IMG/VR virus record: IMGVR_UViG_3300007169_000025
Coordinates: 32,001 to 96,000 of that record
Length of the DNA stretch: 64,000 nt
Reading direction: 5' to 3' (one strand)
DNA from: a virus
Part shown: positions 1-64,000 of the stretch, piece after piece
Layout of the letters: the number at the start of each line of letters is the position of its first letter
Position numbering within the stretch: position 1 is the first letter of the stretch
The notes under the pieces: model-generated
What the model was told of the DNA's origin: nothing
Databases searched by the model: none
The model's input: the letters and a program-made list of their open reading frames with translations, nothing else
Made by a program: the position numbers and the translations under genes

Positions 1-2
1 AC

Positions 3-935
3 CGCTGTAAAATTCTTATTGATAATAGCATTGAAAGCTATGATGTCGTTGTAACAGACGACATGTCTATTATTAAAGAAATCATTATTAACACTATTAA
101 GAAATATGACCTTAAGAAAACTGATGTTATTTTATTAACAGCAAATTTTAGAACTTGGTTAAGTAATGATTTTCTCGTAGCAGTTAAAAATTGGGGAGAT
201 ACTAGGATTACACCTTGCGACAGCAATTTTTTTAATCTACAGAAAAATCTAATATTATCAAAAGCTGAACGATCTAAAAAAATACTTACTTTTATGCGTA
301 AAGAAAGATCGTTTAGATTTCACTTTGCTAAATTTATATATGATAACAATTTAAAAGAAGATAATATTGTTACTTTTGGTAAAAATGTATCACCTTATTA
401 TTGGGATAATAATTCAAAACAATTTTCAGCTGACTTTATTGATTCACTGCCCTGGGAATATGATATTGATTTAAAAAACAATAAAGACTTTGATCTTCTT
501 TTAGCTCGAGGCGACGCTGAAGTTAATGCTTACCTTGAGACATACATTAATTATGCTGTTGAAAGAAGCATTACATATTTAGAATACGAATTGGATATTT
601 CAGAGAAAAGTTTTAAGCCTATAGCGTTTTTACAGCCGTTCGTTATATTTGGGCAACCAGGAAGTTTAGTGTTTTTTAAAGATTTAGGATTTAAGACCTT
701 TGATCGCTGGTGGGACGAAAGCTATGACAGTATCAAAGACGAAGCAATTAGATTTAGAGCAATAGCTAATCTATACAAGCGATTAACTCGTATGTCTAAA
801 CAGCAACTTGCAGAAATTATGTATGAAGCATGGCCTGTTATAGAACACAACTACTATAACTATTGTGATTATATCAAAACTGGAAAAAGCGACCAAAATC
901 TACTTAAAATAATTAAAGAAAGTTTTGATAAATAG
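3..935 (+). CDS. Glycosyltransferase-like phage protein, 5'-partial
   Basis: The frame is open from position 3, so the gene starts upstream of the window. The C-terminal ISEKSFKPI..QPFVIFGQPG..LGFKTF..DESYD motif resembles GT10/exostosin-like phage proteins. AT-rich. Confidence 0.5.
   Translation, partial: RCKILIDNSIESYDVVVTDDMSIIKEIIINTIKKYDLKKTDVILLTANFRTWLSNDFLVAVKNWGDTRITPCDSNFFNLQKNLILSKAERSKKILTFMRKERSFRFHFAKFIYDNNLKEDNIVTFGKNVSPYYWDNNSKQFSADFIDSLPWEYDIDLKNNKDFDLLLARGDAEVNAYLETYINYAVERSITYLEYELDISEKSFKPIAFLQPFVIFGQPGSLVFFKDLGFKTFDRWWDESYDSIKDEAIRFRAIANLYKRLTRMSKQQLAEIMYEAWPVIEHNYYNYCDYIKTGKSDQNLLKIIKESFDK
927..934 (+). promoter_or_regulatory. T4-type late promoter variant GATAAATA
   Basis: The motif recurs upstream of most virion genes. 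Here it overlaps the stop codon of the upstream ORF and precedes the tail fibre gene. Confidence 0.7.
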
Positions 936-969
936 TTACAATAGACTTAATTCTGGTAGGGACTTCTAA

Positions 970-3900
970 ATGTCAACAACAAAGCGTACTGTTATCAAAG
1001 CTGACGAAGAGCTGGTTATCAAAGGCAAACTTACCATTGAAGGTAACGTTACTCAGCTTGAGCAAACAAATGTTATTACTGTTACAAATTTAGCAGGTAA
1101 TACCTTTACTGTTAATAGTGTTGACCCCGGAAATCCAGCAGCTAGTAACACTACAGCAATATTAAGTCTCAACAGCTTTAATACTCAGGCTAATCTTTCT
1201 TATAGCAATACCACAGGCAAACTAGTAATTAGTGTACCATTACAGGTTGCTGCTAATTCAAATATTGAAACTACTGGTAATATTATAGCAGGGTGGTTCC
1301 ACGGTGATGGCAGTAACATCACAGGATTATCAACAACAATAGTATCCGAAGGTACAAATCTATATTTTACAAATGCTCGTGTTAGAGCTGCTATTACGCA
1401 TGTAGATGCCGGCGGCGATGGCAGCTTTAGTTATAACGCTTCAACAGGAGTGTTTACATACACTGGTCCAAGTGCTAGCGAAACTCGCGCACATTTTAGT
1501 GCCACTGACGGACTTGTTTATAATAGTACCACAGGTGTATTTACTTTAGATAGTGTTGCAGCCGGTAATGGTTTAGTTTATTCAAACGGCGTATTTCATG
1601 TAGGCGCCGGTGACGGTATTACTATAGGACTTAATGATGTTGGTGTAGATGGCACAGTTGTTCGCACGAGCGGCAATCAAGATATATACGGCGTCAAAAA
1701 GTTTGAAAACGGTATAGTATTAGCTGCTAATATTAATATTGTACCTGAAACAAATAATACTTCTTCAATTGGTAACAGTACAAATTGGATTAAAGAAGTA
1801 TATGCAAACGTTATTCATGTTTCACACTTAAACATTGGCGCCGATGCTAACTTAGAAGATGTACATACAACATTCTATCCCGGCACAGCCGCTAATGCAT
1901 TAGTTACAAGAACCTCTGATGGTTTAACATTTACGCATAATACAACCGGCGCATATTATAAAATTAATGTTGGCGACGGATTACAAGTTGACGGTAACGG
2001 TAATCTTGCAGTTAATAATACTGTAATTAGAACTTCTGGTGATCAAAGTATCGCAGGCAATATTACACTTACAGGTAATCTTGCTATTACAGGTAACTTA
2101 GATGTTACTGCAAATATTAATAGTTTAAATGTTGTTGATTTAAATGTTCAAGACACTCAAATTATTCTTAATGCTAATGCCGGTTCAGGTGCAAATAGTA
2201 ATATAGCAGTTAATAGAGGTAGTGATCCTACAGTATACATTAAGTGGAATGAAAGTAATGACACTTGGATGTTTACAAATAACGGCGTTGCAGAATATCC
2301 AATACCTGTTAGCACAGATGACTTAGATGAAGGTAATAATAATCTTTATTACACTACTGATCGTGCTAATAGTGCAATAGATGATTATCTTGTAGGCGGG
2401 AATGGTTTAACATATTCAACTGGGAACATCAGTGTAGGCGCAGGTGATGGCATTGTTGTAAATGCTGATAACGTTTCAGTAGACGCAACAGTGGTTCGTA
2501 CTAGTGGTGATCAAACCATTAGCGGCACCAAACATTTTACTGGAGAATTAGTAATACCGTCAACAATGCCCACTAGCAATAACTCACTTTATGTTAATGC
2601 AGGCAATTCAGCAGTTTTTGCTTATGTAAATGGTGTGCATGTTCAGCTAACGGCTGATAGTGATGTTGGACAAGTTGAAGATGTTGGTAACACTGGTATC
2701 AATGTTTATGCAGGTTCTAGACAGCAGATACTTGGAAATGCTAACGTATTCTTTCACGGTATTAAAAGTATTGATGCAGGAACATATTTAAATATTTCTG
2801 AAGCAAGCAATGTTATTACCATGTCTGGTAATATCACTGCAATTAAAAACGAATTTAGTGTTTCAAACCTAAGTGGCTTTGGAAATCTAAGTTATGCAAA
2901 CGGCGTTATTAGTTATACTGGTGCAAGCAATGCTGATGTTAGAGGATTGTTTAGTGGTACAGGTCTAATTAATGTTAACCCTAGCACAGGTGTTATCAGT
3001 ACCACCGCAGACAATTACGGTAATTGGAGTGTTCAAACAGATAGTGGTGCCGGCGCAAAAACAGCAGTCAGTAGCGGGCATACACTAACACTTCAGGGTA
3101 CTTCTGGAATCGTTGTTACAAATTCTGGTAATACTGTTTCTATTGCAATGGCTGTTGCTAATGCTGATATTACAGGTGTAACAGCTGGTGCAGGCCTAAC
3201 AGGCGGCGGAACATCAGGTACAGTTACATTAGATGTTGGTGCTGGTGCATACATGATTGTAAATGCTGATAATATATCAGCAAATGCAGCCAGTGTTGCT
3301 ACTGCAAACGTTCTTGTTGCTAGAGATGCAAATGCAAACGTCTCAGCTAATAACTTTGTTGGTACAACTGCAAACGTAGATTTGGTTGCAGGTAATAATA
3401 CATTAAGACTTGACACAACCGGTCAAACAACTATACCTGGCAATGTAATTCCAAATGCTAACGGTGTGTACAGCTTAGGTAGCCCAACGGCTCGTTGGAA
3501 AGACTTGTATGTAACATCAGCTTCTATCTACATTGGCGATGAAGCACTGTCTGTTAACGAAGATGGTAACATTTTATTTGGTAATGATCAATTAGTCACA
3601 TCGCAGCAAGTAACTGGCGGTCTTGGACTAGTAGTTTCAAATGCCTCTCTGTCAGTAGGACAAGGTAACGGTATTATAGTTACATCTGAATCTGTATCTG
3701 TTAATGCAGGTAACGGTTTAATTATTGCTGCTGATACGGCTTACCCTGTTGTTACAGGTAACTTTAGTCCAAATGTAAGTTTAGAATATTATGCTAATAG
3801 CTCTGAAACAGGTAACGTATTAATATTTGAATATGCAACACCTGCACTACTTGGATTCCAAACAATAAACTCTGGTAATAGTTCATTAGCAACGGATTCT

Positions 3901-5028
3901 ATTATTACTATTCCAACAGGTTATAACAGAGCTAACATTTCTGCAAGATTGGATCTAAGTGTTGTAGAAACAAGCGATCCTCAAACATTCTCAGCAAATG
4001 CTTATATTGTTAAAAATGGTGACATTGAAAATGTATTACAGTCTAATACAGTTACATTTAATAATGTTACAACAAATTCAAATATTCATCTAAGTCTTAC
4101 AAACATTGATGTAAGCCCAACAGATGAAATTACTGTTAGATACGCATTTAGTGTTGTAGGCAATGCTAATACTGCGGTGGGTAATATTACAGTTGCAAAT
4201 ACATCTGTAACAAGTATTACACTTTCAAATACTGGTAATGTTGAAGTTGGCGCCGGCGCTGGTATTGTTGTTAACGCTGATAATGTTGCAATCAATACTT
4301 CTTATGTAAGAGGCTTAGTAAGTGCAACCGATGCAGGCGGCGATGGCAGCTTTAGTTATAACAGCTCAACTGGTGTGTTTACATACACTGGCCCAAGTCA
4401 AGCAGAAGCAAATTCTCGCATTGATGCATATCTAGTAGGCGGTAGCGGATTAGTATACAGCGCCGGTACATTTGAAGTTGGCGCAGGCCAGGGTATTACT
4501 GTTGGCGCTAACGATGTAGCAGTTAATTTATCTGACACTAATGTCTTTACATCTACTAACACCGCAAGTAAAGCAGTAGTTCGCGACACCAACGGCAGTT
4601 TTGCCGCAAACGTTATTACAGCAACAGCTACCAGCGCACGCTATGCTGACTTGGCAGAAAACTATCAAGGTGATGCAGATTATCTACCTGGCACAGTTCT
4701 TGTATTTGGCGGTAACGCAGAAGTTACTATAGCAGTAACACACGAATCAACAAGAGTAGCAGGTGTAGTAACTACAAACCCTGCTCACGTTATGAACAGT
4801 GAATTAACAGGACCAACAGTTGCATGTATTGCACTTCGCGGCCGCGTTCCAGTAAAGGTTAAAGGAATTGTTCGTAAGGGCGATGTACTTGTTACCGCTG
4901 GTGAAGGACACAATGGTTATGCTGTAGCTGCACTTAATCCTCGCAGCGTACCAGCCGCAGCCATTGTTGGTAAAGCAATCACTGACAAGTTAGACAACGG
5001 CCTAGGCGAAGTTGAAGCACTAATTTAA
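970..5028 (+). CDS. Long tail fibre / spike protein (1352 aa) with C-terminal YADLAE intramolecular-chaperone-like domain
   Basis: G/N/T/V/A-rich beta repeats (GAGDGITV, GGDGSFSY..GVFTYTGPS), a YSLGSPTARWKDLY motif, and C-terminal YADLAENY..PGTVLVFGG..LRGRVPVKVKG..KGD. Confidence 0.8.
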   Translation: MSTTKRTVIKADEELVIKGKLTIEGNVTQLEQTNVITVTNLAGNTFTVNSVDPGNPAASNTTAILSLNSFNTQANLSYSNTTGKLVISVPLQVAANSNIETTGNIIAGWFHGDGSNITGLSTTIVSEGTNLYFTNARVRAAITHVDAGGDGSFSYNASTGVFTYTGPSASETRAHFSATDGLVYNSTTGVFTLDSVAAGNGLVYSNGVFHVGAGDGITIGLNDVGVDGTVVRTSGNQDIYGVKKFENGIVLAANINIVPETNNTSSIGNSTNWIKEVYANVIHVSHLNIGADANLEDVHTTFYPGTAANALVTRTSDGLTFTHNTTGAYYKINVGDGLQVDGNGNLAVNNTVIRTSGDQSIAGNITLTGNLAITGNLDVTANINSLNVVDLNVQDTQIILNANAGSGANSNIAVNRGSDPTVYIKWNESNDTWMFTNNGVAEYPIPVSTDDLDEGNNNLYYTTDRANSAIDDYLVGGNGLTYSTGNISVGAGDGIVVNADNVSVDATVVRTSGDQTISGTKHFTGELVIPSTMPTSNNSLYVNAGNSAVFAYVNGVHVQLTADSDVGQVEDVGNTGINVYAGSRQQILGNANVFFHGIKSIDAGTYLNISEASNVITMSGNITAIKNEFSVSNLSGFGNLSYANGVISYTGASNADVRGLFSGTGLINVNPSTGVISTTADNYGNWSVQTDSGAGAKTAVSSGHTLTLQGTSGIVVTNSGNTVSIAMAVANADITGVTAGAGLTGGGTSGTVTLDVGAGAYMIVNADNISANAASVATANVLVARDANANVSANNFVGTTANVDLVAGNNTLRLDTTGQTTIPGNVIPNANGVYSLGSPTARWKDLYVTSASIYIGDEALSVNEDGNILFGNDQLVTSQQVTGGLGLVVSNASLSVGQGNGIIVTSESVSVNAGNGLIIAADTAYPVVTGNFSPNVSLEYYANSSETGNVLIFEYATPALLGFQTINSGNSSLATDSIITIPTGYNRANISARLDLSVVETSDPQTFSANAYIVKNGDIENVLQSNTVTFNNVTTNSNIHLSLTNIDVSPTDEITVRYAFSVVGNANTAVGNITVANTSVTSITLSNTGNVEVGAGAGIVVNADNVAINTSYVRGLVSATDAGGDGSFSYNSSTGVFTYTGPSQAEANSRIDAYLVGGSGLVYSAGTFEVGAGQGITVGANDVAVNLSDTNVFTSTNTASKAVVRDTNGSFAANVITATATSARYADLAENYQGDADYLPGTVLVFGGNAEVTIAVTHESTRVAGVVTTNPAHVMNSELTGPTVACIALRGRVPVKVKGIVRKGDVLVTAGEGHNGYAVAALNPRSVPAAAIVGKAITDKLDNGLGEVEALI

Positions 5029-5745
5029 TTAGAGCGTTGCCCTATCAATTCTGCGTATAGCTCTGTGCCTAAAGAAAGAGGTATAGAAATTACCTGTTTG
5101 AACAGGACTATAAATGCCGCCAGCAGCTTCCCATGCCCATTGATACCATGCTGAACCTATTTTTCTTGTAGTCGAAGACCACATGCCTGTGGTGATTGAA
5201 TTATCGCCGCCGTTGTTTGGCGCATTTAATGCTTGAGCACCACCAGTTTGAAATAATGCGGCAGTAGTTGTGCTTGGGTGTAGATTATTAACAATTACTG
5301 TTAGTTCGTCAATACTGGGTATATACCAACCAGTGAAACCATTAATTCTAAATAAACTAGTTGGATGTCTAAGTTCCCAGTACACTGAATTTTTGTTTAC
5401 TGATGTACTCCAGCCGCTCGACCCGCCAAAAAAACTAGGATTTGCATAATAACTGCTGGCATTTAGACCGTCACTATTGCTGGTGTAAATATCACCTTTA
5501 GTGCCACCGCCTAAGCCATTTGATCGTTTTGCATATTGTCCTGTATTTGTGCCAATCTGCGAAGATCCGCTAATAGGAGCAATAATTAGCGCATATGTAA
5601 CACTACCTGAGGTATAATTTCCAGCAAAGTATCCACCGCCATATGGCTCACCTATTGTTGTTAATAATGGTGCAGGTGCAGCAGAAACTGTGGCTCCGGA
5701 TCCAACAAATCTACCGCCAACTAATCTAGTCCCTTGAATTATCAT
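5029..5745 (-). CDS. DUF1566/Lcl-like (C-type-lectin-fold) virion protein
   Basis: IGEPYGGGYFAG, GWYIPSIDEL, WSST and terminal RAIRR motifs are typical of Lcl/DUF1566 phage proteins. A late promoter lies directly upstream. Confidence 0.55.
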   Translation of the reverse strand: MIIQGTRLVGGRFVGSGATVSAAPAPLLTTIGEPYGGGYFAGNYTSGSVTYALIIAPISGSSQIGTNTGQYAKRSNGLGGGTKGDIYTSNSDGLNASSYYANPSFFGGSSGWSTSVNKNSVYWELRHPTSLFRINGFTGWYIPSIDELTVIVNNLHPSTTTAALFQTGGAQALNAPNNGGDNSITTGMWSSTTRKIGSAWYQWAWEAAGGIYSPVQTGNFYTSFFRHRAIRRIDRATL

Positions 5746-5750
5746 ACAGT

Positions 5751-5772
5751 TATTTATCGCAATAGATAAATA
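5751..5772. promoter_or_regulatory. Back-to-back divergent late promoters
   Basis: tatttatc (5751-5758, GATAAATA on the minus strand), then gcaata, then gataaata (5765-5772). Confidence 0.75.
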
Positions 5773-5779
5773 GTTTTAA

Positions 5780-5831
5780 CGGATAGACTAAAACGCAAGT
5801 TTTAGACAGGTGCATTGCACTTGACTGACCG
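5780..5831 (+). promoter_or_regulatory. Predicted three-way-junction 5' leader RNA
   Basis: P1 cggatag/ctgaccg, P2 ctaaaac-GCAA-gttttag, P3 caggtgc-att-gcacttg, with single-A linkers. It abuts the GGAG Shine-Dalgarno of the 5840 gene. Confidence 0.45.
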
Positions 5832-5839
5832 GAGAAGAG

Positions 5840-6859
5840 ATGGCTATTTTTGGTAACTTTAAAGGTACCACTCAGACTGATTTTAAAATCGGAAAGAGAG
5901 GTCCTACATTATTCACTTCCCCACGCGACGGATCGTCGTATACCCTCGCCGGTCAATTAGAAGGCGATTATTGGATTGACCCGGGCAATTCTACAATTAA
6001 TGTATATACAACTGAACTAGTAAACGGCAATATTGTAGCTGATTGGCGCAGTATAGGTTCTTATCTAAGTGATTTAAATGTTGATAACGGCACATTATTT
6101 GTTGACAGTTCTAACGATACAGTAAGTATTGGTTCTACAAGCTCAAACGAAAAACTATTCGTTAACGGTAGCTTACGACTAGGCACTAACCCATCCATCA
6201 AATACTCCGGCGCATATTTAGATCTTAAACATGCCAATGGCACAGGCACAGTAGTTCGTGTTAGAGATAATACTGGAAATAACAATCCGGTGTTTAAGAT
6301 TTACGGATCAAACAATACTAACGAAGTTTTCAAAGTTGAAGGCACAAACGTTACTATTGCAAATTCTTATATTTTACCTACCGAAGACGGTACCAACGGC
6401 CAAGTAATTACCACAGACGGTAATGGTGTTTTAACATTTGGCAACATAGCAGTATCCACTACCGCAGCAGGGTCTAACGGTCAAATTCAATTTAATGAAT
6501 CAGGTACTCTTGCAGCTAATGCTAGTTTAACATATGATAGTGCAAACTATGTTTTACAGACTGGTGTTGTTAGAGGTATTCTATTTGAACAAATAACAGA
6601 ATATGGCGACATGATCGCCCCAGTAGTTTTAGGCTATAATTATGGCTCGATAACTAACAGTACTACATCAATTGGTTCCTACGGCTATATGTCGGCTACA
6701 GTTGGCGAAGTTTCACAATCTTTTACAGTTGGGACTTTACCAAATCCTAGTGTGCCAGGACAAATGATTTTTGTTAGCAATGAGTCTGGCGGCGCAACAA
6801 TGGCATTCAGCGACGGAACAAATTGGCGTAGAGTTCAAGACAGAGCAATTGTAAGTTAA
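5840..6859 (+). CDS. Tail fibre/baseplate-associated structural protein
   Basis: Fibre motifs LPTEDGTNGQVITTDGNGVLTF and AGSNGQIQFN; C-terminal GQMIFVSNESGG..AFSDGTNWRR. Confidence 0.6.
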   Translation: MAIFGNFKGTTQTDFKIGKRGPTLFTSPRDGSSYTLAGQLEGDYWIDPGNSTINVYTTELVNGNIVADWRSIGSYLSDLNVDNGTLFVDSSNDTVSIGSTSSNEKLFVNGSLRLGTNPSIKYSGAYLDLKHANGTGTVVRVRDNTGNNNPVFKIYGSNNTNEVFKVEGTNVTIANSYILPTEDGTNGQVITTDGNGVLTFGNIAVSTTAAGSNGQIQFNESGTLAANASLTYDSANYVLQTGVVRGILFEQITEYGDMIAPVVLGYNYGSITNSTTSIGSYGYMSATVGEVSQSFTVGTLPNPSVPGQMIFVSNESGGATMAFSDGTNWRRVQDRAIVS

Positions 6860-6873
6860 CACAGAGGACACAC

Positions 6874-8226
6874 ATGGCTAGACCCAAGAAAACAAATTCA
6901 AAAGAAAAAATACTTAAAGAATCTGTTGAATTAGAAACATTAGTATTACAGGAAATTCCACCTGTAAAAACTGAAGCTATAGACATTGATATAGACGCAT
7001 TGGTTGATAATATAACTAATACAGTTACAGAAAAATTAAAAAAAGAATTTGAAGATAAATTTAATTCAGCTGTTGCAACATTAAGTAAATCTACAGAGAG
7101 TCGCCGCGACCGTGTAGTTGTTACAGGTGAAAAACAATATTTCATTGATGCTACATCAGATGGGCTACAATTCAGTAAAGATAACGATGTAGTACTTTTA
7201 GTTGGTAAAAACGGACAGTTAGCTACAGGAACCAAAGCACCTAAAACTGTAGGCAAAGGATCTGTTCATTTTAAAGCTGGTGCATCTAGCGAAGCAGTTA
7301 TACCTTCAAACAACTTAGGTTCAACCCGCGGTCTAATTGTTGAAGGCGATGGCGATGATGAAAAGACATTTGTACTTCGCGCAGTAAGCAGAATGAATCG
7401 CCAAGGTTTTAACGTATTCAGCGATGGTAGTGTAGCATTAGGTAGTATGCAAAAAATTAATAATGCATCTTTTAGTGTATATCATCGTCATCCTGTTGAT
7501 GATGCGATGTCAGTAAAAGTACCAAGTTTACAATTTGAAGATAATGCTATTAACATAGATGTTGATGCAGCACCTAGCGGTATTTGGGCAGCAATATCAG
7601 CTAAATCAGGCAACGAAAATATTTTTAAAGTCAGCGGCACAGGCTCAACCTATTCAGCTGGAGAATTTAATTCAAACTTTAGAGGTTATGCTGAAATGTT
7701 TGAATGGGCTGATAGAAATAATCGTAATGAAGAGCGAGTAGGTTTTACTGTAGCATTTGATTCTACAGGAAAAATTATTAGTGCCGATGAAGGTGATACT
7801 GTTGTGGGTGTTGTTGTTAACAATGCTGCAATTATTGGTAATACTGCATGGAATCATTGGCATACTAAAAAGCAAAAAGATTTTCTAAACAATTATGAAA
7901 CTAGCGAATTTAATATTATAGAATGGCTAGAAATGGAAACATCTTTACTAAAAAGTTTTGATAAAACTACATTGTCTAGTAATTTTATTATGCCGGAGAA
8001 TGCAACCGAAATACAAAGCGACAGTAAAGGTAATCAATTTTTTAAAATTAAGAATAGCGCAGGTTATGATTTAAACAAAGAATATTCTTCTAGAGAATTG
8101 CGCTCATCGTGGGCAAAGGTTTGTGTATTAGGTGTTGCACCTGTTTATAAAGGACAGCAAACCGGTAAGAATTGGGTTAAAATAAAAAGTTTAAATGATG
8201 AATTAGAATTATGGCTAATTCGTTAA
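6874..8226 (+). CDS. Tail spike-associated protein with peptidase G2-like autoproteolytic C-terminal domain
   Basis: GYAEMFEWAD..GFTV..VVGVV..IIGN and YSSRELRSSWAKV.VLG motifs of peptidase G2-type chaperone domains. Confidence 0.6.
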   Translation: MARPKKTNSKEKILKESVELETLVLQEIPPVKTEAIDIDIDALVDNITNTVTEKLKKEFEDKFNSAVATLSKSTESRRDRVVVTGEKQYFIDATSDGLQFSKDNDVVLLVGKNGQLATGTKAPKTVGKGSVHFKAGASSEAVIPSNNLGSTRGLIVEGDGDDEKTFVLRAVSRMNRQGFNVFSDGSVALGSMQKINNASFSVYHRHPVDDAMSVKVPSLQFEDNAINIDVDAAPSGIWAAISAKSGNENIFKVSGTGSTYSAGEFNSNFRGYAEMFEWADRNNRNEERVGFTVAFDSTGKIISADEGDTVVGVVVNNAAIIGNTAWNHWHTKKQKDFLNNYETSEFNIIEWLEMETSLLKSFDKTTLSSNFIMPENATEIQSDSKGNQFFKIKNSAGYDLNKEYSSRELRSSWAKVCVLGVAPVYKGQQTGKNWVKIKSLNDELELWLIR

Positions 8227-8265
8227 AAATGATAAATATAAACATATAATTTAGGGGTTTTTGAG

Positions 8266-11200
8266 ATGGCAACAGCAATTCAGAGACGTGGTGGTACTAC
8301 TGCTGAACACGCAAACTTTACAGGTTTAGCAAGGGAAATCACGATTGATACAGATAAGAATACAGTTGTGGTTCATGACGGTACTACTGCTGGCGGACAT
8401 CCTTTGGCTACCGCAGCAGACCTTGCTAACATTTCAGGTACAGTAGGCAACATTGTAGCTGACATTACTAGTGTTATAGCAGGTAATGGTTTATCAGGTG
8501 GTGCAAACTCCGGCGACGCTAACTTAAACGTTGGCGCAGGTGATGGTATTACTGTAAACGCAGATAATGTTGCTGTAAATGTTGCGTTTGTTAGGAATCA
8601 GTTTAGTGCATCTTCACCCCTATCATATGATGCTGTAACCGGCGCTTTTAGCATTACTGAAGTTGGCGATATTAGTGCAGTAACAGCAGGCAATGGTTTA
8701 ACAGGTGGCGGCTCATCAGGAGCAGTCACACTAGATATTGGTTCGGGTTACGGTATTACTGTTTCTTCAGATGCAGTTGCAGTTAGTAACGTTGATGTTC
8801 GAGCATTGTTTAGTGCAGCAGGCGACCTAAGTTATAACGCCTCAACAGGTGTGTTTAGTTTTACAAATGATGCAGGTGATATCGAATCAGTTACCGCAGG
8901 TGACGGTCTAAGTGGCGGCGGAGCAAGCGGCGCAGTAACAATCAATGTTGTTGCTGGTCCCGGTATCGATGTTGGTGCTGATAACGTTGCAGTTAATACA
9001 GCCTTTATCAAAGGTATGTTTAGCGCAACTGACACGGGCGGTGATGGCAGCTTCAGCTACAGCAACGGCGTATTTACATATACCGGCCCAAGTCAAGCAG
9101 AAGCTAACGCTAGAATGGATGCATATCTAGTAGGTGGCGGCGGCCTAACATATACTAGCGGCACTTTTGCAGTTGGCGCAGGTACAGGTATTACTGTTAA
9201 TGCTGATGATGTAGCAGTTAATGCATCATATATTAAGAGCTTGTTTAGCGCAACTGATTCAGGCGGCGACGGGTCGTTCTCATATAACGACGGCGTATTT
9301 ACATACACTGGTCCAAGTCAAGCAGAAGCAAACTCACGTATTGATGCACGTCTAAGTGGCGGCACAGGTGTTTCTTATACATCAGGTGTTATTGCAATTG
9401 GTCAAGCAGTTGCTACAACTAGCAACGTTACATTTAATAATATTAATGCATCAGGTACAGTAACCATTGATGGTAACCTAGTTGTAAATGGCAATACTAC
9501 AACAATTAGCGCAACTAACTTAGCAATTGATGATAACCTAATTTACTTAAATTCTAATAGTACAATTACAAATCCAGATCTGGGCTTTGTTGGTAACTAT
9601 AACGACGGCACATATGCACACACTGGTGTGTTCCGTGATGCTACCGACGGCCGCTGGAAATTCTTTAAAGGATATGTTCCAGAGCCTGGTCAAACAATTG
9701 ATACTTCAAATAATACTTTCCAGTATGCTGATGTACAAGCCAACGTATTCTACGGCACATTCGTAGGTAATATTACAGGTAATATTAGCACACTTGGTAA
9801 CTTTACTACTACAGATTTAGCAGAAGGTACAAATTTATATTTTACCGCAGCAAGAGCCCGCGGCAACATCAGTGTTACTGATTCAGGCGGTGATGGTTCA
9901 CTCAGTTACGATAACAGTACTGGTGTAATCACATATACTGGCCCAAGTCAAGCAGAAGCAAACTCACGCATTGATGCACGTTTAAGTGGCACAAATGGTG
10001 TTAGCTACAGTAGTGGTGTAATCAGTCTAGCTAGCTCAACAGCAGGTTCAGGTTTAACATTTGCATCAGGTGTATTAGCAGTTGGTGCAGGTACAGGTAT
10101 TACTGTAAATGCTGACGATGTTGCACTAAGTGCATCAGGCGTAGCAGCAGGAACATATGGTAATGCTACAGCAGTAAGCCAAGTAGTAGTTGATACTTAT
10201 GGTCGCGTTACTAGCGCAAGTAACATTGCTATTACTCCAGCAGTAGGCTCTATTACTGGTTTAGGTACAGGTGTTGCAACATTCTTAGCAACACCTTCAA
10301 GTGCTAACCTAGCAGGTGCAGTTACAGACGAAACAGGCTCGGGTGCATTAGTATTTGCTAACAGCCCATCCCTAACAACACCAACATTGGGTGTGGCAAG
10401 TGCTACAAGCATTAACAAGGTTGCATTTACTGCTCCAGCAACTGGTGCAACACTAACACTAGCTGATGGTAGCACACTAGCAACCAACGGTGCGTTTGCA
10501 CTAACATTGACAACTACAGGTGCAAGTAATGTTACACTACCAACTAGTGGAACATTAGCAACACTAGCTGGTACTGAAACACTAACCAACAAAACAATTA
10601 ACGGTGCAAACAACACACTAACTGTTCGCATTGCTAACGATGTAAGTGGGTTAGGCACAGGTGTTGCAACTGCACTAGCAGTTAACACCGGCACAGCAGG
10701 TGCATTTGTTGTTAATGGCGGCGCATTAGGCACACCAAGCAGCGGTACATTAACTAACTGCACCGGCTTACCACTAGGGTCTGTCACAGGCCTAGGCACA
10801 GGCGTAGCAACATTCTTAGCAACACCTTCAAGTGCTAACCTAGCAAGTGCGGTTACAGATGAAACTGGCTCCGGCGCATTAGTATTTGGCACAAGTCCAA
10901 CCTTTACTACACAAATCAGTGTTCCTGTGATTGTTAAGACTGGTACTGACGGTGTTGGTGATATCGGACAGAGTGCTAATAAGTTTGCTACTGTTTATGC
11001 AACTACATTTAGCGGTACATCCACAACAGCAAAATACGCTGACTTGGCAGAAAAGTATTCAGCAGACGCAGATTACGAACCAGGTACAGTTCTACACTTT
11101 GGTGGTGAAGCAGAAGTTACACTATGCGACTCAGATATGTGCCGCAAGGTAGCAGGCGTTGTAACAACAGCACCAGCTCACTTGATGAACAGTGAACTAG

Positions 11201-11406
11201 AAGGCACAGCGGCAGCTATTGCGCTACAAGGTCGCGTACCTTGTAAGGTAGTAGGTCCAGTTGCTAAGGGTGACATGATGGTATCCGCAGGCAACGGTCG
11301 TGCTCGCGCAGAAGCAAACCCAGTAATGGGCTCTGTAATTGGTAAGTCACTAGAAAACTTTGATGGCGGCGAAGGCGTTATCGAAGTAGCAGTTGGTAGA
11401 CTATAA
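8266..11406 (+). CDS. Tail fibre protein (1046 aa) with Mtd_N-type N-terminus and YADLAE C-terminal domain
   Basis: N-terminal IQRRGGTTAEHANFTGLAREITIDTDKNTVVVHDG..GGHPL; repeats shared with the 970 gene; GATAAATA promoter at 8231-8238. Confidence 0.8.
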   Translation: MATAIQRRGGTTAEHANFTGLAREITIDTDKNTVVVHDGTTAGGHPLATAADLANISGTVGNIVADITSVIAGNGLSGGANSGDANLNVGAGDGITVNADNVAVNVAFVRNQFSASSPLSYDAVTGAFSITEVGDISAVTAGNGLTGGGSSGAVTLDIGSGYGITVSSDAVAVSNVDVRALFSAAGDLSYNASTGVFSFTNDAGDIESVTAGDGLSGGGASGAVTINVVAGPGIDVGADNVAVNTAFIKGMFSATDTGGDGSFSYSNGVFTYTGPSQAEANARMDAYLVGGGGLTYTSGTFAVGAGTGITVNADDVAVNASYIKSLFSATDSGGDGSFSYNDGVFTYTGPSQAEANSRIDARLSGGTGVSYTSGVIAIGQAVATTSNVTFNNINASGTVTIDGNLVVNGNTTTISATNLAIDDNLIYLNSNSTITNPDLGFVGNYNDGTYAHTGVFRDATDGRWKFFKGYVPEPGQTIDTSNNTFQYADVQANVFYGTFVGNITGNISTLGNFTTTDLAEGTNLYFTAARARGNISVTDSGGDGSLSYDNSTGVITYTGPSQAEANSRIDARLSGTNGVSYSSGVISLASSTAGSGLTFASGVLAVGAGTGITVNADDVALSASGVAAGTYGNATAVSQVVVDTYGRVTSASNIAITPAVGSITGLGTGVATFLATPSSANLAGAVTDETGSGALVFANSPSLTTPTLGVASATSINKVAFTAPATGATLTLADGSTLATNGAFALTLTTTGASNVTLPTSGTLATLAGTETLTNKTINGANNTLTVRIANDVSGLGTGVATALAVNTGTAGAFVVNGGALGTPSSGTLTNCTGLPLGSVTGLGTGVATFLATPSSANLASAVTDETGSGALVFGTSPTFTTQISVPVIVKTGTDGVGDIGQSANKFATVYATTFSGTSTTAKYADLAEKYSADADYEPGTVLHFGGEAEVTLCDSDMCRKVAGVVTTAPAHLMNSELEGTAAAIALQGRVPCKVVGPVAKGDMMVSAGNGRARAEANPVMGSVIGKSLENFDGGEGVIEVAVGRL
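10258..10888 (+). repeat. Intragenic direct repeat encoding GLGTGVATFLATPSSANLA.AVTDETGSGALVF (2 copies)
   Basis: Copies at about 10258-10357 and 10789-10888 share the identical core gcaacattcttagcaacaccttcaagtgctaacctagca. Confidence 0.85.
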
Positions 11407-11427
11407 TTTAATTTAAAATTAAACATT

Positions 11428-11454
11428 AAAAGGCTAGGTAACTAGCCTTTTTTT
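11428..11454 (+). terminator. Rho-independent terminator
   Basis: aaa-aggctag-gtaa-ctagcct-tttttt after the tail fibre gene. Confidence 0.85.
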
Positions 11455-11498
11455 GTGGCTTTTGTTTGTATAGTAATATAATGATTATTAGTCTTAAG

Positions 11499-11506
11499 TA
11501 TAAATA
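11499..11506 (+). promoter_or_regulatory. Canonical T4 late promoter TATAAATA upstream of the curli/cyclase operon
   Basis: Exact T4 gp55 consensus in the intergenic region after a terminator. Confidence 0.65.
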
Positions 11507-11574
11507 ATAGCGTAAGTACACATACAATTAACACACACCTTAAAAACAAATACTAACACAAAGGTGGTGTCCCC

Positions 11575-11856
11575 ATGGAACAGATTTTTCAGCTTATCGG
11601 TGAGGTAGGGTTCCCTATTGCCGGATCGTTGATTGCTGGCTATTTTATCTTTCTTAGCGTTAGTTACATTTTACAAGGTGTGACTAAACAGGTATTGGGT
11701 TTAAAAGGTATTATTACTGCATTAGATAATCGTGTCAAAACTATGAATAATGACATTATTCGCGTTGATATGACTATAAGCAATGTTATAGGACTTAAAC
11801 CTGATATTGACCGTATTGCGAGAGCAGACGGTAAGGTAGACGCAAGGAGAGATTAA
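11575..11856 (+). CDS. Small single-TM membrane protein (holin/YvrJ-like), paralog 1
   Basis: IGEVGFPIA hydrophobic N-terminus followed by the coiled coil LDNRVKTMNNDIIRVD. Confidence 0.55.
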   Translation: MEQIFQLIGEVGFPIAGSLIAGYFIFLSVSYILQGVTKQVLGLKGIITALDNRVKTMNNDIIRVDMTISNVIGLKPDIDRIARADGKVDARRD

Positions 11857-11857
11857 A

Positions 11858-12034
11858 ATGTTGTTTGTAGATTATGTGTTTTCATTAGTTGGCGATAATA
11901 TTTTAATGGATGCTGAGTTAACACCTCAGCACATTAAAGTAAAAGACGGCGACAAGTTTGAAGTAGTGATTAATAATAATCAAATTCTATTTAGAAAGAT
12001 AATCCAAGAGGTATCTTTAAATGGACGCGATTAA
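11858..12034 (+). CDS. Small hypothetical protein (58 aa, not in ORF track)
   Basis: MLFVDYVFSLVGDNILMDAELTPQHIKVKDGDKFEVV...; AAGGAG Shine-Dalgarno upstream; fills the gap between the two membrane paralogs. Confidence 0.65.
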   Translation: MLFVDYVFSLVGDNILMDAELTPQHIKVKDGDKFEVVINNNQILFRKIIQEVSLNGRD

Positions 12035-12326
12035 TTTAACACAGCTATCGGAAGTTATAAGCAAATATGGTTTCCCTATAGTATCTAGTGTACTTTTGTT
12101 ATATCTGGTATACTATATTTGGAAATACATTACAGAAAATATCACACCCACATTAATAGAAAGCAATGTGACTTTAGTTGCACTTATTGATAGAATTCGT
12201 ATGCTGGATAACGATATTATTCGTTTACAGCAAAAACTTGATACTGTTATTGTGTTGAGAGATATTGAAGAAATAAGGGAATCAGCACATGGGAAGCCGA
12301 CTAACAAAACTGAGAAAAATATTTGA
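12021..12326 (+). CDS. Small single-TM membrane protein (holin/YvrJ-like), paralog 2
   Basis: ISKYGFPIV TM segment plus LIDRIRMLDNDIIRL; clearly similar to the 11575 protein. Confidence 0.55.
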   Translation: MDAINLTQLSEVISKYGFPIVSSVLLLYLVYYIWKYITENITPTLIESNVTLVALIDRIRMLDNDIIRLQQKLDTVIVLRDIEEIRESAHGKPTNKTEKNI

Positions 12327-12369
12327 TTTTTCAAAGCTGAAAAAAATATTTAATCTGGGGAACAGACAC

Positions 12370-12510
12370 ATGAACATGAAATTAAAGATGGAAGTCTTAA
12401 AAGTATTTTTACTAGAGTTTGAATTATCTAGTGAAAAGAAACACAATGAGGAAGAAAAAAATGAGAGTAAAGAAGATCCTGCTCCTAAGCATCCTGGCGG
12501 CATTCAGTAG
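12370..12510 (+). CDS. Small hypothetical protein (start uncertain; ORF track gives 12289)
   Basis: MNMKLKMEVLKVFLLEFELSS... fills the gap before csgF and overlaps its start. Confidence 0.4.
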   Translation: MNMKLKMEVLKVFLLEFELSSEKKHNEEEKNESKEDPAPKHPGGIQ

Positions 12511-12928
12511 TGCGGCTTCGGCTTCCGAAATAGTTCATCAATTTAACAGCCCTGCTTTTAGTGGTATTGGATTCACACAACATGTGTTGAGCATCTATAA
12601 TCAAGAACAGGCAGCAAAACAAAAAATTAAAGATGAAAAAGCTCAAGCAGAGGCAAAAGCAGAATTAAAATTAATGCAAGATCCAATCTATCGTTTCAAG
12701 CAAGCTCTTGAAAGTAGAATGTATCAAGAACTTGCAAAACAGATTACTGATAATTTGTTTGGCGAAGGTGGAGTAACCGAAGGGTTAATTAACTTCCCAA
12801 CAGGCGGCAGTGTTGCATATAAAAAATTAGGCAATGAAATTGAACTTACAATTACAGATGCAAATGGTACTGTTACAGTTATTAAAGTTCCTGTAGCAAC
12901 AGTAATTAATGCATCAGGTGGTGGCTAA
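12461..12928 (+). CDS. csgF: Curli assembly component CsgF-like
   Basis: A signal peptide ending ASA is followed by SEIVHQFNSPAFSG (cf. CsgF mature N-terminus GTMTFQFRNPNFGG), then F..ALESR..QELAKQI and a C-terminal ITDANG.VTVIKVP. Confidence 0.85.
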   Translation: MRVKKILLLSILAAFSSAASASEIVHQFNSPAFSGIGFTQHVLSIYNQEQAAKQKIKDEKAQAEAKAELKLMQDPIYRFKQALESRMYQELAKQITDNLFGEGGVTEGLINFPTGGSVAYKKLGNEIELTITDANGTVTVIKVPVATVINASGGG

Positions 12929-12929
12929 T

Positions 12930-13847
12930 ATGAAAAAAATATCAATAGCATTACTAGCAAGTGTAAGTCTTGTATTGAGTGGATGTGCAAGTTATTCACA
13001 AATGGATAAGTTGTTTACTAAAACGCAATTTCAAGATGCAAAAATTGAACCCACAACGCTAGACCGTCCAGAGTTTGTGTTACCAAAGCCAGCTAACGGT
13101 CCTGTTGTGGTTGCAGTTTACAATTTCCTAGATAGGACCGGTCAGCGTAAGCCAAGTCCAATGGTTGCACAGTTAAGCAGCGCAGTTACACAAGGAGCTG
13201 AAACGTACTTAATGAAAGCACTTCAAGATGTGGGCGGCGGAGGCTGGTTTAAGGTTGTTGAACGTGTGGGCTTAGACAACTTAATGAAGGAACGTCAGAT
13301 GATTCGTCAGATGAGAGAAATCTATGACGGGCAAAATGCAAAACCATTACCACCAATGTTGTTTGCAGGTATCTTAGTAGAAGGTGGTATCGTAGGTTAT
13401 GATAGTAATATCATAACAGGCGGTAGCGGTATGCGTATACTAGGCATCGGACCACAAACACAGTATCAAGCAGACATGATTACAGTTAGTCTAAGAGTAG
13501 TAAGTGTTACAACTGGCGAAGTTTTAGTTAGTATCACAACTACAAAGACTGTATACAGTTACATGGATAAGTTAGGTGTACTACGATTTGTAGAAGCCGG
13601 TACTAAATCTATTGAAGCTGAAGTAGGTATGGGTGTAAATGAAAGCGCAAACAGAGCAACTAATATGGCTATTCAAGCCGCAGTAGTTGAAATGATTCGC
13701 GAAGGGCAGAGAAAAGGCTTCTGGGAGTATGATCCAAAATCTGTAGAGGAAATTGAACAAGCTCAAGCAGCTAAAAAGAAAGAAAAGAAAGTTGAGAAAA
13801 ATCTCAAAGTAGATAATGTTTTTGAAAAAGGAGAGCTAAATGACTAA
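12930..13847 (+). CDS. csgG: Curli secretion outer-membrane channel lipoprotein CsgG
   Basis: Lipobox LSGC; VAVYNFLDRTGQRKP, SSAVTQGA, WFKVVERVGLDNLMKERQMIR, EGGIVGYDSN and VSLRVVSVTTGEVL motifs. Confidence 0.93.
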   Translation: MKKISIALLASVSLVLSGCASYSQMDKLFTKTQFQDAKIEPTTLDRPEFVLPKPANGPVVVAVYNFLDRTGQRKPSPMVAQLSSAVTQGAETYLMKALQDVGGGGWFKVVERVGLDNLMKERQMIRQMREIYDGQNAKPLPPMLFAGILVEGGIVGYDSNIITGGSGMRILGIGPQTQYQADMITVSLRVVSVTTGEVLVSITTTKTVYSYMDKLGVLRFVEAGTKSIEAEVGMGVNESANRATNMAIQAAVVEMIREGQRKGFWEYDPKSVEEIEQAQAAKKKEKKVEKNLKVDNVFEKGELND

Positions 13848-14532
13848 GACATTTATGGGCTTAATGTTAAGCCTCGCGATGGCGTTGGGCTCTACTGGTG
13901 CATATGCTCAAGCAACTAGCACAACCAATAAAGTTTTTATTGATCAAGTTGGTAGTAGCAACACAGTTACATTAACACAAACTGGTAGCGGCAATAACAT
14001 TGGTGTAAGCGCCAGTGATTATGCAACTATCACCGGCAATAGCAATTCAGTAACAATGACCCAAACTGGCGATAACAATAAAGCCAATTATAAAATAACA
14101 GGTAATGGTAATACATATACTAGTGTAGTAACTGGTAATAGTAACGATATACTTGTAACTTGCGGTACTAGCAACGGTGCATGTACTGGTGTTACAATTG
14201 ATCAAAACATTCAAGGTAATACAAACAAACTAGTAGAAACAATCTCAGGTAGTGCTATTAGCAGCAAGACCAAGATTGTTGGTGGTTTAAACGACCTAGC
14301 ATACACATTAAGCAGCAGCAACGGTAAGTTAGATGTTGATATTGCTGGCGACAGCAACGTTATGCGTCATACACAAACTGGCGCCGCAGGTGTTAGCGGC
14401 CATGACCTAAAAGTAGTATTAACTGGTTCATTAAACCAAGTAACAACTACACAGGCAGGTACTATTGATACCACTGTGAACATTAAAATTAATGGTGGTA
14501 GTAACATCATCAATGTTACAACCAATAACTAA
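13840..14532 (+). CDS. Secreted curlin-repeat protein (CsgA/CsgB-like)
   Basis: Signal peptide (AYA) followed by N/Q/G/T-rich N-x5-Q-x-G repeats (NKVFIDQVGSSNTVTLTQTGSGNN). Confidence 0.75.
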   Translation: MTKTFMGLMLSLAMALGSTGAYAQATSTTNKVFIDQVGSSNTVTLTQTGSGNNIGVSASDYATITGNSNSVTMTQTGDNNKANYKITGNGNTYTSVVTGNSNDILVTCGTSNGACTGVTIDQNIQGNTNKLVETISGSAISSKTKIVGGLNDLAYTLSSSNGKLDVDIAGDSNVMRHTQTGAAGVSGHDLKVVLTGSLNQVTTTQAGTIDTTVNIKINGGSNIINVTTNN

Positions 14533-15608
14533 TGTTTCGTTGGTTTAACACACTAGTTTTTGCGTGTTTGATTAGTTCAGTGCCAGCTTGGGCTGAGATT
14601 GGTAAAATCTCAACTCAGGTTGGCCCTGACTCTTCTATTCAACGAGGCAAACAAATTATTGCTGGTAAACCTAATACAGGTATTGTGTCTAATGATACTG
14701 TTAGTACTCGTAAGGGTACAACACTAAACATTAATTTTAAAGATAATACAAAAGTAAAAATTACCGAAAACAGTCGTTTAGTAATAGACGACTTTGTTTA
14801 CGATCCAAAGAAAAGTGACGCTGGTAGATTAGCAATGAAGGTATCAATGGGTACTGTTCGTTATGCCAGCGGTCAGATTGCAAAAGTAAATCCTCAGCGT
14901 ATTAATATTAAAACGCCTAGTGCTGCAATTGCAGTTAGAGGTACAGATTTTCACATGACCGTCGACGAAGCAGGCAGAAGTCTAGTAGTACTAGTGCCTA
15001 GCTGCCGTGACGAGAATGAAGTTATTCGCAGCGATGAAGAAAAATTAATTAATTGCCAAACCGGTAAAATTATAGTAGAAAATGCAGCAGGATCTGTAGA
15101 ATTAACAGAACCATTCAGCGCCACATATGTGTCAAACTTTGATGCATCTCCGAGCGCAGCTATTATTTTAAAGCTAACAACAGTTGACCCTAGAATTAGT
15201 TTTGACAGTCAAGTTACTAATGATTTAATTATTAGTCCTCCTGAGGCAGTTCAGGAGCAAATGGCTAAAACTACAAAAGAAAATAATTTTGAGGAAGATG
15301 AAGAAGAAACGGTAACTAGAACCGCTAATGCAGACGCAGCTAAAAGCAAAAAAGAAGATTCTAAGGTAGTTGCTGTGACCACGTCTACTAGTACAAGCAA
15401 AACTTGTTCTGAGAAGATTATTTGCGTAGAAGTAAATCCATATGTAACTTTTTATAGAACTACTGATAGCGACCATTATGCTGAAGTAAGAGCAAGATTA
15501 AATTCTAATTTAACCTTAACTATAATTCATAACGGTGATGAGGGTAAGTTGGGTTGGGGACCTGCGCCTAACTCTGGTAATCAAGTAATTATTAGGCAGA
15601 GCAAATGA
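14532..15608 (+). CDS. Secreted FecR-domain protein
   Basis: Signal peptide (AWA); NDTVST..INFKDNTKVKITENSRLVID and IKTPSAAIAVRGTDF are FecR-domain hallmarks. Confidence 0.85.
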   Translation: MFRWFNTLVFACLISSVPAWAEIGKISTQVGPDSSIQRGKQIIAGKPNTGIVSNDTVSTRKGTTLNINFKDNTKVKITENSRLVIDDFVYDPKKSDAGRLAMKVSMGTVRYASGQIAKVNPQRINIKTPSAAIAVRGTDFHMTVDEAGRSLVVLVPSCRDENEVIRSDEEKLINCQTGKIIVENAAGSVELTEPFSATYVSNFDASPSAAIILKLTTVDPRISFDSQVTNDLIISPPEAVQEQMAKTTKENNFEEDEEETVTRTANADAAKSKKEDSKVVAVTTSTSTSKTCSEKIICVEVNPYVTFYRTTDSDHYAEVRARLNSNLTLTIIHNGDEGKLGWGPAPNSGNQVIIRQSK

Positions 15609-16999
15609 GAAAGATTTTAGCAGCACTATTGTTTTTCATAAGTGTGCCAGTAGCAGCACAAGAAGCTAACTTTGGTTTTGAAAATGGCAACTACACTAAC
15701 TGGACTGTTAGTAATGGCAGCACCACAGTAAAGACTGGTGGTTGGAGCAGTAACGGCTCAGGCGCACAAGTAACAACAGGTATGAGTAACTACTGCCCGG
15801 GCGGCGGCAAATGTTGGACAGTTACCCCTTATGGCACATACATGATGTCTATCCAAGCTGGTGGTGGTTCTCCAACGTTTGATAGCTCAATGTCAACTCT
15901 TGGATTTACCAGTGCCGAAACAACATCAATTAAAAATACCATTTACCAGAATGGTAACATGTACCCAACAAACGCTTCTTATGCTAGACGCAGTGTAGTA
16001 CTAGAAGCTGGCAAAACATATACCTATGCGTGGAACTACGTGAGTACAGACTATACTCCGTACAATGATGGGTCGATGGTGGTAGTTACTGGTCCTGCTG
16101 GTCCTGTTACAGTTAATGGTCAACAAAAATACGCACTACTAGGTTTTACTAATCCAGGAACCGGTAACTATTCAACTGGCAGCTATGGCTCAACAGGTTG
16201 GCAACAGATTGTTATTACAGTAAGTGTAACAGGCACTTACGACTTAGCATTTATATCTTTTAACTTAGGTGATACAGCACTAAGTCCAATTCTATTCATT
16301 GACGAAATTATAGGTGCTACCTTACTAAATGGCCAAACCTTTACATCAGTTCAACCAAACTCGGGAAGTACTGCCCCTCCACCACCTAGTGAACCAACCG
16401 TGCCAGAATATTGCTGCGGCGGCAGTGGTAGTTCGTTTAATGCCAGTACTGTTAATACAAATAAAGTTAACACATTCTCAAGTAGAACAGTAAAAGATTC
16501 TAAAGTTATTATTGAACAGATTGGTTCTAGTAATAGTATTACTATAACACAAAGTGGTACAAGAGAAAACTATTTCAAGTATTACAGCAGCGGCAATAAC
16601 AATACTACAACTGCTACACAAAGTGGCACAAATAATTCTGTAACTAATTACATGGACTTAACAGTTAACGGTAGCAGTAATAGTTTAACACTAAGTCAAA
16701 CTGGCACAGGCGGCGCAAAAGGAATCTTTGCTAGTGTGTCAAATAATAATAATACGCTAAATATCCTGCAAAAAGATGGTGGTAATCATTATCTGGATCT
16801 AGCATTAACCGGTGGTAGCAAATCTGTTACTGTCGTTCAAGAAGGAAGTGCAGGCCATATGGCTAAGATTGACTTGTCAGGCAACCCAACAAGTCTTAGC
16901 CTAACACAAGTTGGCGCTACACAAAACTTCTATTCAATAACTCACAGTTGTGCTACAGCAGGCGGCTGCGGCACAATTACAGTAACACAAGGACAATAA
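15605..16999 (+). CDS. Secreted protein: N-terminal beta-sandwich (carbohydrate-binding-like), Pro linker, C-terminal curlin repeats
   Basis: Signal peptide; NFGFENGNYTNW start; PPPPSEP linker; IEQIGSSNSITITQSG-type repeats; Cys pair near the end. Confidence 0.7.
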   Translation: MRKILAALLFFISVPVAAQEANFGFENGNYTNWTVSNGSTTVKTGGWSSNGSGAQVTTGMSNYCPGGGKCWTVTPYGTYMMSIQAGGGSPTFDSSMSTLGFTSAETTSIKNTIYQNGNMYPTNASYARRSVVLEAGKTYTYAWNYVSTDYTPYNDGSMVVVTGPAGPVTVNGQQKYALLGFTNPGTGNYSTGSYGSTGWQQIVITVSVTGTYDLAFISFNLGDTALSPILFIDEIIGATLLNGQTFTSVQPNSGSTAPPPPSEPTVPEYCCGGSGSSFNASTVNTNKVNTFSSRTVKDSKVIIEQIGSSNSITITQSGTRENYFKYYSSGNNNTTTATQSGTNNSVTNYMDLTVNGSSNSLTLSQTGTGGAKGIFASVSNNNNTLNILQKDGGNHYLDLALTGGSKSVTVVQEGSAGHMAKIDLSGNPTSLSLTQVGATQNFYSITHSCATAGGCGTITVTQGQ

Positions 17000-17000
17000 C

Positions 17001-19034
17001 ATGTTGAAGAAAATTTTACTAAGTCCATGGACTGCACTACTCACACTATTTTTAATTGTTGGACTAAGAGCAGTAGATCCTAGTTTTGTTGAAAGTGTAC
17101 GTCTTAGATATTTTGACACACTTATTACCAGCAAAGCGCCTACTCCTAATAACATCTATACAGTTAACATAGATGAAGCTGCACTAGACAAGTATGGTCA
17201 GTGGCCCTTTCCACGTGATCAGTATGCAGGCATTGTAAAAGACCTTTATGATAGGGGTGCAGGCTTAGTAGTATTCAATGTGTTAATGGCAGAGCCCGAT
17301 CGCTTCAAAGGCGACAAGGCCATGGAAGCAGCAATGCTACAGTATCCAGTTATACTACCAAATGTGCCATCGGACAAGTCAAAAAATAATCCTCGCGAAA
17401 CTGGTGCCGCAATTATGGGACCAGAGTATTTAGACACTGTGATTCAATATCCAGGTATCATTGCTAACTTGCCCAACTATGAAGGACTAGCAATTGGCAC
17501 AGGCACAGTTAATACACTACCAGAGATTGATGGCGTTAATCGCCGCGTACCATTAGTAGCCAGTGTAGACGGAACATTATATCCTGCACTAAGTTTAGAA
17601 GTACTTCGTGTTGTTGCAGGCGATCCTAGTTTTCAAATTAAGTTAAATGAACTAGGCGTAGAAAAAATGCGTATCCCTCAGTTTGGCCCAGTTACCACAG
17701 ACAGTTTAGGCCGTGTGTGGATTGATTGGAGCCAAAAGTCAAAGAGTGTAAGTTTAGCAGAACTTCCAAAAAGTTTTAACGGTGCTGTGGTATTTGTAAG
17801 TCCAACCGCAGCAGGTATTAGTAATCCGGTTCCTACAGCACTAGGACCAGTACACCCACATGAACTACAAGCAGCAGTAGTAGGCACTATGTTCAATGGT
17901 GTAAACATTCAGCGTGCTGATTGGTCTGATCTTGCAGAAGTAGGAGCATTGCTAGTGTTAGGCCTAATTATTATTTTACTATCAAGGTGGATATATGTTG
18001 GTCTTTTCACAACTGTTGTTGGGATCGCTGCCAGTGTTGGTGGCTCTTATTGGTTGTTTATTAACTACAACATGCTCACAGACGCAACGGCAACTGCTAT
18101 TGGTCTTGTTCTTGTTGCCTTGCACGTTTATGGCGTTAAGTTTGTAAGTGAGTTCTTACAGAAGCAACAGATTAAGAAACAGTTTGGCACATACCTAAGC
18201 CCAGACCTAGTAGCACAGCTACAGCGTCAGCCAGAGTTACTAAAGCTAGGTGGCACTGAGCAAGAACTAAGTATCATGTTCACAGACGTCCGTGGTTTCA
18301 CTACAATCTCAGAACACTATGGCAAAGATGTTCAGGGCTTGACAAGCATCATGAACCGTTATATGACTGCTATGACTAAAGCTATCCTAGAGAACAAGGG
18401 TACGCTAGACAAATATATCGGTGACGCACAGATGGCTTTCTGGAACGCACCAGTGAACAACTCACAACATGCTAAGGATGCTGTTCGTACAGCATTCCAA
18501 ATGTTAAAATCTCTAAAGGAATTTAATGATGAAATTAAAGCAGAAGGCGTACCAGCTTTTGGAATGGGCCTCGGTATTAATACTGATACTGTGGTTGTTG
18601 GTAATATGGGTAGCGATCAGCGTTTTGACTATACCTGTTTGGGCGACGGCGTTAACCTTGCTAGCCGCCTCGAAGGTCAAAGCAAACCTTACGGAGTTAA
18701 AATTATTATCGGACCCAAGACTGCTGACGCGGTTTTGGATACATACCAAGTAGTTGAGCTTGATTTAATTGCTGTTAAGGGTAAAACTGAACCAGCAAAG
18801 ATTTTTACAGTATTAGAAGAATTTAATAAACAAGACGAAAAAACACATAATCAATTCTTGCAAGAATACCGCGCAGGTAATTGGAATACAGCACAGAAAA
18901 TAGCTACAGACATGAGACACAGTTGGAAGGGCGAATTAGCACATTATTATGATGCTATGATTGATCGTATTTTAGAATACAAGAAAAGTCCTCCCAAGAA
19001 CTGGGACGGCATTTACAGAGCCACATCAAAATGA
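17001..19034 (+). CDS. CHASE2-domain class III adenylyl cyclase
   Basis: CHASE2 motifs (VNIDE..GQWPFPR, DGVNRRVPL), three TM helices, and cyclase motifs FTDVRGFT, DKYIGDA, VVGNMGS..RFDYT and GDGVNLASRLEG. Confidence 0.93.
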   Translation: MLKKILLSPWTALLTLFLIVGLRAVDPSFVESVRLRYFDTLITSKAPTPNNIYTVNIDEAALDKYGQWPFPRDQYAGIVKDLYDRGAGLVVFNVLMAEPDRFKGDKAMEAAMLQYPVILPNVPSDKSKNNPRETGAAIMGPEYLDTVIQYPGIIANLPNYEGLAIGTGTVNTLPEIDGVNRRVPLVASVDGTLYPALSLEVLRVVAGDPSFQIKLNELGVEKMRIPQFGPVTTDSLGRVWIDWSQKSKSVSLAELPKSFNGAVVFVSPTAAGISNPVPTALGPVHPHELQAAVVGTMFNGVNIQRADWSDLAEVGALLVLGLIIILLSRWIYVGLFTTVVGIAASVGGSYWLFINYNMLTDATATAIGLVLVALHVYGVKFVSEFLQKQQIKKQFGTYLSPDLVAQLQRQPELLKLGGTEQELSIMFTDVRGFTTISEHYGKDVQGLTSIMNRYMTAMTKAILENKGTLDKYIGDAQMAFWNAPVNNSQHAKDAVRTAFQMLKSLKEFNDEIKAEGVPAFGMGLGINTDTVVVGNMGSDQRFDYTCLGDGVNLASRLEGQSKPYGVKIIIGPKTADAVLDTYQVVELDLIAVKGKTEPAKIFTVLEEFNKQDEKTHNQFLQEYRAGNWNTAQKIATDMRHSWKGELAHYYDAMIDRILEYKKSPPKNWDGIYRATSK

Positions 19035-19219
19035 TCACACTGGAAACTAACAGTAGCGGAACTAGATTTGCTGTAGTAGCAAACGATAGATTATTGGTTT
19101 CAACAACTAATTATCTACATGCTTTAGAAGTTTACGAGCGGGCAAAAAACAATGATTTGTCTTTTGCAGAAACATTATTTGTTCCGTTTAATCCTCAGGA
19201 CGCCAAGATCTTAGTGTAA
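19031..19219 (+). CDS. Small hypothetical protein
   Basis: ATGA overlap with the cyclase stop codon; 62 aa. Confidence 0.4.
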   Translation: MITLETNSSGTRFAVVANDRLLVSTTNYLHALEVYERAKNNDLSFAETLFVPFNPQDAKILV

Positions 19220-19814
19220 TAAAAGTATTTTTGTAGTGTCGAAAATCTTTTATTAATTGTCTTGCATGAAATAGTTCAAGCGGTATGCTATCGGTGTAAT
19301 TTATCATAGGTAGATAATATCTGCTGACTATTTTTTCTAATCTTTTAATATCTATGCTTAATGCATCAACGATTTTATTGTTGTACTCTAGATCTTGAAG
19401 TAACGATAATAACCATACATGATATTCACTTTCAATATTATATGTTCGTGTTAATTCTCTAACTTCATAAAAAAGTGCTTTAACTGGATTTATACTAGGT
19501 CTGTATTTTGTTAGTACTGAAGGAAATTTAAAATCGCTAGATTCAGTCTCTAGCTGATTCATTGTGCTAACATAATCTTTTCTCAGCGCAATTTTTAAAC
19601 TATCTAAATTATTTTGTATTTTTCTTTCGTAGTCTTTAATAAGTGCGTTGGCAATTTTCTGATATCTAGGATTTAGTTTTTCGTAGTATTCTTGTTTAAT
19701 ATCATCGATAGAATATGCCCCTTCGAGCAAGTCAAACGGCAGCGTTTTTGTTTTATGATATTTTTCTAGTTCTTGCTGAATTCGCAGCAGAACAAAATCA
19801 ACGATGTCATCCAT
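19188..19814 (-). CDS. Hypothetical helical protein
   Basis: 208-aa ORF with an AATAAATA motif 5 nt upstream of the ATG. Confidence 0.65.
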   Translation of the reverse strand: MDDIVDFVLLRIQQELEKYHKTKTLPFDLLEGAYSIDDIKQEYYEKLNPRYQKIANALIKDYERKIQNNLDSLKIALRKDYVSTMNQLETESSDFKFPSVLTKYRPSINPVKALFYEVRELTRTYNIESEYHVWLLSLLQDLEYNNKIVDALSIDIKRLEKIVSRYYLPMINYTDSIPLELFHARQLIKDFRHYKNTFITLRSWRPED

Positions 19815-19822
19815 TACAATAT

Positions 19823-20248
19823 TTATTCTGTATGGATTTTTAGGATAGTTTGTAGTTTATCTGTTCCGCCGTTTTTGTTCAGTGTAAGCCTAGCACCGTT
19901 GTGCAACGGCTGCGGCCAAACACCAATATCAACCCATGCATAGCCTGCACTTTCTCCGTTTAGTTGTGGAATAAATTCTTTATCTATTACAGCAACAAAA
20001 CTGTAATAATAAAATTTTTTATCCTTGCTTTGATAAACGTCAATAGGGTTGAGCTTTGTTAATTCTGGCACAAAGCCAATTTCTTCAGTGAGTTCTCGCT
20101 GAATACACTCGTAGGGAGTTTCGCCCTTCTCAATTATACCACCCCAAAAGCCCCAAGTATTCTTAAAGCGTTTGTCTGAGTTGCGTAATTGGAGTAAGCA
20201 ACGTCCTGTATCTTTAGCTAAAAAAACTACGCCAGCAGCAACAGTCAT
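19823..20248 (-). CDS. NUDIX hydrolase
   Basis: Nudix box GGIIEKGETPYECIQRELTEEIG. Confidence 0.92.
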   Translation of the reverse strand: MTVAAGVVFLAKDTGRCLLQLRNSDKRFKNTWGFWGGIIEKGETPYECIQRELTEEIGFVPELTKLNPIDVYQSKDKKFYYYSFVAVIDKEFIPQLNGESAGYAWVDIGVWPQPLHNGARLTLNKNGGTDKLQTILKIHTE

Positions 20249-21597
20249 TACAGTACAAGTCTCCAGTATCCAGGATTGTATTCACCTTCGTAACTACTTA
20301 TCCATGAACTACCGGTCCACTTGTATTGTTTTGATGTATAATCGTTGGTTATGTAATGCACAGTAGTAACATTTGCTGAATTAAATGCAACTTGCCACGC
20401 TGAGCCATTATATTGAATAATGTCGTTTTCTTTTGCAGCTATGCCCCAAGCAGGATATCCTGTAGGGTGAAGTTCTTCTGTTATTAGATATCGTTGTCCT
20501 AGCACGGCAGCAGGTAATCCTGCACCTGGAGACGCTGTTCTAGGGTCAATGATACGGTCTACATCAGTAAGTGTGTCGCTGGGTAATGTATCAGGGTCTA
20601 AATTAAAAATAAGTGCAGTTTCGTCTGTTGGGTTAGCAGTAACTGATCCAATAACAAAATTATCCTCGCTATCAGTATCGTTGCTGATATTTAATTTTAG
20701 CAAACTAGTTGCTGACAAAATACCTTGCATTTCAATTAAATCTGCCCATGGTTTTCTTATACCGGCCAAATCAACTAAAAATACACTTGAACCTGAAACT
20801 TGAACTCTATAATTGTTTGGCGTAATAACAACTTCAGCAGTATCAGGAATTGAACCAAAGAAGTCATTGTATTGAGAATCAAAACCGAGCTCGCCAATAC
20901 TACCAGTAGTACTATGCACATCTGCAATAATTTGTTGAATAATAGTTTGACGCTTAACTTTAGCTGGCGGACTAATCCAAATAGGTACACTAAATGTTAA
21001 TGTTGAAATGTCTAGAGATTCGTCAACGCCCGCTGGAATACTACGACTGCTCCAATTAATGTCAGTCATTTCTACTTCAAACACACTGGTCCAGTCTAGT
21101 GGATTATCATTGCTTTGTAATTGAATACTTGGATTAAAAATTACAAATAACTGCTCTAGTAACTGCAATTTAGTATCAGTATTAGTAGTCCATATGTCAA
21201 CTTGAATGGTCATGTTATATGGAACAGGCATATATCGTTGTGTAGTATACAAGTTTCCTTGATCACTACCATAGGTGCCCATGTCATTATTGTATGCCCT
21301 TTCAGCAACCTGTCTTGTATCAACTAAGAATGGTTCAGCAGTTCTATCTCGGGCAGGCTGTATACTCTGAATACTAATAGTGATCATTGGTGCGTTATTC
21401 ATCGCATTTTCACTATTGTTTCTTAAAATACTAGCAACCATACGACTCATGTCACCGTAACGAGCAGGTACACGATTATACTTAATACCGTTACGAGTAT
21501 TTTCTTTTACTTTAAAATGAGAAAAGATACGGATAATCTGAATCAGATATCGCTTTATTTGTTCATCATACCAATAATCTAAGTTTTTGCCTGCCAT
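20248..21597 (-). CDS. Tail sheath stabiliser/terminator (gp15-like) with C-terminal DUF2793-like domain
   Basis: YWYDEQIKRY..F, RVPARYG and MPVPYN..IQVDIWT..LQLLEQL..FNPS motifs; C-terminal GQRYLI..NDIIQYNGSAW; next to the neck gene. Confidence 0.7.
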   Translation of the reverse strand: MAGKNLDYWYDEQIKRYLIQIIRIFSHFKVKENTRNGIKYNRVPARYGDMSRMVASILRNNSENAMNNAPMITISIQSIQPARDRTAEPFLVDTRQVAERAYNNDMGTYGSDQGNLYTTQRYMPVPYNMTIQVDIWTTNTDTKLQLLEQLFVIFNPSIQLQSNDNPLDWTSVFEVEMTDINWSSRSIPAGVDESLDISTLTFSVPIWISPPAKVKRQTIIQQIIADVHSTTGSIGELGFDSQYNDFFGSIPDTAEVVITPNNYRVQVSGSSVFLVDLAGIRKPWADLIEMQGILSATSLLKLNISNDTDSEDNFVIGSVTANPTDETALIFNLDPDTLPSDTLTDVDRIIDPRTASPGAGLPAAVLGQRYLITEELHPTGYPAWGIAAKENDIIQYNGSAWQVAFNSANVTTVHYITNDYTSKQYKWTGSSWISSYEGEYNPGYWRLVL

Positions 21598-21605
21598 ATG
21601 TGTCC

Positions 21606-22682
21606 TTAGTTATCTGTCTTTGGTTTAATGACTTTACTGAGATTAGTTTTTTCAGGCTCACTTAAACCGTTTGAATCAATTCTATAATTGTCGTTGTTAA
21701 TGAATGTGCTGAGCACACGATTAGCCGCAGCCCACTCTCTACGATTATCGTCACCGACGCGAATCCATCTATTTCCCGATTTCTGGAATAGTCTATTTGG
21801 ACTAAAATCTGTACGCAGGAAATAATCGCCATCGCTAATACCAATTATTGGGAAACTTTCACCGCTACCAGCAATAGGTACTCCGTTTACAGGAACGCCA
21901 GTGTCACCCGCAAAGTCAAAGCCTATAGTTGGCTTATCTGGTACTTCGGGGTCAAAATATAAATGTCCAGTTCTTCTCCATTGTGGGTCATATGGAACAT
22001 CTCGTTCAGCTTGTGCAAGTATAGCGTCGTTGATAGCAATTTCGCTTTCGTATTTGCTAACAAGATTACGCAAGTCCTCTTCGTTTTCACCAGTACCAAG
22101 TATATCTCTGTATTCTTGGCTGTCGCTGATTGGACCGCACTTGACACGCCATAAATGTGGCCACCAGCGCGGATCAAAGCCTTCGCTGGGTCTAGCACCA
22201 TCTTGAACTACATAAAATCTATTAATAGCACCTTCTGCACCTAATAGAAGATCATCTCGCAAGTGAGGTAATTCAATAACATCACCGGGCATCAGTTTAC
22301 GACCCAATGACTCTACCATACTTTCAATATGGAACGTTAGAAAAACAGTATCGTTGGCTAAAAATAAGCCAAACTGTGTTAAATCATAACTATCGTTATC
22401 TTGTATATTGTATTGCCCGCGCAGCTCGTAAATGTTTGTATCATATTTGCGATCTCTGTTTTCTAAGAACAGCAAATCTTGAATGAAAACCTGATCATTA
22501 ACGGTGTTGCCCGCAGGTGGTCTAGTAGGATCAGCGGAATTAGCATTTACAGTATCATGTATACCTAAATATTTGTGAACATGTACACCTGTACCACCAG
22601 CATATAGGTGTTCACCTACAATTCTGTCGATGAATTTGTAGTCGTTGGTCTTAATAGGATTCCACAGGCTTATTTTGGGCAT
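21606..22682 (-). CDS. Neck/head-closure protein (gp14-like)
   Basis: DLLFLENRDRKYD, LTQFGLFL.NDT and LMPGDVIELP motifs; late promoter upstream. Confidence 0.65.
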   Translation of the reverse strand: MPKISLWNPIKTNDYKFIDRIVGEHLYAGGTGVHVHKYLGIHDTVNANSADPTRPPAGNTVNDQVFIQDLLFLENRDRKYDTNIYELRGQYNIQDNDSYDLTQFGLFLANDTVFLTFHIESMVESLGRKLMPGDVIELPHLRDDLLLGAEGAINRFYVVQDGARPSEGFDPRWWPHLWRVKCGPISDSQEYRDILGTGENEEDLRNLVSKYESEIAINDAILAQAERDVPYDPQWRRTGHLYFDPEVPDKPTIGFDFAGDTGVPVNGVPIAGSGESFPIIGISDGDYFLRTDFSPNRLFQKSGNRWIRVGDDNRREWAAANRVLSTFINNDNYRIDSNGLSEPEKTNLSKVIKPKTDN

Positions 22683-22687
22683 AATAC

Positions 22688-22732
22688 TATTTATCAGAAC
22701 TTCTAGAACATCATTCTACCAAACGATAAGTA
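22688..22732. promoter_or_regulatory. Divergent late promoters (GATAAATA minus strand 22688-22695; variant GATAAGTA plus strand 22725-22732)
   Basis: Both motifs lie in the 75-nt gap between the neck gene and the enzyme cluster. Confidence 0.55.
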
Positions 22733-22757
22733 TTAGATAATCAGTCTAAAAGGCCCT

Positions 22758-23630
22758 ATGCATAGTTTAATTAAGGGCGCCCGCCCTATAAAAAGCAGCC
22801 AAATAAGAGATCACTATAATCGCTTTGAGTATAGTGATGTGTCCCTTGCTGACTATACCGAGATATGGCGAGAATGGCTAACTTACACTGATTTAAAAAC
22901 CTTAGATGGTTTAGAGCATTTTAAATACGCAGATTATACGCAAGGCACTAGTCAAACGTTTGACAATTTTGTACTAAAACACGGAAAAGAAAAAACAATT
23001 TTTGCCATGCGTGGCGACTTTCAGTATCACGCATGTATATCTAAGTTTTCTGATTTTGACTATATTGATGGCGACTTTAAAACATCTAAGTTTTTTGGCT
23101 TAGGTTTAGCGGCTGTTATAGTTAGCGCACCGTTCAGCGATTATGGTTGTATGCATCCAGAATTTGAAAAACTTATGGAAATGTGCGATTTTTATAAAGC
23201 GCCAGTTTGCTTAGATCTAGCGTATTGGGGCATATCAAAAAACATTCATATTGACTTAAACAAATATCCTATGATAACAGAAGTTACATGTAGTTTAAGC
23301 AAGCCATTTTATTCATTAGAAAATCACCGTGTGGGTGTTAGATTTACTCGAGAATATACTGATGATGGTATTAGTATGATCAATGAAGTAAACATGCAAA
23401 ACAACTACAGTATGAGTTTAGGTGCGTATTTTATGAAAAATTTTAGTCCAGATTGGAACTGGGATACATTCGGACAACAGTATGAAGATGTATGTAATGA
23501 TCAAGGATTAGTTTATACTGATACAGTAATTTTTGGTCTAGGTGACGAAGCACGTCATAAAAGTTTTAATCGAGGCGTTTTTAATAATTATCGGGTCTGT
23601 GTCAGCGAATTTTTAGGAGATATAAATTGA
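22758..23630 (+). CDS. PLP-dependent aminotransferase-like enzyme (fold type I)
   Basis: GTSQ, DLAY (D-x-A-Y) and SLSK..R.G (SLSKPFYSLENHRVG) match the class I/II PLP-lysine region. Confidence 0.65.
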   Translation: MHSLIKGARPIKSSQIRDHYNRFEYSDVSLADYTEIWREWLTYTDLKTLDGLEHFKYADYTQGTSQTFDNFVLKHGKEKTIFAMRGDFQYHACISKFSDFDYIDGDFKTSKFFGLGLAAVIVSAPFSDYGCMHPEFEKLMEMCDFYKAPVCLDLAYWGISKNIHIDLNKYPMITEVTCSLSKPFYSLENHRVGVRFTREYTDDGISMINEVNMQNNYSMSLGAYFMKNFSPDWNWDTFGQQYEDVCNDQGLVYTDTVIFGLGDEARHKSFNRGVFNNYRVCVSEFLGDIN

Positions 23631-24685
23631 TTGTAAATTCACATAATGATTGGGATCCACTTGAGGAAATTATTGTTGGTCATGCACACCATAGTCGTAT
23701 CGCAACAGATATAAGTGCCCGAAGTTTTAGCTATGCTAATCATCCTGCAGAAAAAGTTATTCCGTTAGAAGGAACATATCCACAATGGGTAATTGATGAA
23801 GCAAACGAAGATGCAGATGGTTTAGCTGACACACTTACTAAGATGGGCGTAAAAGTTCATCGTCCTAAGATTATTGATTGGGATAATATTAATTACGACA
23901 TTGGGCAAGGATGGAATACCAAAGGTTGGTATAGCTGGTGTCCTCGCGACTTAATTCTTCCATTAGGCGATATGCTTATTGAAACACCCACACCAGTTCG
24001 CGCAAGATATTTTGAAACAAGATTATACGAAGACATTCTCTATCAAGCCTTTGAAGATGGTGCGTTATGGGTACAAGTACCAAAACCAAAACTACATGAT
24101 AATATGTATCAGTTTGAAGATCTGAGTAAAGCTACGTTGATGGATCACGAGATCTGCTTCGATGCTCCTAATATTGTTCGTGTAGGCCGCGACTTACTGT
24201 ATCAGGTCAGTAACAGCGGCAACATGAAGGGATTTAAGTGGCTCAAGCGTTTCTTAGAACCATTGGGTTATAGATTACATTACAGTGAGCTTTACAGCTT
24301 TGCACACTTTGACAGTACTATTGTACCATTGCGTCCTGGTTTAGTGTTGTTGAACAGTACACGAGTTACACCAGACAACTGTCCAGAGATCTTTAAGAAG
24401 TGGGATAAAATTTGGTTTGATGATTGTGTTGTGCAGGGAAGCAAACTAGCTGAGCAGGGTTACATTGCTCCTTGCAGTCCATACATTGGTATGAATATTC
24501 TCAGCGTTAACGAGAACACAATTATCTGCGATAGCGCACAAGAACCTCTTATGCGTGAACTAGACAAGCACGGCATTGATAGTGTGCCAGTTCGTTTCCG
24601 TCATAGTATGACACTAAGCGGCGGCATCCACTGTGCCACACTTGACCTACGCCGTAAGGGTACATTAGAGGATTATTGCAACTAA
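23627..24685 (+). CDS. Amidinotransferase (glycine/inosamine-phosphate amidinotransferase family)
   Basis: NSHNDWDPLEEIIVG, CPRD, FDAPN, HFDST and catalytic GGIHCATLDLRR motifs. Confidence 0.92.
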   Translation: MIVNSHNDWDPLEEIIVGHAHHSRIATDISARSFSYANHPAEKVIPLEGTYPQWVIDEANEDADGLADTLTKMGVKVHRPKIIDWDNINYDIGQGWNTKGWYSWCPRDLILPLGDMLIETPTPVRARYFETRLYEDILYQAFEDGALWVQVPKPKLHDNMYQFEDLSKATLMDHEICFDAPNIVRVGRDLLYQVSNSGNMKGFKWLKRFLEPLGYRLHYSELYSFAHFDSTIVPLRPGLVLLNSTRVTPDNCPEIFKKWDKIWFDDCVVQGSKLAEQGYIAPCSPYIGMNILSVNENTIICDSAQEPLMRELDKHGIDSVPVRFRHSMTLSGGIHCATLDLRRKGTLEDYCN

Positions 24686-25230
24686 TGAATAACTTAGGTT
24701 TTATAAACATAGATTTCGTTACGAATGAGATGCTTTATACCTTGAAGTTTACTGAGCATAATCATGTAAATTATTCAGGCGGATACTGGGACGAAATAGG
24801 CACTCCAGTGCCGGATTATCCATTTGATGGCCCATGGGTTTATCAGATGTTTAATAATGATTGTCCAAACTGGGCGCACGATATTAAAAATATGTTTAGT
24901 GATAAACTTATATACTCGATGGTTGCAATTAACTTGTTAAAGCCCGGTCGATTCATTCCTCCGCACCGAGACAAGTTTGTTAGATTATTAGCAGATGCAA
25001 AAAAGAATGATTTGAATACAGAGAACCTTGTTCCAGTAAGAATAAATATTTTTTTACAGAATCACATACCGGGACACTTTTTTGAAATGAATAATTCTGT
25101 TTTTACAAATTATCAAAAAGGAAACTATAGTATCATACATAAAAATGTAATTCATTCTGTTGCTAACATAAGTCAATATAATAGATATACAATGCAAATA
25201 ACAGGCTTTGCGAGGGAAGATTTAATATGA
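24676..25230 (+). CDS. 2OG-Fe(II) dioxygenase / cupin-fold hydroxylase
   Basis: PG..IPPHRD (HxD) ... HSVAN ... RYTMQITG facial-triad pattern. Confidence 0.7.
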   Translation: MQLMNNLGFINIDFVTNEMLYTLKFTEHNHVNYSGGYWDEIGTPVPDYPFDGPWVYQMFNNDCPNWAHDIKNMFSDKLIYSMVAINLLKPGRFIPPHRDKFVRLLADAKKNDLNTENLVPVRINIFLQNHIPGHFFEMNNSVFTNYQKGNYSIIHKNVIHSVANISQYNRYTMQITGFAREDLI

Positions 25231-26147
25231 AAATTTTTATGACAGGCAGTTCAGGATTTATAGGTCAGCACCTTTCTGAAAGATTATCAGGACACGAATT
25301 ACACTTTTTAGCTTGCGACCTTCGAGACCATCTTTCGGTTGTGTCTCAGGTTAAGTCAGTACAACCTGATATTATTATCCATCTTGCTGCCCGTACAGAA
25401 GTAGAGCAGAGTTTTTACGAGCAGAATGTATTCAGCGATGTTAACTATGTTGGTACTGTTAATTTAATTGAAGCAGCAAAGCATGTACCTAATTTAAAAA
25501 ACTTTATTTTTGCTAGCACCATGGAAGTATATGGATGGCAACCAATCAGTGATTTAATTCGCGACGGCAAGGAAGATCCAAGCAACATACCTGCATTTGA
25601 TGAAACTACATTACCAAACCCGAATGCACCATATGCAGTAGCAAAGTATGCCTGTGAAAAGTATCTAGAGTATGCACATCGCAGTTATGGTTTACCGTTT
25701 ACTGCTATTCGTCAAACAAACAGTTACGGTCGCAAAGACAACAATTTCTTTGTAACAGAACAAATCATTTATCAAATGTTAACTAATTCACATGAGGTAA
25801 ATTTAGGTTATGCAGAACCTTACAGAAATTTTATTTTCATCGATGATTTATTAGATGCTTGGGTAGCAATAGTTGAAAATCCTGAAAAGTGTAATAACAG
25901 TATTTTTTGTTTAGGCCCAAATGCACCTATTAAGATTAGACACTTTGCTGAAAAGATTGCAGATAAGCTCAATTGGTCCGGTCGTATTAACTGGGACACA
26001 AAACCAAAACGACCTGGGGAAATTTATCTGTTAAATAGTACTAACAAAAAAATTACTAACGCACTAGGTTGGGAACCAAAAATAGATTTAGATACTGGGT
26101 TGGATTTGACAATCGACATTTGGAAGAAAAATTTAGGGAGAAAATAA
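25227..26147 (+). CDS. NAD-dependent NDP-sugar epimerase/dehydratase (extended SDR)
   Basis: TGSSGFIG, IHLAA, STMEVYG, YAVAK (YxxxK), RNFIFIDD and LGWEPK motifs. Confidence 0.92.
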   Translation: MKIFMTGSSGFIGQHLSERLSGHELHFLACDLRDHLSVVSQVKSVQPDIIIHLAARTEVEQSFYEQNVFSDVNYVGTVNLIEAAKHVPNLKNFIFASTMEVYGWQPISDLIRDGKEDPSNIPAFDETTLPNPNAPYAVAKYACEKYLEYAHRSYGLPFTAIRQTNSYGRKDNNFFVTEQIIYQMLTNSHEVNLGYAEPYRNFIFIDDLLDAWVAIVENPEKCNNSIFCLGPNAPIKIRHFAEKIADKLNWSGRINWDTKPKRPGEIYLLNSTNKKITNALGWEPKIDLDTGLDLTIDIWKKNLGRK

Positions 26148-26148
26148 G

Positions 26149-28035
26149 ATGAATGTTGCATTTGTGCAACCAAACTTCCAAACTGGCCCACGGCATCTAA
26201 ATGCATTTTATTTGCCCTACACCGTGGGTATCCTTTGGTCATATGCTAGTCAGTATTCTCACATTAGCGAAAACTTTTCTGTAAAACATTGGATATTTAG
26301 AAGAGATCCAGTTGATCAGGTTGTTGCTCAATTATCAGAGTGCGAGATTGTATTTTTTAGTCTGTATGTTTGGAACAGAGAATATTGTTTCAAAATAGCT
26401 AAAAAACTAAAAGAACTAAATCCTAAAGTTTATACTGTATTTGGCGGCCCTGATTTGCCTCATCGTAATAAGAATCTCTTTGACGAATTTCCTTTTATTG
26501 ACGTTGCTGTTATTGGCGAAGGCGAACACATGGTCTATGAAATATTAGATCAATATTTGCAAGGTAAAAAGCCTGTTAGACACAGAGCCCATGCACCAAG
26601 AATTCGTGACCTAGAAATACCAAGCCCATACTTGACTGGTATATTTGATGAACTAATCGCTGCTCATCCAGACATCGAGTGGATGCCTACACTAGAGACT
26701 GACCGCGGTTGCCCGTATAAGTGTACGTTCTGCGATTGGGGCAGTCTAACATCTAGTAAAGTAGTTAAATTTGGATTAGAACGTGTATTTGCTGAATTGG
26801 AGTGGTTTAGCAAAATGAAAATGCCATTTCTTACAATGACTAATGCTAACTTTGGTATTTTTAAAGAGCGCGATATTCTAATAACTGATAAGATAGTTGA
26901 ACTTTCTAGAGAAACAGGATACCCTAGCGGTCTCGGCGTAAGCTATGCTAAGAACAGTAATAAAGATGTCTTTGACATCGTTAGAAAGTTTCAAGAAGTT
27001 AACATACAAACTGGATTTATTTTAAGTCTACAAACTACTACTGATGAAGTCCTAGAAAATGTTAAGCGTACTAACATGAATATCAATGATGTTTCGGAAA
27101 TAGCAAATTATGGCAGATCTTTGCAATTGCCAATCTTTACTGAAATCATTATGGGACTACCTGGCGAAACTTTAGAAAGCTGGAAACAGAATATTGAAAA
27201 TATATTAGATGCTGGACTGCACAACGGCATTGATGCGTTTCTACTAAACATGATAGAAAACGCACCTATGGTAGATGATATTGAAAAGTATGATTTAAAA
27301 ACGTTTGCTGCATACGATATGTTTTACGAAACATCAGATAGTTTAGAAGAATCTGATAGAGTTAATGAAACGATACAAGTTATCAAAAGTACTAGTACAT
27401 TAACTGTAGAGGATTTGCTGGAAACAATCATCTACACATGGTTCGTTATTGGTTTTCATATACATGGTATATCTGATATTATTGCAATCTATTTAAGACG
27501 AGCAAAAAATGTATCCTATAAAGAATTTTATGATAAGTTAATTGATCAAGTACGAAAAGATCAAAACATAATTGAATGGGAAAATAAAATTCGGCATGCA
27601 TATTTAGATTGGCATAATACTGGTATCTTTAAGTTAGACTTAATTGGTTTAAAGTTATCTAGTTGGCAAGTACCAAATTCTATGAGTTTAATCATGCATC
27701 AAACTGATACAGTTGATCACTATATTGATACAGTGAAAGAATTTGTAATCGAGAATTATGATATTGACCCGGACATTATTAGCGATTATGAGGTATTATC
27801 AAAAAACAGAATTAAGCAGTGGGGTCGTTATAATATAACACCTAAGCAGATTTGTACAAAAACAACACTATTTGACTACACTCAAAACCTGTGTTATAAT
27901 GTTACAAATGAACAACAACAGTATTTGATTGCAGATAGGTATAACCAATTCCCTACAGAGCTGTCGCAACATATTGATTATGTTATATACGGCCGCCGAA
28001 AAATGTGGGTTTTAAATGTGGTTGACAAACTCTAA
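26149..28035 (+). CDS. Cobalamin-binding radical SAM enzyme
   Basis: B12-binding region (VFGGP, IGEGE), PSPY, RGCPYKCTFCDW (CxxxCxxC) and IMGLPGET. Confidence 0.9.
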   Translation: MNVAFVQPNFQTGPRHLNAFYLPYTVGILWSYASQYSHISENFSVKHWIFRRDPVDQVVAQLSECEIVFFSLYVWNREYCFKIAKKLKELNPKVYTVFGGPDLPHRNKNLFDEFPFIDVAVIGEGEHMVYEILDQYLQGKKPVRHRAHAPRIRDLEIPSPYLTGIFDELIAAHPDIEWMPTLETDRGCPYKCTFCDWGSLTSSKVVKFGLERVFAELEWFSKMKMPFLTMTNANFGIFKERDILITDKIVELSRETGYPSGLGVSYAKNSNKDVFDIVRKFQEVNIQTGFILSLQTTTDEVLENVKRTNMNINDVSEIANYGRSLQLPIFTEIIMGLPGETLESWKQNIENILDAGLHNGIDAFLLNMIENAPMVDDIEKYDLKTFAAYDMFYETSDSLEESDRVNETIQVIKSTSTLTVEDLLETIIYTWFVIGFHIHGISDIIAIYLRRAKNVSYKEFYDKLIDQVRKDQNIIEWENKIRHAYLDWHNTGIFKLDLIGLKLSSWQVPNSMSLIMHQTDTVDHYIDTVKEFVIENYDIDPDIISDYEVLSKNRIKQWGRYNITPKQICTKTTLFDYTQNLCYNVTNEQQQYLIADRYNQFPTELSQHIDYVIYGRRKMWVLNVVDKL

Positions 28036-28049
28036 ATTCCTGCTATACT
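28022..28049 (+). promoter_or_regulatory. Sigma70-type (early/middle) promoter
   Basis: TTGACA-16 nt-TATACT with a TG extension, starting in the end of the radical SAM gene. Confidence 0.75.
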
Positions 28050-28079
28050 GTATTTGTATTTGAAATTCAGGAGTAACTT

Positions 28080-29240
28080 GTGGCTAGAGCTAAAGCACCT
28101 AGAAAGTTATCTGTTAACGGGTTTTCGGAACCCGAATGGCGTTTGGTCCAGCTGGACATGAAGCCCATTAGGATTAACGGAATCGAAAAAGATTATAATC
28201 GTTTGCTGTGGGAGGCTGACTCCTATGTGCATTCAGAGGTAGATGATAAAAAGAAGGCAGCATCTTTTATCAAATATTGTGAAAAGAATTTTGATAAAAA
28301 AAGTGCAGCCGCACTGAAGCGCCTACCTGAGTATAACTTTATTACAGTTGGTAAGATGGCTTACTTGCTGGAAAAAGGTGTAGCACTACCTGAACAGCGT
28401 ATTGCTAAACTTAAAGAGTGCTATGAAGGCTTTCTAGTACAGGCTGCTAATTTAGAAAAGAAGAAAGCAGATGTTGAGGCTGTTAAGCCCAAGGCAGTTA
28501 TTACTGTTAGTATTCAGCAGCGTATGAGGGAACAGGTTAGCGATCTATGCGCTCACTGGGATTATTTGTTAGACGAACTTTGTCGTAAGCGTCTCGATAT
28601 TTCTACATTTGATCCTTATAGCCAGATGCAAAGTTATAAGGATAATATGATTAAGGCAGCACATGCTAAGATCATTAAGGAAATGTACGAAGCACAACAT
28701 TCTGAGGCAAGAGAAGTTGTAGCATGGAAAGACGAGCAGATCAAGGAAGGCTATGCCTATATGACTCCTAAGATGCGTAAGGAGTTCCTTGAATTTTACG
28801 AAAAGATTGCTATTGCCTGCGACACCTTTATCAATACAGGTAAGGCTGTACGCAAGACTAGAAAGAAAAAGCCTGTTAGCAAGGAAAAGGCAATTGGCAA
28901 GCTCAAATATAAGCAGAGTGAGCCAAGTTTGGGATTAGCTAGTATCAATCCAATGAACATTCTAGATGCTCAGGTACTTTGGGTATATAACACAAAGAAC
29001 CGTAAATTGGGTGTATATGTTGCTGAAGAACATCATAACCTTCAAGTTAAGGGTACAACAATCTTAGGCTTTAACGCAAAGCAGAGTGTACAAAAAACGC
29101 TACGCAAACCCGAATTGCTTAAGGGCGCCGATAAGCTGGCTCGAACTAAGTTTCAAAAGCTCTTTGAGGGGCTGAATGCGGTTGAAACCGAGATGAATGG
29201 GCGAATTAACGAGCATACCCTGCTAATTAAGGTGTTCTAA
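28080..29240 (+). CDS. Conserved basic hypothetical phage protein
   Basis: 386-aa ORF, GTG start with AGGAG Shine-Dalgarno, Lys-rich; function not recognised. Confidence 0.7.
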   Translation: MARAKAPRKLSVNGFSEPEWRLVQLDMKPIRINGIEKDYNRLLWEADSYVHSEVDDKKKAASFIKYCEKNFDKKSAAALKRLPEYNFITVGKMAYLLEKGVALPEQRIAKLKECYEGFLVQAANLEKKKADVEAVKPKAVITVSIQQRMREQVSDLCAHWDYLLDELCRKRLDISTFDPYSQMQSYKDNMIKAAHAKIIKEMYEAQHSEAREVVAWKDEQIKEGYAYMTPKMRKEFLEFYEKIAIACDTFINTGKAVRKTRKKKPVSKEKAIGKLKYKQSEPSLGLASINPMNILDAQVLWVYNTKNRKLGVYVAEEHHNLQVKGTTILGFNAKQSVQKTLRKPELLKGADKLARTKFQKLFEGLNAVETEMNGRINEHTLLIKVF

Positions 29241-29254
29241 AGATAAATAGTAGT

Positions 29255-30013
29255 ATGGCAAATACTATCGGATACAGTAGCAGGGAAGACCTAATTAAGA
29301 GCTTGAAAAATCGCTTAGGCGATGGTATGGTTGATGTTGAGCTTGATCGCGAACATTACGATACTGCTATCGATATAGCTCTAGGCAAGTATAGACAACT
29401 AAGCAGCGGCTCAGTTGAAGAAAGCGTTATCTTTATTCAAACTCAGGGCGGCATAACAGAATATACTCTTCCCGATGAAGTTATTGAAGTGCGTCGACTG
29501 TATCGTAGAGGTATCGGTACAAACAGTGGCGGCGGCACAAACTTTGATCCTTTTGACGTAGCATTTAACAACATGTATATGCTACAAGCAGGTCAGATTG
29601 GTGGACTTGCTGTGTTTGATGCGTTTGCTCAGTACAAAGAAACAATTGGTCGTGTGTTTGGTAGCGAGTATAACTTCCTTTGGAATCGTAACACAAAGGT
29701 TCTAAAAATTCTTCGTAATGTTAATCACGAAGAAGAAGTTGCAATCGGTGTTTATAACTTTATTCCTGAAACTATTTTGCTCGGCGACATTTATGCTAGC
29801 CAGTGGTTAGCATCTTACTCTCTAGCACATTGTAAATTAATGTTAGGCGAGGCTCGCAGCAAGTATGCTAGCGGCTTACCGGGCGCCGGCGGTGCTATTC
29901 AGCTCAACGGTGCTGACCTCAAAGCAGAAGGCAAAGCAGAAATTGATGAGTTGTTGGTAGCTCTTCATAATATGGAAGAAGGTAATAGTCCTTTGGGCTT
30001 TATTATAGGTTAA
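29255..30013 (+). CDS. Neck protein (gp13-like)
   Basis: RLG..MVDVEL, LGEARSKY..LPG.GG..QLNG..LK.E and terminal PLGFIIG; GATAAATA 5 nt upstream. Confidence 0.85.
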   Translation: MANTIGYSSREDLIKSLKNRLGDGMVDVELDREHYDTAIDIALGKYRQLSSGSVEESVIFIQTQGGITEYTLPDEVIEVRRLYRRGIGTNSGGGTNFDPFDVAFNNMYMLQAGQIGGLAVFDAFAQYKETIGRVFGSEYNFLWNRNTKVLKILRNVNHEEEVAIGVYNFIPETILLGDIYASQWLASYSLAHCKLMLGEARSKYASGLPGAGGAIQLNGADLKAEGKAEIDELLVALHNMEEGNSPLGFIIG

Positions 30014-30015
30014 TA

Positions 30016-30669
30016 ATGATTATTGGATTAGTTGGTTTCATTGGCAGTGGTAAGGATACTGTTGCTAGTAGGTTTATTTCGTACGGCTGTGTTAAAGATA
30101 GTTTTGCAGCACCACTTAAAGATGCGTGTGCAGCTATTTTTGGCTGGCGCCGCGAGCTACTTGAAGGCGATACAGTAGAAAGCAGAGAGTTTCGGGAAAC
30201 ACCAGATATGTTCTGGGCTCGCAAACTAGGTATTGATAATTTTACTCCACGTCTTGCACTTCAACTAGTTGGCACAGACGTTCTTCGTAATCACTTTCAT
30301 CAAGACATTTGGCTATCAAGTTTAGAGTATAGATTTAGGATCAAAAATAACGACCAAAATGTTGTTATCAGCGATGCTAGATTTAGAAATGAACTTGAGC
30401 TTATTAAGAGCTTAAACGGAATCATCGTTTGGGTTCAACGCGGTGAATTGCCACAATGGTTTGATGACGCTGTTAAGGCTAACGAAGGCAATGCTATTGC
30501 TCGCAAAATAATGCAAACTCGTTGGCGCGATGTTCACGAAAGTGAATGGAATTGGGCAGGCTTTCCGGTTGATTATGTAATTAATAATAACGGTAGCATG
30601 GAAGATCTAGACAAACTTGTAAATGATCTTCAACGTAATTTGTTTAAGACTCACCTTAGCGTGATCTGA
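30016..30669 (+). CDS. Deoxynucleoside monophosphate kinase (T4 gp1-like)
   Basis: GFIGSGKDT P-loop, SFAAPLK, PRLALQ..GTD, ISDARFRNE and HESE. Confidence 0.9.
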   Translation: MIIGLVGFIGSGKDTVASRFISYGCVKDSFAAPLKDACAAIFGWRRELLEGDTVESREFRETPDMFWARKLGIDNFTPRLALQLVGTDVLRNHFHQDIWLSSLEYRFRIKNNDQNVVISDARFRNELELIKSLNGIIVWVQRGELPQWFDDAVKANEGNAIARKIMQTRWRDVHESEWNWAGFPVDYVINNNGSMEDLDKLVNDLQRNLFKTHLSVI

Positions 30670-30782
30670 GGCTATTTAGCTTTTTTTGTTATTTTTAAAT
30701 CTTGCTTCTCCTAATAATACCGGTTTAGGTGTGTTTTGCATAAATATATGCATCAAAACCAACCTTTTATGGGAGAACAAGA

Positions 30783-33572
30783 ATGGCAAGAACATTAGTA
30801 TCACCAGGCGTAAGTGTAAGCGTAACTGACGAAAGTTTCTACGCTCCAGCTGGTACTGGTACAGTTCCGCTAATAGTCATCGCAACAGCTCAAGACAAGA
30901 GCTCACCTGATGGCAGCGGAACAGCAGCATACACTACAGCCGCAGAAGCAGCTAACGTCAAGTTGATTACAAGTCAGCGTGACCTATTAACAAATTACGG
31001 CAACCCAATTTTCAAATCTTCGGGCGGCACAGCACTACATGGTCATGAATTAAACGAATATGGCCTACTAGCGGCATACAGTTTCCTAGGTATTGCAAAT
31101 CGTGCATATATCCTTCGCGCAGATATTGATCTAGATCAGTTAGCCGCAAGCTCAGTTGCACCATCAGGCGATCCAGCAGACGGCACTTATTGGTTAGACT
31201 CATCTTCAACAATTTGGGGTCTAAAGCGTTGGAGTGGTACTGCATGGGTACGCCAGACAGTTAAAATACCAGCAGTTGCAGATTTAGCAGCAGGTAACGT
31301 TCCTAAAACAGCATATGGTGTTAACGGTGATTATGCTGTAGTTTACTTTACAACAACAGGCGCAACTGCACCAACAATTAAATTCTATCATAAGATTGGC
31401 GGTCAGTGGTATCACATTGGTTCAACTGCATGGGACTCAGCATCAAGCGCCGATTTCCAAGAAGCTAGTTATTTAGATCTTCCAGGAACTCGCAGCGGCG
31501 GCGGCAGTTTGGTTGCCGGCGACCTAATGCTACAAAAAGAACCACAAAATAATGGTACAACATTAAGCGTTAAAGTATATGATTCAGCTTCCGGACAATT
31601 TACTGCTGAAGACGTTGTAATTAGAGACCTTTCATATCAGGCTCTAACCGCTTACAACATGAATCCACCTACAGGTGCTTTATGGGCAGATACCGTAACA
31701 GGTGAAGCAACATTAAGATTGAAGCGTTGGAACGGCGAAGGTACTGTTACCGCTACACCAACTTCAGCAGCCGCTGCTAATGCGGTTGTACTAGCTAACC
31801 ATGCTAACAAGATATCACTAGCATTTACATTTGGTGATGGTACACCAGTTAATGTTACATTTACAAGCGGTAACGTTAATGCTACAGTTGACGATATGGT
31901 TACTGATATCAATAATGCTATTAGCGGTGCTAATGCTACACTTTCAAGAACCAGTACTGCAATTGCAGCTAATGTTAGCGGTTTACTAACAATTACTAAT
32001 ACTAGCGGTTTTGATATCGTACTCAGCGCAGGTAACGTTGCAGGTTTTGATCCAACAGATCTAAACTTCCTCACCGACTTGCCATATTCAAACTGGGAAT
32101 CGTTAAGCTATGAAGTTAGTGCATCTGAATTAACAGGTGATACTGCTAACGGAACTTTATGGTACGACGACAATATTACTCCTGAAAACATCGACTTATT
32201 ATATAATAATGCCGGTACTTGGACAACATTTAATGTTGACATTCAGGTAACACCAACAGAACCAACTACACGATCAAACGGAGTATCTGCATTGACCGGT
32301 GATGAAGTTTGGATTGACAGTAGCGACTTAGAAAACTTCCCAAAGATTTATATTTGGGATGGCGGCGCCGATGAATGGGTCCTTGTTGACAACACTGATC
32401 AGGTAACTGATATGGGTGTAGTTTTTGCTGATTTCCGTGCAGATGCAAACAGTCCAATTGACGCAGATGCTCCATCAGCAGCTGAATATCCAAATCTAAT
32501 TTTAGGTTGGAATACTCGTGCTAGTGGCGGTAACGTCAAGCAGTGGGTAGTTGGCCATACACATGAAGGTGTATTGGTTGGCGACCGTTGGGTAAATTAC
32601 AGTGGCAATAAGAGCAACGGTGCTCCTCATATGCTACGCAAAGCACAACGTCGCGCAGTTGTAAAACAAATGCAGGCTGCTATTACTAGCAACACTGACA
32701 TTCGTAACGAAGTAAATCGTTTCAATCTAATTGCAGCACCTGGATATCCAGAGCTACTAGATGAAATGATTAGCTTGAATGTGGATCGTAAGGAAACAGC
32801 ATTTATTGTTGCTGATGCTCCTCTACGTTTAGCAGCAAGTTCAACAGCAACTCAAGCATGGGCAACTAACTCAAATAATGCAGAAGAAAATGGTGAAGAC
32901 GGTCTAGTAAGCAGCAATGCTTATGCGGCAGTATATTATCCACATGGCTTAACAACAAACCTAGACGGTACAAACGTTGTTGTTCCAGCAAGTCACATTG
33001 CACTACGCACACTTGCTTATAACGATAATGTTGCTTTCCCATGGTTCGCACCAGCTGGCTTCCAGCGCGGTATTGTAACTAATGCAACAGGCTTAGGTTA
33101 CATTAATTCTGCAACAGCAGAGTTTGTGAGCGTTGCACTAAGCGAAGGTCAAAGAGATAGCTTGTATATCAACAAGCTCAACCCAATCAGCAACTTCCCA
33201 GGAAGAGGTATTGCTGTGTTTGGTCAGAAGACTCTAAACCCAAGCGCAAGTGCATTGGATCGTATTAACGTAGCACGTCTAGTTGTTTACATTCGTGAAC
33301 GCTTAGACGATATCGTTAAGCCATTCTTGTTTGAACCAAACGATGAAGTTACACGTCAGAACGCTAAGGTTGTAGTTGACCGTTTCCTAGGTCAGCTAGT
33401 AACACAGCGTGGCTTGTTTGACTTCCTAACAGTTTGTGATACAACAAACAACACACCTGCAAGAATTGACCGCAATGAACTACACATTGATGTTGCCATT
33501 CAGCCAATTAAGGCAGTTGAGTTTATCTATATTCCAATTCGTATCCAGAACACACTTGGTACAACTGGTTAA
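30783..33572 (+). CDS. Tail sheath protein (gp18-like)
   Basis: LVSPGVSV, PWFAPAG..RG, GQKTL, ALDRINVARL, FEPND and EFIYIP motifs. Confidence 0.95.
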   Translation: MARTLVSPGVSVSVTDESFYAPAGTGTVPLIVIATAQDKSSPDGSGTAAYTTAAEAANVKLITSQRDLLTNYGNPIFKSSGGTALHGHELNEYGLLAAYSFLGIANRAYILRADIDLDQLAASSVAPSGDPADGTYWLDSSSTIWGLKRWSGTAWVRQTVKIPAVADLAAGNVPKTAYGVNGDYAVVYFTTTGATAPTIKFYHKIGGQWYHIGSTAWDSASSADFQEASYLDLPGTRSGGGSLVAGDLMLQKEPQNNGTTLSVKVYDSASGQFTAEDVVIRDLSYQALTAYNMNPPTGALWADTVTGEATLRLKRWNGEGTVTATPTSAAAANAVVLANHANKISLAFTFGDGTPVNVTFTSGNVNATVDDMVTDINNAISGANATLSRTSTAIAANVSGLLTITNTSGFDIVLSAGNVAGFDPTDLNFLTDLPYSNWESLSYEVSASELTGDTANGTLWYDDNITPENIDLLYNNAGTWTTFNVDIQVTPTEPTTRSNGVSALTGDEVWIDSSDLENFPKIYIWDGGADEWVLVDNTDQVTDMGVVFADFRADANSPIDADAPSAAEYPNLILGWNTRASGGNVKQWVVGHTHEGVLVGDRWVNYSGNKSNGAPHMLRKAQRRAVVKQMQAAITSNTDIRNEVNRFNLIAAPGYPELLDEMISLNVDRKETAFIVADAPLRLAASSTATQAWATNSNNAEENGEDGLVSSNAYAAVYYPHGLTTNLDGTNVVVPASHIALRTLAYNDNVAFPWFAPAGFQRGIVTNATGLGYINSATAEFVSVALSEGQRDSLYINKLNPISNFPGRGIAVFGQKTLNPSASALDRINVARLVVYIRERLDDIVKPFLFEPNDEVTRQNAKVVVDRFLGQLVTQRGLFDFLTVCDTTNNTPARIDRNELHIDVAIQPIKAVEFIYIPIRIQNTLGTTG

Positions 33573-33596
33573 TAGATTTCACAATAGTGAAACAGG

Positions 33597-33625
33597 AAAA
33601 GGGGCAGAAATGCCCCTTTTCTTTT
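33597..33625 (+). terminator. Rho-independent terminator
   Basis: aaaa-ggggca-gaaa-tgcccc-ttttctttt. Confidence 0.85.
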
Positions 33626-33726
33626 GGAATTAAAACAAGAGTTTATGATTTTTGAAATAATATGATAAATATCTACATACAAAACTTATTTAAGTTTTAA
33701 CTTTTTACAGTTCGTAGGAGAACAAG

Positions 33727-34365
33727 ATGGCAAATATCAACACATCGGAAACCAAGAGTAAGTTTGGTGTTCCAATTACCGGTACAAGTGGTTCAGGCAT
33801 TTTGATGCCTAAGCTAAAGTATCGTTTCCGTGTTAGCTTTTTAGGTGGTTTCGGTGGTGAAGCTGAATCAAGAGTTTTAACACAAAACGTTCAGAACGTT
33901 ACCCGTCCTAAGATTACATATGAAGAAGTAACACTTGATAGTTACAACTCAAAGGCATATGTACAAGGCAAGCACTCATGGGAACAGGTAACTGTTGTGC
34001 TACGTGATGATATCAGCAACAGCGTAACAAAGATGGTAGGTTCTCAAGTACAGCGTCAGGTAAATCACTTCCAGCAAACAACCGCTGCCGCAGGTTCAGA
34101 CTATAAGTTTGACATGCAGATTGAAGTGCTTGACGGTGTTAACGCTGGCGCAAGTGAAGTTTGGTTCTTAGAAGGTTGCTTCTTAACAAACGTTGACTAT
34201 AGCGATGCTGATTACAGCGCAAACGATCCTGTACAGATTACTCTACAGGTTCGCTTTGATAACGCAACACACTATCAGGGTGATAATGATGTTAACGGTC
34301 GTGTAACAGCAGGTAATCCATTCCCTGAAGCAGTAGCATTTAACGAACCTGGTACAGGCGTTTAA
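33727..34365 (+). CDS. Tail tube protein (gp19-like)
   Basis: Follows the sheath gene; PKLKYRFRV, GKHSWE, W.LEGCF and ITLQVRFDNA motifs. Confidence 0.88.
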   Translation: MANINTSETKSKFGVPITGTSGSGILMPKLKYRFRVSFLGGFGGEAESRVLTQNVQNVTRPKITYEEVTLDSYNSKAYVQGKHSWEQVTVVLRDDISNSVTKMVGSQVQRQVNHFQQTTAAAGSDYKFDMQIEVLDGVNAGASEVWFLEGCFLTNVDYSDADYSANDPVQITLQVRFDNATHYQGDNDVNGRVTAGNPFPEAVAFNEPGTGV

Positions 34366-34399
34366 TAGGTTAGAGGAAAAAGTATAGCGGAGTCTCGTC

Positions 34400-35803
34400 A
34401 TGGGTTTATTTGATAAACTAGGCATAGGATCAGGACGATCATTTTATGCCCGAGACTTCCGCAATGCCTATCACCTAAGACCTGATAATAATCCTCCTCG
34501 ACAAAAGTTTCAAGGCTATGTAAACTTTGTTCTTAATAGATCATTGTTTGCTAGCCTTTTTGGATCAGTTGATAATAATGTTTTTAGAACACAAATTAGT
34601 AGTTTAGTTCGCAAGGCATCTTTGCCAGACATTACATTTAAAACTGAAACTAAAAATTCATATAATCGTAAAAAAATAATTCAAACAGGCGTCGACTATT
34701 CTCCTGTCTCGCTTACTGTTATGGATACAGTGGGTAATGAGTGGCTATCATTGATAATGAAATATTATGCATACCACTTTATGAATGTCAGAAATAAGAC
34801 ATTAAGAAATGATAGAGACCCAGTAAAACCTGCAAGTACTAGCACACTAATATCTAACTCAGCATTTGGTGGCTTTGCCGGCGCAATGAAGCAAGCAACC
34901 GGCGAACCAAATTTTGATCAAGAAACTACATTTGACAGTAATGCCTATGGTTATAACGTTAACCAAGATCCAAACTTCTTTGAAAGAGTTGATTTTATAT
35001 TATACCATGCAAACAAAGGTGTTCAGTATAGTATTATAAATCCTACACTAAAGTCAATAAAAATGGGTGACATTGACTACTCATCTAGTGATATATTTGA
35101 ATATGAATTAGAATTTGATTATGAGAATTTTGTACCTTATAGTGTAACTAACTTTGTTTTAAACGATGCCGATGTGCAACGATTTGAGCAAGCGTATAAA
35201 TTTATTGGCCCAGCATTCGAAGAAGGCCGCAAACCAATTGCAATTGGAACCACTGCTTCACCGTCCAATAAAGACGGCAGCGTCAGTACATTAGACTTTT
35301 TAGGTATACCAAATGGCGCAGCAACAGGAACGGCACAACCTCGAGCAGGTCAGCCTAAACCAGTTCAACCGGCACAGGCCGGAAGCCCACCACCCGCAGG
35401 CCAGCAGCCACAATCTGCACCACAATCGCAACCTGCCGCTAAAGATGCAGCAGGCGCAGCAGGCAAAGATGCATCCGCAACAGCCGCCGCAACAGTACCT
35501 GGTCTCATTCAAGGCGAGAAGAAAGCCAAGTTGCCTGATGTATACGGTGATTCAGCTAAGTTTGCATCTGCAATAGGTAAAACTAAGAAAGCAAGTTTCT
35601 TAGAAAATCTAGTAGGCAATGCAGCAGGAGCAGCATTAGGCGCAGCAATAAGCGGCAAAAACATTAAAAATGCTGTAGTTGGGTCAGTGATAGGTACTGG
35701 TGTTAGTGCAATCTCAAATAATGCAAACAATAGATCTAGGCCGGCAGCAAATAGAGGACAAACACCTCCGCCCGCTACTGAAAAGCCTAATCAGACACCA
35801 TAA
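34400..35803 (+). CDS. Tube-fold baseplate/tail-tube initiator (gp54/gp48-like) with low-complexity C-terminus
   Basis: LVRKASLP..F..ET...YNRK..IQT..DY.PV..T..D tube-fold pattern; Pro/Ala/Gln-rich tail. Confidence 0.6.
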   Translation: MGLFDKLGIGSGRSFYARDFRNAYHLRPDNNPPRQKFQGYVNFVLNRSLFASLFGSVDNNVFRTQISSLVRKASLPDITFKTETKNSYNRKKIIQTGVDYSPVSLTVMDTVGNEWLSLIMKYYAYHFMNVRNKTLRNDRDPVKPASTSTLISNSAFGGFAGAMKQATGEPNFDQETTFDSNAYGYNVNQDPNFFERVDFILYHANKGVQYSIINPTLKSIKMGDIDYSSSDIFEYELEFDYENFVPYSVTNFVLNDADVQRFEQAYKFIGPAFEEGRKPIAIGTTASPSNKDGSVSTLDFLGIPNGAATGTAQPRAGQPKPVQPAQAGSPPPAGQQPQSAPQSQPAAKDAAGAAGKDASATAAATVPGLIQGEKKAKLPDVYGDSAKFASAIGKTKKASFLENLVGNAAGAALGAAISGKNIKNAVVGSVIGTGVSAISNNANNRSRPAANRGQTPPPATEKPNQTP

Positions 35804-35812
35804 GGATAGGAT

Positions 35813-36277
35813 ATGGCTATTACTAGTAGTTCACAAAATATTAATGGCTCATCCTCAATGTTTGAGACCTTTGGTAATGAAAACAAGCAAACTATATCTA
35901 GATCTACACTAGTTCAGTACTTGGAAAATTCTACTGTTAGTTTTCCTTTACCTGAAGCTAGTACAAGTATTCTAGCAACACTTCGTACTGATGAAAAAGA
36001 AGTAATTGACCCAATGTTGCTGGATCAAGTAATTCGTCATTTGATTATTGCAGGTTTTGAAGAAGCTAATGCTAAAGCTATGGCTGACATTTTAATGCAA
36101 ACTGCAAAGAAACAGGGTGTCAATCCTTTAACTTATTTTGAAATGAACGATTATACATTACAGTTAACAAACGATACATATAAAGTTCTTAATGCTCTGA
36201 TGCCACCAGGTAATAGAATTGGCCTCGTAGCGCCTAAGGTTAACAGTAACGTCAAGCAAGTATATACAGCGAAGTAA
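35813..36277 (+). CDS. Hypothetical protein (virion-assembly operon)
   Basis: 154-aa ORF with a Shine-Dalgarno, in operon context. Confidence 0.6.
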   Translation: MAITSSSQNINGSSSMFETFGNENKQTISRSTLVQYLENSTVSFPLPEASTSILATLRTDEKEVIDPMLLDQVIRHLIIAGFEEANAKAMADILMQTAKKQGVNPLTYFEMNDYTLQLTNDTYKVLNALMPPGNRIGLVAPKVNSNVKQVYTAK

Positions 36278-36278
36278 T

Positions 36279-36749
36279 ATGTCGGCATTCGCACAAGGTG
36301 TTTATACTGTGCAGAACCCTGCAAAATATGTAGGAAGTAAAGCACCTTATTTTCGTAGCAGTTGGGAATTAACATTCATGCGTATGTGTGACATGCATCC
36401 TAACATTGTAAAATGGGCAAACGAAAGTATAGCTATTCCTTATCGTAATCCGTTCACTGGAAAACATGCAAATTATATTCCAGACTTTATGATTCAATAT
36501 GTGGATAAAGATGGCCGGGAGCATGTTGAACTTATTGAAATCAAACCAGCATCACAGACCACATTAGAAGCAGCTAGAAGCAAGCAGCAACAGGCTCAAG
36601 CTACATTAAATGCTGCCAAATGGACCGCTGCACAAGAATGGTGCGCTAGAAAAGGCATACGATTTAAGGTTCTCAATGAAGATCAAATCTTTCAAACTAA
36701 AAAGAAAAGAAATCCTAGAAGCCGTATTGCTAAGAAGAAAAAGCAATAA
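36279..36749 (+). CDS. Head completion nuclease (gp4-like, TnsA-type)
   Basis: RSSWE, WANE..IPY, YIPDF, EIKP and NAAKW.AA motifs. Confidence 0.88.
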   Translation: MSAFAQGVYTVQNPAKYVGSKAPYFRSSWELTFMRMCDMHPNIVKWANESIAIPYRNPFTGKHANYIPDFMIQYVDKDGREHVELIEIKPASQTTLEAARSKQQQAQATLNAAKWTAAQEWCARKGIRFKVLNEDQIFQTKKKRNPRSRIAKKKKQ

Positions 36750-36757
36750 GTAGTGTT

Positions 36758-37228
36758 ATGACTAAAAAGCTAGAAGAAGAATTTAATTTGCCTTCATTGG
36801 ATGAAGCCCTCAGCGCCGCCCAACCATCTCAGACTGATAGCCCTATAGCAACTATACAAACAGTTGAAGATGCTATTACTATAAGTGAAAAAATTAATAT
36901 GGCATTGAGTGAAGTTCGTGGTATGGAAGCTCATGATAGCGAAATGGATGATATTGCTAGACAAGCTATAGATAGCTATACTCAGCTTATGGCACTAGGT
37001 ATGAATATGACTGATATGGCTGCTGGTCCCGTTTTCGCTAATGCTGCCAATATGCTTAAAATTGCGCTAGAAGCTAAAGACAGCAAAGTTACTCGTAAGC
37101 TCAAACAAGTTGATTTAATGCTTAAAAAAGCTAGATTAGATAAAGCTAACGGGGTATCACAGGAAGAAGCAGGCAGTCAATTTGACCGCAATGAATTACT
37201 TAAAATTATTAACCAAAAAGATAAATAA
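36758..37228 (+). CDS. Putative terminase small subunit (gp16-like)
   Basis: Helical 156-aa protein ending DRNELLKII, resembling T4-type small terminases; the large terminase is nearby. Confidence 0.5.
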   Translation: MTKKLEEEFNLPSLDEALSAAQPSQTDSPIATIQTVEDAITISEKINMALSEVRGMEAHDSEMDDIARQAIDSYTQLMALGMNMTDMAAGPVFANAANMLKIALEAKDSKVTRKLKQVDLMLKKARLDKANGVSQEEAGSQFDRNELLKIINQKDK

Positions 37229-37278
37229 TTGCATGGCTTGACATAATTAATCAAGCAATAAACTTTTAGGAGAAACAA

Positions 37279-37623
37279 ATGCCACAGGTAAAAGGTAATG
37301 GTAAGGGTGTTGCAGAATTTGCAACAGGTACACTAATCAGCAGACATAATCTTAAGCTAATCATGGTTGATACTGGTGCTAGCTTAACAGCTGAAGATGA
37401 TGCTACACGTGAAGCTGTAGAACGTGCTTTGCAGGTAATTCAACCTCTAGCATACTTCCTACCATCAAACACTAGCGGTCAGATTCACTGCATTGTTGAT
37501 GGTTCACAATTTGACGAAGTTGCACTAGAAACACAACTACAGGCTATTGGCACAGACAACGTTAACGGCTACGACTTCTCAAGCGCCGCTGTAACAGTAG
37601 GTACAAGTCTCGTAGTTTCTTAA
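37279..37623 (+). CDS. Small putative virion structural protein
   Basis: Has its own late promoter (37220), a strong Shine-Dalgarno and a terminator; N-terminus resembles the 63824 protein. Confidence 0.55.
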   Translation: MPQVKGNGKGVAEFATGTLISRHNLKLIMVDTGASLTAEDDATREAVERALQVIQPLAYFLPSNTSGQIHCIVDGSQFDEVALETQLQAIGTDNVNGYDFSSAAVTVGTSLVVS

Positions 37624-37675
37624 TAATTATAAGTAGGGCATTTGAATTGCCCGACGAGTAGAACAACGCAATATG

Positions 37676-37703
37676 AGGAAGGGGCCTAGGCCCCTTCCTT
37701 TTT
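37676..37703 (+). terminator. Rho-independent terminator
   Basis: aggaaggggc-ctag-gccccttcct-tttt. Confidence 0.8.
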
Positions 37704-37742
37704 GACTAAGATGATAAATAGTTGTAACAGGAGTTCATAACT

Positions 37743-38435
37743 ATGCAACTAAAAGAATTCATCGCCGAAAGCTTCAAAAAAGAATACGCATATAGAGTCA
37801 AGTTTGCTGCTAACTGCGGCGCAGAGCAAATGACTCAGCTTGAAAATGCACTACAAAAATATGGTCTTATCAGTGCCGCTGCTTGGAAGCGCAGACCAAT
37901 TGAAGAAAATCCAATGGAATTTGTTCGTGCTAAAGGTGTTAAGTTTGTATCAGAAGTGTGTGCAACAGACGTAGTTCTCAAGTATCCTGTTAATGAAAGA
38001 ATTTTAGAAGTATGGTTGGCAGTTAATCTTGGATTACCACACGAGCGTGTTCTTGTTTACGGTGTAAAAGAACCCCGTAGATTGGAAAGTGAAAATGCAG
38101 AAGAGCGTACTGAGTTTAACAAAGACAGAGACGCCAAACAAGAAGAAAGTGTTCTAGCTAATGAAGATCAAGAGCACTATGGTATGCAAAATCCAGACCT
38201 GTACAAAGACGGTCCTTTCTTTGGCGAAGAGTTCAACAAAAAGTTTTTAGACGAGCTAGCAAAGATCAAAGCTGAAAAGGGTGCAGATTATTTCCGTAAC
38301 TATCCAAGTAAGGACGAGTTAATGGGCGAGGATCTAAAGCCACTTTGGGACACAATGAACAATACCGCCAATATGGGTAAGGGTATTGAAAATAAAGAAG
38401 TTGATGTAATCAGCCAAAGCGCCAGAAGGAACTAA
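37743..38435 (+). CDS. Hypothetical late protein (possible head component)
   Basis: GATAAATA at 37713; N-terminus MQLKEFIAE resembles prohead-protease-cleaved leaders. Confidence 0.55.
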   Translation: MQLKEFIAESFKKEYAYRVKFAANCGAEQMTQLENALQKYGLISAAAWKRRPIEENPMEFVRAKGVKFVSEVCATDVVLKYPVNERILEVWLAVNLGLPHERVLVYGVKEPRRLESENAEERTEFNKDRDAKQEESVLANEDQEHYGMQNPDLYKDGPFFGEEFNKKFLDELAKIKAEKGADYFRNYPSKDELMGEDLKPLWDTMNNTANMGKGIENKEVDVISQSARRN

Positions 38436-38437
38436 AA

Positions 38438-40372
38438 ATGAAACTGTTTGAGTTTAATGGACCATCACCCTCCGCTGCACAACCTCAGCCTGCACCAACT
38501 GCTCCGGCGCAAGACCCAAAAGCAAAGGCTGGTGCCGCAGCAGTATCTCGTGCTTTAGGCGGAAAAGTTGATGCAAAGTTTGCTCAAGCAATTGATAAAG
38601 CTGAACAGGGTAAAGCATTAAATCCAGCATTACTAAAATCCATAGCACCATTTGCTGGTGCGCTTGAAAAGATTTTCGCTGATCCTGCTATGAGAACAAA
38701 GTTCTTAGCAATGGTAAAATCAGTACAAGCTGAAGAAAGTATTAATGAAGATCAAGACAGCGTTGATGCAGTTGCAGGTGCAATTACTCGTCGCATTATG
38801 AGCCAGCATGTTGACCTACTCAGCAAGTATGGTCCAGTTAAAGTTATGGCAGCTATCGACAACGTAGCAGACTTTGCAGGCAGCGATGGCTTAGACGAAA
38901 TCGGTTCAAGTGATGTAAGCATCTGGACCAAGCAAGTAATTCAAGATTTAGAAAGTGGTCACTTTGATCACATGGAAAGTGTACAAGAAGCAGAAGGCGA
39001 TAAGCCTTATATCTGCTTGTATGTTAAAAAAGATAAAGTATTACGACACGAATGCTATGCACCAACATCATACGAAGCAGCTAAAAAAGCAGCACAGCAC
39101 TGGGGACTAAAAAGCACAGCAGGTGTTAGTGCTCACTTAGCAGATGATTCAGATGATGTAAAAGAAGACGAGCAGTTAGACGAGTTTCTACCGGCACTGG
39201 GCGCAGCCGTTGGCCGTGCAGCCGTCGGCGCAGAAGCAGGCGCAGTCACTCGAGGCATTGCGGGAGGCATTGGCCGCGCAGTAGGAACTATGGCATCCGA
39301 TGCGCTTGATGATAATGATGAAGATCCAACTGATGCTGATAGCAAAGGTGATGAAGTTGACACAGTAACATTAGACGTTCCGTTATTACTTCGTATAATG
39401 GAATATGCTCGTGAAGATGCACAAGAAGACATGGATCTGCACGGTGTAGCAGAGCGTATGATCGCAATGGCAAAAGATGGCCCATTAAGTATGGACGACT
39501 ACGATAGTATCGTAGGTGATGTAGAAGCACTTCCAGCACCAGATAGCATTAAAGAAGAGTATGGTATGTGGAAGGTAGAGTTTCCTGCACAGCACGCCGG
39601 TAAAAAAATTGAAGCCGGTTCAGTTCATGTAAAAGCACAAAACACCGCTCACGCACATAAAGTTGCTGCCAAGAGAGTTGGTGTTGACCACAAGGTATTC
39701 AAGACGAATGTAACTAAGTCCTCAATCCTTCCAGAAGATCAGTTAGATGAGTTATCACCTCAAACACTAGGTAGTTATATTTCAAAGTCTGTTGCAGACG
39801 AAAAAGAACGTCGTGCTAAAGGCATTAGAATGCGCGATGAACTAAGAGCAGCTACTGGCAAGATGTTTACAGCGCCAATGGATCGTAAACTACACAGTCC
39901 AACCGCTAGCCGTAAAGCAGGCCAAAAGCGTGCCATTGATAAACTAACAGGCGCATCAAAAGTACCTGCTAAAGAAAGTTATTATACACCCGGACCAGAA
40001 ACAATGCCTGGTGCAGTAGGACCACAAGAAAATACTACTATTAGTTTTAATCAAAGCAAGACTGTGGGTGATGCTACATTAAATATCAGTGCGTCAGCTA
40101 AGGACATGGAAGAACTACATCGTATTCTAAAGCTAGCAGGTATTGATTATAATGCAGCAGGCGAGAAAGAAGAGCCAAACATGAAAGATGTAGCAGTGGC
40201 TCTTGCACCACATATGCCAGAAGAACCAGCAGAAGAGCCATGTGGTTGCGATAATGCTGATGTTGCTATCCCAATGGTAGCCGGTCCAAAGCCATTAGAC
40301 TACAAATATACTACTGACAAAACAGCATTAATCAATGCTATTAAAGATAAACTAGCAAAGCGTTTATCATAA
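38438..40372 (+). CDS. Putative internal head/prohead core polyprotein
   Basis: Acidic, modular 644-aa protein punctuated by [ILV]-x-E sites (INE, VQE, VKE, LDE, IKE, LDE) and containing an ILKLAGI motif. Confidence 0.5.
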   Translation: MKLFEFNGPSPSAAQPQPAPTAPAQDPKAKAGAAAVSRALGGKVDAKFAQAIDKAEQGKALNPALLKSIAPFAGALEKIFADPAMRTKFLAMVKSVQAEESINEDQDSVDAVAGAITRRIMSQHVDLLSKYGPVKVMAAIDNVADFAGSDGLDEIGSSDVSIWTKQVIQDLESGHFDHMESVQEAEGDKPYICLYVKKDKVLRHECYAPTSYEAAKKAAQHWGLKSTAGVSAHLADDSDDVKEDEQLDEFLPALGAAVGRAAVGAEAGAVTRGIAGGIGRAVGTMASDALDDNDEDPTDADSKGDEVDTVTLDVPLLLRIMEYAREDAQEDMDLHGVAERMIAMAKDGPLSMDDYDSIVGDVEALPAPDSIKEEYGMWKVEFPAQHAGKKIEAGSVHVKAQNTAHAHKVAAKRVGVDHKVFKTNVTKSSILPEDQLDELSPQTLGSYISKSVADEKERRAKGIRMRDELRAATGKMFTAPMDRKLHSPTASRKAGQKRAIDKLTGASKVPAKESYYTPGPETMPGAVGPQENTTISFNQSKTVGDATLNISASAKDMEELHRILKLAGIDYNAAGEKEEPNMKDVAVALAPHMPEEPAEEPCGCDNADVAIPMVAGPKPLDYKYTTDKTALINAIKDKLAKRLS

Positions 40373-40396
40373 TATCAGTAAAACTGTTTGTTTTAG

Positions 40397-41992
<1,596 letters not shown>

Positions 41993-42019
41993 TAAATAGT
42001 ATTAGAGGATAATACTATT

Positions 42020-43282
42020 ATGGCAATTGATACTAATGTGCTAGCGGAAAAAATCTTTAATATTTTAAAGGGTTTTGGATACGCTGTAAAAAATTATGAT
42101 AAGGAAGGAAAGCTGGTTGTAAATCCACAAGAAGCAACTAGATTTTCTGTATCTGATCCTAATCTTTTAGTACGTCTAGATCTCAATTACGATCTTATTA
42201 GTCTAGCAACCAGTGAAGATTTAAGCGAACACCCTATTAGAAAAATGCTTCAGAAGCTTGCAAGAAGTAACCCACCGTTTACTTTTGATTATAAAGTGTT
42301 TGACAAGAAGATCAAGCCAAAGGGTGAACAAATCAATATTGCACAAAATTCGGAGAAAGACATGGCAGACGTTATGGAAGGATTTGGTGTGATGACAGGG
42401 TCAACAAAAACCAGTTATCAACCCCTAGACAACATTAAAATTGTTGTTCGTCATAAGAAGGCTGTTAATGAAGAAGTTCGCGGCTCTCGCAGTCGTAACA
42501 TTCACAGCATTTATATTCAGCGCGGCGAAGAGCGTTTCAGAATGCAGGAGAACAGTTTAAAGGCTGCTCGTGCAATGGCTCGCCACTTATATGCCGGCGG
42601 CGAAATGCATGATACTGTAGGCGAATCAATTACTCAACTAGCAGCAGAATATCGTAAACTTCAAGAATTTGTGCGTTATGTTCGCAAAGCAAATTTAGTA
42701 AATGAATCAAATGAAGAATATGTAACACTAGCATTAGAACAAATTAACAGCATTAGAAATACTTTTGAAAAACTCAGTGGTGTTAAGACATATGCTAATG
42801 CTGTAGAAAGTTTAGATGATTATCAGAATCTAAGTATTATTGAAGAAGATACAACTGAAATTGAACAAAAGTTCGTTGAAACACATTTTGATAATCGTGT
42901 TTCAGATGCTATGAACGGCATCAAGCGAGCAATGGCAAAACAACAAGCATATGAGAGTAGAATTAGAAGTGCAATTCAGGAAGAAACTTTTGAGGGATTA
43001 AAAGAATCATTACGTGAAAGTGATGTGATTGATTTTGAATCACCACATGCACGATTAGGGCATCAAGTAGCACAACTAGGATACGCTGCTCAAAATCCAG
43101 TACTAAGCAATCATCTTCATGGCATTAGTAAAAAATTAAATGCAGGCGGCACACTCAATCAATTTGAGTATGGTACAGTTAAGAGCTGTTTACTCAGTGC
43201 TTCCGAAGCTAAAACAAAAACAATACCGGGCATATCAGAATCGGAACAATACGAAAAATATTTAGAAACATTCGTAATTTAA
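42020..43282 (+). CDS. Conserved hypothetical late protein (possible head/core protein)
   Basis: Late promoter at 41991; many [ILV]-x-E sites; GERF..ARAMARH motif. Confidence 0.55.
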   Translation: MAIDTNVLAEKIFNILKGFGYAVKNYDKEGKLVVNPQEATRFSVSDPNLLVRLDLNYDLISLATSEDLSEHPIRKMLQKLARSNPPFTFDYKVFDKKIKPKGEQINIAQNSEKDMADVMEGFGVMTGSTKTSYQPLDNIKIVVRHKKAVNEEVRGSRSRNIHSIYIQRGEERFRMQENSLKAARAMARHLYAGGEMHDTVGESITQLAAEYRKLQEFVRYVRKANLVNESNEEYVTLALEQINSIRNTFEKLSGVKTYANAVESLDDYQNLSIIEEDTTEIEQKFVETHFDNRVSDAMNGIKRAMAKQQAYESRIRSAIQEETFEGLKESLRESDVIDFESPHARLGHQVAQLGYAAQNPVLSNHLHGISKKLNAGGTLNQFEYGTVKSCLLSASEAKTKTIPGISESEQYEKYLETFVI

Positions 43283-43307
43283 TCAGAAAGTAGCGTATCT
43301 TTTCTTG

Positions 43308-43341
43308 GTCCTGCATAACTAACATTATGCAGGACTTTTTT
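43308..43341 (+). terminator. Rho-independent terminator
   Basis: gtcctgcataa-ctaaca-ttatgcaggac-tttttt. Confidence 0.85.
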
Positions 43342-43374
43342 ATGGTTTGGCATAAATAAAATTGTAGAAAGTCA

Positions 43375-43403
43375 TTGACTTTATTACAACATGGCAATAT
43401 ACT
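43375..43403 (+). promoter_or_regulatory. Sigma70-type promoter for the ssb-uvsX-uvsY operon
   Basis: TTGACT-17 nt-TATACT. Confidence 0.75.
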
Positions 43404-43471
43404 AAGGCATAGTAGCATATCGATGATATGTTACAAAACAAGGCAACAAGGCAACTTAAGGAGAAAACATT

Positions 43472-44488
43472 ATGGCCTCATTAGCTGATATCCGTGCAAA
43501 ACTTGCACAAATGGAAAATAAGCCCGGTTCTAAAGATTCAAACAAGACCGCAGGCGACAACGCAATTTACCCGTTTTGGAACATTGAAGAAGGACAGAGT
43601 GCAACGCTCCGTTTCCTCCCAGACGGTGATCCTAATAACACATTCTTTTGGGTAGAGCGACAGATGATTCGCTTGACCTTCCCGGGTGTTGTTGGTGGCG
43701 AAAATAAGCCTGTAACTGTACAGGTACCATGCGGTGAAATGTATGGTGATAACTGCCCAATTCTAACTGAAGTTCGTCCATGGTTTAAGGATCCTTCACT
43801 TGAAGAAATGGGTCGTAAGTATTGGAAGAAGAAGTCATATATCTTCCAGGGCTTTGTAGCAGAGAATCCGCTAAATGAGGAATCTCCAGAAAATCCAATT
43901 CGTCGTTTCGTAATTGGTCCTCAAATTTTCAATATCATTAAGGGTGCGCTTATGGACCCTGATATGGAAAATATCCCAACTGACTATGTCAATGGTACAG
44001 ACTTCCGTCTTTCAAAGACAACTAAGGGTCAGTATGCAGACTATAGCACTTCTAAGTGGGCTCGTAAGGAGCGTAGTTTAGATGAAACAGAACTTGCTGC
44101 AATCGATGAGCATGGGCTGTATGATCTAAAGGATTTCCTACCAGCTCGTCCAACTGCTGAACACTATAAGGCAATTGCTGAAATGTTTGAAGCAAGTGTT
44201 AATGGTGAACTATATGATGCTGCTCGTTGGGGTAATTACTACAAGCCATATGGTGTTGAAGTTCCGGCTGGTGCCTCAAGTCCAACAACTCAAAAGGCTA
44301 GTGCTCCAGTAGCACCTAAGGCTGCTCCAGCAGCGCCTGTTGATGACAGTGACGACGATGAAGCACCATTTGATACAACCCCAGCAAAGGTAACGCCTCC
44401 TGCAACTCCTGCTCCAGCAGCGAGCGACGGTGCAAAGAAGTCAGCTGATGACATCCTTGCAATGATTCGTAATCGTAAGCAAGCCTAA
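43472..44488 (+). CDS. Single-stranded DNA-binding protein (gp32-like)
   Basis: LRFLP, CPI, G.DF...K and YSTSKW motifs; acidic, Pro-rich tail. Confidence 0.88.
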   Translation: MASLADIRAKLAQMENKPGSKDSNKTAGDNAIYPFWNIEEGQSATLRFLPDGDPNNTFFWVERQMIRLTFPGVVGGENKPVTVQVPCGEMYGDNCPILTEVRPWFKDPSLEEMGRKYWKKKSYIFQGFVAENPLNEESPENPIRRFVIGPQIFNIIKGALMDPDMENIPTDYVNGTDFRLSKTTKGQYADYSTSKWARKERSLDETELAAIDEHGLYDLKDFLPARPTAEHYKAIAEMFEASVNGELYDAARWGNYYKPYGVEVPAGASSPTTQKASAPVAPKAAPAAPVDDSDDDEAPFDTTPAKVTPPATPAPAASDGAKKSADDILAMIRNRKQA

Positions 44489-44501
44489 TTAGGAGCAGTA
44501 T

Positions 44502-45608
44502 ATGCAGAAACCTTTTGATCTGACCAAGTTTCGTACTGGTCTAACTAAAAACATTACAGGTATTAGTGCAGGCTTCCACGATCCAGTGGATTGGGTCAGC
44601 ACTGGCAACCTTACTCTAAACTATCTTATCAGCGGAGACTTTAACAAGGGTATTCCATTAGGTAAGGTATGCGTGTTTGCAGGCGAATCGGGCTCCGGTA
44701 AGAGTTTTATTTGCTCCGGCAATATTGTGAAGAACGCCCAAAAGATGGGTTGTCAAGTTGTTCTTTTTGACTCCGAGAACGCACTTGACGAAGAATGGTT
44801 GAAGGCACTAGATGTTGATACTAGTCCCGAAAAACTATTGCGTATTTCAGTTAGCATGATTGACGATGTAGCCAAAGCCATCTCAGACTTTATGAAAGAC
44901 TACAAAGCCAATTATGGTGCGCTGAAGTATGAGGAAATGCCAAAGTTATTGTTTGTAATCGACAGCCTCGGCATGTTGCTTACACCAACTGACGTTGATC
45001 AGTTCCAGAAGGGTGATATGAAGGGCGATATGGGTAGAAAGCCTAAAGCTCTTACTGCCCTGGTTCGCAATACTGTAAACATGATTGCGCCTTTCCCAAT
45101 TGGGCTAGTTGCAACAAATCACACTTATGCGTCACAGGACATGTTTGATCCGGACGATAAGATCAGTGGTGGTCAGGGCTTCGTTTATGCGTCCTCAATT
45201 GTTGTTGCTATGCGTAAGCTCAAGCTCAAGGAAGATGAGGACGGTAACAAGATTTCTGAAGTGCGCGGTATTCGTAGTGCATGTAAGGTAATGAAATCAC
45301 GTTATGCTAAACCTTTTGAAAGCGTTCAGATTAAGATTCCTTATGAATCAGGCATGAATCCATATAGTGGCCTATTGGACCTGTTTGAAGCAAAGGGCAT
45401 CTTGGCCAAGGAAGGTAACAAACTTGCATACACTTCTCCAGTGACTGGCGAAGTTATCAAGGAGTTCAGAAAAGGCTGGACAGATGATAAACTACAGGTA
45501 ATTATTGACGAGTGGGGTCAAAATCCAATCGCTAGTGCTACATCTGTAGTTGATGCTGATCCTGCTGACTTTGAACCAACAACTGAGGAGTATGCAGATG
45601 AGTCCTGA
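44502..45608 (+). CDS. uvsX: RecA-like recombinase UvsX
   Basis: AGESGSGKS, DSENAL, IDSLG, NHTY and SGG motifs. Confidence 0.93.
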   Translation: MQKPFDLTKFRTGLTKNITGISAGFHDPVDWVSTGNLTLNYLISGDFNKGIPLGKVCVFAGESGSGKSFICSGNIVKNAQKMGCQVVLFDSENALDEEWLKALDVDTSPEKLLRISVSMIDDVAKAISDFMKDYKANYGALKYEEMPKLLFVIDSLGMLLTPTDVDQFQKGDMKGDMGRKPKALTALVRNTVNMIAPFPIGLVATNHTYASQDMFDPDDKISGGQGFVYASSIVVAMRKLKLKEDEDGNKISEVRGIRSACKVMKSRYAKPFESVQIKIPYESGMNPYSGLLDLFEAKGILAKEGNKLAYTSPVTGEVIKEFRKGWTDDKLQVIIDEWGQNPIASATSVVDADPADFEPTTEEYADES

Positions 45609-45834
45609 AGTAGTACTTCTAGGAGAAGTTTGGGATTCAGTTAAATCTTTTATCCCAAGGAAAGAACGACTACAGGCTGCTGAAACACTAGTTAGACTCT
45701 TTGATGACAATGTTGACATCAGCGATGTTGAATCTTTTGTCAATGAGTATGATAGTGTTCTAAAAACAGCAGTAGTAAGTCATTTTGATCTTTTGTTAGA
45801 AGAAGATGAAGATGAAGATGACTGGGAATGTTAA
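45598..45834 (+). CDS. Small acidic hypothetical protein
   Basis: GAGGAG Shine-Dalgarno 7 nt before ATG 45598; overlaps the uvsX stop. Confidence 0.7.
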   Translation: MSPEVVLLGEVWDSVKSFIPRKERLQAAETLVRLFDDNVDISDVESFVNEYDSVLKTAVVSHFDLLLEEDEDEDDWEC

Positions 45835-45837
45835 CGC

Positions 45838-46299
45838 ATGAGCACCTGGTATAATAAGATCGTAGAAGATCTTAGTGTTATTGTTGATTGCATTGAGTAC
45901 TTCGAAAACGAGCTTGACGAAGCCAGGTACGAGTGTGGGATCAAGGGCAGTCTGGAAAAAGCCAGTGCTGCCCTCCCAGGCATAACTGAAAAGCGATTTA
46001 ATCAACTTCAAGAAATTGAAGCAATTTTAGAACATTTAAATATTGAATTACGCAAAGAGCGTAGTAAGGTATTTAGAAAATATCTAGAAAGTTATAATCG
46101 TCAGTTAAGCAGCAGAGATGCTGAAAAGTTTGTGGACGGTGAGGAGAGTGTAATAACTCTCACTCACCTGACCAACCAGTTCAGTTTATTGCGTAATAAG
46201 TTTTTAGGAATTATGAAAGGCTTGGATACCAAGCAGTGGCAGATTGGTCATATTACTAGATTGCGTACAGCAGGTATGGAAGATATTGTAATTGGCTAA
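45838..46299 (+). CDS. uvsY: Recombination mediator UvsY-like
   Basis: Helical protein with YLE.Y..L...DAEK.VDGE and KQWQI..I..LR.AG; lies after uvsX. Confidence 0.8.
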   Translation: MSTWYNKIVEDLSVIVDCIEYFENELDEARYECGIKGSLEKASAALPGITEKRFNQLQEIEAILEHLNIELRKERSKVFRKYLESYNRQLSSRDAEKFVDGEESVITLTHLTNQFSLLRNKFLGIMKGLDTKQWQIGHITRLRTAGMEDIVIG

Positions 46300-46319
46300 A
46301 TATTGTTAGGAGAATACAC

Positions 46320-46565
46320 ATGCCACACTTTAAAAAGAAGCCGGTAGTCATTGAAGCTGTTCAGTTTACTGGTACCCTTGACAATTTTGTTGAACTAGCT
46401 GCTTTTATGGGTAGCGAAACATTTATCAATGATGGAAAGATTGAGATTGATACTCTCGAGGGTGTAATGACAGCATCTAAGGGTGATTGGATTATTAAAG
46501 GTGTGCAAGGCGAGTTCTATCCTTGCAAGCCAGATATTTTTGAACAAACTTATGACCCTGTATAA
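46320..46565 (+). CDS. Conserved small phage protein (KKPVVIEA / TLEG / GDWII family)
   Basis: FKKKPVVIEAVQF..TLEG.M.AS.GDWIIKGVQGEFYPCKPDIFEQTY. Confidence 0.8.
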   Translation: MPHFKKKPVVIEAVQFTGTLDNFVELAAFMGSETFINDGKIEIDTLEGVMTASKGDWIIKGVQGEFYPCKPDIFEQTYDPV

Positions 46566-46581
46566 GACAGAGGAGAATAAT

Positions 46582-46908
46582 ATGAAAAAGATTATTTCAT
46601 TAGTTGCTATTTCAATGCTACTTGCAACACCGGCGGTTGCTGGTCCTAGACATCATGATTATTATAGATCACATAATCATCATAATCACAAAGGCAGTGG
46701 CAAATGGGTAGCACCCTTAATTGGTGGTGTTGTACTTGGTGCAATTATTGCCGATGCAAATGCAAAACAGAAAGAGCGTGAAAATACTCGCAGAGTTATT
46801 GTAGTTAGAGAACCACAACAGCGTTGCGAAGAAGTTACTATTGTTGTTCAGAATCGCTGGGGTGATGTACTAGAGCGTCGAACAGAGTATCGCTGTACTG
46901 AATACTAA
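46582..46908 (+). CDS. Secreted His-rich glycine-zipper-like protein
   Basis: Signal peptide (AVA), His-rich segment, LIGGVVLGAII and a Cys pair; AGGAG Shine-Dalgarno. Confidence 0.65.
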   Translation: MKKIISLVAISMLLATPAVAGPRHHDYYRSHNHHNHKGSGKWVAPLIGGVVLGAIIADANAKQKERENTRRVIVVREPQQRCEEVTIVVQNRWGDVLERRTEYRCTEY

Positions 46909-46939
46909 GGTTGACAAGTTCCTAATTGGGTGCTAGTAT
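46909..46939 (+). promoter_or_regulatory. Early promoter cassette 1
   Basis: GGTTGACA-17 nt-TAGTAT with a TG extension. Confidence 0.7.
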
Positions 46940-46964
46940 CTAGTATACTTTAAGGACTTGTGCT

Positions 46965-47108
46965 ATGGCTAAAAAACCTAAAAAACCCAAGGTTTCTAAA
47001 CGTAATCCTGTGGCAAAAAACGCACATGTTTTTAACAGGGCTAAGGTATTTAAAGACCGCAAAAAAGAAGCTAAAAATAACAATTATGATGATGACGTAA
47101 GTCATTGA
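46965..47108 (+). CDS. Small basic protein (47 aa, not in ORF track)
   Basis: MAKKPKKPKVSKRNPVAKNAHVFNRAKVFKDRKKEAK...; AAGGA Shine-Dalgarno; own promoter and terminator. Confidence 0.75.
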   Translation: MAKKPKKPKVSKRNPVAKNAHVFNRAKVFKDRKKEAKNNNYDDDVSH

Positions 47109-47117
47109 TTTTAATAG

Positions 47118-47149
47118 GCCTGCTAAGTCATTGATTTAGCAGGCTTTTT
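47118..47149 (+). terminator. Terminator hairpin containing an IHF-consensus site
   Basis: gcctgctaa-gtcattgat-ttagcaggc-ttttt. Confidence 0.75.
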
Positions 47150-47164
47150 AATCAGCTAAAAAAA

Positions 47165-47194
47165 GGTTGACACTCTCCCTAAAGATGTTATTAT
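47165..47194 (+). promoter_or_regulatory. Early promoter cassette 2
   Basis: GGTTGACA..CCTAAAGATGT-TATTAT. Confidence 0.72.
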
Positions 47195-47219
47195 GTATAT
47201 GTAGGGTAAGGAATAAGCA

Positions 47220-47378
47220 ATGTTTTCAGCAGTATTAATTCTCGGTGGGGCCTGGGTAGTGTTGAGCAATTTGCTTGACATTCTTGCTGGGCTTACGGGT
47301 TTTAAGGGGCTTGATGCATTCTTGGGCTATTGGGGCGCAATACTTGCCCTTATTGTTATGCTAAAAATTCTTGCCTAA
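47220..47378 (+). CDS. Small two-TM membrane protein (52 aa, not in ORF track)
   Basis: MFSAVLILGGAWVVLSNLLDILAGLTGFKGLDAFLGYWGAILALIVMLKILA; AAGGA Shine-Dalgarno. Confidence 0.7.
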   Translation: MFSAVLILGGAWVVLSNLLDILAGLTGFKGLDAFLGYWGAILALIVMLKILA

Positions 47379-47381
47379 AAT

Positions 47382-47411
47382 GGTTGACAGCATCCTAAAA
47401 GATGCTATTAT
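47382..47411 (+). promoter_or_regulatory. Early promoter cassette 3
   Basis: GGTTGACA..CCTAAAAGATGC-TATTAT, near-identical to cassette 2. Confidence 0.75.
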
Positions 47412-47446
47412 TAATATGTAAGTTAAATGTTGTGGGAGACATTGAA

Positions 47447-48496
47447 ATGCAAAAGTTAGTTAAGATTAAGCAGGGCAGTTATCGTAATGCTCCAATTTAC
47501 GATACTGTTTTTCCGCTCGTTAAGCCTATGAAGGTAGGCAAGAAGGGCATGTTCGTTACTGTTGATGCTTCAAACATCTTCGGTGCAGATAAGGCAGCAA
47601 TCCGCGTGTTGATTGAAAATATTGAAGACGTTGAATACGTCGGCACTGACACTCCTGTGAGTGTTGCACCTGTGGTACCTGTTGCAGCATTGGTTACTAA
47701 GCCCGCTGCTCCTGTAGAGACCCCAGAAGAGGCTATGGATCGTATCCGTAAGCGTTTCGCAATTCTCGACCAAATGACTGACGCTGTTGCTAACGGTGTT
47801 GTGCGTGGTCTTATTGTTAGCGGCCCTCCGGGTGTTGGTAAGAGCTTTGGTGTTGAGCGTATTCTTGATGAGTACGAAGCGATGCATAAGCTCGCAGGCG
47901 GTAAGGATGCTCGTACTGAAATTGTTAAGGGTGCAATGACCCCAATTGGTTTGTTCCAGACGCTGTTTAATAACAGTCGAGAAGGTGACATCCTAGTGTT
48001 TGACGACTGTGACAGCATCTTGTTTGACGAAGTTTGCTTGAACATGCTTAAGGCTGTGCTTGACTCGGGCAAGAAGCGTACCATTACTTGGAAGGCAGAA
48101 TCCAACGCCCTGCGCCGCGAAGGTATTCCAGATCGTTTTGACTTCAAGGGCGGCTGTATCTTTATTACCAACGTTAACTTTGAGAATGTTCGTAGTAAGA
48201 AGATTCAAGATCACTTGCAGGCGCTGATGTCACGCTGTCACTACATTGACTTGGGTATGGATAGTGTGAGCGATCGCTTTCTGCGAATTAACCAGATCGT
48301 TAACGACGGCATGCTTGCTGAATACGATTTTGGTGATGAGGGTGAGCAGGAGGTCGTAGACTTTATGATCGAGAAGTCAAGTCTACTCCGGGAGATTAGT
48401 TTGCGTATGGTGCTCAAGGTAGCCGACCTTAAGAAGATGGCTCCTGAGAACTGGAAGGATCTTGCAGAGAGCACCTGTATGAAGCGGTTTGCCTAA
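47447..48496 (+). CDS. AAA+ family ATPase
   Basis: Walker A GPPGVGKS, Walker B LVFDDCD, sensor ITN and Arg finger ALMSR; GGAG Shine-Dalgarno before ATG 47447. Confidence 0.88.
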   Translation: MQKLVKIKQGSYRNAPIYDTVFPLVKPMKVGKKGMFVTVDASNIFGADKAAIRVLIENIEDVEYVGTDTPVSVAPVVPVAALVTKPAAPVETPEEAMDRIRKRFAILDQMTDAVANGVVRGLIVSGPPGVGKSFGVERILDEYEAMHKLAGGKDARTEIVKGAMTPIGLFQTLFNNSREGDILVFDDCDSILFDEVCLNMLKAVLDSGKKRTITWKAESNALRREGIPDRFDFKGGCIFITNVNFENVRSKKIQDHLQALMSRCHYIDLGMDSVSDRFLRINQIVNDGMLAEYDFGDEGEQEVVDFMIEKSSLLREISLRMVLKVADLKKMAPENWKDLAESTCMKRFA

Positions 48497-48521
48497 ACGT
48501 TATTCTCCCACAGCGTTAGGC

Positions 48522-48555
48522 ACTACCCCCCGAGGAAACTTGGGGGGTAGTTTTT
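48522..48555 (+). terminator. Rho-independent terminator
   Basis: actaccccccgag-gaaa-cttggggggtagt-tttt. Confidence 0.85.
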
Positions 48556-48607
48556 ATCTATTTTAAAGGCTTGACAAATTCATTGAACGAGTATAAATTA
48601 GTATAGT

Positions 48608-50065
48608 ATGCAGAAGGTTACATTAGAAATCCGCGATGAAGTTAATGTTAGGTTCGTTGGGCTTGATCCTAGAACCCGACGTAAGATTTCGGATGCAGTA
48701 AAATACTTCTTGCCCTATGCTAGGCATATGCCTGCTTTTAAATTAGGCAGGTGGGACGGCTGCATTAGATATTGTGATATTGGCGGCCGCACCTATTTCA
48801 ATCTGTTAGATAAACTATTGCCTCTAGTGGTTGAGGAAGGGTACGATATCGAACTCAACGATATGCGTACTAAATGGAACTTTGAGTTTAGTGCTGTAGG
48901 GCAACTGGACTATGAACACATTCCATGGCCTAAGAATCATCCAAATGCCGGTGAGCCGATTATACTCAGAGATTATCAAGTAGAGGTAATCAATCGCTTT
49001 CTTGATACCCCACAATGTTTGCAGCAGATTGCTACAGGCGCAGGCAAGACAATCATTACAGCGGTCCTAAGTCATCGCTGTGAACCATATGGGCGTACAA
49101 TTGTAATTGTTCCTAACAAAGACCTTGTTGTACAGACAGAGCGAGATTATATCAACTTGGGTCTCGATGTTGGTGTTTACTTTGGTGATAGAAAAGACTT
49201 TGGTAAAACCCATACTATCTGTACATGGCAGAGCTTAGACATTTTAGAAAAAGCCACAAAAGCAGGCACTGCCAATGTCACAATTGATGAGTTCTTAGAA
49301 GGTGTAGTATGTGTAATGGTTGACGAAGTGCATAAAGCAAAAGCTGATGTACTTCGTGATCAGTTGGGTGGCATGTTCCGTAATGTACCAATTCGTTGGG
49401 GTCTAACAGGTACTATTCCTAAAGATGAATACGAAGCAGTTGGGTGTGTTTGTGCTATTGGGCCTGTGGTTGGTAACCTGAGTAGTAAAGAACTTCAGGA
49501 CATGGGTGTATTAGCTGACTTGGATATTAATATCCTGCAACTACAAGACGGCCAATTAGGTTTTAATAGTTACGCTCAAGAACTAAAATGGCTGCTCACA
49601 GATCCAACTAGAATTGACCATATCAGTGAAATAGTCAACGGACTAAGTACTGGTGGCAATACACTTGTCCTGATTGATAGAATTAAAACAGGCGAAATGT
49701 TATTAGAGCGTAATCCAGATTGGGTTTTCATTAGCGGTGAAATGAAAACCACCGATCGGCAAAGGGAATATGCTGAAGTAAGCGAAATGAATAATAAGGT
49801 TATTGTTGCTACCTATGGTGTTGCTGCCGTAGGTATTAACATTCCTCGCATCTTTAATCTTGTTATGATTGAGCCAGGTAAGAGCTTTGTCCGTGTTATT
49901 CAGAGCATCGGCCGCGGCATTCGTAAAGCCGAAGATAAAGATTATGTTCAAGTTGTTGACCTTACTAGCAATTTAAAGTATAGTAAGAGACATTTGGCAC
50001 ATCGTAAAGCCTATTACAAGGAGCAAAACTTTAGACATCAAACAACTAAGGTTGAATACAAATGA
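48608..50065 (+). CDS. uvsW: SF2 DNA helicase UvsW-like
   Basis: LRDYQ, ATGAGKT, DEVH, GLTGT and QSIGRGIR motifs. Confidence 0.9.
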   Translation: MQKVTLEIRDEVNVRFVGLDPRTRRKISDAVKYFLPYARHMPAFKLGRWDGCIRYCDIGGRTYFNLLDKLLPLVVEEGYDIELNDMRTKWNFEFSAVGQLDYEHIPWPKNHPNAGEPIILRDYQVEVINRFLDTPQCLQQIATGAGKTIITAVLSHRCEPYGRTIVIVPNKDLVVQTERDYINLGLDVGVYFGDRKDFGKTHTICTWQSLDILEKATKAGTANVTIDEFLEGVVCVMVDEVHKAKADVLRDQLGGMFRNVPIRWGLTGTIPKDEYEAVGCVCAIGPVVGNLSSKELQDMGVLADLDINILQLQDGQLGFNSYAQELKWLLTDPTRIDHISEIVNGLSTGGNTLVLIDRIKTGEMLLERNPDWVFISGEMKTTDRQREYAEVSEMNNKVIVATYGVAAVGINIPRIFNLVMIEPGKSFVRVIQSIGRGIRKAEDKDYVQVVDLTSNLKYSKRHLAHRKAYYKEQNFRHQTTKVEYK

Positions 50066-50346
50066 CACGAGACGAATATAGAAACCTCACAGATACTGAC
50101 CGTGCGTTTTTAAAACTTGAGGGTCGCTGCATAGGATGTGGTTGCCAGCTAAAAAATCAGGTGTTTATTGTACATAGTGAATGGTGTAGTAACAGCCCAA
50201 AACTATCATTTGCTTATAACTGGGACCGAGGTAGTAATAGGATTGTAGTAGATAAATCACGTCGGCAAGGTAAGAGCGTGATTGCTAATATGGTAAAAGA
50301 ATTTAACAAACTATTTGGAAAACAAAATGAAAATATTAACAGTTGA
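50062..50346 (+). CDS. Hypothetical protein with CxxC..H..C
   Basis: Overlapping start/stop with both neighbours. Confidence 0.5.
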   Translation: MTRDEYRNLTDTDRAFLKLEGRCIGCGCQLKNQVFIVHSEWCSNSPKLSFAYNWDRGSNRIVVDKSRRQGKSVIANMVKEFNKLFGKQNENINS

Positions 50347-50827
50347 TAACAACCCCTATGATTTAGATACTGTACCAGACGAAATTGAAGATGTTCGCTA
50401 TTGTGTACTTGATGCTAGTGATCCTACTTACATCGACTATTATTTCTTACCCCTGATCTTTTTGGAGAGCTTCCATGCTCCTGCTATTTGTTTGCAGATA
50501 GGTAAACATAGTTTGCAAATGCCAATGGATTGGAGTATCGTAATCTGCGACGAGGATTATACTGCGGTTGAAGTTATCCCCTTAGCAAGTCTAAATAACA
50601 GAGGCTTTCGTTGTCTAGCACTTAATCCAATGGTAAGTAACTCACTTACCAGCTATGAAATTTCCATTACAAATATCTTCCAAGATGTAAAATGGTATTT
50701 CCCAAAGCTAAAGAACGGACATGTATTAGCTGTACCGTTAGAGAACAAAGGTAAACCTTTGTGTGCGTTCTTTGTTAAAGAGCTAAACAAAGTTTGTGAT
50801 TTACAAGTTGGAGATCTAGTTGGATGA
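50327..50827 (+). CDS. Conserved hypothetical protein
   Basis: 166-aa ORF coupled to its neighbours. Confidence 0.65.
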   Translation: MKILTVDNNPYDLDTVPDEIEDVRYCVLDASDPTYIDYYFLPLIFLESFHAPAICLQIGKHSLQMPMDWSIVICDEDYTAVEVIPLASLNNRGFRCLALNPMVSNSLTSYEISITNIFQDVKWYFPKLKNGHVLAVPLENKGKPLCAFFVKELNKVCDLQVGDLVG

Positions 50828-51300
50828 CAAAGATCAAGAAAGAGCCTGCTATCCCGTTAAAGGATATTATGGCAGCTCTTGATCGTAAGGATCGGGGGTT
50901 CTATGATAGATTGTCTGACGAGCAGAAGAAAGCATTTGTGCCCTGGATGATGATGCGCTATGCTAGCAGCGCACAAGGCCGTAATGCTGCTCATTACTTG
51001 TTTATGGTTAATGAACTTGTTAACAAAAACTTCAGTGACGTTAGCAAGCATCCTGAACTACAGTGGCTACTAATGACCGCAGCAGGTTCTGGTAAGGTAG
51101 AATTTCATCCTTATATCAAGCCGCCAAATAGTAAGAAAAAGAAAGATAAGCTCAGCGAGTTTGTTTATAGCATATATCCTAATTTTAAAAGGGATGACTT
51201 AGAACTATTCATAGCATTAAATAGTAAGGATGAATTGAAAGAATTAGCAAAAGCGCATGGATATGACGACAAGACTATTGCAGACATCTTTGGAAAGTGA
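50824..51300 (+). CDS. Clamp-loader small subunit (gp62-like)
   Basis: F.PWMMMRY.S..Y...VNE..N....KHPELQW.L pattern. Confidence 0.6.
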   Translation: MTKIKKEPAIPLKDIMAALDRKDRGFYDRLSDEQKKAFVPWMMMRYASSAQGRNAAHYLFMVNELVNKNFSDVSKHPELQWLLMTAAGSGKVEFHPYIKPPNSKKKKDKLSEFVYSIYPNFKRDDLELFIALNSKDELKELAKAHGYDDKTIADIFGK

Positions 51301-51970
51301 CACTACATGTAAGTGGTGTGAGAAAGAGTTTCGTAACGAGCGAACTCTATCAGCTCACATGTGCCCAAAGAAGCGCCGCTGGGCAGATAGAGAAATGACG
51401 CATGTACGATTGGGCTTCCGTGTATTTCAAATGTTTTATGAATTGAGTACTACAGCAAGTAAACCTAAAACCATAGAGGACTTTATTCGCAGTCAGTACT
51501 ACGAAGCATTTGTAAAGTTTGGTCGTAGCTGTGTACGCAATGAATATCTAGAACCAGAAAAATTCGCAGAATGGTTAATTAAGAATGGTAAGAAGCTAGC
51601 CGATTGGAGTAAGGATAGTTTGTATGACGAATTCTTACTTGAGTATGTAAAGAAAGAAACAGGCATCAGGGCACTGGAACGAAGCATATTGTATCTTGCT
51701 GAATGGTCGGAAGATAACAGTTGCGATTGGCAAGATTATTTTAAGGTAGTTAGCACCCCTCGAGCAGTACATGATATTAGGGCAGCAAAGATATCGCCCT
51801 GGTTATTGTATCTGAGTGACACTGGTAGAGAACTACTCACTAGATTTAACGATGAACAAGTTAAAATGATAAATCATATTATTGATGCTAAGTTCTGGTT
51901 CAAGGTCTTTGCAAAAAATACCGAAGAAGTAGAAGAAGTCAAAACAGCATGTGAGACTGCAGGAATCTAG
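51257..51970 (+). CDS. Hypothetical protein with N-terminal zinc finger
   Basis: CKWC-x12-HMC near the N-terminus. Confidence 0.65.
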   Translation: MDMTTRLLQTSLESDTTCKWCEKEFRNERTLSAHMCPKKRRWADREMTHVRLGFRVFQMFYELSTTASKPKTIEDFIRSQYYEAFVKFGRSCVRNEYLEPEKFAEWLIKNGKKLADWSKDSLYDEFLLEYVKKETGIRALERSILYLAEWSEDNSCDWQDYFKVVSTPRAVHDIRAAKISPWLLYLSDTGRELLTRFNDEQVKMINHIIDAKFWFKVFAKNTEEVEEVKTACETAGI

Positions 51971-52927
51971 TTGAGAGAATCTATGAAATTATCAATAAAA
52001 GAAGTAGTTTCTATTGCTGGATCTAGAGTAGACAATCCTCATAGAGGTTTTCCTGAGCGAAATTCGTCTCGATATATCGAGCAGTATTTTAAACCTTATT
52101 TTGAACCAAAGTTTAAAATAGACTTTGACACAACTAAGCCGATATATACTATTGGATCTTGCTTTGCTCGTGAAATTGAGGATTGTCTACACGAGCTAGG
52201 ATATAATGTTCCTACAAAAAGATACAAGGCTCCAGAAGAAATTGCACAAGGTGGCCGACCAAATTTTGGACTCAATCAATTTAACCCCGGCTGTATAGGA
52301 CAAACTATCCTAGCAGCATTAAGTGATAAAACAATACAACCTTGTATATATCGTACCAAACAGGGTGAATTGATAGATCTCTTATTGGTTGGTTCACCCG
52401 CAGTATCAGCTAATAGAATATTTCAGCGCCATACAGAAATCTCTAAGTTATATGAGGGCTTAAAGACTGCAGAATGTCTTGTTTTAACATTGGGACTCAC
52501 TGAGTGTTGGTATGATACTGAAAATAATGTATGGTTAAATCGTGCCCCGCCCCTAGATGAACAGACTCTAAACAGTGATAGATTTGAATTTAGGATACTA
52601 GATTATAACGAGTGTATTGAGGCGTTGGAACCAGCACTTTCTATACTTGATGATTTAAAAATTAAAACAGTAATAACAGTATCTCCAGTACCGTTGCAAA
52701 CTACTTTTACAAACAGTGATTGTGTTGTTGCAAATGAGTTTGGCAAGTCAACTTTGAGAGCAGTAGCAGGACATTTTACTAATAAATATAACTATATGGA
52801 CTATTTCCCCGCATATGAAATGATCAGACATTTAGGAACAAATGCATATAGGGAAGATAATATTCATGTTAGTTTAGAATTAGTAAAAATCATAACAGAT
52901 TTTATGATTAACAGTTATAGTAAGTAG
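51971..52927 (+). CDS. GSCFA-family (SGNH-like) protein
   Basis: IGSCFA, LTLGLTE, TVSPVPL, YFPAYE and D..H motifs. Confidence 0.85.
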   Translation: MRESMKLSIKEVVSIAGSRVDNPHRGFPERNSSRYIEQYFKPYFEPKFKIDFDTTKPIYTIGSCFAREIEDCLHELGYNVPTKRYKAPEEIAQGGRPNFGLNQFNPGCIGQTILAALSDKTIQPCIYRTKQGELIDLLLVGSPAVSANRIFQRHTEISKLYEGLKTAECLVLTLGLTECWYDTENNVWLNRAPPLDEQTLNSDRFEFRILDYNECIEALEPALSILDDLKIKTVITVSPVPLQTTFTNSDCVVANEFGKSTLRAVAGHFTNKYNYMDYFPAYEMIRHLGTNAYREDNIHVSLELVKIITDFMINSYSK

Positions 52928-52937
52928 AGATAATTTT

Positions 52938-53717
52938 ATGAAAGACAATTTAACAATTAAAGATATAGGACTTGAAGTAATCAAGTGGCCTATTACAAAA
53001 GTTAGAGTTGGTAAAGTTGACGACCGCTGGCTAGTTGAATATCGTAGAAAAGCAAAATGGGTACTTGACCGTTGGTGGTGGTTTGATGATGGTAAGTATA
53101 TTGACTATCGTGAAGCAGTCGCCCGGGCGCAGGCTATAGCCGCCGCAGGATATATAACAACTATTAGAAACGCCACACCAACTTTTGATGTAACACCATA
53201 TGATCCGGATGAACCGTTGGTTGCGTCAGTACCAGCACCGCCAGCACCTCAGGTAGTAAAGCGTGTTGTTACAAAGCAAGCCGCAGCCGCAGCCGCCGCC
53301 CCGGGGTTTGCTGCATGGAAGGCGACTCAAGGGGTTGACTTAGACGGTGACGGGGATATTGACGAGGATGACTTTAAGTTGTATAATGCAGGTGATCGTT
53401 GGGATGCAGCCTCATCTGGATGGGACAATCCTCAAGATTTAGACGGCGATGGCGACATTGATGAAGATGATTATCGTCTATATGAAGCAGCAAAGCGATG
53501 GGAAGATAAGGGTTGGGAAAATCCTGAGGACTTAGACGGCGATGGCGACATTGATGAAGATGACTATAAGCTGTATGAATCCGCAAAGCGTTGGGAAGAA
53601 CTTGGGTGGGATAATCCTGAGGATTTGAACAACGACGGTATCATTGACATTGAGGATTATAAGTTATATGTTCAGGGCGACCGTTGGGACAACGAAAAGG
53701 ATAAAGGTAATGAATAA
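52938..53717 (+). CDS. Protein with four EF-hand/dockerin-like Ca2+-binding repeats
   Basis: DLDGDGDIDEDD x3 plus DLNNDGIIDIED, spaced 31-33 aa apart. Confidence 0.75.
   Translation: MKDNLTIKDIGLEVIKWPITKVRVGKVDDRWLVEYRRKAKWVLDRWWWFDDGKYIDYREAVARAQAIAAAGYITTIRNATPTFDVTPYDPDEPLVASVPAPPAPQVVKRVVTKQAAAAAAAPGFAAWKATQGVDLDGDGDIDEDDFKLYNAGDRWDAASSGWDNPQDLDGDGDIDEDDYRLYEAAKRWEDKGWENPEDLDGDGDIDEDDYKLYESAKRWEELGWDNPEDLNNDGIIDIEDYKLYVQGDRWDNEKDKGNE
53340..53670 (+). repeat. Tandem 93-99 nt intragenic repeats
   Basis: The identical 32-mer ttagacggcgatggcgacattgatgaagatga occurs at 53439 and 53532; diverged copies start at 53340 and 53625. Confidence 0.85.
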
Positions 53718-53868
53718 CGACAAACCGAGAGCAATTTTTAGTATTGAAGATCTAGACATCATTAAAGAAGCATTATTATTTTATGTGCAGGTTGCCGATG
53801 ACCTAGAACCTACATTACAAAGAAAGATTGTTAATCTAACACACAGACTAAACCGAGGTAAAAAGTGA
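53710..53868 (+). CDS. Small hypothetical protein
   Basis: Start/stop overlaps on both sides. Confidence 0.55.
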   Translation: MNNDKPRAIFSIEDLDIIKEALLFYVQVADDLEPTLQRKIVNLTHRLNRGKK

Positions 53869-54530
53869 GCGAAGTAAATTTAATTGGCGTAACCAAGCCT
53901 AGTGCTATTACAGATTGTCATACTCCTGGTGATCTAGTTGCATATGCAGCACGAGTTAGCAATCCGGCTAACCAAAGCAACACACAAACTGCACCAAAGC
54001 TGCTAAAGTATCTCATCAAGCACAAGCACTGGAGTCCATTTGAGATGGTGCATATCACAATGGAAATTAAGACCACACGTGATATTGCTCGTCAGATTCT
54101 ACGCCATCGTAGTTTTGCTTTCCAAGAATTCAGTCAGCGTTATGCTGTAGCAGAGAATGTAGGCTGTAAGCGCGAAGCACGTCTACAAGACGAAAAGAAC
54201 CGCCAGAACTCGGTTGAGGTTAATGATCCAGAGCTACAAGAAAGCTGGAACATGGAACAGGCTAAGGTTCGTAATGCTGCCATGAACGCATATAAGTGGG
54301 CACTGGATAAAGGTATTGCCAAGGAGCAAGCTCGTGCAGTACTGCCAGAGGGCTTAACTGAAAGCACACTTTACATGGCCGGCAGTTTGCGTTCTTGGAT
54401 TCATTATATCGATCTTCGTGCAGCAAATGGCACACAAAAAGAACACATGATCATTGCAGAGCAATGCAAGAAGATTGTGCTAGAACATTTTCCAATGCTA
54501 GACGAGTACTGGGCTGATGCTGAAGGTTAA
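53865..54530 (+). CDS. thyX: Flavin-dependent thymidylate synthase
   Basis: HWSPFE, QILRHRS..FQEFSQRY and EQARAVLP motifs. Confidence 0.96.
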   Translation: MSEVNLIGVTKPSAITDCHTPGDLVAYAARVSNPANQSNTQTAPKLLKYLIKHKHWSPFEMVHITMEIKTTRDIARQILRHRSFAFQEFSQRYAVAENVGCKREARLQDEKNRQNSVEVNDPELQESWNMEQAKVRNAAMNAYKWALDKGIAKEQARAVLPEGLTESTLYMAGSLRSWIHYIDLRAANGTQKEHMIIAEQCKKIVLEHFPMLDEYWADAEG

Positions 54531-54684
54531 TACACCAGACGAAGCCGTCATTAGACTTCATGATATTGCTCGGCTAATTGAGCGATCATACTCTGATCCT
54601 GTTGGAGTTAACCTTGCAAAAGAAATTCGCTCTGTAGCAGACGAGCTAAATGAACTGATTAAAGATCGTGACAGCAAAAATTGA
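54517..54684 (+). CDS. Small helical hypothetical protein (55 aa, not in ORF track)
   Basis: MLKVNTPDEAVIRLHDIARLIERS...; bridges thyX and the mini-DnaE with overlaps. Confidence 0.55.
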   Translation: MLKVNTPDEAVIRLHDIARLIERSYSDPVGVNLAKEIRSVADELNELIKDRDSKN

Positions 54685-55255
54685 TTTTGACGTAGATATT
54701 GATATGGCTAACCGTGAGGACTTCTTGCGGTTAGTTAATCACATACCTGCTAGCATTAAAGCAGATGACGGCACTTATTCAAAACATAACACCGGAGTCT
54801 ACTTTCAAACTATTCCTACTTTTCCGTTAGAGGGATTCAGCAGCATTGATTATGAAACTGCCGAAGAAGATGGTTGGTTTAAAGTAGACATCCTAAACAA
54901 TGGCATTTATAAAGATGTGAGGGACGAAGCACATCTTACACAACTAATGGAAGTAGAGCCCTTATGGGAACTGCTTGAGCATGAAGAATTTGTTGAAAAA
55001 TTATTTCATATTAGTAACTATTCAAATATTCTAGCGCAGTACAAGCCTACTAGTGTCGAACAGTTAGCTATGATTTTAGCAATTATTCGCCCGGGTAAAA
55101 AGCATCTAATTGGTAAGAGTTGGGAAGATATTGCCAAACAGGTATGGGTGAAACCCACTGATGGCAGTTACTATTTTAAGCACAGTCACGCTATAGCATA
55201 TGCTGTTGCTATTGTTGTGCAAATGAATTTAATTTGTGAATCGGCTTACGCTTAA
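54668..55255 (+). CDS. Miniature DNA polymerase III alpha (DnaE, family C) catalytic core
   Basis: Collinear DnaE motifs DFDVDID, KHNTGVY, GWFKVDIL, KP.S...LAIIRPG and YYFKHSHAIAY in only 195 aa. Confidence 0.82.
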   Translation: MTAKIDFDVDIDMANREDFLRLVNHIPASIKADDGTYSKHNTGVYFQTIPTFPLEGFSSIDYETAEEDGWFKVDILNNGIYKDVRDEAHLTQLMEVEPLWELLEHEEFVEKLFHISNYSNILAQYKPTSVEQLAMILAIIRPGKKHLIGKSWEDIAKQVWVKPTDGSYYFKHSHAIAYAVAIVVQMNLICESAYA

Positions 55256-55629
55256 CTAGTCTTGCGTATTAGTTGAATACTACGCCGTTTGATTCGCTTC
55301 TTTAATAGATTCTGTAGGCTTGTAACTGGCCCAAATAGTATTTCAACGTCTTTAAAAGTAAACGTTTTTAAATAAGGATGAAACGGTCGCATTTCGTAAT
55401 GTAGAAATACATCTATAGGTATTTGCCTATTACTTTCCCACCACCAAACTTCACCTAACTCAAGAAACTCTTTTTTAACTTGTAATGTGGGCATTGCATC
55501 TACGTCGTAGAATGTAATAATGCTGTTATCGTGGTTTACAACAATGCCTAAATATTCTTGTCCGCAGTATGAAATTCCTGTTAGAAATTCTAGCTCGTTA
55601 TAATTACTAATATTAGTTTTATCAATCAT
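55252..55629 (-). CDS. Conserved hypothetical protein
   Basis: 125-aa ORF (WWWESNRQIPI); GGTAAATA 6 nt upstream of the ATG. Confidence 0.7.
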   Translation of the reverse strand: MIDKTNISNYNELEFLTGISYCGQEYLGIVVNHDNSIITFYDVDAMPTLQVKKEFLELGEVWWWESNRQIPIDVFLHYEMRPFHPYLKTFTFKDVEILFGPVTSLQNLLKKRIKRRSIQLIRKTS

Positions 55630-55703
55630 TAAAATTATTTACCAAAAATGCTCTGTTAACTTCTACAGATTTTGAATCGCTGTCAAATGTGATAAATACT
55701 GTT

Positions 55704-56513
55704 ATGAGCAGCTACGGTGACCAAAAACTATACCTTTACGATGATGTAATAGAGCTTGTTGTCACTGTGGATAATATTTATGTGGACAACAGACCTATGA
55801 ACCTAAGAAAGCTGGTAGCCCATAAGGGTTTAACAAATACAATTTTGTTTAATATAAGGGATCGCGATCGCAGATTACAAAATGTATTTTCTGATACGTT
55901 GCGTATCTATATGGTACATCCTACTACTAAACGAAGAATTTTTACCAAGCCCTTAGTTAATACTTCAGATGTAGGTAAAGTAAAGCTAGTACTTGAAGAA
56001 GCTGATTTAGCAAATATTGAATCAGGCTTATATACACTTTATGTTACCCGCAGTACACAAGAAAATGAGAATTTGCCAGTTTACAACGATCAAAATAACA
56101 ACATTAAATTTGATATTGAGATCACAGACCAAACTGGAGAAGAACCTGTTCCTACCCAAGCGGAACTTACTTTTACACAAACAGCAAATACAATGTTAGG
56201 CGATACATCCAATGTTATTGTTAGTAGCGCACTTTACGGTAATTTGGATCGTAATTTCCCTAACGCCCAACATAGTATTGCATTTTACACCACACAGTAT
56301 ACAGGGAATATAACAATACAAGCAAGTTGTTTGCTTGGTGTTCCGGACCTAGATGATGCTAGTAGCGATTGGTTCAACGTTGAAACAATTGCGCTCAGTA
56401 ACAGTAGTGTTGTTAAGCACCATACATTTAATGTTAACTGCAATTGGATTCGTGTTAAACACACACCAGACGACACAAATGGAACACTAGATAAAATCCT
56501 ACTAAGAAATTAA
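55704..56513 (+). CDS. Putative virion structural (beta-sandwich) protein
   Basis: GATAAATA (55691) lies 5 nt before ATG 55704; C-terminal G.ITIQAS..DWF..WIRV..G.LDKILLR motif. Confidence 0.6.
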   Translation: MSSYGDQKLYLYDDVIELVVTVDNIYVDNRPMNLRKLVAHKGLTNTILFNIRDRDRRLQNVFSDTLRIYMVHPTTKRRIFTKPLVNTSDVGKVKLVLEEADLANIESGLYTLYVTRSTQENENLPVYNDQNNNIKFDIEITDQTGEEPVPTQAELTFTQTANTMLGDTSNVIVSSALYGNLDRNFPNAQHSIAFYTTQYTGNITIQASCLLGVPDLDDASSDWFNVETIALSNSSVVKHHTFNVNCNWIRVKHTPDDTNGTLDKILLRN

Positions 56514-56525
56514 AGGCGGTGTCAC

Positions 56526-56855
56526 ATGGATAAAATTGAATTAGAAAGAGCTAGACTGATTAATTGGATTCTTAGAATTGTAATCACAATCCTAAGCACA
56601 ATCCTGGTAGCAGTAGTATTGGTGCTATTAATTGGTATCTTTATGCCAAATGAACAAATTGATAACAAGGATATTCTTGCAATTATCAATCCTGCGTTCA
56701 ATACTATTATTGGTGCGTTTGTTGGCTTACTAGCAGGCTTAACTGTTAGCAAAGGCGAAGCAGCAAAGGAACCTACAGTATTCCCTCCCCAACCTATTTC
56801 ACAATCACAGAACGTGGTTCATGAAGTGGTTGAAGAAGTAAAAGAAGAATTCTAA
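56526..56855 (+). CDS. Two-TM membrane protein
   Basis: Two hydrophobic helices, including PAFNTIIGAFVGLLAGL. Confidence 0.7.
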   Translation: MDKIELERARLINWILRIVITILSTILVAVVLVLLIGIFMPNEQIDNKDILAIINPAFNTIIGAFVGLLAGLTVSKGEAAKEPTVFPPQPISQSQNVVHEVVEEVKEEF

Positions 56856-56874
56856 TTTTTAGATCTTCTAGATT

Positions 56875-56900
56875 AAGTGCCGGTAACCCCGGCACTTTTT
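56875..56900 (+). terminator. Rho-independent terminator
   Basis: aagtgccgg-taacc-ccggcactt-ttt. Confidence 0.82.
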
Positions 56901-56901
56901 C

Positions 56902-56929
56902 TTGACTTTTTCTTACACGATGCTATAAT
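56902..56929 (+). promoter_or_regulatory. Sigma70-type promoter for the primase/helicase operon
   Basis: TTGACT-16 nt-TATAAT with a TG extension. Confidence 0.78.
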
Positions 56930-56958
56930 GTACTATAAAGCCTTAATAGGACATCAGC

Positions 56959-57435
56959 ATGGATATAAGTGTTTACGGTACTAAGAATAAGAAGCTAATC
57001 AGAGACCTCTCTGACGCAGCGGAATTTTATGCGAACATCTTGCTTGATCCTAGAATGGCAAGGTCCATCGAATTAGATATTGAGATAGAAAAATCGCTAG
57101 AAGTTGAAGGCATGATGATCAGCGAGGAAGATAAAAAGAATCCTCGATTTTTTACTATTCAACTTAGGAACAAAAAAACAGATGATGATATCTTTAAAAC
57201 CTTAGCACATGAGATGGTGCATCTAAAACAATATGCTAAGAATCAACTTTATAAAAAGTTTGTAACTGCAAAAAATAAAAAGGGTGAAACCTTACAGACT
57301 TCCTGGGAAGGAAATATTTGGAAACCTAAGCGTAATGAGCATAAGTACTTTGACAGTCCGTGGGAAGTAGAAGCATACGGTAGAGAAGTTGGTCTGTACC
57401 AGCGATGGGTAGAATATAAAAATTATGTCGATTGA
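56959..57435 (+). CDS. Zincin-like metallopeptidase
   Basis: TLAHEMVHLKQY (HExxH) and PWEVEAY. Confidence 0.82.
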   Translation: MDISVYGTKNKKLIRDLSDAAEFYANILLDPRMARSIELDIEIEKSLEVEGMMISEEDKKNPRFFTIQLRNKKTDDDIFKTLAHEMVHLKQYAKNQLYKKFVTAKNKKGETLQTSWEGNIWKPKRNEHKYFDSPWEVEAYGREVGLYQRWVEYKNYVD

Positions 57436-58405
57436 TACGGTAGTAGAAAAAGTACATAGACTACTATTAGATAATTTGCCTATTAGGACCACTCGTACTC
57501 CTAGTGGGTGGATGACTTTTGACTGCCCAATGTGTAACGATAAACGTAAGCGAGCCGGTATTATAACCAGCGGCGCAAAAATTTCTTATAACTGTTTTAA
57601 TTGTAAGTATACTACGGGTTGGAGTCCTACTCCTGGTATTGGTAAGCGTTACAGAGATTTAGCAATTAGATTAGGTGCAGATCAAAAGCAAATACATGAT
57701 GCTCAGATGGATCTGCTAAAGTACAGTGAAGAGCTTGAAAACGAAGAAATTGAAAATTATGTTTACAGTCTTAATAAGTTTAAGGTAATCGATCTTCCTG
57801 AACATGCAGTGATGATAGAAGATTTACCTGACGACCACGAAGTAAAAGTCTATGCTAAACAGCGTGGCTTATATGGATTGTATCCACTACTTTGGTTTGG
57901 CGCTGACCCATTGTATGCTAAACGATTAGTTGTACCATTTACATATAATGGTGAACTAGTTGGTTGGACTGCTAGACACATTAGTCCGCCTGATAAAAAA
58001 ACACCTAAATATTTGCATAAAATGAGCAGTGGATATGTCTTCAATGTAGATAGATTTGTTGATACTAAGCGCGAACTAGTAATTGTTGTTGAGGGTGTAG
58101 CTGATGCTATCATGATTGATGGTGTAGCAGTATTGGGCAATCATGTTACACCGGAGCAAGCTCATTTGATAAGCAAACTGGGTAATAGGATTATTTTATG
58201 TCCTGATCGCGATGACCCGGGCAAAGAGCTAATTGACGAAGCACTTGCGTTGGGTTGGGAGGTAAGTTTTCCTCCTTGGGAAGATGACATAAAAGATGCA
58301 AACGATGCTGCAAACAAATATGGTCGTTTGCTAACGGTAGCTAGTATTATTAAGCACGCCACAGATAATAAAATCAAAGCACAAGTTAAAGCAAAGATGT
58401 TATGA
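57425..58405 (+). CDS. DNA primase (gp61-like)
   Basis: CPMC..CFNC zinc ribbon; TOPRIM motifs VEG..DA and PDRD..G, plus KDAND. Confidence 0.9.
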   Translation: MSIDTVVEKVHRLLLDNLPIRTTRTPSGWMTFDCPMCNDKRKRAGIITSGAKISYNCFNCKYTTGWSPTPGIGKRYRDLAIRLGADQKQIHDAQMDLLKYSEELENEEIENYVYSLNKFKVIDLPEHAVMIEDLPDDHEVKVYAKQRGLYGLYPLLWFGADPLYAKRLVVPFTYNGELVGWTARHISPPDKKTPKYLHKMSSGYVFNVDRFVDTKRELVIVVEGVADAIMIDGVAVLGNHVTPEQAHLISKLGNRIILCPDRDDPGKELIDEALALGWEVSFPPWEDDIKDANDAANKYGRLLTVASIIKHATDNKIKAQVKAKML

Positions 58406-59166
58406 GAAATAAATTATACACAACCGGTTGTAGTTTTACATACGGGCACATTCCAGATTCGTTAGCAAACGACCCGCAGGCTATTCAAAACTATACCAAG
58501 GAACCTTGTCCATGGACTTGGGCAGGACATATGAAGTCCCATTTTGACGAGTGTGTAAATGAAGCATGGGGTGGGGGCAGTAATCATAGAATGATACGCC
58601 GCTGTCATGAGTTTTTTAGTAATATAAACGATCCAGAGAATTGGGTAGCAGTAATTCAGTTAACTGATCCTTATAGATTTGAATACTTTGATAATGTTAT
58701 ACAGAACCATGTGGGTGTATTTCATTCAAACGAACATGTACTGTTAGACGATAAAACATCCAGATCAAAGACTATTGATTTAGACGATACGGTTCGTAGG
58801 TCCAAAACACCGGTAGCATATAGGATGCTGTTTTTAAATTATGATTTAATTGCAATAGAACTTTTTGAAAAATTGATTGCATTAACAAGATTTTTAGAAA
58901 GTAAAAATATTGAATATTTTGTTACCGCCATGTCAAACAAATGTGCGCCTGAAATAATCGCTAACGATTGTTCAAGCAATCACGCCAAGGATCTATTTAA
59001 GTTGTTGGATTTTGATAAAGTTGTTAGGTTACGGCCATTAAGCCATCAATTAGAAAACGAAGATGACTTTGAATCACCCACTGATCGGCATCCAAGTAAG
59101 CACGGGCATGAAAAGATTTACAGATACATATATAACCACCTGAAGAGTCGAGGACTAGTAGCATGA
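58402..59166 (+). CDS. SGNH-hydrolase-like protein
   Basis: GCSFTYG, N.A.GG.SN and D.HPS..GH blocks. Confidence 0.7.
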   Translation: MRNKLYTTGCSFTYGHIPDSLANDPQAIQNYTKEPCPWTWAGHMKSHFDECVNEAWGGGSNHRMIRRCHEFFSNINDPENWVAVIQLTDPYRFEYFDNVIQNHVGVFHSNEHVLLDDKTSRSKTIDLDDTVRRSKTPVAYRMLFLNYDLIAIELFEKLIALTRFLESKNIEYFVTAMSNKCAPEIIANDCSSNHAKDLFKLLDFDKVVRLRPLSHQLENEDDFESPTDRHPSKHGHEKIYRYIYNHLKSRGLVA

Positions 59167-60542
59167 GCGAAATAAAAGAATATACAGATGATGTGCAGGA
59201 ACTGTTTGTAAAGTTTCTAATCAGTGACGCTGACTTATTTGCTCGTTGTCAAAACATTATTAAACCAGAATTTTTTAATCGTAAGTTTAAAACTACAGTT
59301 GAACTTTTAAAGGGACACAGCGAGAAATATAACAGTATCCCTACATTAGAGCAGATTAATGCTATTGGTGGCCTAGACTTAGAAGTTATTCAAAACGTAA
59401 CACCTGACCATCAAAACTGGTTTATGGATGAGTTTGAGACTTTCTGTAGACATAAGGCATTAGAAAAAGCTATTATTGAAAGCACAGATTTGCTTGAAAA
59501 GCAAAACTATGGTGAAGTAGAAAACAAGATCAAAGCCGCAGTACAAACTGGGCTTGTAAAAGATTTAGGCTTAGACTATTTTGAAAATCCCAAGGAGCGA
59601 CTTGAGTGGATCAAGAAGCAAGCAGGTGCAATAAGCACTGGTTGGAAGGGCATTGATCAGAAACTGTATGGCGGCCTAAATCGAGGTGAAATCACTGTAT
59701 TCGCTGGCGGATCTGGTGCAGGTAAGAGTCTGTTCTTACAGAACTTTGGCGTCAACTGGAGTCTTGCAGGGCTAAACGTTGTTTACATAAGTTTAGAACT
59801 TAGTGAGCAACTTATTAGTATGCGATTAGACAGTATGGTCAGTGGACATGCTGCTCGTGAAATCATGCGTAATATCGAAGACGTTGATCTTAAAGTTCGT
59901 ATGAAAGGCAAAGGCAAGGGTAAATTTAGAATTAAACAGATGCCCAGCGGTATCAATGCTAATGATATCCGTGCGTTTTTGCGTGAATATGAAATCCAAA
60001 GCGGTACCAAAGTGGATGCATTGCTAGTTGACTACTTAGATCTAATGATGCCTATTGCTGCAAAGATTAGTGCAGAAAACTTGTTCGTTAAGGACAAGTA
60101 TGTATCAGAGGAATTGCGTAATCTAGCAGTAGAGCGTAACTTACTTCTAGTAACAGCATCGCAGCTAAATCGTGCAGCGGTAGAAGAAATTGAGTTTGAC
60201 CACAGTCATATTGCTGGCGGCATCAGTAAAATTAACACATCTGATAATGTTATCGGTATCTTTACAAGTAATGCTATGCGTGAGCGTGGACGCTATCAAA
60301 TTCAGTTTATGAAAACAAGAAGCAGTAGTGGTGTAGGCAGTAAAGTAGACCTAAAATTTAACCCCGATACACTTCGTATTGAAGATTTAGAAGAAGGCGA
60401 AGAGGATGCAAGCACAGTTACAACTAAGGGGCTTGTTGAGCAGTTAAAGCGTAGTGGTGCTATTAAGGCTGAAGAACCACAAGCACAGGAAACAGTCAAT
60501 TCCAGCCTTGCGTTGATGGACTTCATTAAAGGTAAAAAGTGA
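59163..60542 (+). CDS. DnaB-like replicative helicase (gp41-like)
   Basis: GGSGAGKS, SLELSE, VDYLDLM, TASQLNR and KTR motifs. Confidence 0.94.
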   Translation: MSEIKEYTDDVQELFVKFLISDADLFARCQNIIKPEFFNRKFKTTVELLKGHSEKYNSIPTLEQINAIGGLDLEVIQNVTPDHQNWFMDEFETFCRHKALEKAIIESTDLLEKQNYGEVENKIKAAVQTGLVKDLGLDYFENPKERLEWIKKQAGAISTGWKGIDQKLYGGLNRGEITVFAGGSGAGKSLFLQNFGVNWSLAGLNVVYISLELSEQLISMRLDSMVSGHAAREIMRNIEDVDLKVRMKGKGKGKFRIKQMPSGINANDIRAFLREYEIQSGTKVDALLVDYLDLMMPIAAKISAENLFVKDKYVSEELRNLAVERNLLLVTASQLNRAAVEEIEFDHSHIAGGISKINTSDNVIGIFTSNAMRERGRYQIQFMKTRSSSGVGSKVDLKFNPDTLRIEDLEEGEEDASTVTTKGLVEQLKRSGAIKAEEPQAQETVNSSLALMDFIKGKK

Positions 60543-60564
60543 TAAATATACTTAATACTAAAAC

Positions 60565-60849
60565 TTGGAGACCGTTGTGAGACGCAGTCGCAGTATTCTA
60601 GAAGAGCTTAATCAAATATCAATTGACAGGGACCGTAACCATGTAGTGGAAAATCGCGGTGAACATGTTATCAGAAGCGCAATTAATCTCTTAGAACAAA
60701 TTGACAGATACTACGATGATGAAACTGCTAAAGATCTAACCAATAGATTAATTAACAGTATTAAAGGTCGCGACAGCACAAAATTCTCCAGGGGCATTAA
60801 GAAAGTTATTCGAGAAAGCCAATCCGGAGAAGACGATGCGACTACATGA
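60565..60849 (+). CDS. Conserved hypothetical late protein
   Basis: Downstream of GATAAATA at 60541. Confidence 0.6.
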   Translation: METVVRRSRSILEELNQISIDRDRNHVVENRGEHVIRSAINLLEQIDRYYDDETAKDLTNRLINSIKGRDSTKFSRGIKKVIRESQSGEDDATT

Positions 60850-61708
60850 AATTGAAAACATCAACGAAGCACCATTAGATGTATTCAGACGCGGCGCAGC
60901 CGCTGCTAAAGCATTTATGCAAAAGCCACAGGGCACTGCCCCGGCCCCAACGCAGAGTGATGCACCAAAGGCAGCGCCGGGCCGTTTAAAGGATGGTACT
61001 AAAGATTCAGGATATACCTACGACGCCAAAACAAGAACATGGACACATCCAACTAAGGGCAAAGCAAGAGGCATGTTAAACCGTCAGCTTATGAATAAGT
61101 ACGGTGCGAACGACAGTGGTGAGCCTTTAACTCCATCAGTAGGTCAAAAGATTAGCCAAAAATTGGGAGGGCCGTTTGCACAAGGATTAGATCCTAAAGC
61201 CGGCATCGCACAAAAAATTGGTGCAAAAATTGGTTCAGCCCTTGGTCGTGGTGTGGCTGCATTAGTTCGTCCTAAAGATACAGATGGCGATGGTCAACCT
61301 GACACTGATCAAGATGCAGCACCTGCCGCAGCACCTGCTGCACAGCAACCGGCACCGTTAGCAAACTTTAAATTTGGTGATACCAGACCAGGTGTAGGCA
61401 GTTCAACTGATCAAGCACTGGGTAAGATAATAAAACAAATGAGAACATTCAAACCTGCACAAGGTGCTAAACCATTGCCAGGACATATGATCTCTAGTAT
61501 TGAAGATGATTTATCAAAAATGCGCGGCAATAAAGATTATGCTATTCGTGCTGGCGACGCAATTTTAAAATTTGCAGGAAAAGGATACGATGTATCAGCA
61601 TTACAGCAAAAATGGTCACAGGAAGCAGCTATTGCTAAAAAGCAAAGAATCATGCAGAGCAAGTTTAATGAAGAATTAAACATTTTAAGAAAATTAGCAG
61701 GTATCTAA
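60836..61708 (+). CDS. Putative internal head protein
   Basis: MRLHEIENINE leader, Ala/Lys-rich body and C-terminal ILRKLAGI. Confidence 0.5.
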   Translation: MRLHEIENINEAPLDVFRRGAAAAKAFMQKPQGTAPAPTQSDAPKAAPGRLKDGTKDSGYTYDAKTRTWTHPTKGKARGMLNRQLMNKYGANDSGEPLTPSVGQKISQKLGGPFAQGLDPKAGIAQKIGAKIGSALGRGVAALVRPKDTDGDGQPDTDQDAAPAAAPAAQQPAPLANFKFGDTRPGVGSSTDQALGKIIKQMRTFKPAQGAKPLPGHMISSIEDDLSKMRGNKDYAIRAGDAILKFAGKGYDVSALQQKWSQEAAIAKKQRIMQSKFNEELNILRKLAGI

Positions 61709-61709
61709 G

Positions 61710-62984
61710 ATGCGTTTTATTGAAATCTCAAAGCCCCTGATCACAGAGATTATTAGTGAAAGTCTAATCGCTGAAGCTGAAGGTAAGAACACTCACCTTG
61801 AGCATCTAGAGGATAACATCTTTAACAAGGGCTTTGCGGGCGCCAAGGAAGCGATTGATTATCTTTACAGCCTTCATGAAATGTTAGAAGGACACAGCAA
61901 AGGTGCAGTAAGCATGACCACTAAGTGGGACGGTGCACCAGCAGTAGTTGCCGGCCGTGATCCTGCCACTGGTAAGTTCTTTGTAGGCACTAAGGGTGTG
62001 TTTGCAAAAAGTCCAAAACTAAATTTTACTGTTGCTGACATTAAGGCAAACCATCCTGCAGAAGGATTGCAAGAAAAGTTGATTGTAGCCCTAAAGAATC
62101 TTAGTAAGTTAAAATGGAATACTGTTGTACAAGGTGACATGCTGTTCACACGCAGCGACCTTAAAGAAACTACTATTGACGGTGTAGAATATATTACATT
62201 TCAACCAAACACAATCGTATATGCAGTACCAAAGGACAGCGATCTAGCTAGACAAATTATGAGTGCCGAAATGGGTATTGTATGGCACACTGAATATCCA
62301 GGTGGCCCAACACTAGCAGACACTACTGCAACCTTTGGATTTGACAGTAGTCAGTTAGGCAGTACTCCTAGTGTATGGCATCGCGATGCTCGCATTCAAG
62401 ATCTTAGCGGTACAGTTACATTAACTGCCGCCGAAAGTGCAAATGTAATGGAAGCTATTAGCGAAGCTGATCATTATCTCAAAGGAATTCCTGCTGCTAC
62501 ATTTAGTTGGTTAGAGAAAGGCAATGAAATAATTGGTCCTGACTTTATACAGCAATTGAAAGCACACGTCAATAACAATATTCGAGCAGGCGCATTTGAT
62601 GCACCTGAAAAGTTTGCACAAGGTTTTGTACAGAAGTATATAGACTTCATGCAAAAGAAAATTGATGGCTACAAGACCGCAGAAAAGCAAGCAGCCGCCA
62701 CTGAACAACTAACACAAGGCGTGCAATTTATTAGACAGCATGTAGCTGATATTGTTGCTGTATATGATTTGTATCTTAAGATCATTGAAGCAAAAATTCG
62801 ACTAATCCGTAAGTTGGAACAGATCCGTCAGATACCTACATTTAAACAAGAGGGCGATGCATTCGTAGCAACCAACGAAGAAGGCTTTGTTGCTGTTGAC
62901 CGCATTGGTAATGCGCTTAAACTTGTTGACCGTTTAGAATTTAGTAGATTAAATTTTGGTAGTGGTAAGCCTGGGAGCAAGTAA
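61710..62984 (+). CDS. ATP-dependent ligase-fold (RNA ligase-like) nucleotidyltransferase, DUF6267-like
   Basis: Motif I TTKWDG, motif III QGD, motif IV EGFV and motif V ALKLV; N-terminal NTHLEHLED. Confidence 0.65.
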   Translation: MRFIEISKPLITEIISESLIAEAEGKNTHLEHLEDNIFNKGFAGAKEAIDYLYSLHEMLEGHSKGAVSMTTKWDGAPAVVAGRDPATGKFFVGTKGVFAKSPKLNFTVADIKANHPAEGLQEKLIVALKNLSKLKWNTVVQGDMLFTRSDLKETTIDGVEYITFQPNTIVYAVPKDSDLARQIMSAEMGIVWHTEYPGGPTLADTTATFGFDSSQLGSTPSVWHRDARIQDLSGTVTLTAAESANVMEAISEADHYLKGIPAATFSWLEKGNEIIGPDFIQQLKAHVNNNIRAGAFDAPEKFAQGFVQKYIDFMQKKIDGYKTAEKQAAATEQLTQGVQFIRQHVADIVAVYDLYLKIIEAKIRLIRKLEQIRQIPTFKQEGDAFVATNEEGFVAVDRIGNALKLVDRLEFSRLNFGSGKPGSK

Positions 62985-63745
62985 TGGAATTTCTGTTACT
63001 TGATAAGGTATTAACCGAGTCTAGACTATACAGATATAGTAGAAATTTTGCTGATCTTGATGGTAAAGATGTTGCTAATCTTTTGTATCTAACTACATTA
63101 GTTACATACATGCTTACGTTAGACGATGAAACTGAAGACTACGGTTTAACTTATGCTAAGAAAACTGTACAGTACGGTGGTTACTTATTATTTAGGACAC
63201 ACGCCACCGACTTGTATCTATTAGCATATGCTGTAGCTAATCCTCAGAATAAGCAAGTCAACTTAAAAAATTCCAGTAGTAACGAATATCTAGGAAGATT
63301 AAAATTTCAACCAAAGCTGCATTGGCGATTCATTATGGATATGTCCAATGGATTGGTTACTAGTAACGATGCATATTCTAATCTCTATAGATTTGAAACA
63401 CAACTAAAAATTACTGATAGTAGATACAAGCGTTGGCGCCGATTGATTTTAGATTGGCGTAATCTAAAGAATATACAGAAGCAATTAGTTGTGGCTCAAG
63501 TAACACAAGAGTTTAGAAAAATTGCTCGAGGATCAGAATTATTAGTACCATTAACTGATATGTTAAAAGATCGAAACTATGTGAATTCAGATCTTGCTGC
63601 ACCTGCTGCTGATATATCCAGCGATGCTGTTGCAGCCGCAGCAACCGCAGCTCTTGCAAACAAACTGTCAACTCAAGTTGGTACACAAAATCTAGGCACA
63701 GGTATTGGCGCTTTAGCTGCATATTGGAATCGACGTCGAGCCTAA
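62984..63745 (+). CDS. Hypothetical protein
   Basis: 253-aa ORF translationally coupled to the ligase-like gene. Confidence 0.65.
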   Translation: MEFLLLDKVLTESRLYRYSRNFADLDGKDVANLLYLTTLVTYMLTLDDETEDYGLTYAKKTVQYGGYLLFRTHATDLYLLAYAVANPQNKQVNLKNSSSNEYLGRLKFQPKLHWRFIMDMSNGLVTSNDAYSNLYRFETQLKITDSRYKRWRRLILDWRNLKNIQKQLVVAQVTQEFRKIARGSELLVPLTDMLKDRNYVNSDLAAPAADISSDAVAAAATAALANKLSTQVGTQNLGTGIGALAAYWNRRRA

Positions 63746-63823
63746 CTTAATTTAAATTTTCAAATTTTGATAAATAAACTTATACAAGCACGAAAGTGTG
63801 TATAATATTTTAGGAGAATAACA

Positions 63824-64000
63824 ATGGCCCAGACAAGAGTAAATGGTGGTGCAGCATCAGGTCAGTTTCTAACAGGCGCACTAACATGGTTCAAGATTGA
63901 CGAAGTTAACGGTGCAGCAAACATTGCAAACTTTGGCTTCACAGCCGGATCAGCAGATCCAGGTGAGAAGGTACTAAATGCTTTCGCAACTGTTGCTAAC
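63824..64000 (+). CDS. Putative virion structural protein, 3'-partial
   Basis: GATAAATA at 63769 and an AGGAG Shine-Dalgarno; MAQTRVNGG... stays open to the window end. Confidence 0.65.
   Translation, partial: MAQTRVNGGAASGQFLTGALTWFKIDEVNGAANIANFGFTAGSADPGEKVLNAFATVAN

Follow-up and report, generated by a model that had tools for sequence, protein, structure and literature searches.

Six genes encoding a CsgF homologue, a CsgG channel, a curlin-repeat protein (Cur1), a FecR-domain protein, a second curlin-repeat protein (Cur2) and a CHASE2 adenylate cyclase follow one another in the window, the whole 64-kb stretch of viral DNA analyzed here (Table 1). In the ORF list, the junctions among these core genes are 1-8 nt overlaps or a 1-nt gap, and the overlapping stop and start codons suggest that the genes are translationally coupled. 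An earlier sequence-only reading had described six intact, closely packed genes on one strand; the ORFs and a Pfam profile search, in which the matches of all six exceed the curated cut-offs, bear this out. Together with a structural model of Cur2, they also uphold every component identification made there, the 'lectin-like' portion included. Judging from their signal peptides and, for CsgG, a lipobox, the five non-cyclase proteins are predicted to sit outside the cytoplasm. The module is flanked by a tail-fibre gene with an Mtd_N domain and then by tail and neck genes. The hairpin at the 3' end of the tail-fibre gene was also scored as a minus-strand element.

Table 1. Features of the curli-type module and its upstream flank, in window coordinates
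Feature	Position	Strand	Description or basis
Tail-fibre gene upstream of module	8266-11406		1046 aa; Mtd_N domain (Pfam)
Intrinsic terminator-like hairpin and T-run, 3' end of tail-fibre gene	11428..11458	+	Sequence inspection
Promoter-like late-type motif TATAAATA, core ATAAATA	11499..11506	+	75 nt before first gene of module
sm1	11575..11856	+	93 aa, single-pass membrane and coiled-coil; opens module; phrog_18771
sm2	11858..12034	+	58-aa ORF flanked by sm1 and sm3
sm3	12021..12326	+	101 aa, sm1 paralogue; phrog_18771
CsgF homologue	12461..12928	+	Signal peptide; Pfam PF10614
CsgG outer-membrane lipoprotein channel	12930..13847 (alternative start 12909)	+	Pfam PF03783
Cur1	13840..14532	+	Secreted, curlin repeats only; Pfam Curlin_rpt
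FecR-domain protein	14532..15608	+	Secreted; Pfam PF04773
Cur2	15605..16999	+	CBM-like head, proline-rich linker, solenoid; AF2 model, Curlin_rpt
CHASE2 class III adenylate cyclase	17001..19034	+	Membrane receptor; Pfam CHASE2, Guanylate_cyc
62-aa ORF overlapping cyclase stop codon	19031..19219	+	Conserved in close relatives

The predicted secretion pore is well matched to known families. CsgF aligns to PF10614 (1.7e-18) along the full profile (positions 3-132 of 132), has an AGGAAG ribosome-binding site 6 nt before its ATG, and carries a Sec-type signal peptide whose cleavage site reads ASA/SE in the translation. Its mature N-terminus, ..HQFNSPAFSG.., resembles the CsgG-binding segment of E. 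coli CsgF (FxFxNPxFGG). CsgG matches PF03783 (9.4e-49), and its residues 51-271 match the E. coli CsgG structures 3x2r and 4uv3 (2.4e-47); the Cys of its L-S-G-C lipobox is invariant (81/81 viral homologues). Among bacterial CsgG proteins, those closest to it come from Alphaproteobacteria (44-50% identity). At the channel constriction the phage protein has S/Q/L, compared with Y51/N55/F56 in E. coli. CsgE is the periplasmic gate of curli secretion; neither csgE nor csgC had been recognized by the sequence-only reading, and the 104-kb record indeed yielded no equivalent of CsgE, CsgC or CsgH.

Both putative substrates have Sec-type signal peptides (AYA/QA in Cur1, VAA/QE in Cur2) and match Curlin_rpt in Pfam (2.1e-5 and 2.7e-6, respectively). 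Cur1 comprises about 12 xxGxxN half-repeats spaced by roughly 11 residues, and its matches to the CsgB and CsgA NCBIfam models are weak, far under the equivalog cut-off. For Cur2, the AF2 model (pLDDT 88) has a β-sandwich head (aa 20-260), a proline-rich linker (262-295) and a β-solenoid (299-463). Structure comparison matched the modeled head to CBM61/CBM4/CBM16-type β-sandwiches (for TmCBM61, Foldseek E 4.6e-4 and VIA Z 8.8-9.6) and the tail to Pontibacter CsgA (8c50, Z 14.5) and the E. coli CsgA fibril (8enq, Z 13.4). Cur2 is thus modeled as a head resembling a carbohydrate-binding module, joined by a flexible linker to a CsgA-like solenoid, consistent with the 'lectin-like' label given earlier. 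The head is also homologous (E <= 1e-48) to modules of bacterial surface adhesins of both the T1SS type (Big_9/cadherin) and the T5SS type (ESPR/PATR). As separate observations, the head is present in bacterial giant adhesins, and phage tailspikes are among the hits of the structure comparison.

The FecR protein (PF04773, 4.5e-12) has a Sec-type signal peptide (AWA/EI) and a C-terminal region of ~140 aa with conserved Cys pairs; C158/C175 and C292/C298 are invariant among 52 homologues of the protein, and its AF2 model is poor (pLDDT 60). With the anti-sigma factor FecR of the FecIRA system it shares the periplasmic FecR domain only: a signal peptide replaces the cytoplasmic N-terminal anti-sigma domain and membrane anchor, and neither an ECF sigma factor nor a TonB-dependent transducer is encoded in the module, so the name should not imply iron regulation. 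The cyclase (CHASE2 3e-36, Guanylate_cyc 7.4e-20 in Pfam) is ordered as a TM helix, a periplasmic CHASE2 domain, TM helices and a class III (IIIb-like) catalytic domain, with hydrophobic segments at about aa 4-22, 317-335 and 358-385. It aligns to Pseudomonas aeruginosa CyaB (PDB 3r5g, 3.3e-31), whose catalytic residues correspond to D429, K471, D475, T545, N552 and R556; among 56 viral homologues, no variation occurs at D429, K471, D475 or R556. By these alignments, the protein is predicted to hold an intact ATP-type class III catalytic domain at the inner membrane under a periplasmic CHASE2 sensor. The signal peptides, lipobox and catalytic residues are therefore as intact in the translations and alignments as had been claimed.

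Alphaproteobacterial homologues reach 33-43% identity to the phage cyclase, and a FecR-domain gene lies near 4 of the 20 best alphaproteobacterial CHASE2-cyclase loci. Comparable pairs of a secreted FecR-domain protein and a CHASE2 receptor are known from the Burkholderia BiofilmReg system, where a CHASE2 kinase adjoins a LysM-FecR protein (PMC5192318), and from S. meliloti, where smc02177 adjoins cyaD1 and the CyaD1 output is a class III adenylate cyclase as in the phage (PMC5498481). Unlike these, the phage partners are separated by a curlin gene and have neither a LysM domain nor a response regulator.

The small proteins at the module head are less readily classified. Both sm1 and sm3 match phrog_18771 (3.9e-27 and 3.2e-24) and, weakly, the holin family phrog_4898 (E 2.7e-4 and 8e-4); no Pfam or NCBIfam domain was found in sm1, and its atlas neighbours are viral only. 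The protein in the same position is 62% identical to sm1 in Melnitz and 46% in HTVC008M, and the second small protein of these phages shares 43-45% identity with sm3. They probably correspond to the 'histidine kinase' genes that PMC9599517 describes upstream, whereas here we find membrane proteins of 93-101 aa with no kinase domain. Profile searches gave no family match for sm2, nor did HTVC008M or Melnitz contain a counterpart, and its identity in close relatives (L004-L013) is 42-84% (dN/dS 0.12-0.22). Past the cyclase, the 62-aa ORF, which may close the unit, matched no family profile (Pfam and others) and is 46-74% identical in close relatives (dN/dS 0.10-0.25).

The sequence-only reading had placed a canonical late promoter at 11499, of which only the core is enriched. 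The TATAAATA 8-mer occurs once in 64 kb versus 7.7 times in shuffles and so is not above chance on its own, whereas 8 of 20 copies of the ATAAATA 7-mer are intergenic when intergenic sequence makes up 7% of the window (binomial P = 4e-5). These intergenic copies precede the tail sheath gene, other structural genes and the curli module, and the unit may be transcribed late from a promoter of this type. In two freshwater metatranscriptome runs we found short contigs only, covering Cur1, FecR, Cur2 and the cyclase, for which DNA carry-over is possible; matches to viral curli genes are also present in ocean metatranscriptomes (PMC9599517).

The module belongs to a kind already published, the viral curli (type VIII secretion) module, and by sequence the locus appears to be a copy of the pelagiphage type in a freshwater jumbo myophage. 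The order (small genes)-csgF-csgG-curlin-fecR-curlin-cyclase is shared with HTVC008M, pelagimyophage MAGs, HTVC023P-type podophages and Melnitz (PMC7029224, PMC9004378, PMC9599517), and Wittmers et al. 2022 (PMC9599517) describe the module explicitly, FecR and cyclase included. The records of HTVC008M (a Pelagibacter phage) and Melnitz (a Methylophilales phage) annotate the identical gene order; every protein of their modules is homologous to ours (28-62% identity), with the exception that the Cur2 head has no BLAST match to theirs, and CsgE, CsgC and CsgD are missing there as here. The earlier statement that some marine T4-like phages carry csgF/csgG is correct for these two, but the qualifier that curlins are usually unrecognizable is outdated, given that both records annotate curlin-repeat proteins and Wittmers et al. 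2022 (PMC9599517) identify CsgA/B-like genes. In HTVC008M and Melnitz the module adjoins replication genes, whereas ours adjoins tail genes, and the carrier lineage differs: our large terminase is closest to those of the jumbo phages PA5oct, Atu_ph07 and Phosso, not of pelagimyophages. Assignment to a classical T4-like or Kyanoviridae phage was rejected on the same gene, whose closest match (57%) is among PA5oct-type jumbo phages. Related contigs are up to 357 kb long, and the window sequence is present in metagenomes from rivers, reservoirs, freshwater and estuaries, in contrast to the freshwater pelagimyophages, which are reported to lack the operon (PMC7029224).

Across 52 IMG/VR viral loci with enough flanking sequence, CsgF, CsgG, Cur1 and FecR were each found in all (52/52), the cyclase in 50 and the second curlin in 49, at dN/dS 0.03-0.13 for the module genes, in agreement with the proposed co-conservation of the six; sm1/sm3 were detected at the module head in 21. 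Gene order is kept across phages, and none of the bacterial loci examined joins the curli and FecR/cyclase halves: the nearest CsgG loci, in Azospirillum, Glaciecola and Rickettsiales MAGs, have no FecR or cyclase gene within 10 kb, and neither CsgG nor curlin genes occur at the 20 best alphaproteobacterial CHASE2-cyclase loci. With bacterial curli (E. coli csgBAC-csgDEFG; alphaproteobacterial csg) the phage module shares the CsgG lipoprotein channel and CsgF, Sec-exported substrates with QxGxxN-type repeats and the CsgA-like solenoid fold. It differs by lacking CsgE, CsgC and CsgD, by constriction residues altered relative to E. coli, by a substrate with a large globular head, and by embedding FecR, the CHASE2 cyclase and sm1/sm3, none of which occur in the bacterial CsgG loci examined.

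We consider the best explanation, which we hold to be somewhat better than an even bet, to be a phage-encoded curli-type surface fibre coupled to FecR/CHASE2 cAMP sensing. CsgG, with CsgF as its cap, would be placed in the outer membrane of the host and pass the curlin proteins through in unfolded form; Cur1 would polymerize on the cell surface into an amyloid-type fibre, which the Cur2 tail may join or seed, thereby displaying the glycan-binding head. The infected cell would gain an adhesive or protective surface layer, which could clump it together with neighbours or particles or could hide receptors. By analogy with bacterial FecR/CHASE2 operons, the FecR protein and CHASE2 domain may form a periplasmic sensing pair that sets cytoplasmic cAMP. 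The sequence-only reading offered a similar account, in which surface contact or fibre status would be relayed into cAMP and hosts could be aggregated, superinfection blocked or lysis timed; most of it was proposed earlier (PMC7029224, PMC9004378, PMC9599517), with aggregation, superinfection defence and import as the hypotheses of PMC9599517. The component identities, the Cur2 model and the conserved order count in its favour, the bacterial FecR/CHASE2 pairings provide a precedent for the sensing pair, and the ATAAATA enrichment and metatranscriptome contigs and matches argue for expression. Counting against it are RNA support from contigs only, the modest Curlin_rpt matches and low CsgA/CsgB scores, the missing CsgE, CsgC and CsgH, and the altered constriction. 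In addition, the 240-aa Cur2 head, which has a Cys pair, could pass the ~1-nm channel only in unfolded form, and the 104-kb fragment, which covers only about 28% of the genome, yielded no cAMP receptor (cNMP_binding). Melnitz-infected OM43 cells showed no clumping in cytograms or TEM (PMC9004378, Buchholz et al.), which weighs against the fibre and aggregation.

The Melnitz result, the absent gate and the un-E. coli-like constriction also suit a repurposed CsgG/CsgF pore, with curlin proteins that form no fibres. The pore would serve as an outer-membrane channel that lacks a gate, or as a device resembling a secretin or pinholin that times lysis (published in PMC9004378) or admits macromolecules (PMC7029224), with sm1/sm3 as holin-like partners. 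We regard this as unlikely: it leaves unexplained both the retention of CsgF and the strong purifying selection that keeps two Sec-exported curlins, one with an adhesin-type head, in 49-52 of the 52 loci, and an outer-membrane pore is unable to depolarize the inner membrane. The holin matches at the module head that would support it are weak, in genes detected in a minority of loci.

It is quite improbable that two unrelated functions merely travel together, FecR/CHASE2 as an independent, host-manipulating source of cAMP and the curli genes as a separate surface module. Bacteria do keep the halves apart, and the cyclase is missing from two of the viral loci and often from podophage modules (PMC9599517). 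However, in every locus FecR is flanked by the two curlin genes, with the cyclase following in 50 of 52, this order persists across myo-, podo- and jumbo-phage lineages despite differing flanking genes, and the stop/start overlaps point to coupled translation. That the curlin-like proteins are instead fibres or decoration proteins of the virion is very improbable, since, although the module sits between tail-fibre and tail/neck genes and phage fibres commonly carry β-solenoids and CBM-like heads, cleavable Sec signal peptides would take both proteins out of the cytoplasm where virions assemble, the HTVC008M and Melnitz modules adjoin replication genes, and the curlins are invariably linked to CsgG and CsgF.

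Ten close-packed ORFs fill 11.4-19.2 kb of the plus strand of the window, and six of them were identified by Pfam above curated cut-offs, so that all of the families proposed for testing by the sequence-only reading (CsgF, CsgG, Curlin_rpt, FecR, CHASE2 and Guanylate_cyc) were matched. That reading had described the sequence correctly, from the six genes to the signal peptides, the lipobox and the cyclase residues, and we are nearly certain that the unit is a viral curli module. Two small membrane protein genes, sm1 and sm3, with a 58-aa ORF (sm2) between them, lead into csgF, csgG, a repeats-only curlin gene (Cur1), a FecR-domain gene, a second curlin gene (Cur2) and a cyclase gene. As read from the translations, CsgF, Cur1, the FecR-domain protein and Cur2 have Sec-type signal peptides at their N-termini.

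Genes of the viral curli module, with positions in the window and best family matches
Gene	Position	Strand	Match or remark
sm1	11575-11856	+	phrog_18771; 93 aa
sm3	12021-12326	+	phrog_18771; 101 aa
CsgF	12461-12928	+	PF10614 1.7e-18, full profile; directly upstream of csgG
CsgG	12930-13847	+	PF03783 9.4e-49
Cur1	13840-14532	+	Curlin_rpt 2.1e-5
FecR-domain protein	14532-15608	+	FecR 4.5e-12
Cur2	15605-16999	+	Curlin_rpt 2.7e-6, C-terminal third
Adenylate cyclase	17001-19034	+	CHASE2 3e-36, Guanylate_cyc 7.4e-20

When the module DNA was compared with the isolate phage collection, megablast gave no match, and protein-level comparison was used instead. A CsgG protein search found Pelagibacter phage HTVC008M and four Methylophilales Melnitz phages, bearing out the statement of the sequence-only reading that some marine T4-like phages have csgF/csgG homologs. 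Their genes are annotated as CsgF, CsgG, curlin-associated, FecR-domain or hypothetical, curlin-repeat or hypothetical, and adenylate/guanylate cyclase; the gene order is that of the window, and all six window proteins have homologs there at 28-47% identity. Zaragoza-Solas et al. 2020 (PMC7029224) described a ‘curli operon’ in pelagimyophages, with ‘sibling capture’ or the uptake of macromolecules as its proposed role. The full module, including CsgA/B-like fibre genes, FecR and adenylate cyclase, was described by Wittmers et al. 2022 (PMC9599517) in pelagiphages of both the podo- and the myo- type and at each of the 65 GOV2 stations, where it makes up ~0.1% of assembled viral proteins and has metatranscriptome matches; superinfection defence, sibling capture, import and recombination were discussed as roles. 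Nearly all of the interpretation first made from the sequence is thus already in these two papers and PMC9004378. The kind of system is published, and what is new here is the phage lineage, the habitat and some structural and contextual detail. We found no experimental test of a viral curli module in the literature searched. The module remains a good unsolved problem, which the window does not open in a new way.

The unit is strongly conserved. All of it, in identical order, is present in eleven close IMG/VR relatives with CsgG identities of 70-94%, and pairwise comparison with four relatives gave dN/dS of 0.03-0.13 for all six genes. A profile-seeded scan of IMG/VR found 549 viral CsgG-encoding stretches; the best 80 were taken and the 52 with enough flank were scored. 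CsgF, CsgG, Cur1 and FecR were each present in 52 of these 52 loci, the cyclase in 50 and the second curlin in 49, and the gene order recurs across them, so the co-conservation on which the first interpretation depended holds.

The nearest bacterial CsgG loci lie in Azospirillum, Glaciecola and Rickettsiales MAGs (44-50% identity). CsgG is accompanied there by CsgF and in some cases by curlins, but within 10 kb by none of FecR, the cyclase and the sm genes. A cyclase homolog (33-43% identity) is present in 84 of 201 sampled alphaproteobacterial genomes; four of the 20 best alphaproteobacterial CHASE2-cyclase loci have a FecR-domain gene close by, and none has a CsgG or curlin gene. Similar pairs have been reported in a Burkholderia biofilm-switch operon, with a LysM-FecR protein and a CHASE2 kinase (PMC5192318), and in S. 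meliloti, where CyaD1 lies beside SMc02177 (PMC5498481). Among the loci examined, the curli and FecR/CHASE2 halves appear combined only in phages. Because they are separate in these bacterial loci, the module looks like an alphaproteobacterial-type curli locus fused with a FecR/CHASE2 sensor pair, in agreement with PMC9599517. Several module-bearing contigs assigned to bacterial MAGs (L015-L017, L027 and L029) gave no tblastn match to the other ORFs of the window. Terminase and portal genes mark L029 as a podophage contig; the others are short or hold only genes of unknown function and were not counted as bacterial modules. L027 (PBLX01000006.1, from a Legionellales MAG) has a rearranged module on a 50-kb contig, in the order CsgG, curlin, FecR, curlin, two extra ORFs and cyclase, followed by sm3 and sm1 on the opposite strand; its flanking ORFs have no PHROG match.

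With genes for a tail sheath and a sheath stabiliser, for virion proteins, for a large terminase and for a UvsX-like recombinase, the window comes from a phage, though not from a T4-type pelagimyophage. Its large terminase is nearest (57%) to the group of the ~287-kb Pseudomonas phage PA5oct, and next to Sinorhizobium phage Phosso and Agrobacterium phage Atu_ph07. CheckV puts the 104-kb IMG/VR record at 28% completeness, and related module-bearing contigs reach 163-357 kb. Metagenomes of six studies contain DNA of the window (55-71% of sampled words); they are labelled river, reservoir, freshwater, ‘aquatic’ and estuary. An ocean Pelagibacter myo- or podophage was rejected as the carrier on the PA5oct-type terminase and these habitats. 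The viral curli module, which few multi-gene accessory units of aquatic phages match in size and spread, now extends to a freshwater jumbo-phage lineage, which argues that it moves as a block, even between phages and habitats that differ greatly, and that its benefit is not tied to SAR11. Directly upstream of it is a 1046-aa tail-fibre-like protein (8266-11406) with an Mtd_N domain and long internal Gly/Ser/Thr-rich repeats.

Residues 51-271 of CsgG align to the solved E. coli CsgG (2.4e-47), and its lipobox (LSGC) has a Cys that is invariant in 81 viral CsgG sequences. The E. coli constriction residues Y51/N55/F56 are S/Q/L in the window protein; across the 81, L, F or I keeps the F56 position hydrophobic, and small or polar residues occupy the other two positions. 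For CsgF, a sequence search of solved structures gave no real match. As the sequence-only reading had noted of csgE and csgC, neither CsgE (PF10627) nor CsgC/CsgH (PF10610) was matched in the 104-kb record, itself a fragment. CsgE is reportedly missing from many non-gammaproteobacterial curli loci too. From the sequence, the minimal curli pathway is complete save for CsgE and CsgC, its parts being present, predicted to be exported and under constraint.

Both curlins score slightly higher with the NCBIfam model of CsgB, the nucleator, than with that of CsgA, the major subunit, at 19.6 and 24 bits, far below the cut-off of 165. In the AF2 model of Cur2, the one curlin modelled (pLDDT 88), a β-sandwich head (aa 20-260) and a proline-rich linker precede a CsgA-type β-solenoid of 14 strands (aa 299-463). 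Of the solenoid's matches that share real sequence identity with it, Pontibacter CsgA (8c50, Z 14.5, 23%) comes first, followed by the E. coli CsgA fibril (8enq, Z 13.4, 22%). The head resembles TmCBM61 (Foldseek E 4.6e-4, TM 0.63), as well as CBM16, CBM4 and a porphyran-binding CBM (Z 8.8-9.6). An exhaustive search found head and tail apart from each other. Since heads of this type occur inside 1,100-2,700-aa bacterial proteins with Big_9/cadherin repeats and in an ESPR/PATR autotransporter, we regard the head as a surface-adhesin module; curlin tails in other viral proteins are joined to different heads of various sizes, one with a PA14 domain. The model makes Cur2 a display protein built of modules.

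In the cyclase, a membrane helix at the N-terminus is followed by a periplasmic CHASE2 domain, further hydrophobic segments and then the catalytic domain, which aligns with P. aeruginosa CyaB (3r5g) and cyanobacterial cyclases. The residues aligned to CyaB are metal-binding D429 and D475, substrate-binding K471, a class IIIb-type T545 and transition-state N552 and R556, of which D429, K471, D475 and R556 are invariant across 56 viral homologs. By this alignment, its active site is intact and of the ATP type, with CHASE2 as its periplasmic sensor. About half of the 56 have Asp for Thr at 545 and Ser for Asn at 552; these variants may be IIIa-like versus IIIb-like subtypes, or an alignment shift. 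No cNMP-binding domain (cAMP receptor) was found in the 104-kb record, a negative that carries no weight, since the record is only ~28% of the genome. The FecR-domain protein begins with a cleavable signal peptide and has the FecR domain as its sole match, its C-terminal ~140 aa giving only noise with Pfam at E <= 10; its AF2 model, from a 52-sequence alignment, is poor (mean pLDDT 60). With a signal peptide at the N-terminus and no anti-sigma domain matched, it was rejected as a FecIRA anti-sigma factor, and the module ORFs include no ECF sigma factor or TonB-dependent transducer as a partner. Weak NCBIfam matches, far below cut-offs, to the Leptospira adhesins and lipoproteins Lsa33, LipL45 and Lsa19 indicate that FecR domains are also found in surface-exposed binding proteins.

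We lean slightly towards a mechanism of curli export combined with sensing. CsgG and CsgF would form an outer-membrane channel late in infection, through which Cur1 and Cur2 would pass unfolded; Cur1 would polymerise and the Cur2 tail co-assemble with it, showing a glycan-binding head, and the FecR-domain protein and CHASE2 would sense something periplasmic and set cAMP. With such a module, infected cells would bear a surface structure that lies beyond their hosts' own means. For fibre formation itself, the case seems to us about evenly balanced. A pore repurposed for lysis timing or uptake is rather unlikely in our view: Buchholz et al. 2022 (PMC9004378) suggested a part in lysis timing in the manner of a pinholin or secretin and observed no clumping with Melnitz, but an adhesin-type head on a curlin tail, each occurring independently, speaks more for adhesion or coating than for a bare pore, and the predicted architecture of Cur2 is the most concrete support so far for that side. 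We consider it unlikely, and somewhat more so, that the unit holds two unrelated functions that travel together; the two halves lie apart in the bacterial loci and together in nearly all scored viral ones. That the curlins are virion components, which the sequence-only reading had named as an outcome that would refute it, is very improbable given their signal peptides.

A more specific version of the export-and-sensing mechanism is a self-contained, phage-delivered ‘amyloid display with feedback’ system, which we put forward as a long shot. In it, curlin tails would be a universal anchor for swappable binding heads, and the β-rich FecR protein would capture periplasmic curlin that is unexported or misassembled, replacing CsgE and CsgC. 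It would signal to the CHASE2 cyclase, so that cAMP would report envelope or fibre status and gate a late decision, such as lysis timing via holin-like sm1/sm3. If true, it would be the first proposal of a ligand logic for a CHASE2/FecR pair and the first phage system to tie surface amyloid to second-messenger control. The pairing is a recurring bacterial sensor, and its compact phage version is attractive for finding the ligand.

The paralogs sm1 and sm3 each have a single hydrophobic segment and then a coiled-coil-like stretch. The function of their chief family is not known; they match holin family phrog_4898 weakly (E 2.7e-4 and 8e-4), and the module contains no endolysin. Homologs directly precede csgF in HTVC008M, Melnitz, the podophage contig L029 and 21 of 52 viral loci, and sm1, at 62% identity to its Melnitz counterpart, is the best-conserved protein of the unit. 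On this evidence of position and similarity, both belong to the module in this lineage. Judged by position, they are probably the genes preceding csgF that PMC9599517 labels histidine kinases. We rule out that function because of their size of 93-101 aa and the lack of any kinase-domain match: neither has a Pfam match better than E 0.1 or any NCBIfam match, and HisKA and HATPase_c are absent. Among the close relatives L004-L013, sm1 is identical (100% protein) in L004 and only ~52% identical in L005-L013, whereas identity from CsgF to the cyclase stays at 80-92% throughout, unlike the mosaic sm1-sm2-sm3 segment (11575-12326). This drop beside a steady downstream identity suggests recombination at the sm3/csgF junction.

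The 8-mer TATAAATA at 11499, upstream of sm1, had been read as a canonical (T4-type) late promoter. We rejected this, as its single copy in 64 kb is rarer than the 7.7 expected by chance and is not evidence alone, and substituted a test of ATAAATA. Eight of 20 copies of this motif fall in the 4.6 kb of intergenic gaps (P = 4e-5), where they precede the tail sheath gene, further structural genes and sm1 by 12-120 nt; a terminator-like hairpin ends the tail-fibre gene just ahead of the module. Together, the motif placement and the hairpin make late, structural-gene-like expression of the module plausible. Two freshwater metatranscriptome runs of different studies contain short Logan contigs that match stretches of Cur1, FecR, Cur2 and the cyclase at 93-100% identity. 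This places parts of the module in two RNA libraries but gives no strand, level or timing; DNA carry-over is possible, and the uncovered parts are uninformative. An Rfam scan of 11000-19500 gave only a chance-level match, and a regulatory RNA considered in the sm3-csgF gap (12327-12460) was dropped, conservation there being limited to the ribosome-binding site. Elsewhere in the window, the divergent intergenic region 5746-5839 has ATAAATA at 5751 on the minus strand and at 5766 on the plus strand, each preceding a gene, an arrangement that suggests back-to-back late-type promoters.

Follow-up and report, generated by a model that had tools for sequence, protein, structure and literature searches.

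Five open reading frames occupy positions 22758-28035 of the window (the whole stretch of 64,000 nucleotides that was analysed). They lie on the plus strand, are tightly coupled and centred on an amidinotransferase, and are placed between neck genes. The source contig is a 104-kb fragment, about 28% of the genome, of an uncultured freshwater jumbo phage with a T4 core. Gene A (22758-23630) encodes a protein of 290 amino acid residues with a predicted PLP-dependent aminotransferase fold. Gene B (23627-24685, 352 residues) encodes an L-arginine-type amidinotransferase similar to StrB1, and gene C (24685-25230, about 181 residues) a double-stranded beta-helix (cupin) protein of the Fe(II)/2OG oxygenase type, similar to AspH. 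The product of gene D (25227-26147, 306 residues) is an extended short-chain dehydrogenase (SDR) of the NDP-sugar epimerase/dehydratase type, and that of gene E (26149-28035, 628 residues) is a cobalamin-dependent (class B) radical SAM protein resembling the C-methyltransferases TokK, CysS and KedN5. Gene B starts with TTG, which overlaps the stop codon of A as TTGA. The reading frame of C opens at 24676, and ATG 24685, overlapping the stop of B as TAATG, is its likely start; relatives begin C at the same position. Gene D starts in an ATGA overlap with the preceding gene, and one nucleotide separates D and E. The earlier note on this DNA had named five coupled genes of these enzyme classes with intact catalytic motifs; all the genes, classes and motifs were found, and most of the motifs are invariant among relatives.

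The neck-gene setting described in that note is also correct. On the minus side the operon is flanked by a divergently transcribed gene for a gp14-like neck or virion structural protein (21606-22682, minus strand; PHROG 11591 at 3.6e-91) and by a gp15-like gene on the same strand. On the plus side are found a conserved, very basic protein of 386 residues (28080-29240, plus strand; PHROG 11903) and a gp13-like head-tail adaptor (29255-30013, plus strand; PHROG 211 at 2.8e-28), with a dNMP kinase gene just downstream (30016-30669). The basic protein is not recognisable as an enzyme and gave no match in the PDB profile search or in the Atlas.

A GATAAGTA box is located 25 nt upstream of gene A (22725-22732, plus strand) and differs by one mismatch from the late-type box GATAAATA. 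The latter occurs 13 times in the window against 4.2 expected, a count reached in none of 100 shuffles. Such boxes stand 5 nt ahead of the ATG of neck genes, as at 22688-22695 before the gp14-like gene and at 29242-29249 before the gp13-like adaptor gene. In contrast, GATAAGTA occurs twice against 2.9 expected by chance, and its proposed role as a late-promoter variant by itself is unsupported. It is kept in the three nearest relatives (L018, L019 and L062), while many of the more distant ones have a canonical [G/C/T]ATAAATA box 5 nt ahead of the ATG of A. The latter arrangement makes late transcription of the operon plausible, although the window's own box, which deviates from GATAAATA and is not enriched, speaks against it.

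Sequence and structural features of the five proteins

Protein A has no match in Pfam, NCBIfam or PHROGs. Its AF2 model (pLDDT 85.5) is similar to HisC, AAT, C-S lyases and CobD (Foldseek E about 1e-10, TM 0.55-0.70), and judged from this model it appears to represent a new, Pfam-less and mostly viral family with the PLP aminotransferase fold. The family comprises 547 clusters at 50% identity. The motif SLSK contains the invariant K182, the fragment D153-x-A-Y is located upstream, and a C-terminal Arg is invariant across the whole family. Assignment to the sugar-type (DegT) aminotransferases was rejected, since the predicted structure is of the HisC/AAT-like class I/II fold. In some proteins the A domain is fused to SPASM-type radical SAM domains, and in some loci SPASM radical SAM genes adjoin A-family genes; the fusions may echo a pairing of oxidase and aminotransferase. 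One cluster rich in radical SAM genes and carrying an A domain ends in a QueC-like PP-loop protein.

Among solved structures, protein B matches StrB1 (PDB code 1bwd) at E 2.9e-83, followed by SxtG (5.6e-54), HsvA (2e-51) and AGAT (about 1e-50). It contains the motifs CPRD, HFD and GGIHC, and residues D108, H227, D229 and C336 are invariant among relatives. B is the best-conserved gene of the locus, with a median identity of 87%. The neck proteins have medians of 70-78%, but the loci were chosen via B peptides, which biases this comparison.

Protein C scores 20.1 bits with Pfam Asp_Arg_Hydrox, under the cut-off of 22.6. The residues H97-x-D99 and H160 of its HxD..H motif are all three invariant, and the AF2 model (pLDDT 93.6) resembles AsqJ, AspH and proline hydroxylases (Foldseek E about 1e-5).

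Protein D matches the Pfam families GDP_Man_Dehyd (1.7e-42) and Epimerase (1.6e-40) as well as PHROG 540, a nucleotide-sugar epimerase. The NCBIfam matches to LegB and RmlB are far under their cut-offs, and no equivalog cut-off is reached. The motifs GSSGFIG, S97-T-M-E100 and Y136xxxK140 are invariant. RmlB-type dehydratases carry a T-D-E motif, which is replaced here by T-M-E, and the closest PDB match, 4zrm, was deposited as an epimerase. The description of D as a dehydratase was therefore not retained. Extended SDRs act on substrates other than sugars too, for example L-threonine dehydrogenase.

Protein E combines the Pfam Radical_SAM and B12-binding domains and has the cluster motif C188xxxC192xxC195. 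Over residues 21-468 it matches TokK (7kdx) at E 9.4e-72; the value for CysS is 2.9e-42. The match to the NCBIfam KedN5 family (9.7e-70) reaches 235 bits against a cut-off of 700.

Conservation and recurrence of the genes

The co-conservation expected in the earlier note was found. Genes A, B and D are present in the same neck slot and in the same order in 80 of 80 related viral contigs (lineage 1). The other two genes are accessory and outside this core: C occurs in zero to three copies, and more than half of the related phages do without E, which is present at 24 of the 58 loci with a complete D-to-F interval. This slot is a hot spot for accessory genes, and relatives also carry there genes for isocitrate lyase and SPASM radical SAM proteins as well as unknown ORFs; its position among neck genes consequently does not argue for decoration of the virion.

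Two further viral lineages have the triad C-A-B, in another gene order than lineage 1 and without D; identities in lineage 2 are 55% for B, 35% for A and 31-36% for C. The neighbours of the lineage 2 triad are genes for a GXM-like sugar O-methyltransferase, an NDP-sugar transferase and an FkbM methyltransferase, and in lineage 3 GTP cyclohydrolase I and phosphoribosyltransferase genes border the triad. Locus L090 contains relatives of B, C and E beside a TauD-family oxygenase, without A or D, and B and C recur together in cyanophage S-SCSM2R. In the tree of B, the enzymes of S-SCSM2R and lineage 3 cluster with those of bacterial glycan clusters (support 95/92).

A proposed pathway and its alternatives

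On balance, we consider it probable that the operon encodes a late small-molecule pathway which attaches a guanidino group to a hydroxylated sugar-type substrate, probably linked to a nucleotide or phosphate. Protein D, as an NAD-type extended SDR, would first oxidize a hydroxyl of the sugar to give a ketone, a step that 4,6-dehydration might accompany. Protein A would then convert the ketone to an amine, and protein B could transfer the amidino group of L-arginine, the presumed donor, to this amine, giving a guanidine and ornithine. Hydroxylation by C and C-methylation by E may follow as optional tailoring. The product would most likely be a positively charged guanidino sugar-like compound, although we know of no guanidino NDP-sugar. 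The earlier suggestion of a guanidinylated, hydroxylated and methylated sugar or amino-acid derivative is supported in part: the enzyme classes are confirmed, but the last two modifications become optional with the accessory status of C and E. A bacterial locus supports the proposed logic in which oxidation is followed by transamination and amidination: genes for a DegT sugar aminotransferase, an NDP-sugar SDR and GT2 all lie there within about 8 kb of a B relative (41% identity). The link to sugars is suggested by the type of D itself and by the sugar and glycan genes that recur beside B relatives. It would be indirect in lineages 2 and 3 and in L090, since these have B and C without D. Against it, the modelled fold of A resembles aminotransferases of amino acids and phospho-amines (HisC, AAT, CobD), outside the DegT family acting on NDP-keto-sugars, and the 104-kb fragment, about 28% of the genome, yielded no gene for a glycosyltransferase or sugar nucleotidyltransferase.

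The same resemblance of A, together with its C-terminal Arg, invariant as in amino-acid aminotransferases, would fit a route in which B amidinates a simple amine (lysine, an ornithine-type amino acid or a polyamine) and A, C and E tailor the arginine-like compound. Such a route would be comparable with the pairs of 2OG hydroxylase and PLP enzyme for capreomycidine, enduracididine and streptolidine, or with polyamine amidination of the HsvA type. Its product would be a free metabolite with a positive charge, such as a modified amino acid or a counter-ion of the packaged DNA, and the late box would suit a need at the time of packaging. The similarity of B to HsvA and AGAT, the gene content of L090 and the absence of D from lineages 2 and 3 are also in its favour. 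However, B is far nearer to StrB1, with small gaps only, an NDP-sugar-type D is present in all 80 lineage 1 loci, and sugar genes repeatedly adjoin B relatives, so that we regard this route as unlikely. Less likely still is the attachment of a group that carries a guanidine, and perhaps a sugar as well, to a nucleotide or to phage DNA, which would evade host restriction. The adjacent dNMP kinase, the lineage 3 neighbours and the QueC-like protein point in this direction, and PLP and radical SAM enzymes reportedly act in thymidine hypermodification pathways. However, the 104-kb fragment gave no match for a thymidylate-synthase-type hydroxymethylase, a DNA transferase or a glycosyltransferase, the operon stands behind late-type boxes amid structural genes and outside any replication module, and in densely packed phage genomes nucleotide genes may be neighbours by chance.

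That surrounding could instead suggest the conversion of a virion or host protein side chain to an arginine-like residue, with hydroxylation by C, oxidation by D (or, in other lineages, by radical SAM proteins), transamination by A and amidination by B. Protein hydroxylases (AspH, prolyl hydroxylases) are among the top matches of C, and SPASM radical SAM genes adjoin or fuse with A-family genes. This is very improbable: it has no precedent, small molecules are the substrates of every characterised relative of A, B and E, D is of the NDP-sugar type, and the slot is a general hot spot. We give equally little weight to the view that unrelated accessory genes merely share this insertion site, which the variable cargo and the gain and loss of C and E might suggest. 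The co-occurrence data have already refuted it for the most part: all 80 lineage 1 loci keep A, B and D in one order, with stop and start codons that overlap, C-A-B recurs in different order in two other lineages, and parts of the set recur in S-SCSM2R and L090.

Comparison with known systems

The CxxxCxxC motif and B12-binding domain of E are shared with the C-methyltransferases TokK, ThnK, CysS and KedN5, although E scores far under the KedN5 family cut-off. Relatives of B are also found near radical SAM genes and glycosyltransferases in cyanophage S-SCSM2R (36% identity; PMC12801897) and in the Campylobacter phages CP220 and CPt10 (24-29%; PMC2853527). Both papers give annotation only ('antibiotic synthesis genes', 'possible glycine amidinotransferase'). 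In S-SCSM2R the relatives of B and C are surrounded by five glycosyltransferases and a DegT-type aminotransferase, and the C homologue, ORF308 (hhalign 98%), is directly upstream of the amidinotransferase gene. In CP220 the amidinotransferase gene adjoins two GT-A-like genes, and its neighbours showed no homology to A or C. All three phages differ from the present one in genomic position and have neither an A-family gene nor a TokK-like methylase.

In bacteria, relatives of B with 41-43% identity occur in two polysaccharide or NDP-sugar clusters from MAGs, one betaproteobacterial (L094, with Wzz, Wzy, GT2 and NodZ-like genes) and one acidobacterial (L098, near GT2, a DegT aminotransferase and an NDP-sugar SDR). 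They share with the phage operon the set of SDR, aminotransferase and amidinotransferase. However, these clusters, themselves uncharacterised, have a canonical DegT aminotransferase and glycosyltransferases, and no relatives of C or E.

The operon can be compared with the streptidine branch of streptomycin synthesis, where the proposed oxidation, transamination and amidination follow the same logic. A GFO-type inositol dehydrogenase, a DegT/StsC-type aminotransferase and a kinase are missing from the phage; an NDP-sugar-type SDR and a PLP enzyme of a new, HisC-like family would take their place. StrB1, the L-arginine:inosamine-phosphate amidinotransferase of Streptomyces griseus, belongs to an actinomycete antibiotic cluster, whereas B is found in a lytic jumbo phage. 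Nevertheless, the two proteins (348 and 352 residues, respectively) align end to end with small gaps only, and the Cys, His and Asp residues of StrB1 are retained in B.

Gene organization and conservation of the operon

Five plus-strand open reading frames are found at the positions reported in the earlier note: A (aminotransferase fold, 22758-23630), B (amidinotransferase, 23627-24685), C (cupin, 24685-25230), D (SDR, 25227-26147) and E (B12 radical SAM, 26149-28035). They are flanked on one side by two minus-strand genes, one gp15-like and one gp14-like (the latter at 21606-22682), and on the other by a plus-strand gp13-like adaptor gene (29255-30013). Three of the junctions are overlaps (TTGA, TAATG and ATGA) and the fourth is a gap of 1 nt, so the five genes are tightly coupled. 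For C the most likely start is the ATG at 24685, which is also the predicted start in relatives.

The source virus record is 104 kb long, the window being its bases 32001-96000, and its CheckV completeness of 28% implies a jumbo phage. The gp15-like protein is 37-39% identical to its counterparts in the jumbo phages PA5oct and Atu_ph07. No match to the operon was obtained by blastn among 50,697 phage records. DNA runs that contain this phage's stretch come from at least 8 studies, of fresh and of estuarine water. Outside the window, the same viral record encodes a second radical SAM gene with an open frame of 303 aa (G000:C1:100534-100845).

When viral contigs were scanned with B, 122 relatives were obtained, and the 80 that were kept are referred to as lineage 1. 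Wherever the DNA covers them, A, B and D are present in these 80 loci with unchanged order and in the same neck slot. The co-conservation across phage contigs that the earlier note named as one of its checks was thus observed for A, B and D, which form the core, and C and E are accessory. C belongs to two paralogue clades and varies from 0 to 3 copies per locus; L018 and L019, which are closest to the window, lack it. Of the 58 loci with a complete interval from D to F, the gene of a 386-aa basic protein (28080-29240, plus strand), 24 contain E. In some loci additional ORFs separate A from B or C from D, and a Pfam search of these gave one weak zinc-finger match and nothing else. Measured against the window, B has the highest median identity (87%), followed by the neck proteins (70-78%), D (71%), A (59%), E (46%) and C (39%), a comparison biased in favor of B because the loci were picked up through B peptides.

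A short contig in the assembly of Synechococcus lacustris str. Tous (L089, NZ_PXVC01000123.1, 3736 bp) carries the tip of the gp14-like gene, A, B (94%), two copies of C, and D. It may be a hint of the host or a culture contamination.

Two further viral lineages were found by a family-wide search with A. In lineage 2 the order is C-A-B, with identities of 35% for A, 55% for B and 31-36% for C, and neither D nor E is present. In lineage 3 the order is C-A-x-x-B. Amidinotransferase operons of this type are found in at least 130 viral contigs of three lineages. In addition, a phage-like contig binned into a SAR116 MAG (L090) combines homologues of B (58%), E (31%) and C with TauD and radical SAM genes, and contains neither A nor D. 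It is probably phage DNA binned into the SAR116 genome. An Mtd-type tail-fibre gene adjoins the B, C and E relatives on this contig, whose bin is a Ca. Puniceispirillum MAG.

Assignment of the five proteins

The protein B aligns from end to end with StrB1 (PDB code 1bwd; E-value 2.9e-83, residues 2-350), well ahead of SxtG, HsvA and AGAT (1e-49 to 1e-54). Its catalytic Cys, His and Asp residues align with those of StrB1, and C336 (in GGIHC), H227, D229 and D108 are invariant across the phage lineages, including the cyanophage S-SCSM2R and the Campylobacter phage CP220. Judged by sequence, B is unambiguously assigned as an amidinotransferase of StrB1/AGAT type with a pentein fold.

No match to A was found in Pfam, NCBIfam or PHROGs. 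The Pfam model Aminotran_1_2 does not match A of the window and reaches 17.6 bits in a fused relative (cut-off 19.7), and the match of the A profile to 7n79 in the PDB has an E-value of 0.076. The AlphaFold model (pLDDT 85.5) matches enzymes with the class I/II aminotransferase fold in Foldseek, namely HisC, AAT, C-S lyases and CobD, with E-values of about 1e-10. Across the family K182 (in SLSK) is invariant and D153, in the upstream D153-x-A-Y, is nearly so; these residues represent the Schiff-base lysine and the pyridine-nitrogen aspartate of fold-type I PLP enzymes. The structural matches and the two conserved residues indicate that A is a PLP aminotransferase-fold enzyme of a new family. 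It is not of DegT type: assignment as a DegT/DnrJ/EryC1/StrS sugar aminotransferase was rejected, as there is no PF01041 match and the structural neighbors are HisC and AAT. The family comprises 547 clusters at 50% identity, metagenomic throughout, and fusions to SPASM-type radical SAM domains occur in some of its members. In the broad alignment of the family, conservation was nowhere high enough to provide a stretch for a viral scan. On the marine viral contig L088 (2364-17462) at least six radical SAM genes occur in a run, one of them encoding a fusion with a PLP domain of the A family. The same run includes genes for an AspH-like cupin and a QueC-like PP-loop protein, and no amidinotransferase is present within 8 kb of it.

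The protein C is a small cupin with a double-stranded beta-helix, in which H97, D99 and H160 of the HxD...H motif are invariant. Its AF2 model (pLDDT 93.6) matches AsqJ, AspH and P3H in Foldseek (E-value about 1e-5, TM about 0.5). The best structural matches are 2OG oxygenases, and small non-2OG cupins match as well. The score against the Pfam family Asp_Arg_Hydrox is 20.1 bits, under the cut-off of 22.6. Of the basic residues after the distal His, one of which would bind the C5 carboxylate of 2OG, no Arg or Lys is invariant in both paralogue clades taken together; R122 and Q174 are invariant.

The sequence of D matches PF16363 (146 bits) and PF01370 (139 bits) above thresholds, with GSSGFIG and Y136xxxK140 invariant, and the protein is clearly an extended SDR of the NDP-sugar epimerase/dehydratase type. 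The 4,6-dehydratases of RmlB/GMD type have T-D-E or T-S-E, in which an acid/base pair adjoins the catalytic Thr. In D the residues T98-M99-E100 are invariant: the Glu is kept and Met takes the place of Asp or Ser, so that the label of NDP-sugar dehydratase given previously is not established. The scores against the equivalogs are 121 versus 475 bits for LegB and 108 versus 365 bits for RmlB, and the best PDB match, 4zrm, was deposited as an epimerase.

The protein E contains C188, C192 and C195 of the CxxxCxxC motif and matches PF02310, the N-terminal B12-binding domain, at 32.3 bits (cut-off 32.1) and PF04055 at 41.7 bits. It is close to TokK (E-value 9.4e-72) and also to CysS, and is assigned by these features and its homology to proven methylases as a class B (cobalamin-dependent) radical SAM methyltransferase.

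Probable late transcription and the neck slot

The T4 late box TATAAATA occurs once in the window, with 7.7 occurrences expected, and is not used by this phage. The box GATAAATA is present 13 times (927-63776) with 4.2 expected, a three-fold enrichment, and no shuffle reaches 13. The gp14-like and the gp13-like gene each have it 5 nt in front of the ATG. This placement suggests leaderless or near-leaderless late genes and a G-first variant of the T4 late box. The box GATAAGTA (22725-22732), previously taken for a late-promoter variant, is not enriched; it is the sole box before A of the window, at -25, and is kept in the three nearest relatives. Among the more distant relatives, a canonical xATAAATA box precedes the ATG of A by 5 nt in many, and in others A follows an upstream gene. 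The enrichment and placement of GATAAATA, together with the boxes before A in relatives, make late transcription of the operon likely. A scan of the operon for terminators and sigma-70 promoters gave results no better than shuffles. A TTGACA-16-TATACT site with 11 of 12 matching positions lies at 28022-28049, just before the gene of the 386-aa basic protein, and such sites are no commoner than in shuffles. For this flanking protein a PDB profile search gave nothing meaningful and the Atlas no usable match.

Other cargo of the slot in relatives consists of isocitrate lyase, SPASM radical SAM genes, a DUF6071 protein and an enzyme-like protein of 455 aa. In the interval from the gp14-like gene to A (L039:4551-9101; L024:6386-9063) this cargo includes SPASM radical SAM genes on the minus strand, isocitrate lyase (PF00463, 1e-93) and DUF6071. 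Such varied cargo characterizes the slot as a hot spot of accessory genes, and the location among neck genes therefore says little about the target of the pathway and does not argue for virion decoration.

The protein of about 455 residues, called U here, has many invariant polar residues; about 35 of the 80 relatives (for example, L024:7609-9063) encode it immediately upstream of A. Its C-terminal domain recurs in the ORFs of about 367 residues inserted between A and B, and a distant relative is found near the start of the window, at about 597-860. No Pfam match was found for U, and a PDB profile search gave nothing meaningful.

Proposed pathway and comparison with known systems

In the best-supported mechanism, which we favor with moderate confidence, D would oxidize a sugar-type substrate, probably linked to a nucleotide or phosphate, A would transaminate the oxidized product, and B would amidinate the resulting amine in a reaction predicted to depend on L-arginine. 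C and E would be optional tailoring enzymes. The neighbors of the lineage 2 triad include a GXM-like sugar O-methyltransferase, an NDP-sugar transferase, an FkbM methyltransferase, a P4H-like oxygenase and two radical SAM genes. The main weaknesses of the sugar-type reading are the HisC/AAT-like character of A, the absence of D from other lineages that have B and C, and the lack of a transferase in the 28% of the genome covered. Genes of the GT2, GT1, GT8, GT2_4, Nucleotid_trans, NTP_transferase and thymidylate-synthase types are all missing from the 104-kb record, which carries little weight since only about 28% of the genome is represented there.

The HisC/AAT-like character of A and the lineages with B and C but no D speak for an amino-acid or polyamine guanidino metabolite as the product; this is unlikely, beside a D protein of NDP-sugar type that is constant in lineage 1. 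Hypermodification of DNA or nucleotides is more doubtful still. In lineage 3 the genes of L153 (5803-9980) are, in this order, GTP cyclohydrolase I, C, A, a further ORF, a phosphoribosyltransferase and B, here divergent with 33% identity, which raises a possible nucleotide link in that lineage. Conversion of a protein side chain, for which AspH and P3H among the structural neighbors of C would speak, is very improbable. The same low probability is given to a set of unrelated neighboring genes, for which the variable C and E may be set beside the constant A-B-D order.

The broader proposal, that a cationic guanidino sugar is made late in infection by jumbo phages of aquatic habitats, as well as by two or more other phage lineages, and is attached by them to their virions or DNA or to the host envelope, is put forward only tentatively. 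If true, it would represent a virus-made guanidino-glycan, a class of phage modification so far undescribed, with a new PLP aminotransferase family and a virus-specific oxygenase. A guanidino sugar or metabolite made late would be new phage chemistry, with candidate roles in decoration of virions or DNA, in surface remodeling or as a bioactive aminoglycoside-like compound. It would also give a function to the A family, with its 547 clusters and no Pfam model, and to the family of small viral cupins. The operon type is widespread in uncultured aquatic phages, and B is the most conserved gene of the locus, among loci picked via B peptides. New in this analysis are the split into the core A-B-D and the accessory C and E, the wider C-A-B triad, the fusions of A with radical SAM domains, the relatives in bacterial glycan clusters and the hot-spot nature of the slot.

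A literature search found no published characterization of a phage amidinotransferase pathway; phage amidinotransferases are annotated, with nothing further, in PMC2853527 and PMC12801897. The 'creatine AMG' of an ocean AMG survey (PMC11360552) was rejected as an equivalent of this operon, as it concerns the methyltransferase GAMT. Links to sugar genes are found around relatives of B in other phages and in bacteria. In cyanophage S-SCSM2R a relative of B (36%) directly follows a homologue of C (hhalign 98%), and both are surrounded by genes for five glycosyltransferases, for an aminotransferase of DegT type and for a radical SAM protein. In Campylobacter phage CP220 the amidinotransferase is accompanied by several radical SAM genes and two GT-A-like genes; its gp082 and gp085, considered as possible counterparts of A and C, are not homologous to them. 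Among bacteria, a betaproteobacterial relative of B (43%) shares its cluster with Wzz, Wzy, GT2 and NodZ-like genes, and an acidobacterial one (41%) has GT2, a DegT aminotransferase and an NDP-sugar SDR within about 8 kb. These polysaccharide clusters hint at guanidino-modified surface glycans in bacteria too. The maximum-likelihood tree computed for B places S-SCSM2R and lineage 3 with the bacterial glycan-cluster enzymes (support 95/92), and lineages 1, 2 and L090 form separate, well-supported viral clades with deeper branching left without resolution.

Only the StrB1-like enzyme is shared by the operon and the streptidine pathway of streptomycin synthesis. That pathway has an inositol dehydrogenase, a StsC-type aminotransferase and a kinase, whereas A and D of the operon are from other families and a kinase is absent. 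The operon would work like the streptidine pathway and is not a member of it.

Follow-up and report, generated by a model that had tools for sequence, protein, structure and literature searches.

The C-terminal unit of a split minimal DNA polymerase III alpha in an uncultured T4-like phage

A split minimal form of the DNA polymerase III alpha subunit (Pol III alpha) has been described in group 2.2 jumbo phages (Iyer, Anantharaman, Krishnan, Burroughs and Aravind, 2021, Viruses 13:63; PMC7824862). According to that paper, the split enzyme occurs alongside a family B polymerase, its proposed roles are the synthesis of one strand or repair, and the minimal forms are proposed to resemble the ancestor of the bacterial replicase (PMC7824862). 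Our search of the literature on this family returned no biochemical or genetic test of any member and no paper later than Iyer et al. (2021). For the C family of polymerases as a whole, three aspartates (D401, D403 and D555 in E. coli DnaE) are absolutely conserved, and the position of D405 is occupied by Asp in DnaE and by Asn in PolC (Timinskas et al.; PMC3919608).

We analyzed a window of 64,000 nucleotides, the whole stretch of DNA under study, which is part of a 104,017-bp IMG/VR record with a CheckV completeness of 28%. An earlier note on this DNA had singled out a 195-aa protein resembling a condensed DnaE. The object of that note is genuine, has already been published, and is only half of an enzyme: the window protein is the C-terminal unit (C-unit) of the family of Iyer et al., and its gene is genuine and under selection and is not a new discovery.

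The C-unit gene and its relationship to DnaE

The features of the locus are collected in Table 1. The earlier note had assigned the protein to the interval 54517-55255; the end of this interval is correct, whereas its start is that of a separate 55-aa ORF. The match to phrog_11778, annotated 'DNA polymerase', spans residues 4-192 of the 195 residues of the C-unit, and this same name is already attached to the family in PHROGs and in several RefSeq records. Matches to the C-unit were found in 96 isolate phages with 37-54% identity; the proteins of PA5oct, Atu_ph07, RaK2, 121Q and GAP32, which fall within this range (37-54%), are of equal length and have the same flanking genes. The family is large: a search for proteins of near length returned 6167 clusters at 90% identity, nearly all of them 188-205 aa long, and an exhaustive search of the 50% library returned 416 representatives. 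A scan for promoters and terminators at the locus gave sites no commoner than in shuffled sequence. One 271-nt contig from a metatranscriptome library covers positions 54504-54773, but we did not count it as expression because the library may contain DNA.

Table 1. Genes at and around the C-unit locus, in window coordinates
Feature	Position	Strand	Characteristics
GSCFA-family protein	51971-52927	+	PF08885, E 2.9e-40
259-aa repeat protein	52938-53717	+	
thyX	53865-54530		Pfam Thy1, E 6e-42; precedes 55-aa ORF
55-aa ORF	54517..54684	+	between thyX and C-unit, overlaps of 14 nt and 17 nt
C-unit of split minimal Pol III alpha	54668..55255	+	195 aa, GTG start; phrog_11778, E 2e-69
125-aa gene	55252..55629	-	convergent with C-unit, overlaps its stop codon; phrog_11637, E 4e-35
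DNA primase	57425..58405	+	phrog_47, E 1.4e-41
DnaB/gp41-like replicative helicase	59163..60542	+	phrog_19, E 8.6e-74

Searches with the single C-unit sequence detected the FRPG segment only (Pfam DNA_pol3_finger, E 0.13; phrog_405, E 6e-4), and phmmer of the C-unit against PDB gave no match. We then used a profile built from an alignment of 88 diverse representatives, each at most 55% identical to the window protein. This profile matched nine distinct PDB sequences, all nine of which are Pol III alpha (best E 1.2e-5), and aligned C-unit residues 54-140 with residues 538-641 of E. coli DnaE and residues 152-179 with 740-768. The AlphaFold2 model of the C-unit was obtained with a pLDDT of 96.4 and a pTM of 0.88, and the top 15 chains in a Foldseek search with this model were all C-family polymerases. 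By VIA-align, the model superimposes on PolC (3f2c) with Z 9.9 and an rmsd of 3.5 over 191 aligned residues, on residues 457-838 of Taq Pol III alpha with Z 9.9 over 192 residues, and on residues 395-781 of E. coli DnaE (2hnh) with Z 8.7 over 186 residues. Over the C-family chains the alignments cover 186-193 of the 195 C-unit residues, and the first unrelated chain follows at Z 3.5. Structure prediction and superposition on the DnaE palm, which the earlier note had proposed as a check, thus show the palm and fingers fold of Pol III alpha (Z 8.7-9.9). The likeness of the C-unit to DnaE is genuine and beyond chance.

The C-unit encodes the Mg2+-binding palm strands and part of the fingers. Five DnaE-like motifs had been reported for it in the DnaE order, and all five are present: C-unit residues 6-12, 39-45, 69-76, 126-143 and 168-178 correspond, in the same order, to E. 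coli residues 400-405, 510-516, 550-557, 624-641 and 754-764. At the level of single residues, D8, D10 and D12 pair with D401, D403 and D405, K72 and D74 with K553 and D555, R141-P142 with R639-P640, and K171..H174 with the FNKSH motif. In the 88-sequence alignment, D8, D10, K72, D74 and P142 are invariant and D12, H40, G43, R141 and H174 are near-invariant (conserved in at least 86 of the 88 sequences; D12 in exactly 86), whereas D6 is not conserved. A BLASTP alignment of a fused relative, P0172, with E. coli DnaE places the DxDxD of the family on D401-F-D403-V-D405; therefore the catalytic pair of the C-unit is D8/D10 and not D6/D8. D74, equivalent to D555, is the third catalytic aspartate. 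The statement that all three catalytic aspartates are kept thus holds in substance, with D8, D10 and D74 invariant, but the register in which it had literally been given (D6/D8) was two residues off. The presence of Asp at position 12 in 86 of the 88 sequences makes the C-unit DnaE-type rather than PolC-type in its DxDxD motif.

Selection on the gene was assessed by the method of Nei and Gojobori, using pairs limited to a dS between 0.05 and 1.5. Over 882 pairs the C-unit gave a median dN/dS of 0.144, the highest value being 0.35; the median indicates purifying selection among the homologues, a comparison that the earlier note had called for. With more than 80% of DnaE missing, the protein could be taken for what is left of a host dnaE that was captured and is now decaying, or for an inactive structural pseudo-enzyme. 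Such an origin is extremely improbable given that the catalytic residues are invariant in 88 representatives with no more than 55% identity to the window protein, that more than 6000 clusters keep to a length of about 190-200 aa, and that dN/dS is 0.14 and nowhere exceeds 0.35. The view that this is an intact, selected protein and not a decayed fragment is borne out by the invariant catalytic residues, the median dN/dS of 0.14 and the more than 6000 clusters of the same length.

The 195 residues of the C-unit span 387 residues of E. coli DnaE. C-unit residues 17-53 replace E. coli residues 412-537, a region in which Lamers et al. (2006) reportedly place the thumb, and about 89 residues, mostly of the thumb, are absent here. 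Residues 141-151 replace E. coli residues 642-739 of the fingers, with about 87 residues absent. The C-unit ends near E. coli residue 781, ahead of the (HhH)2, clamp-binding and OB elements. At the other end, it starts 7 residues before the DxD strand, so that the palm half preceding this strand, with its GS motif (GRGS at E. coli 361-364), is lacking; a complete Pol-beta-type palm with a GS motif on one polypeptide is not found in the C-unit. No PHP domain was found in the C-unit, in the 104-kb record, or in any of five fuller relatives. The earlier note had described the intervening stretches as cleanly excised in frame, which presupposes that a full-length DnaE was reduced; the small form may be either derived or ancestral, and few of its positions align with cellular DnaE.

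The separately encoded half of the palm

The fused relative P0172 is a metagenomic representative of 375 aa that came from the exhaustive representative search. Its residues 191-371 match the C-unit and its N-terminal part carries the sequence GVGRGSS, so that it joins an N-terminal unit (N-unit) and a C-unit in the order of DnaE in a rare single-chain form. P0172 aligns with residues 292-417 of E. coli DnaE without a break across the junction (BLASTP, E 3e-10), which shows that the N-unit and C-unit families correspond to adjoining segments of the catalytic core of DnaE. The fusion may be an artefact of assembly or gene calling; the closest relatives of its N-unit part (66% identity) are stand-alone proteins of 179 aa. 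A separate search for longer C-unit homologues yielded no fused or extended forms, which is weak evidence since the exhaustive search did yield P0172.

The N-unit family consists of stand-alone proteins of 163-185 aa (about 170 aa) that belong to Pfam PF07733 and have an invariant GVGRGSS; the profile of the family matches residues 319-392 of E. coli DnaE (E 5e-7). An N-unit is present in all nine of the fuller C-unit genomes tested, at distances of 11-184 kb from the C-unit. The approximate distances are 43 kb in PA5oct, 182 kb in Atu_ph07, 33 kb in GAP32, 31 kb in 121Q, 33 kb in RaK2 and 11 kb in Slickus01, and 147-184 kb in three IMG/VR records that are 71-100% complete. In PA5oct the two units are EST35_0288 and EST35_0220. 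In the 104-kb record to which the window belongs, itself 28% complete, no N-unit was found with PF07733, P0172 or the N-unit profile, nor was one found in four other fragments of 89-102 kb. For this phage we therefore infer the pairing from its relatives.

One gene of the record was considered as the missing N-unit and rejected. The NTP_transf_2 protein encoded at L177 1335-2135 (E 3.7e-5) is a complete, ordinary Pol-beta-type nucleotidyltransferase, and since the N-unit profile does not match it, it is not the missing N-unit. This stand-alone gene lies at G000 96834-97634, beyond the end of the window, and is unrelated to the minimal Pol III. Also unrelated to it is an 859-aa zeta-toxin-like/AAA kinase with a weak NT5C-like match, encoded at L177 5937-8516 (G000 101436-104015).

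The location of the N-unit bears on whether the 195-aa protein could be a self-sufficient minimal nucleotidyltransferase. It does have the three catalytic aspartates and a confident lone fold in silico, but it begins at the DxD strand, with neither the GS motif nor the nucleotide-binding helix, and in nine of nine fuller relatives the missing half has a conserved gene of its own, while in P0172 it is fused upstream. We consider independent action of this kind very improbable. The earlier note had favored a self-contained enzyme; this does not agree with the fuller relatives, every one of which encodes the GS-motif half of the palm apart from the C-unit. Among the three options that it listed, one subunit of a split polymerase is the correct one, with the other half of the palm encoded apart in all nine.

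A dnaE in two genes with distant halves is the hallmark of split-intein systems, in which the parts are rejoined by protein trans-splicing, as with the cyanobacterial dnaE-n and dnaE-c. An intein C-fragment has about 35 aa and an N-fragment about 100 aa. In the phage proteins the DxD strand is preceded by only 7 C-unit residues, and the last N-unit residue is equivalent to E. coli residue 392; these short ends leave no room for intein fragments and thus rule against splicing. The phage split site, at about E. coli 393-400, also differs from the cyanobacterial one. We give trans-splicing next to no credence.

Genomic setting and adjoining genes

The gene content of the window is T4-like and includes a tail sheath, a gp32-like SSB, UvsX, a primase and a gp41-like helicase. 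The C-unit belongs to a conserved block, in the order C-unit, reverse gene, virion protein, primase, helicase, and the same order was found in PA5oct, Atu_ph07, GAP32, 121Q, RaK2 and Slickus01. A family B polymerase was present in each of the five fuller relatives tested; it was not found in the 104-kb fragment, which is 28% complete. Slickus01 (L176, OQ508957.1), an Alishewanella phage of 141,644 bp, has both units as well as the small convergent gene. Because its genome is far below the 200-kb limit for jumbo phages, the split minimal Pol III is not confined to jumbo genomes. Near-identical DNA to positions 53865-56513 of the window was detected in freshwater, estuary, reservoir and aquaculture metagenomes, and 14 runs belonging to eight coded studies contained half or more of the words sampled from this interval, among them freshwater or estuary runs with 0.86-0.94 of the words. 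This indicates a wide distribution of the phage lineage in fresh and brackish waters.

Two further genes upstream of thyX are listed in Table 1. The GSCFA-family protein, which is encoded among the replication genes, represents a family that is unusual in phages. The 259-aa protein contains four DLDGDGDIDEDDY-LY-type repeats that resemble the calcium-binding loops of EF-hand and dockerin proteins; its Pfam matches are weak and it has no PHROG family.

The 55-aa ORF between thyX and the C-unit had been suggested as a partner of the polymerase. It has no tblastn match in 84 related loci and belongs to neither a Pfam nor a PHROG family. Five relatives, the closest ones with thyX still beside the C-unit (L007, L008, L009, L011 and L012), have nothing between the two genes, the gap being -1. 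Other relatives have different contents at this junction: L010 has an unrelated 218-aa gene (1339-1995), and in L005 the counterpart of that gene is broken into two ORFs of 103 and 101 aa (2520-3153). A contig from run X15 joins position 54512 to position 54680 of the window through 13 other letters; because it bypasses the ORF, it points to a near relative that is without it. The junction is variable, and the 55-aa ORF is an insert specific to this lineage and not a conserved part of the system, so the suggested partnership can be set aside. It may still be translated, because it overlaps both of its neighbors.

A different picture emerges on the other side of the C-unit. In all 84 loci, among them those of PA5oct, Atu_ph07 and GAP32, the next gene after the C-unit is the convergent 125-aa gene, which lies on the other strand. 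It was found in 89 isolate phages, always beside the C-unit, and its distribution over host genera is the same as that of the 96 phages with a C-unit. With a mean column identity of 59%, the protein is better conserved than the C-unit; its WW.ESNR.PI block is invariant and its C-terminal tail is basic. The dN/dS of the gene is 0.22. The AlphaFold2 model (pLDDT 76.5) has a small beta-barrel with a helical insert and the basic tail. In a fold search of this model the best Z was 4.9, with weak matches to Sm/SH3-like barrels and no clear fold match; no Pfam family was found for the protein, and Atlas gave no useful lead. The 125-aa protein may belong to the minimal Pol III system. A bolder and rather unlikely version of this idea is a three-part machine, in which the 125-aa protein is a predicted DNA- or clamp-tethering subunit or a regulator that would replace the thumb, HhH and OB elements, and the complex would extend primers. 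It would include, with the same rather low likelihood, work with the neighboring primase and helicase, loosely like that of Pol alpha-primase, ahead of the family B replicase.

Proposed function and comparison with known polymerases

We consider it probable, at about 0.85, that the ORF encodes the C-terminal unit of a two-piece minimal Pol III alpha of T4-like jumbo phages, which is likely to act as a templated polymerase of low processivity. From homology, fold, conservation, purifying selection, co-occurrence and the one fused form, we infer a heterodimer, its activity and its role. The C-unit would supply the strands with the three Mg2+-binding aspartates (D8, D10 and D74) and the neighboring K72, together with the finger helices that bear R141 and the K171..H174 (KxSH) motif. 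The N-unit of about 170 aa, encoded far off, would supply the other half of the Pol-beta-type palm with the nucleotide-binding motif GVGRGSS. The two units would associate non-covalently to give a heterodimer with one active site. The assembled enzyme of about 365 aa would have lost most of the thumb, and its fingers would be about 90 residues shorter; PHP domain, (HhH)2, clamp-binding motif and OB domain would be absent altogether. Because thumb, clamp-binding and OB elements are missing, such an enzyme is expected to be distributive or of low processivity; and with the thumb and the finger segment (E. coli 642-739) gone, templated synthesis is not assured. Its possible tasks in support of the family B replicase include primer extension or hand-off, gap filling and repair. 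The fixed place of the C-unit gene two genes upstream of the primase and helicase suggests work at the fork, that is, primer extension or hand-off.

The two units might instead assemble into a non-templated enzyme, such as a terminal transferase or the maker of a nucleotide-derived product. Many nucleotidyltransferases of the Pol-beta fold act in this way, and all of the elements that hold the primer-template in cellular C-family enzymes (thumb, (HhH)2, clamp-binding and OB) are missing here. However, the finger helices are kept, with a near-invariant K/R-S-H motif that matches the FNKSH segment of DnaE, which lines the site of the incoming dNTP. The gene lies within a conserved primase-helicase block, and the closest folds are those of replicative polymerases only. 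Non-templated synthesis is thus distinctly unlikely, and we retain the templated polymerase as the preferred reading. A two-chain minimal Pol III of about 365 aa would be by far the smallest catalytic core of a C-family polymerase described, and its reconstitution would reveal which parts of DnaE are needed for catalysis. The minimal Pol III also bears on why phages with a T4-type replicase keep a second polymerase, and on whether the bacterial replicase descends from an enzyme similar to these minimal forms, as proposed by Iyer et al. (2021).

The closest known system is the split minimal Pol III alpha of Iyer et al., with which the window copy shares family, length, flanking genes and a T4-like gene setting (gp32-like SSB, UvsX, primase and gp41-like helicase). 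Nothing essential differs between them; the phage that carries the window copy is uncultured and of freshwater or estuarine origin, and the 55-aa ORF lies upstream of this copy. Three observations are additional to the passages of that paper that we consulted: the rare fusion of the two units, the 125-aa reverse gene that is always next to the C-unit, and a carrier phage with a genome of only 142 kb. Group 3.2 jumbo phages (phage G type) also encode a C-family polymerase, but theirs is a full-length Pol III alpha. According to the same paper, it is host-like, has a PHP domain and serves as the main replicase (PMC7824862), whereas the enzyme to which the window protein belongs is minimal, split and, in the fuller relatives, accompanied by a family B polymerase.

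In cyanobacteria with a split DnaE the catalytic subunit likewise comes from two distant genes. In contrast to these, the phage units are without intein fragments, have another split point and are far smaller, and their association would be non-covalent. With E. coli DnaE (Pol III alpha, 1160 aa) the C-unit shares the Pol-beta-type palm strands, the FRPG segment and the FNKSH finger motif, but it is without the PHP, (HhH)2, clamp-binding motif, OB and tau-binding domain, and the GS-motif half of the palm of the phage enzyme sits on another polypeptide. The PolC of Firmicutes (3f2c) is the joint best structural match of the C-unit, with Z 9.9 over 191 aligned residues; the residue equivalent to E. 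coli D405 is Asn in PolC, whereas it is Asp in the phage family (D12, in 86 of 88 sequences).
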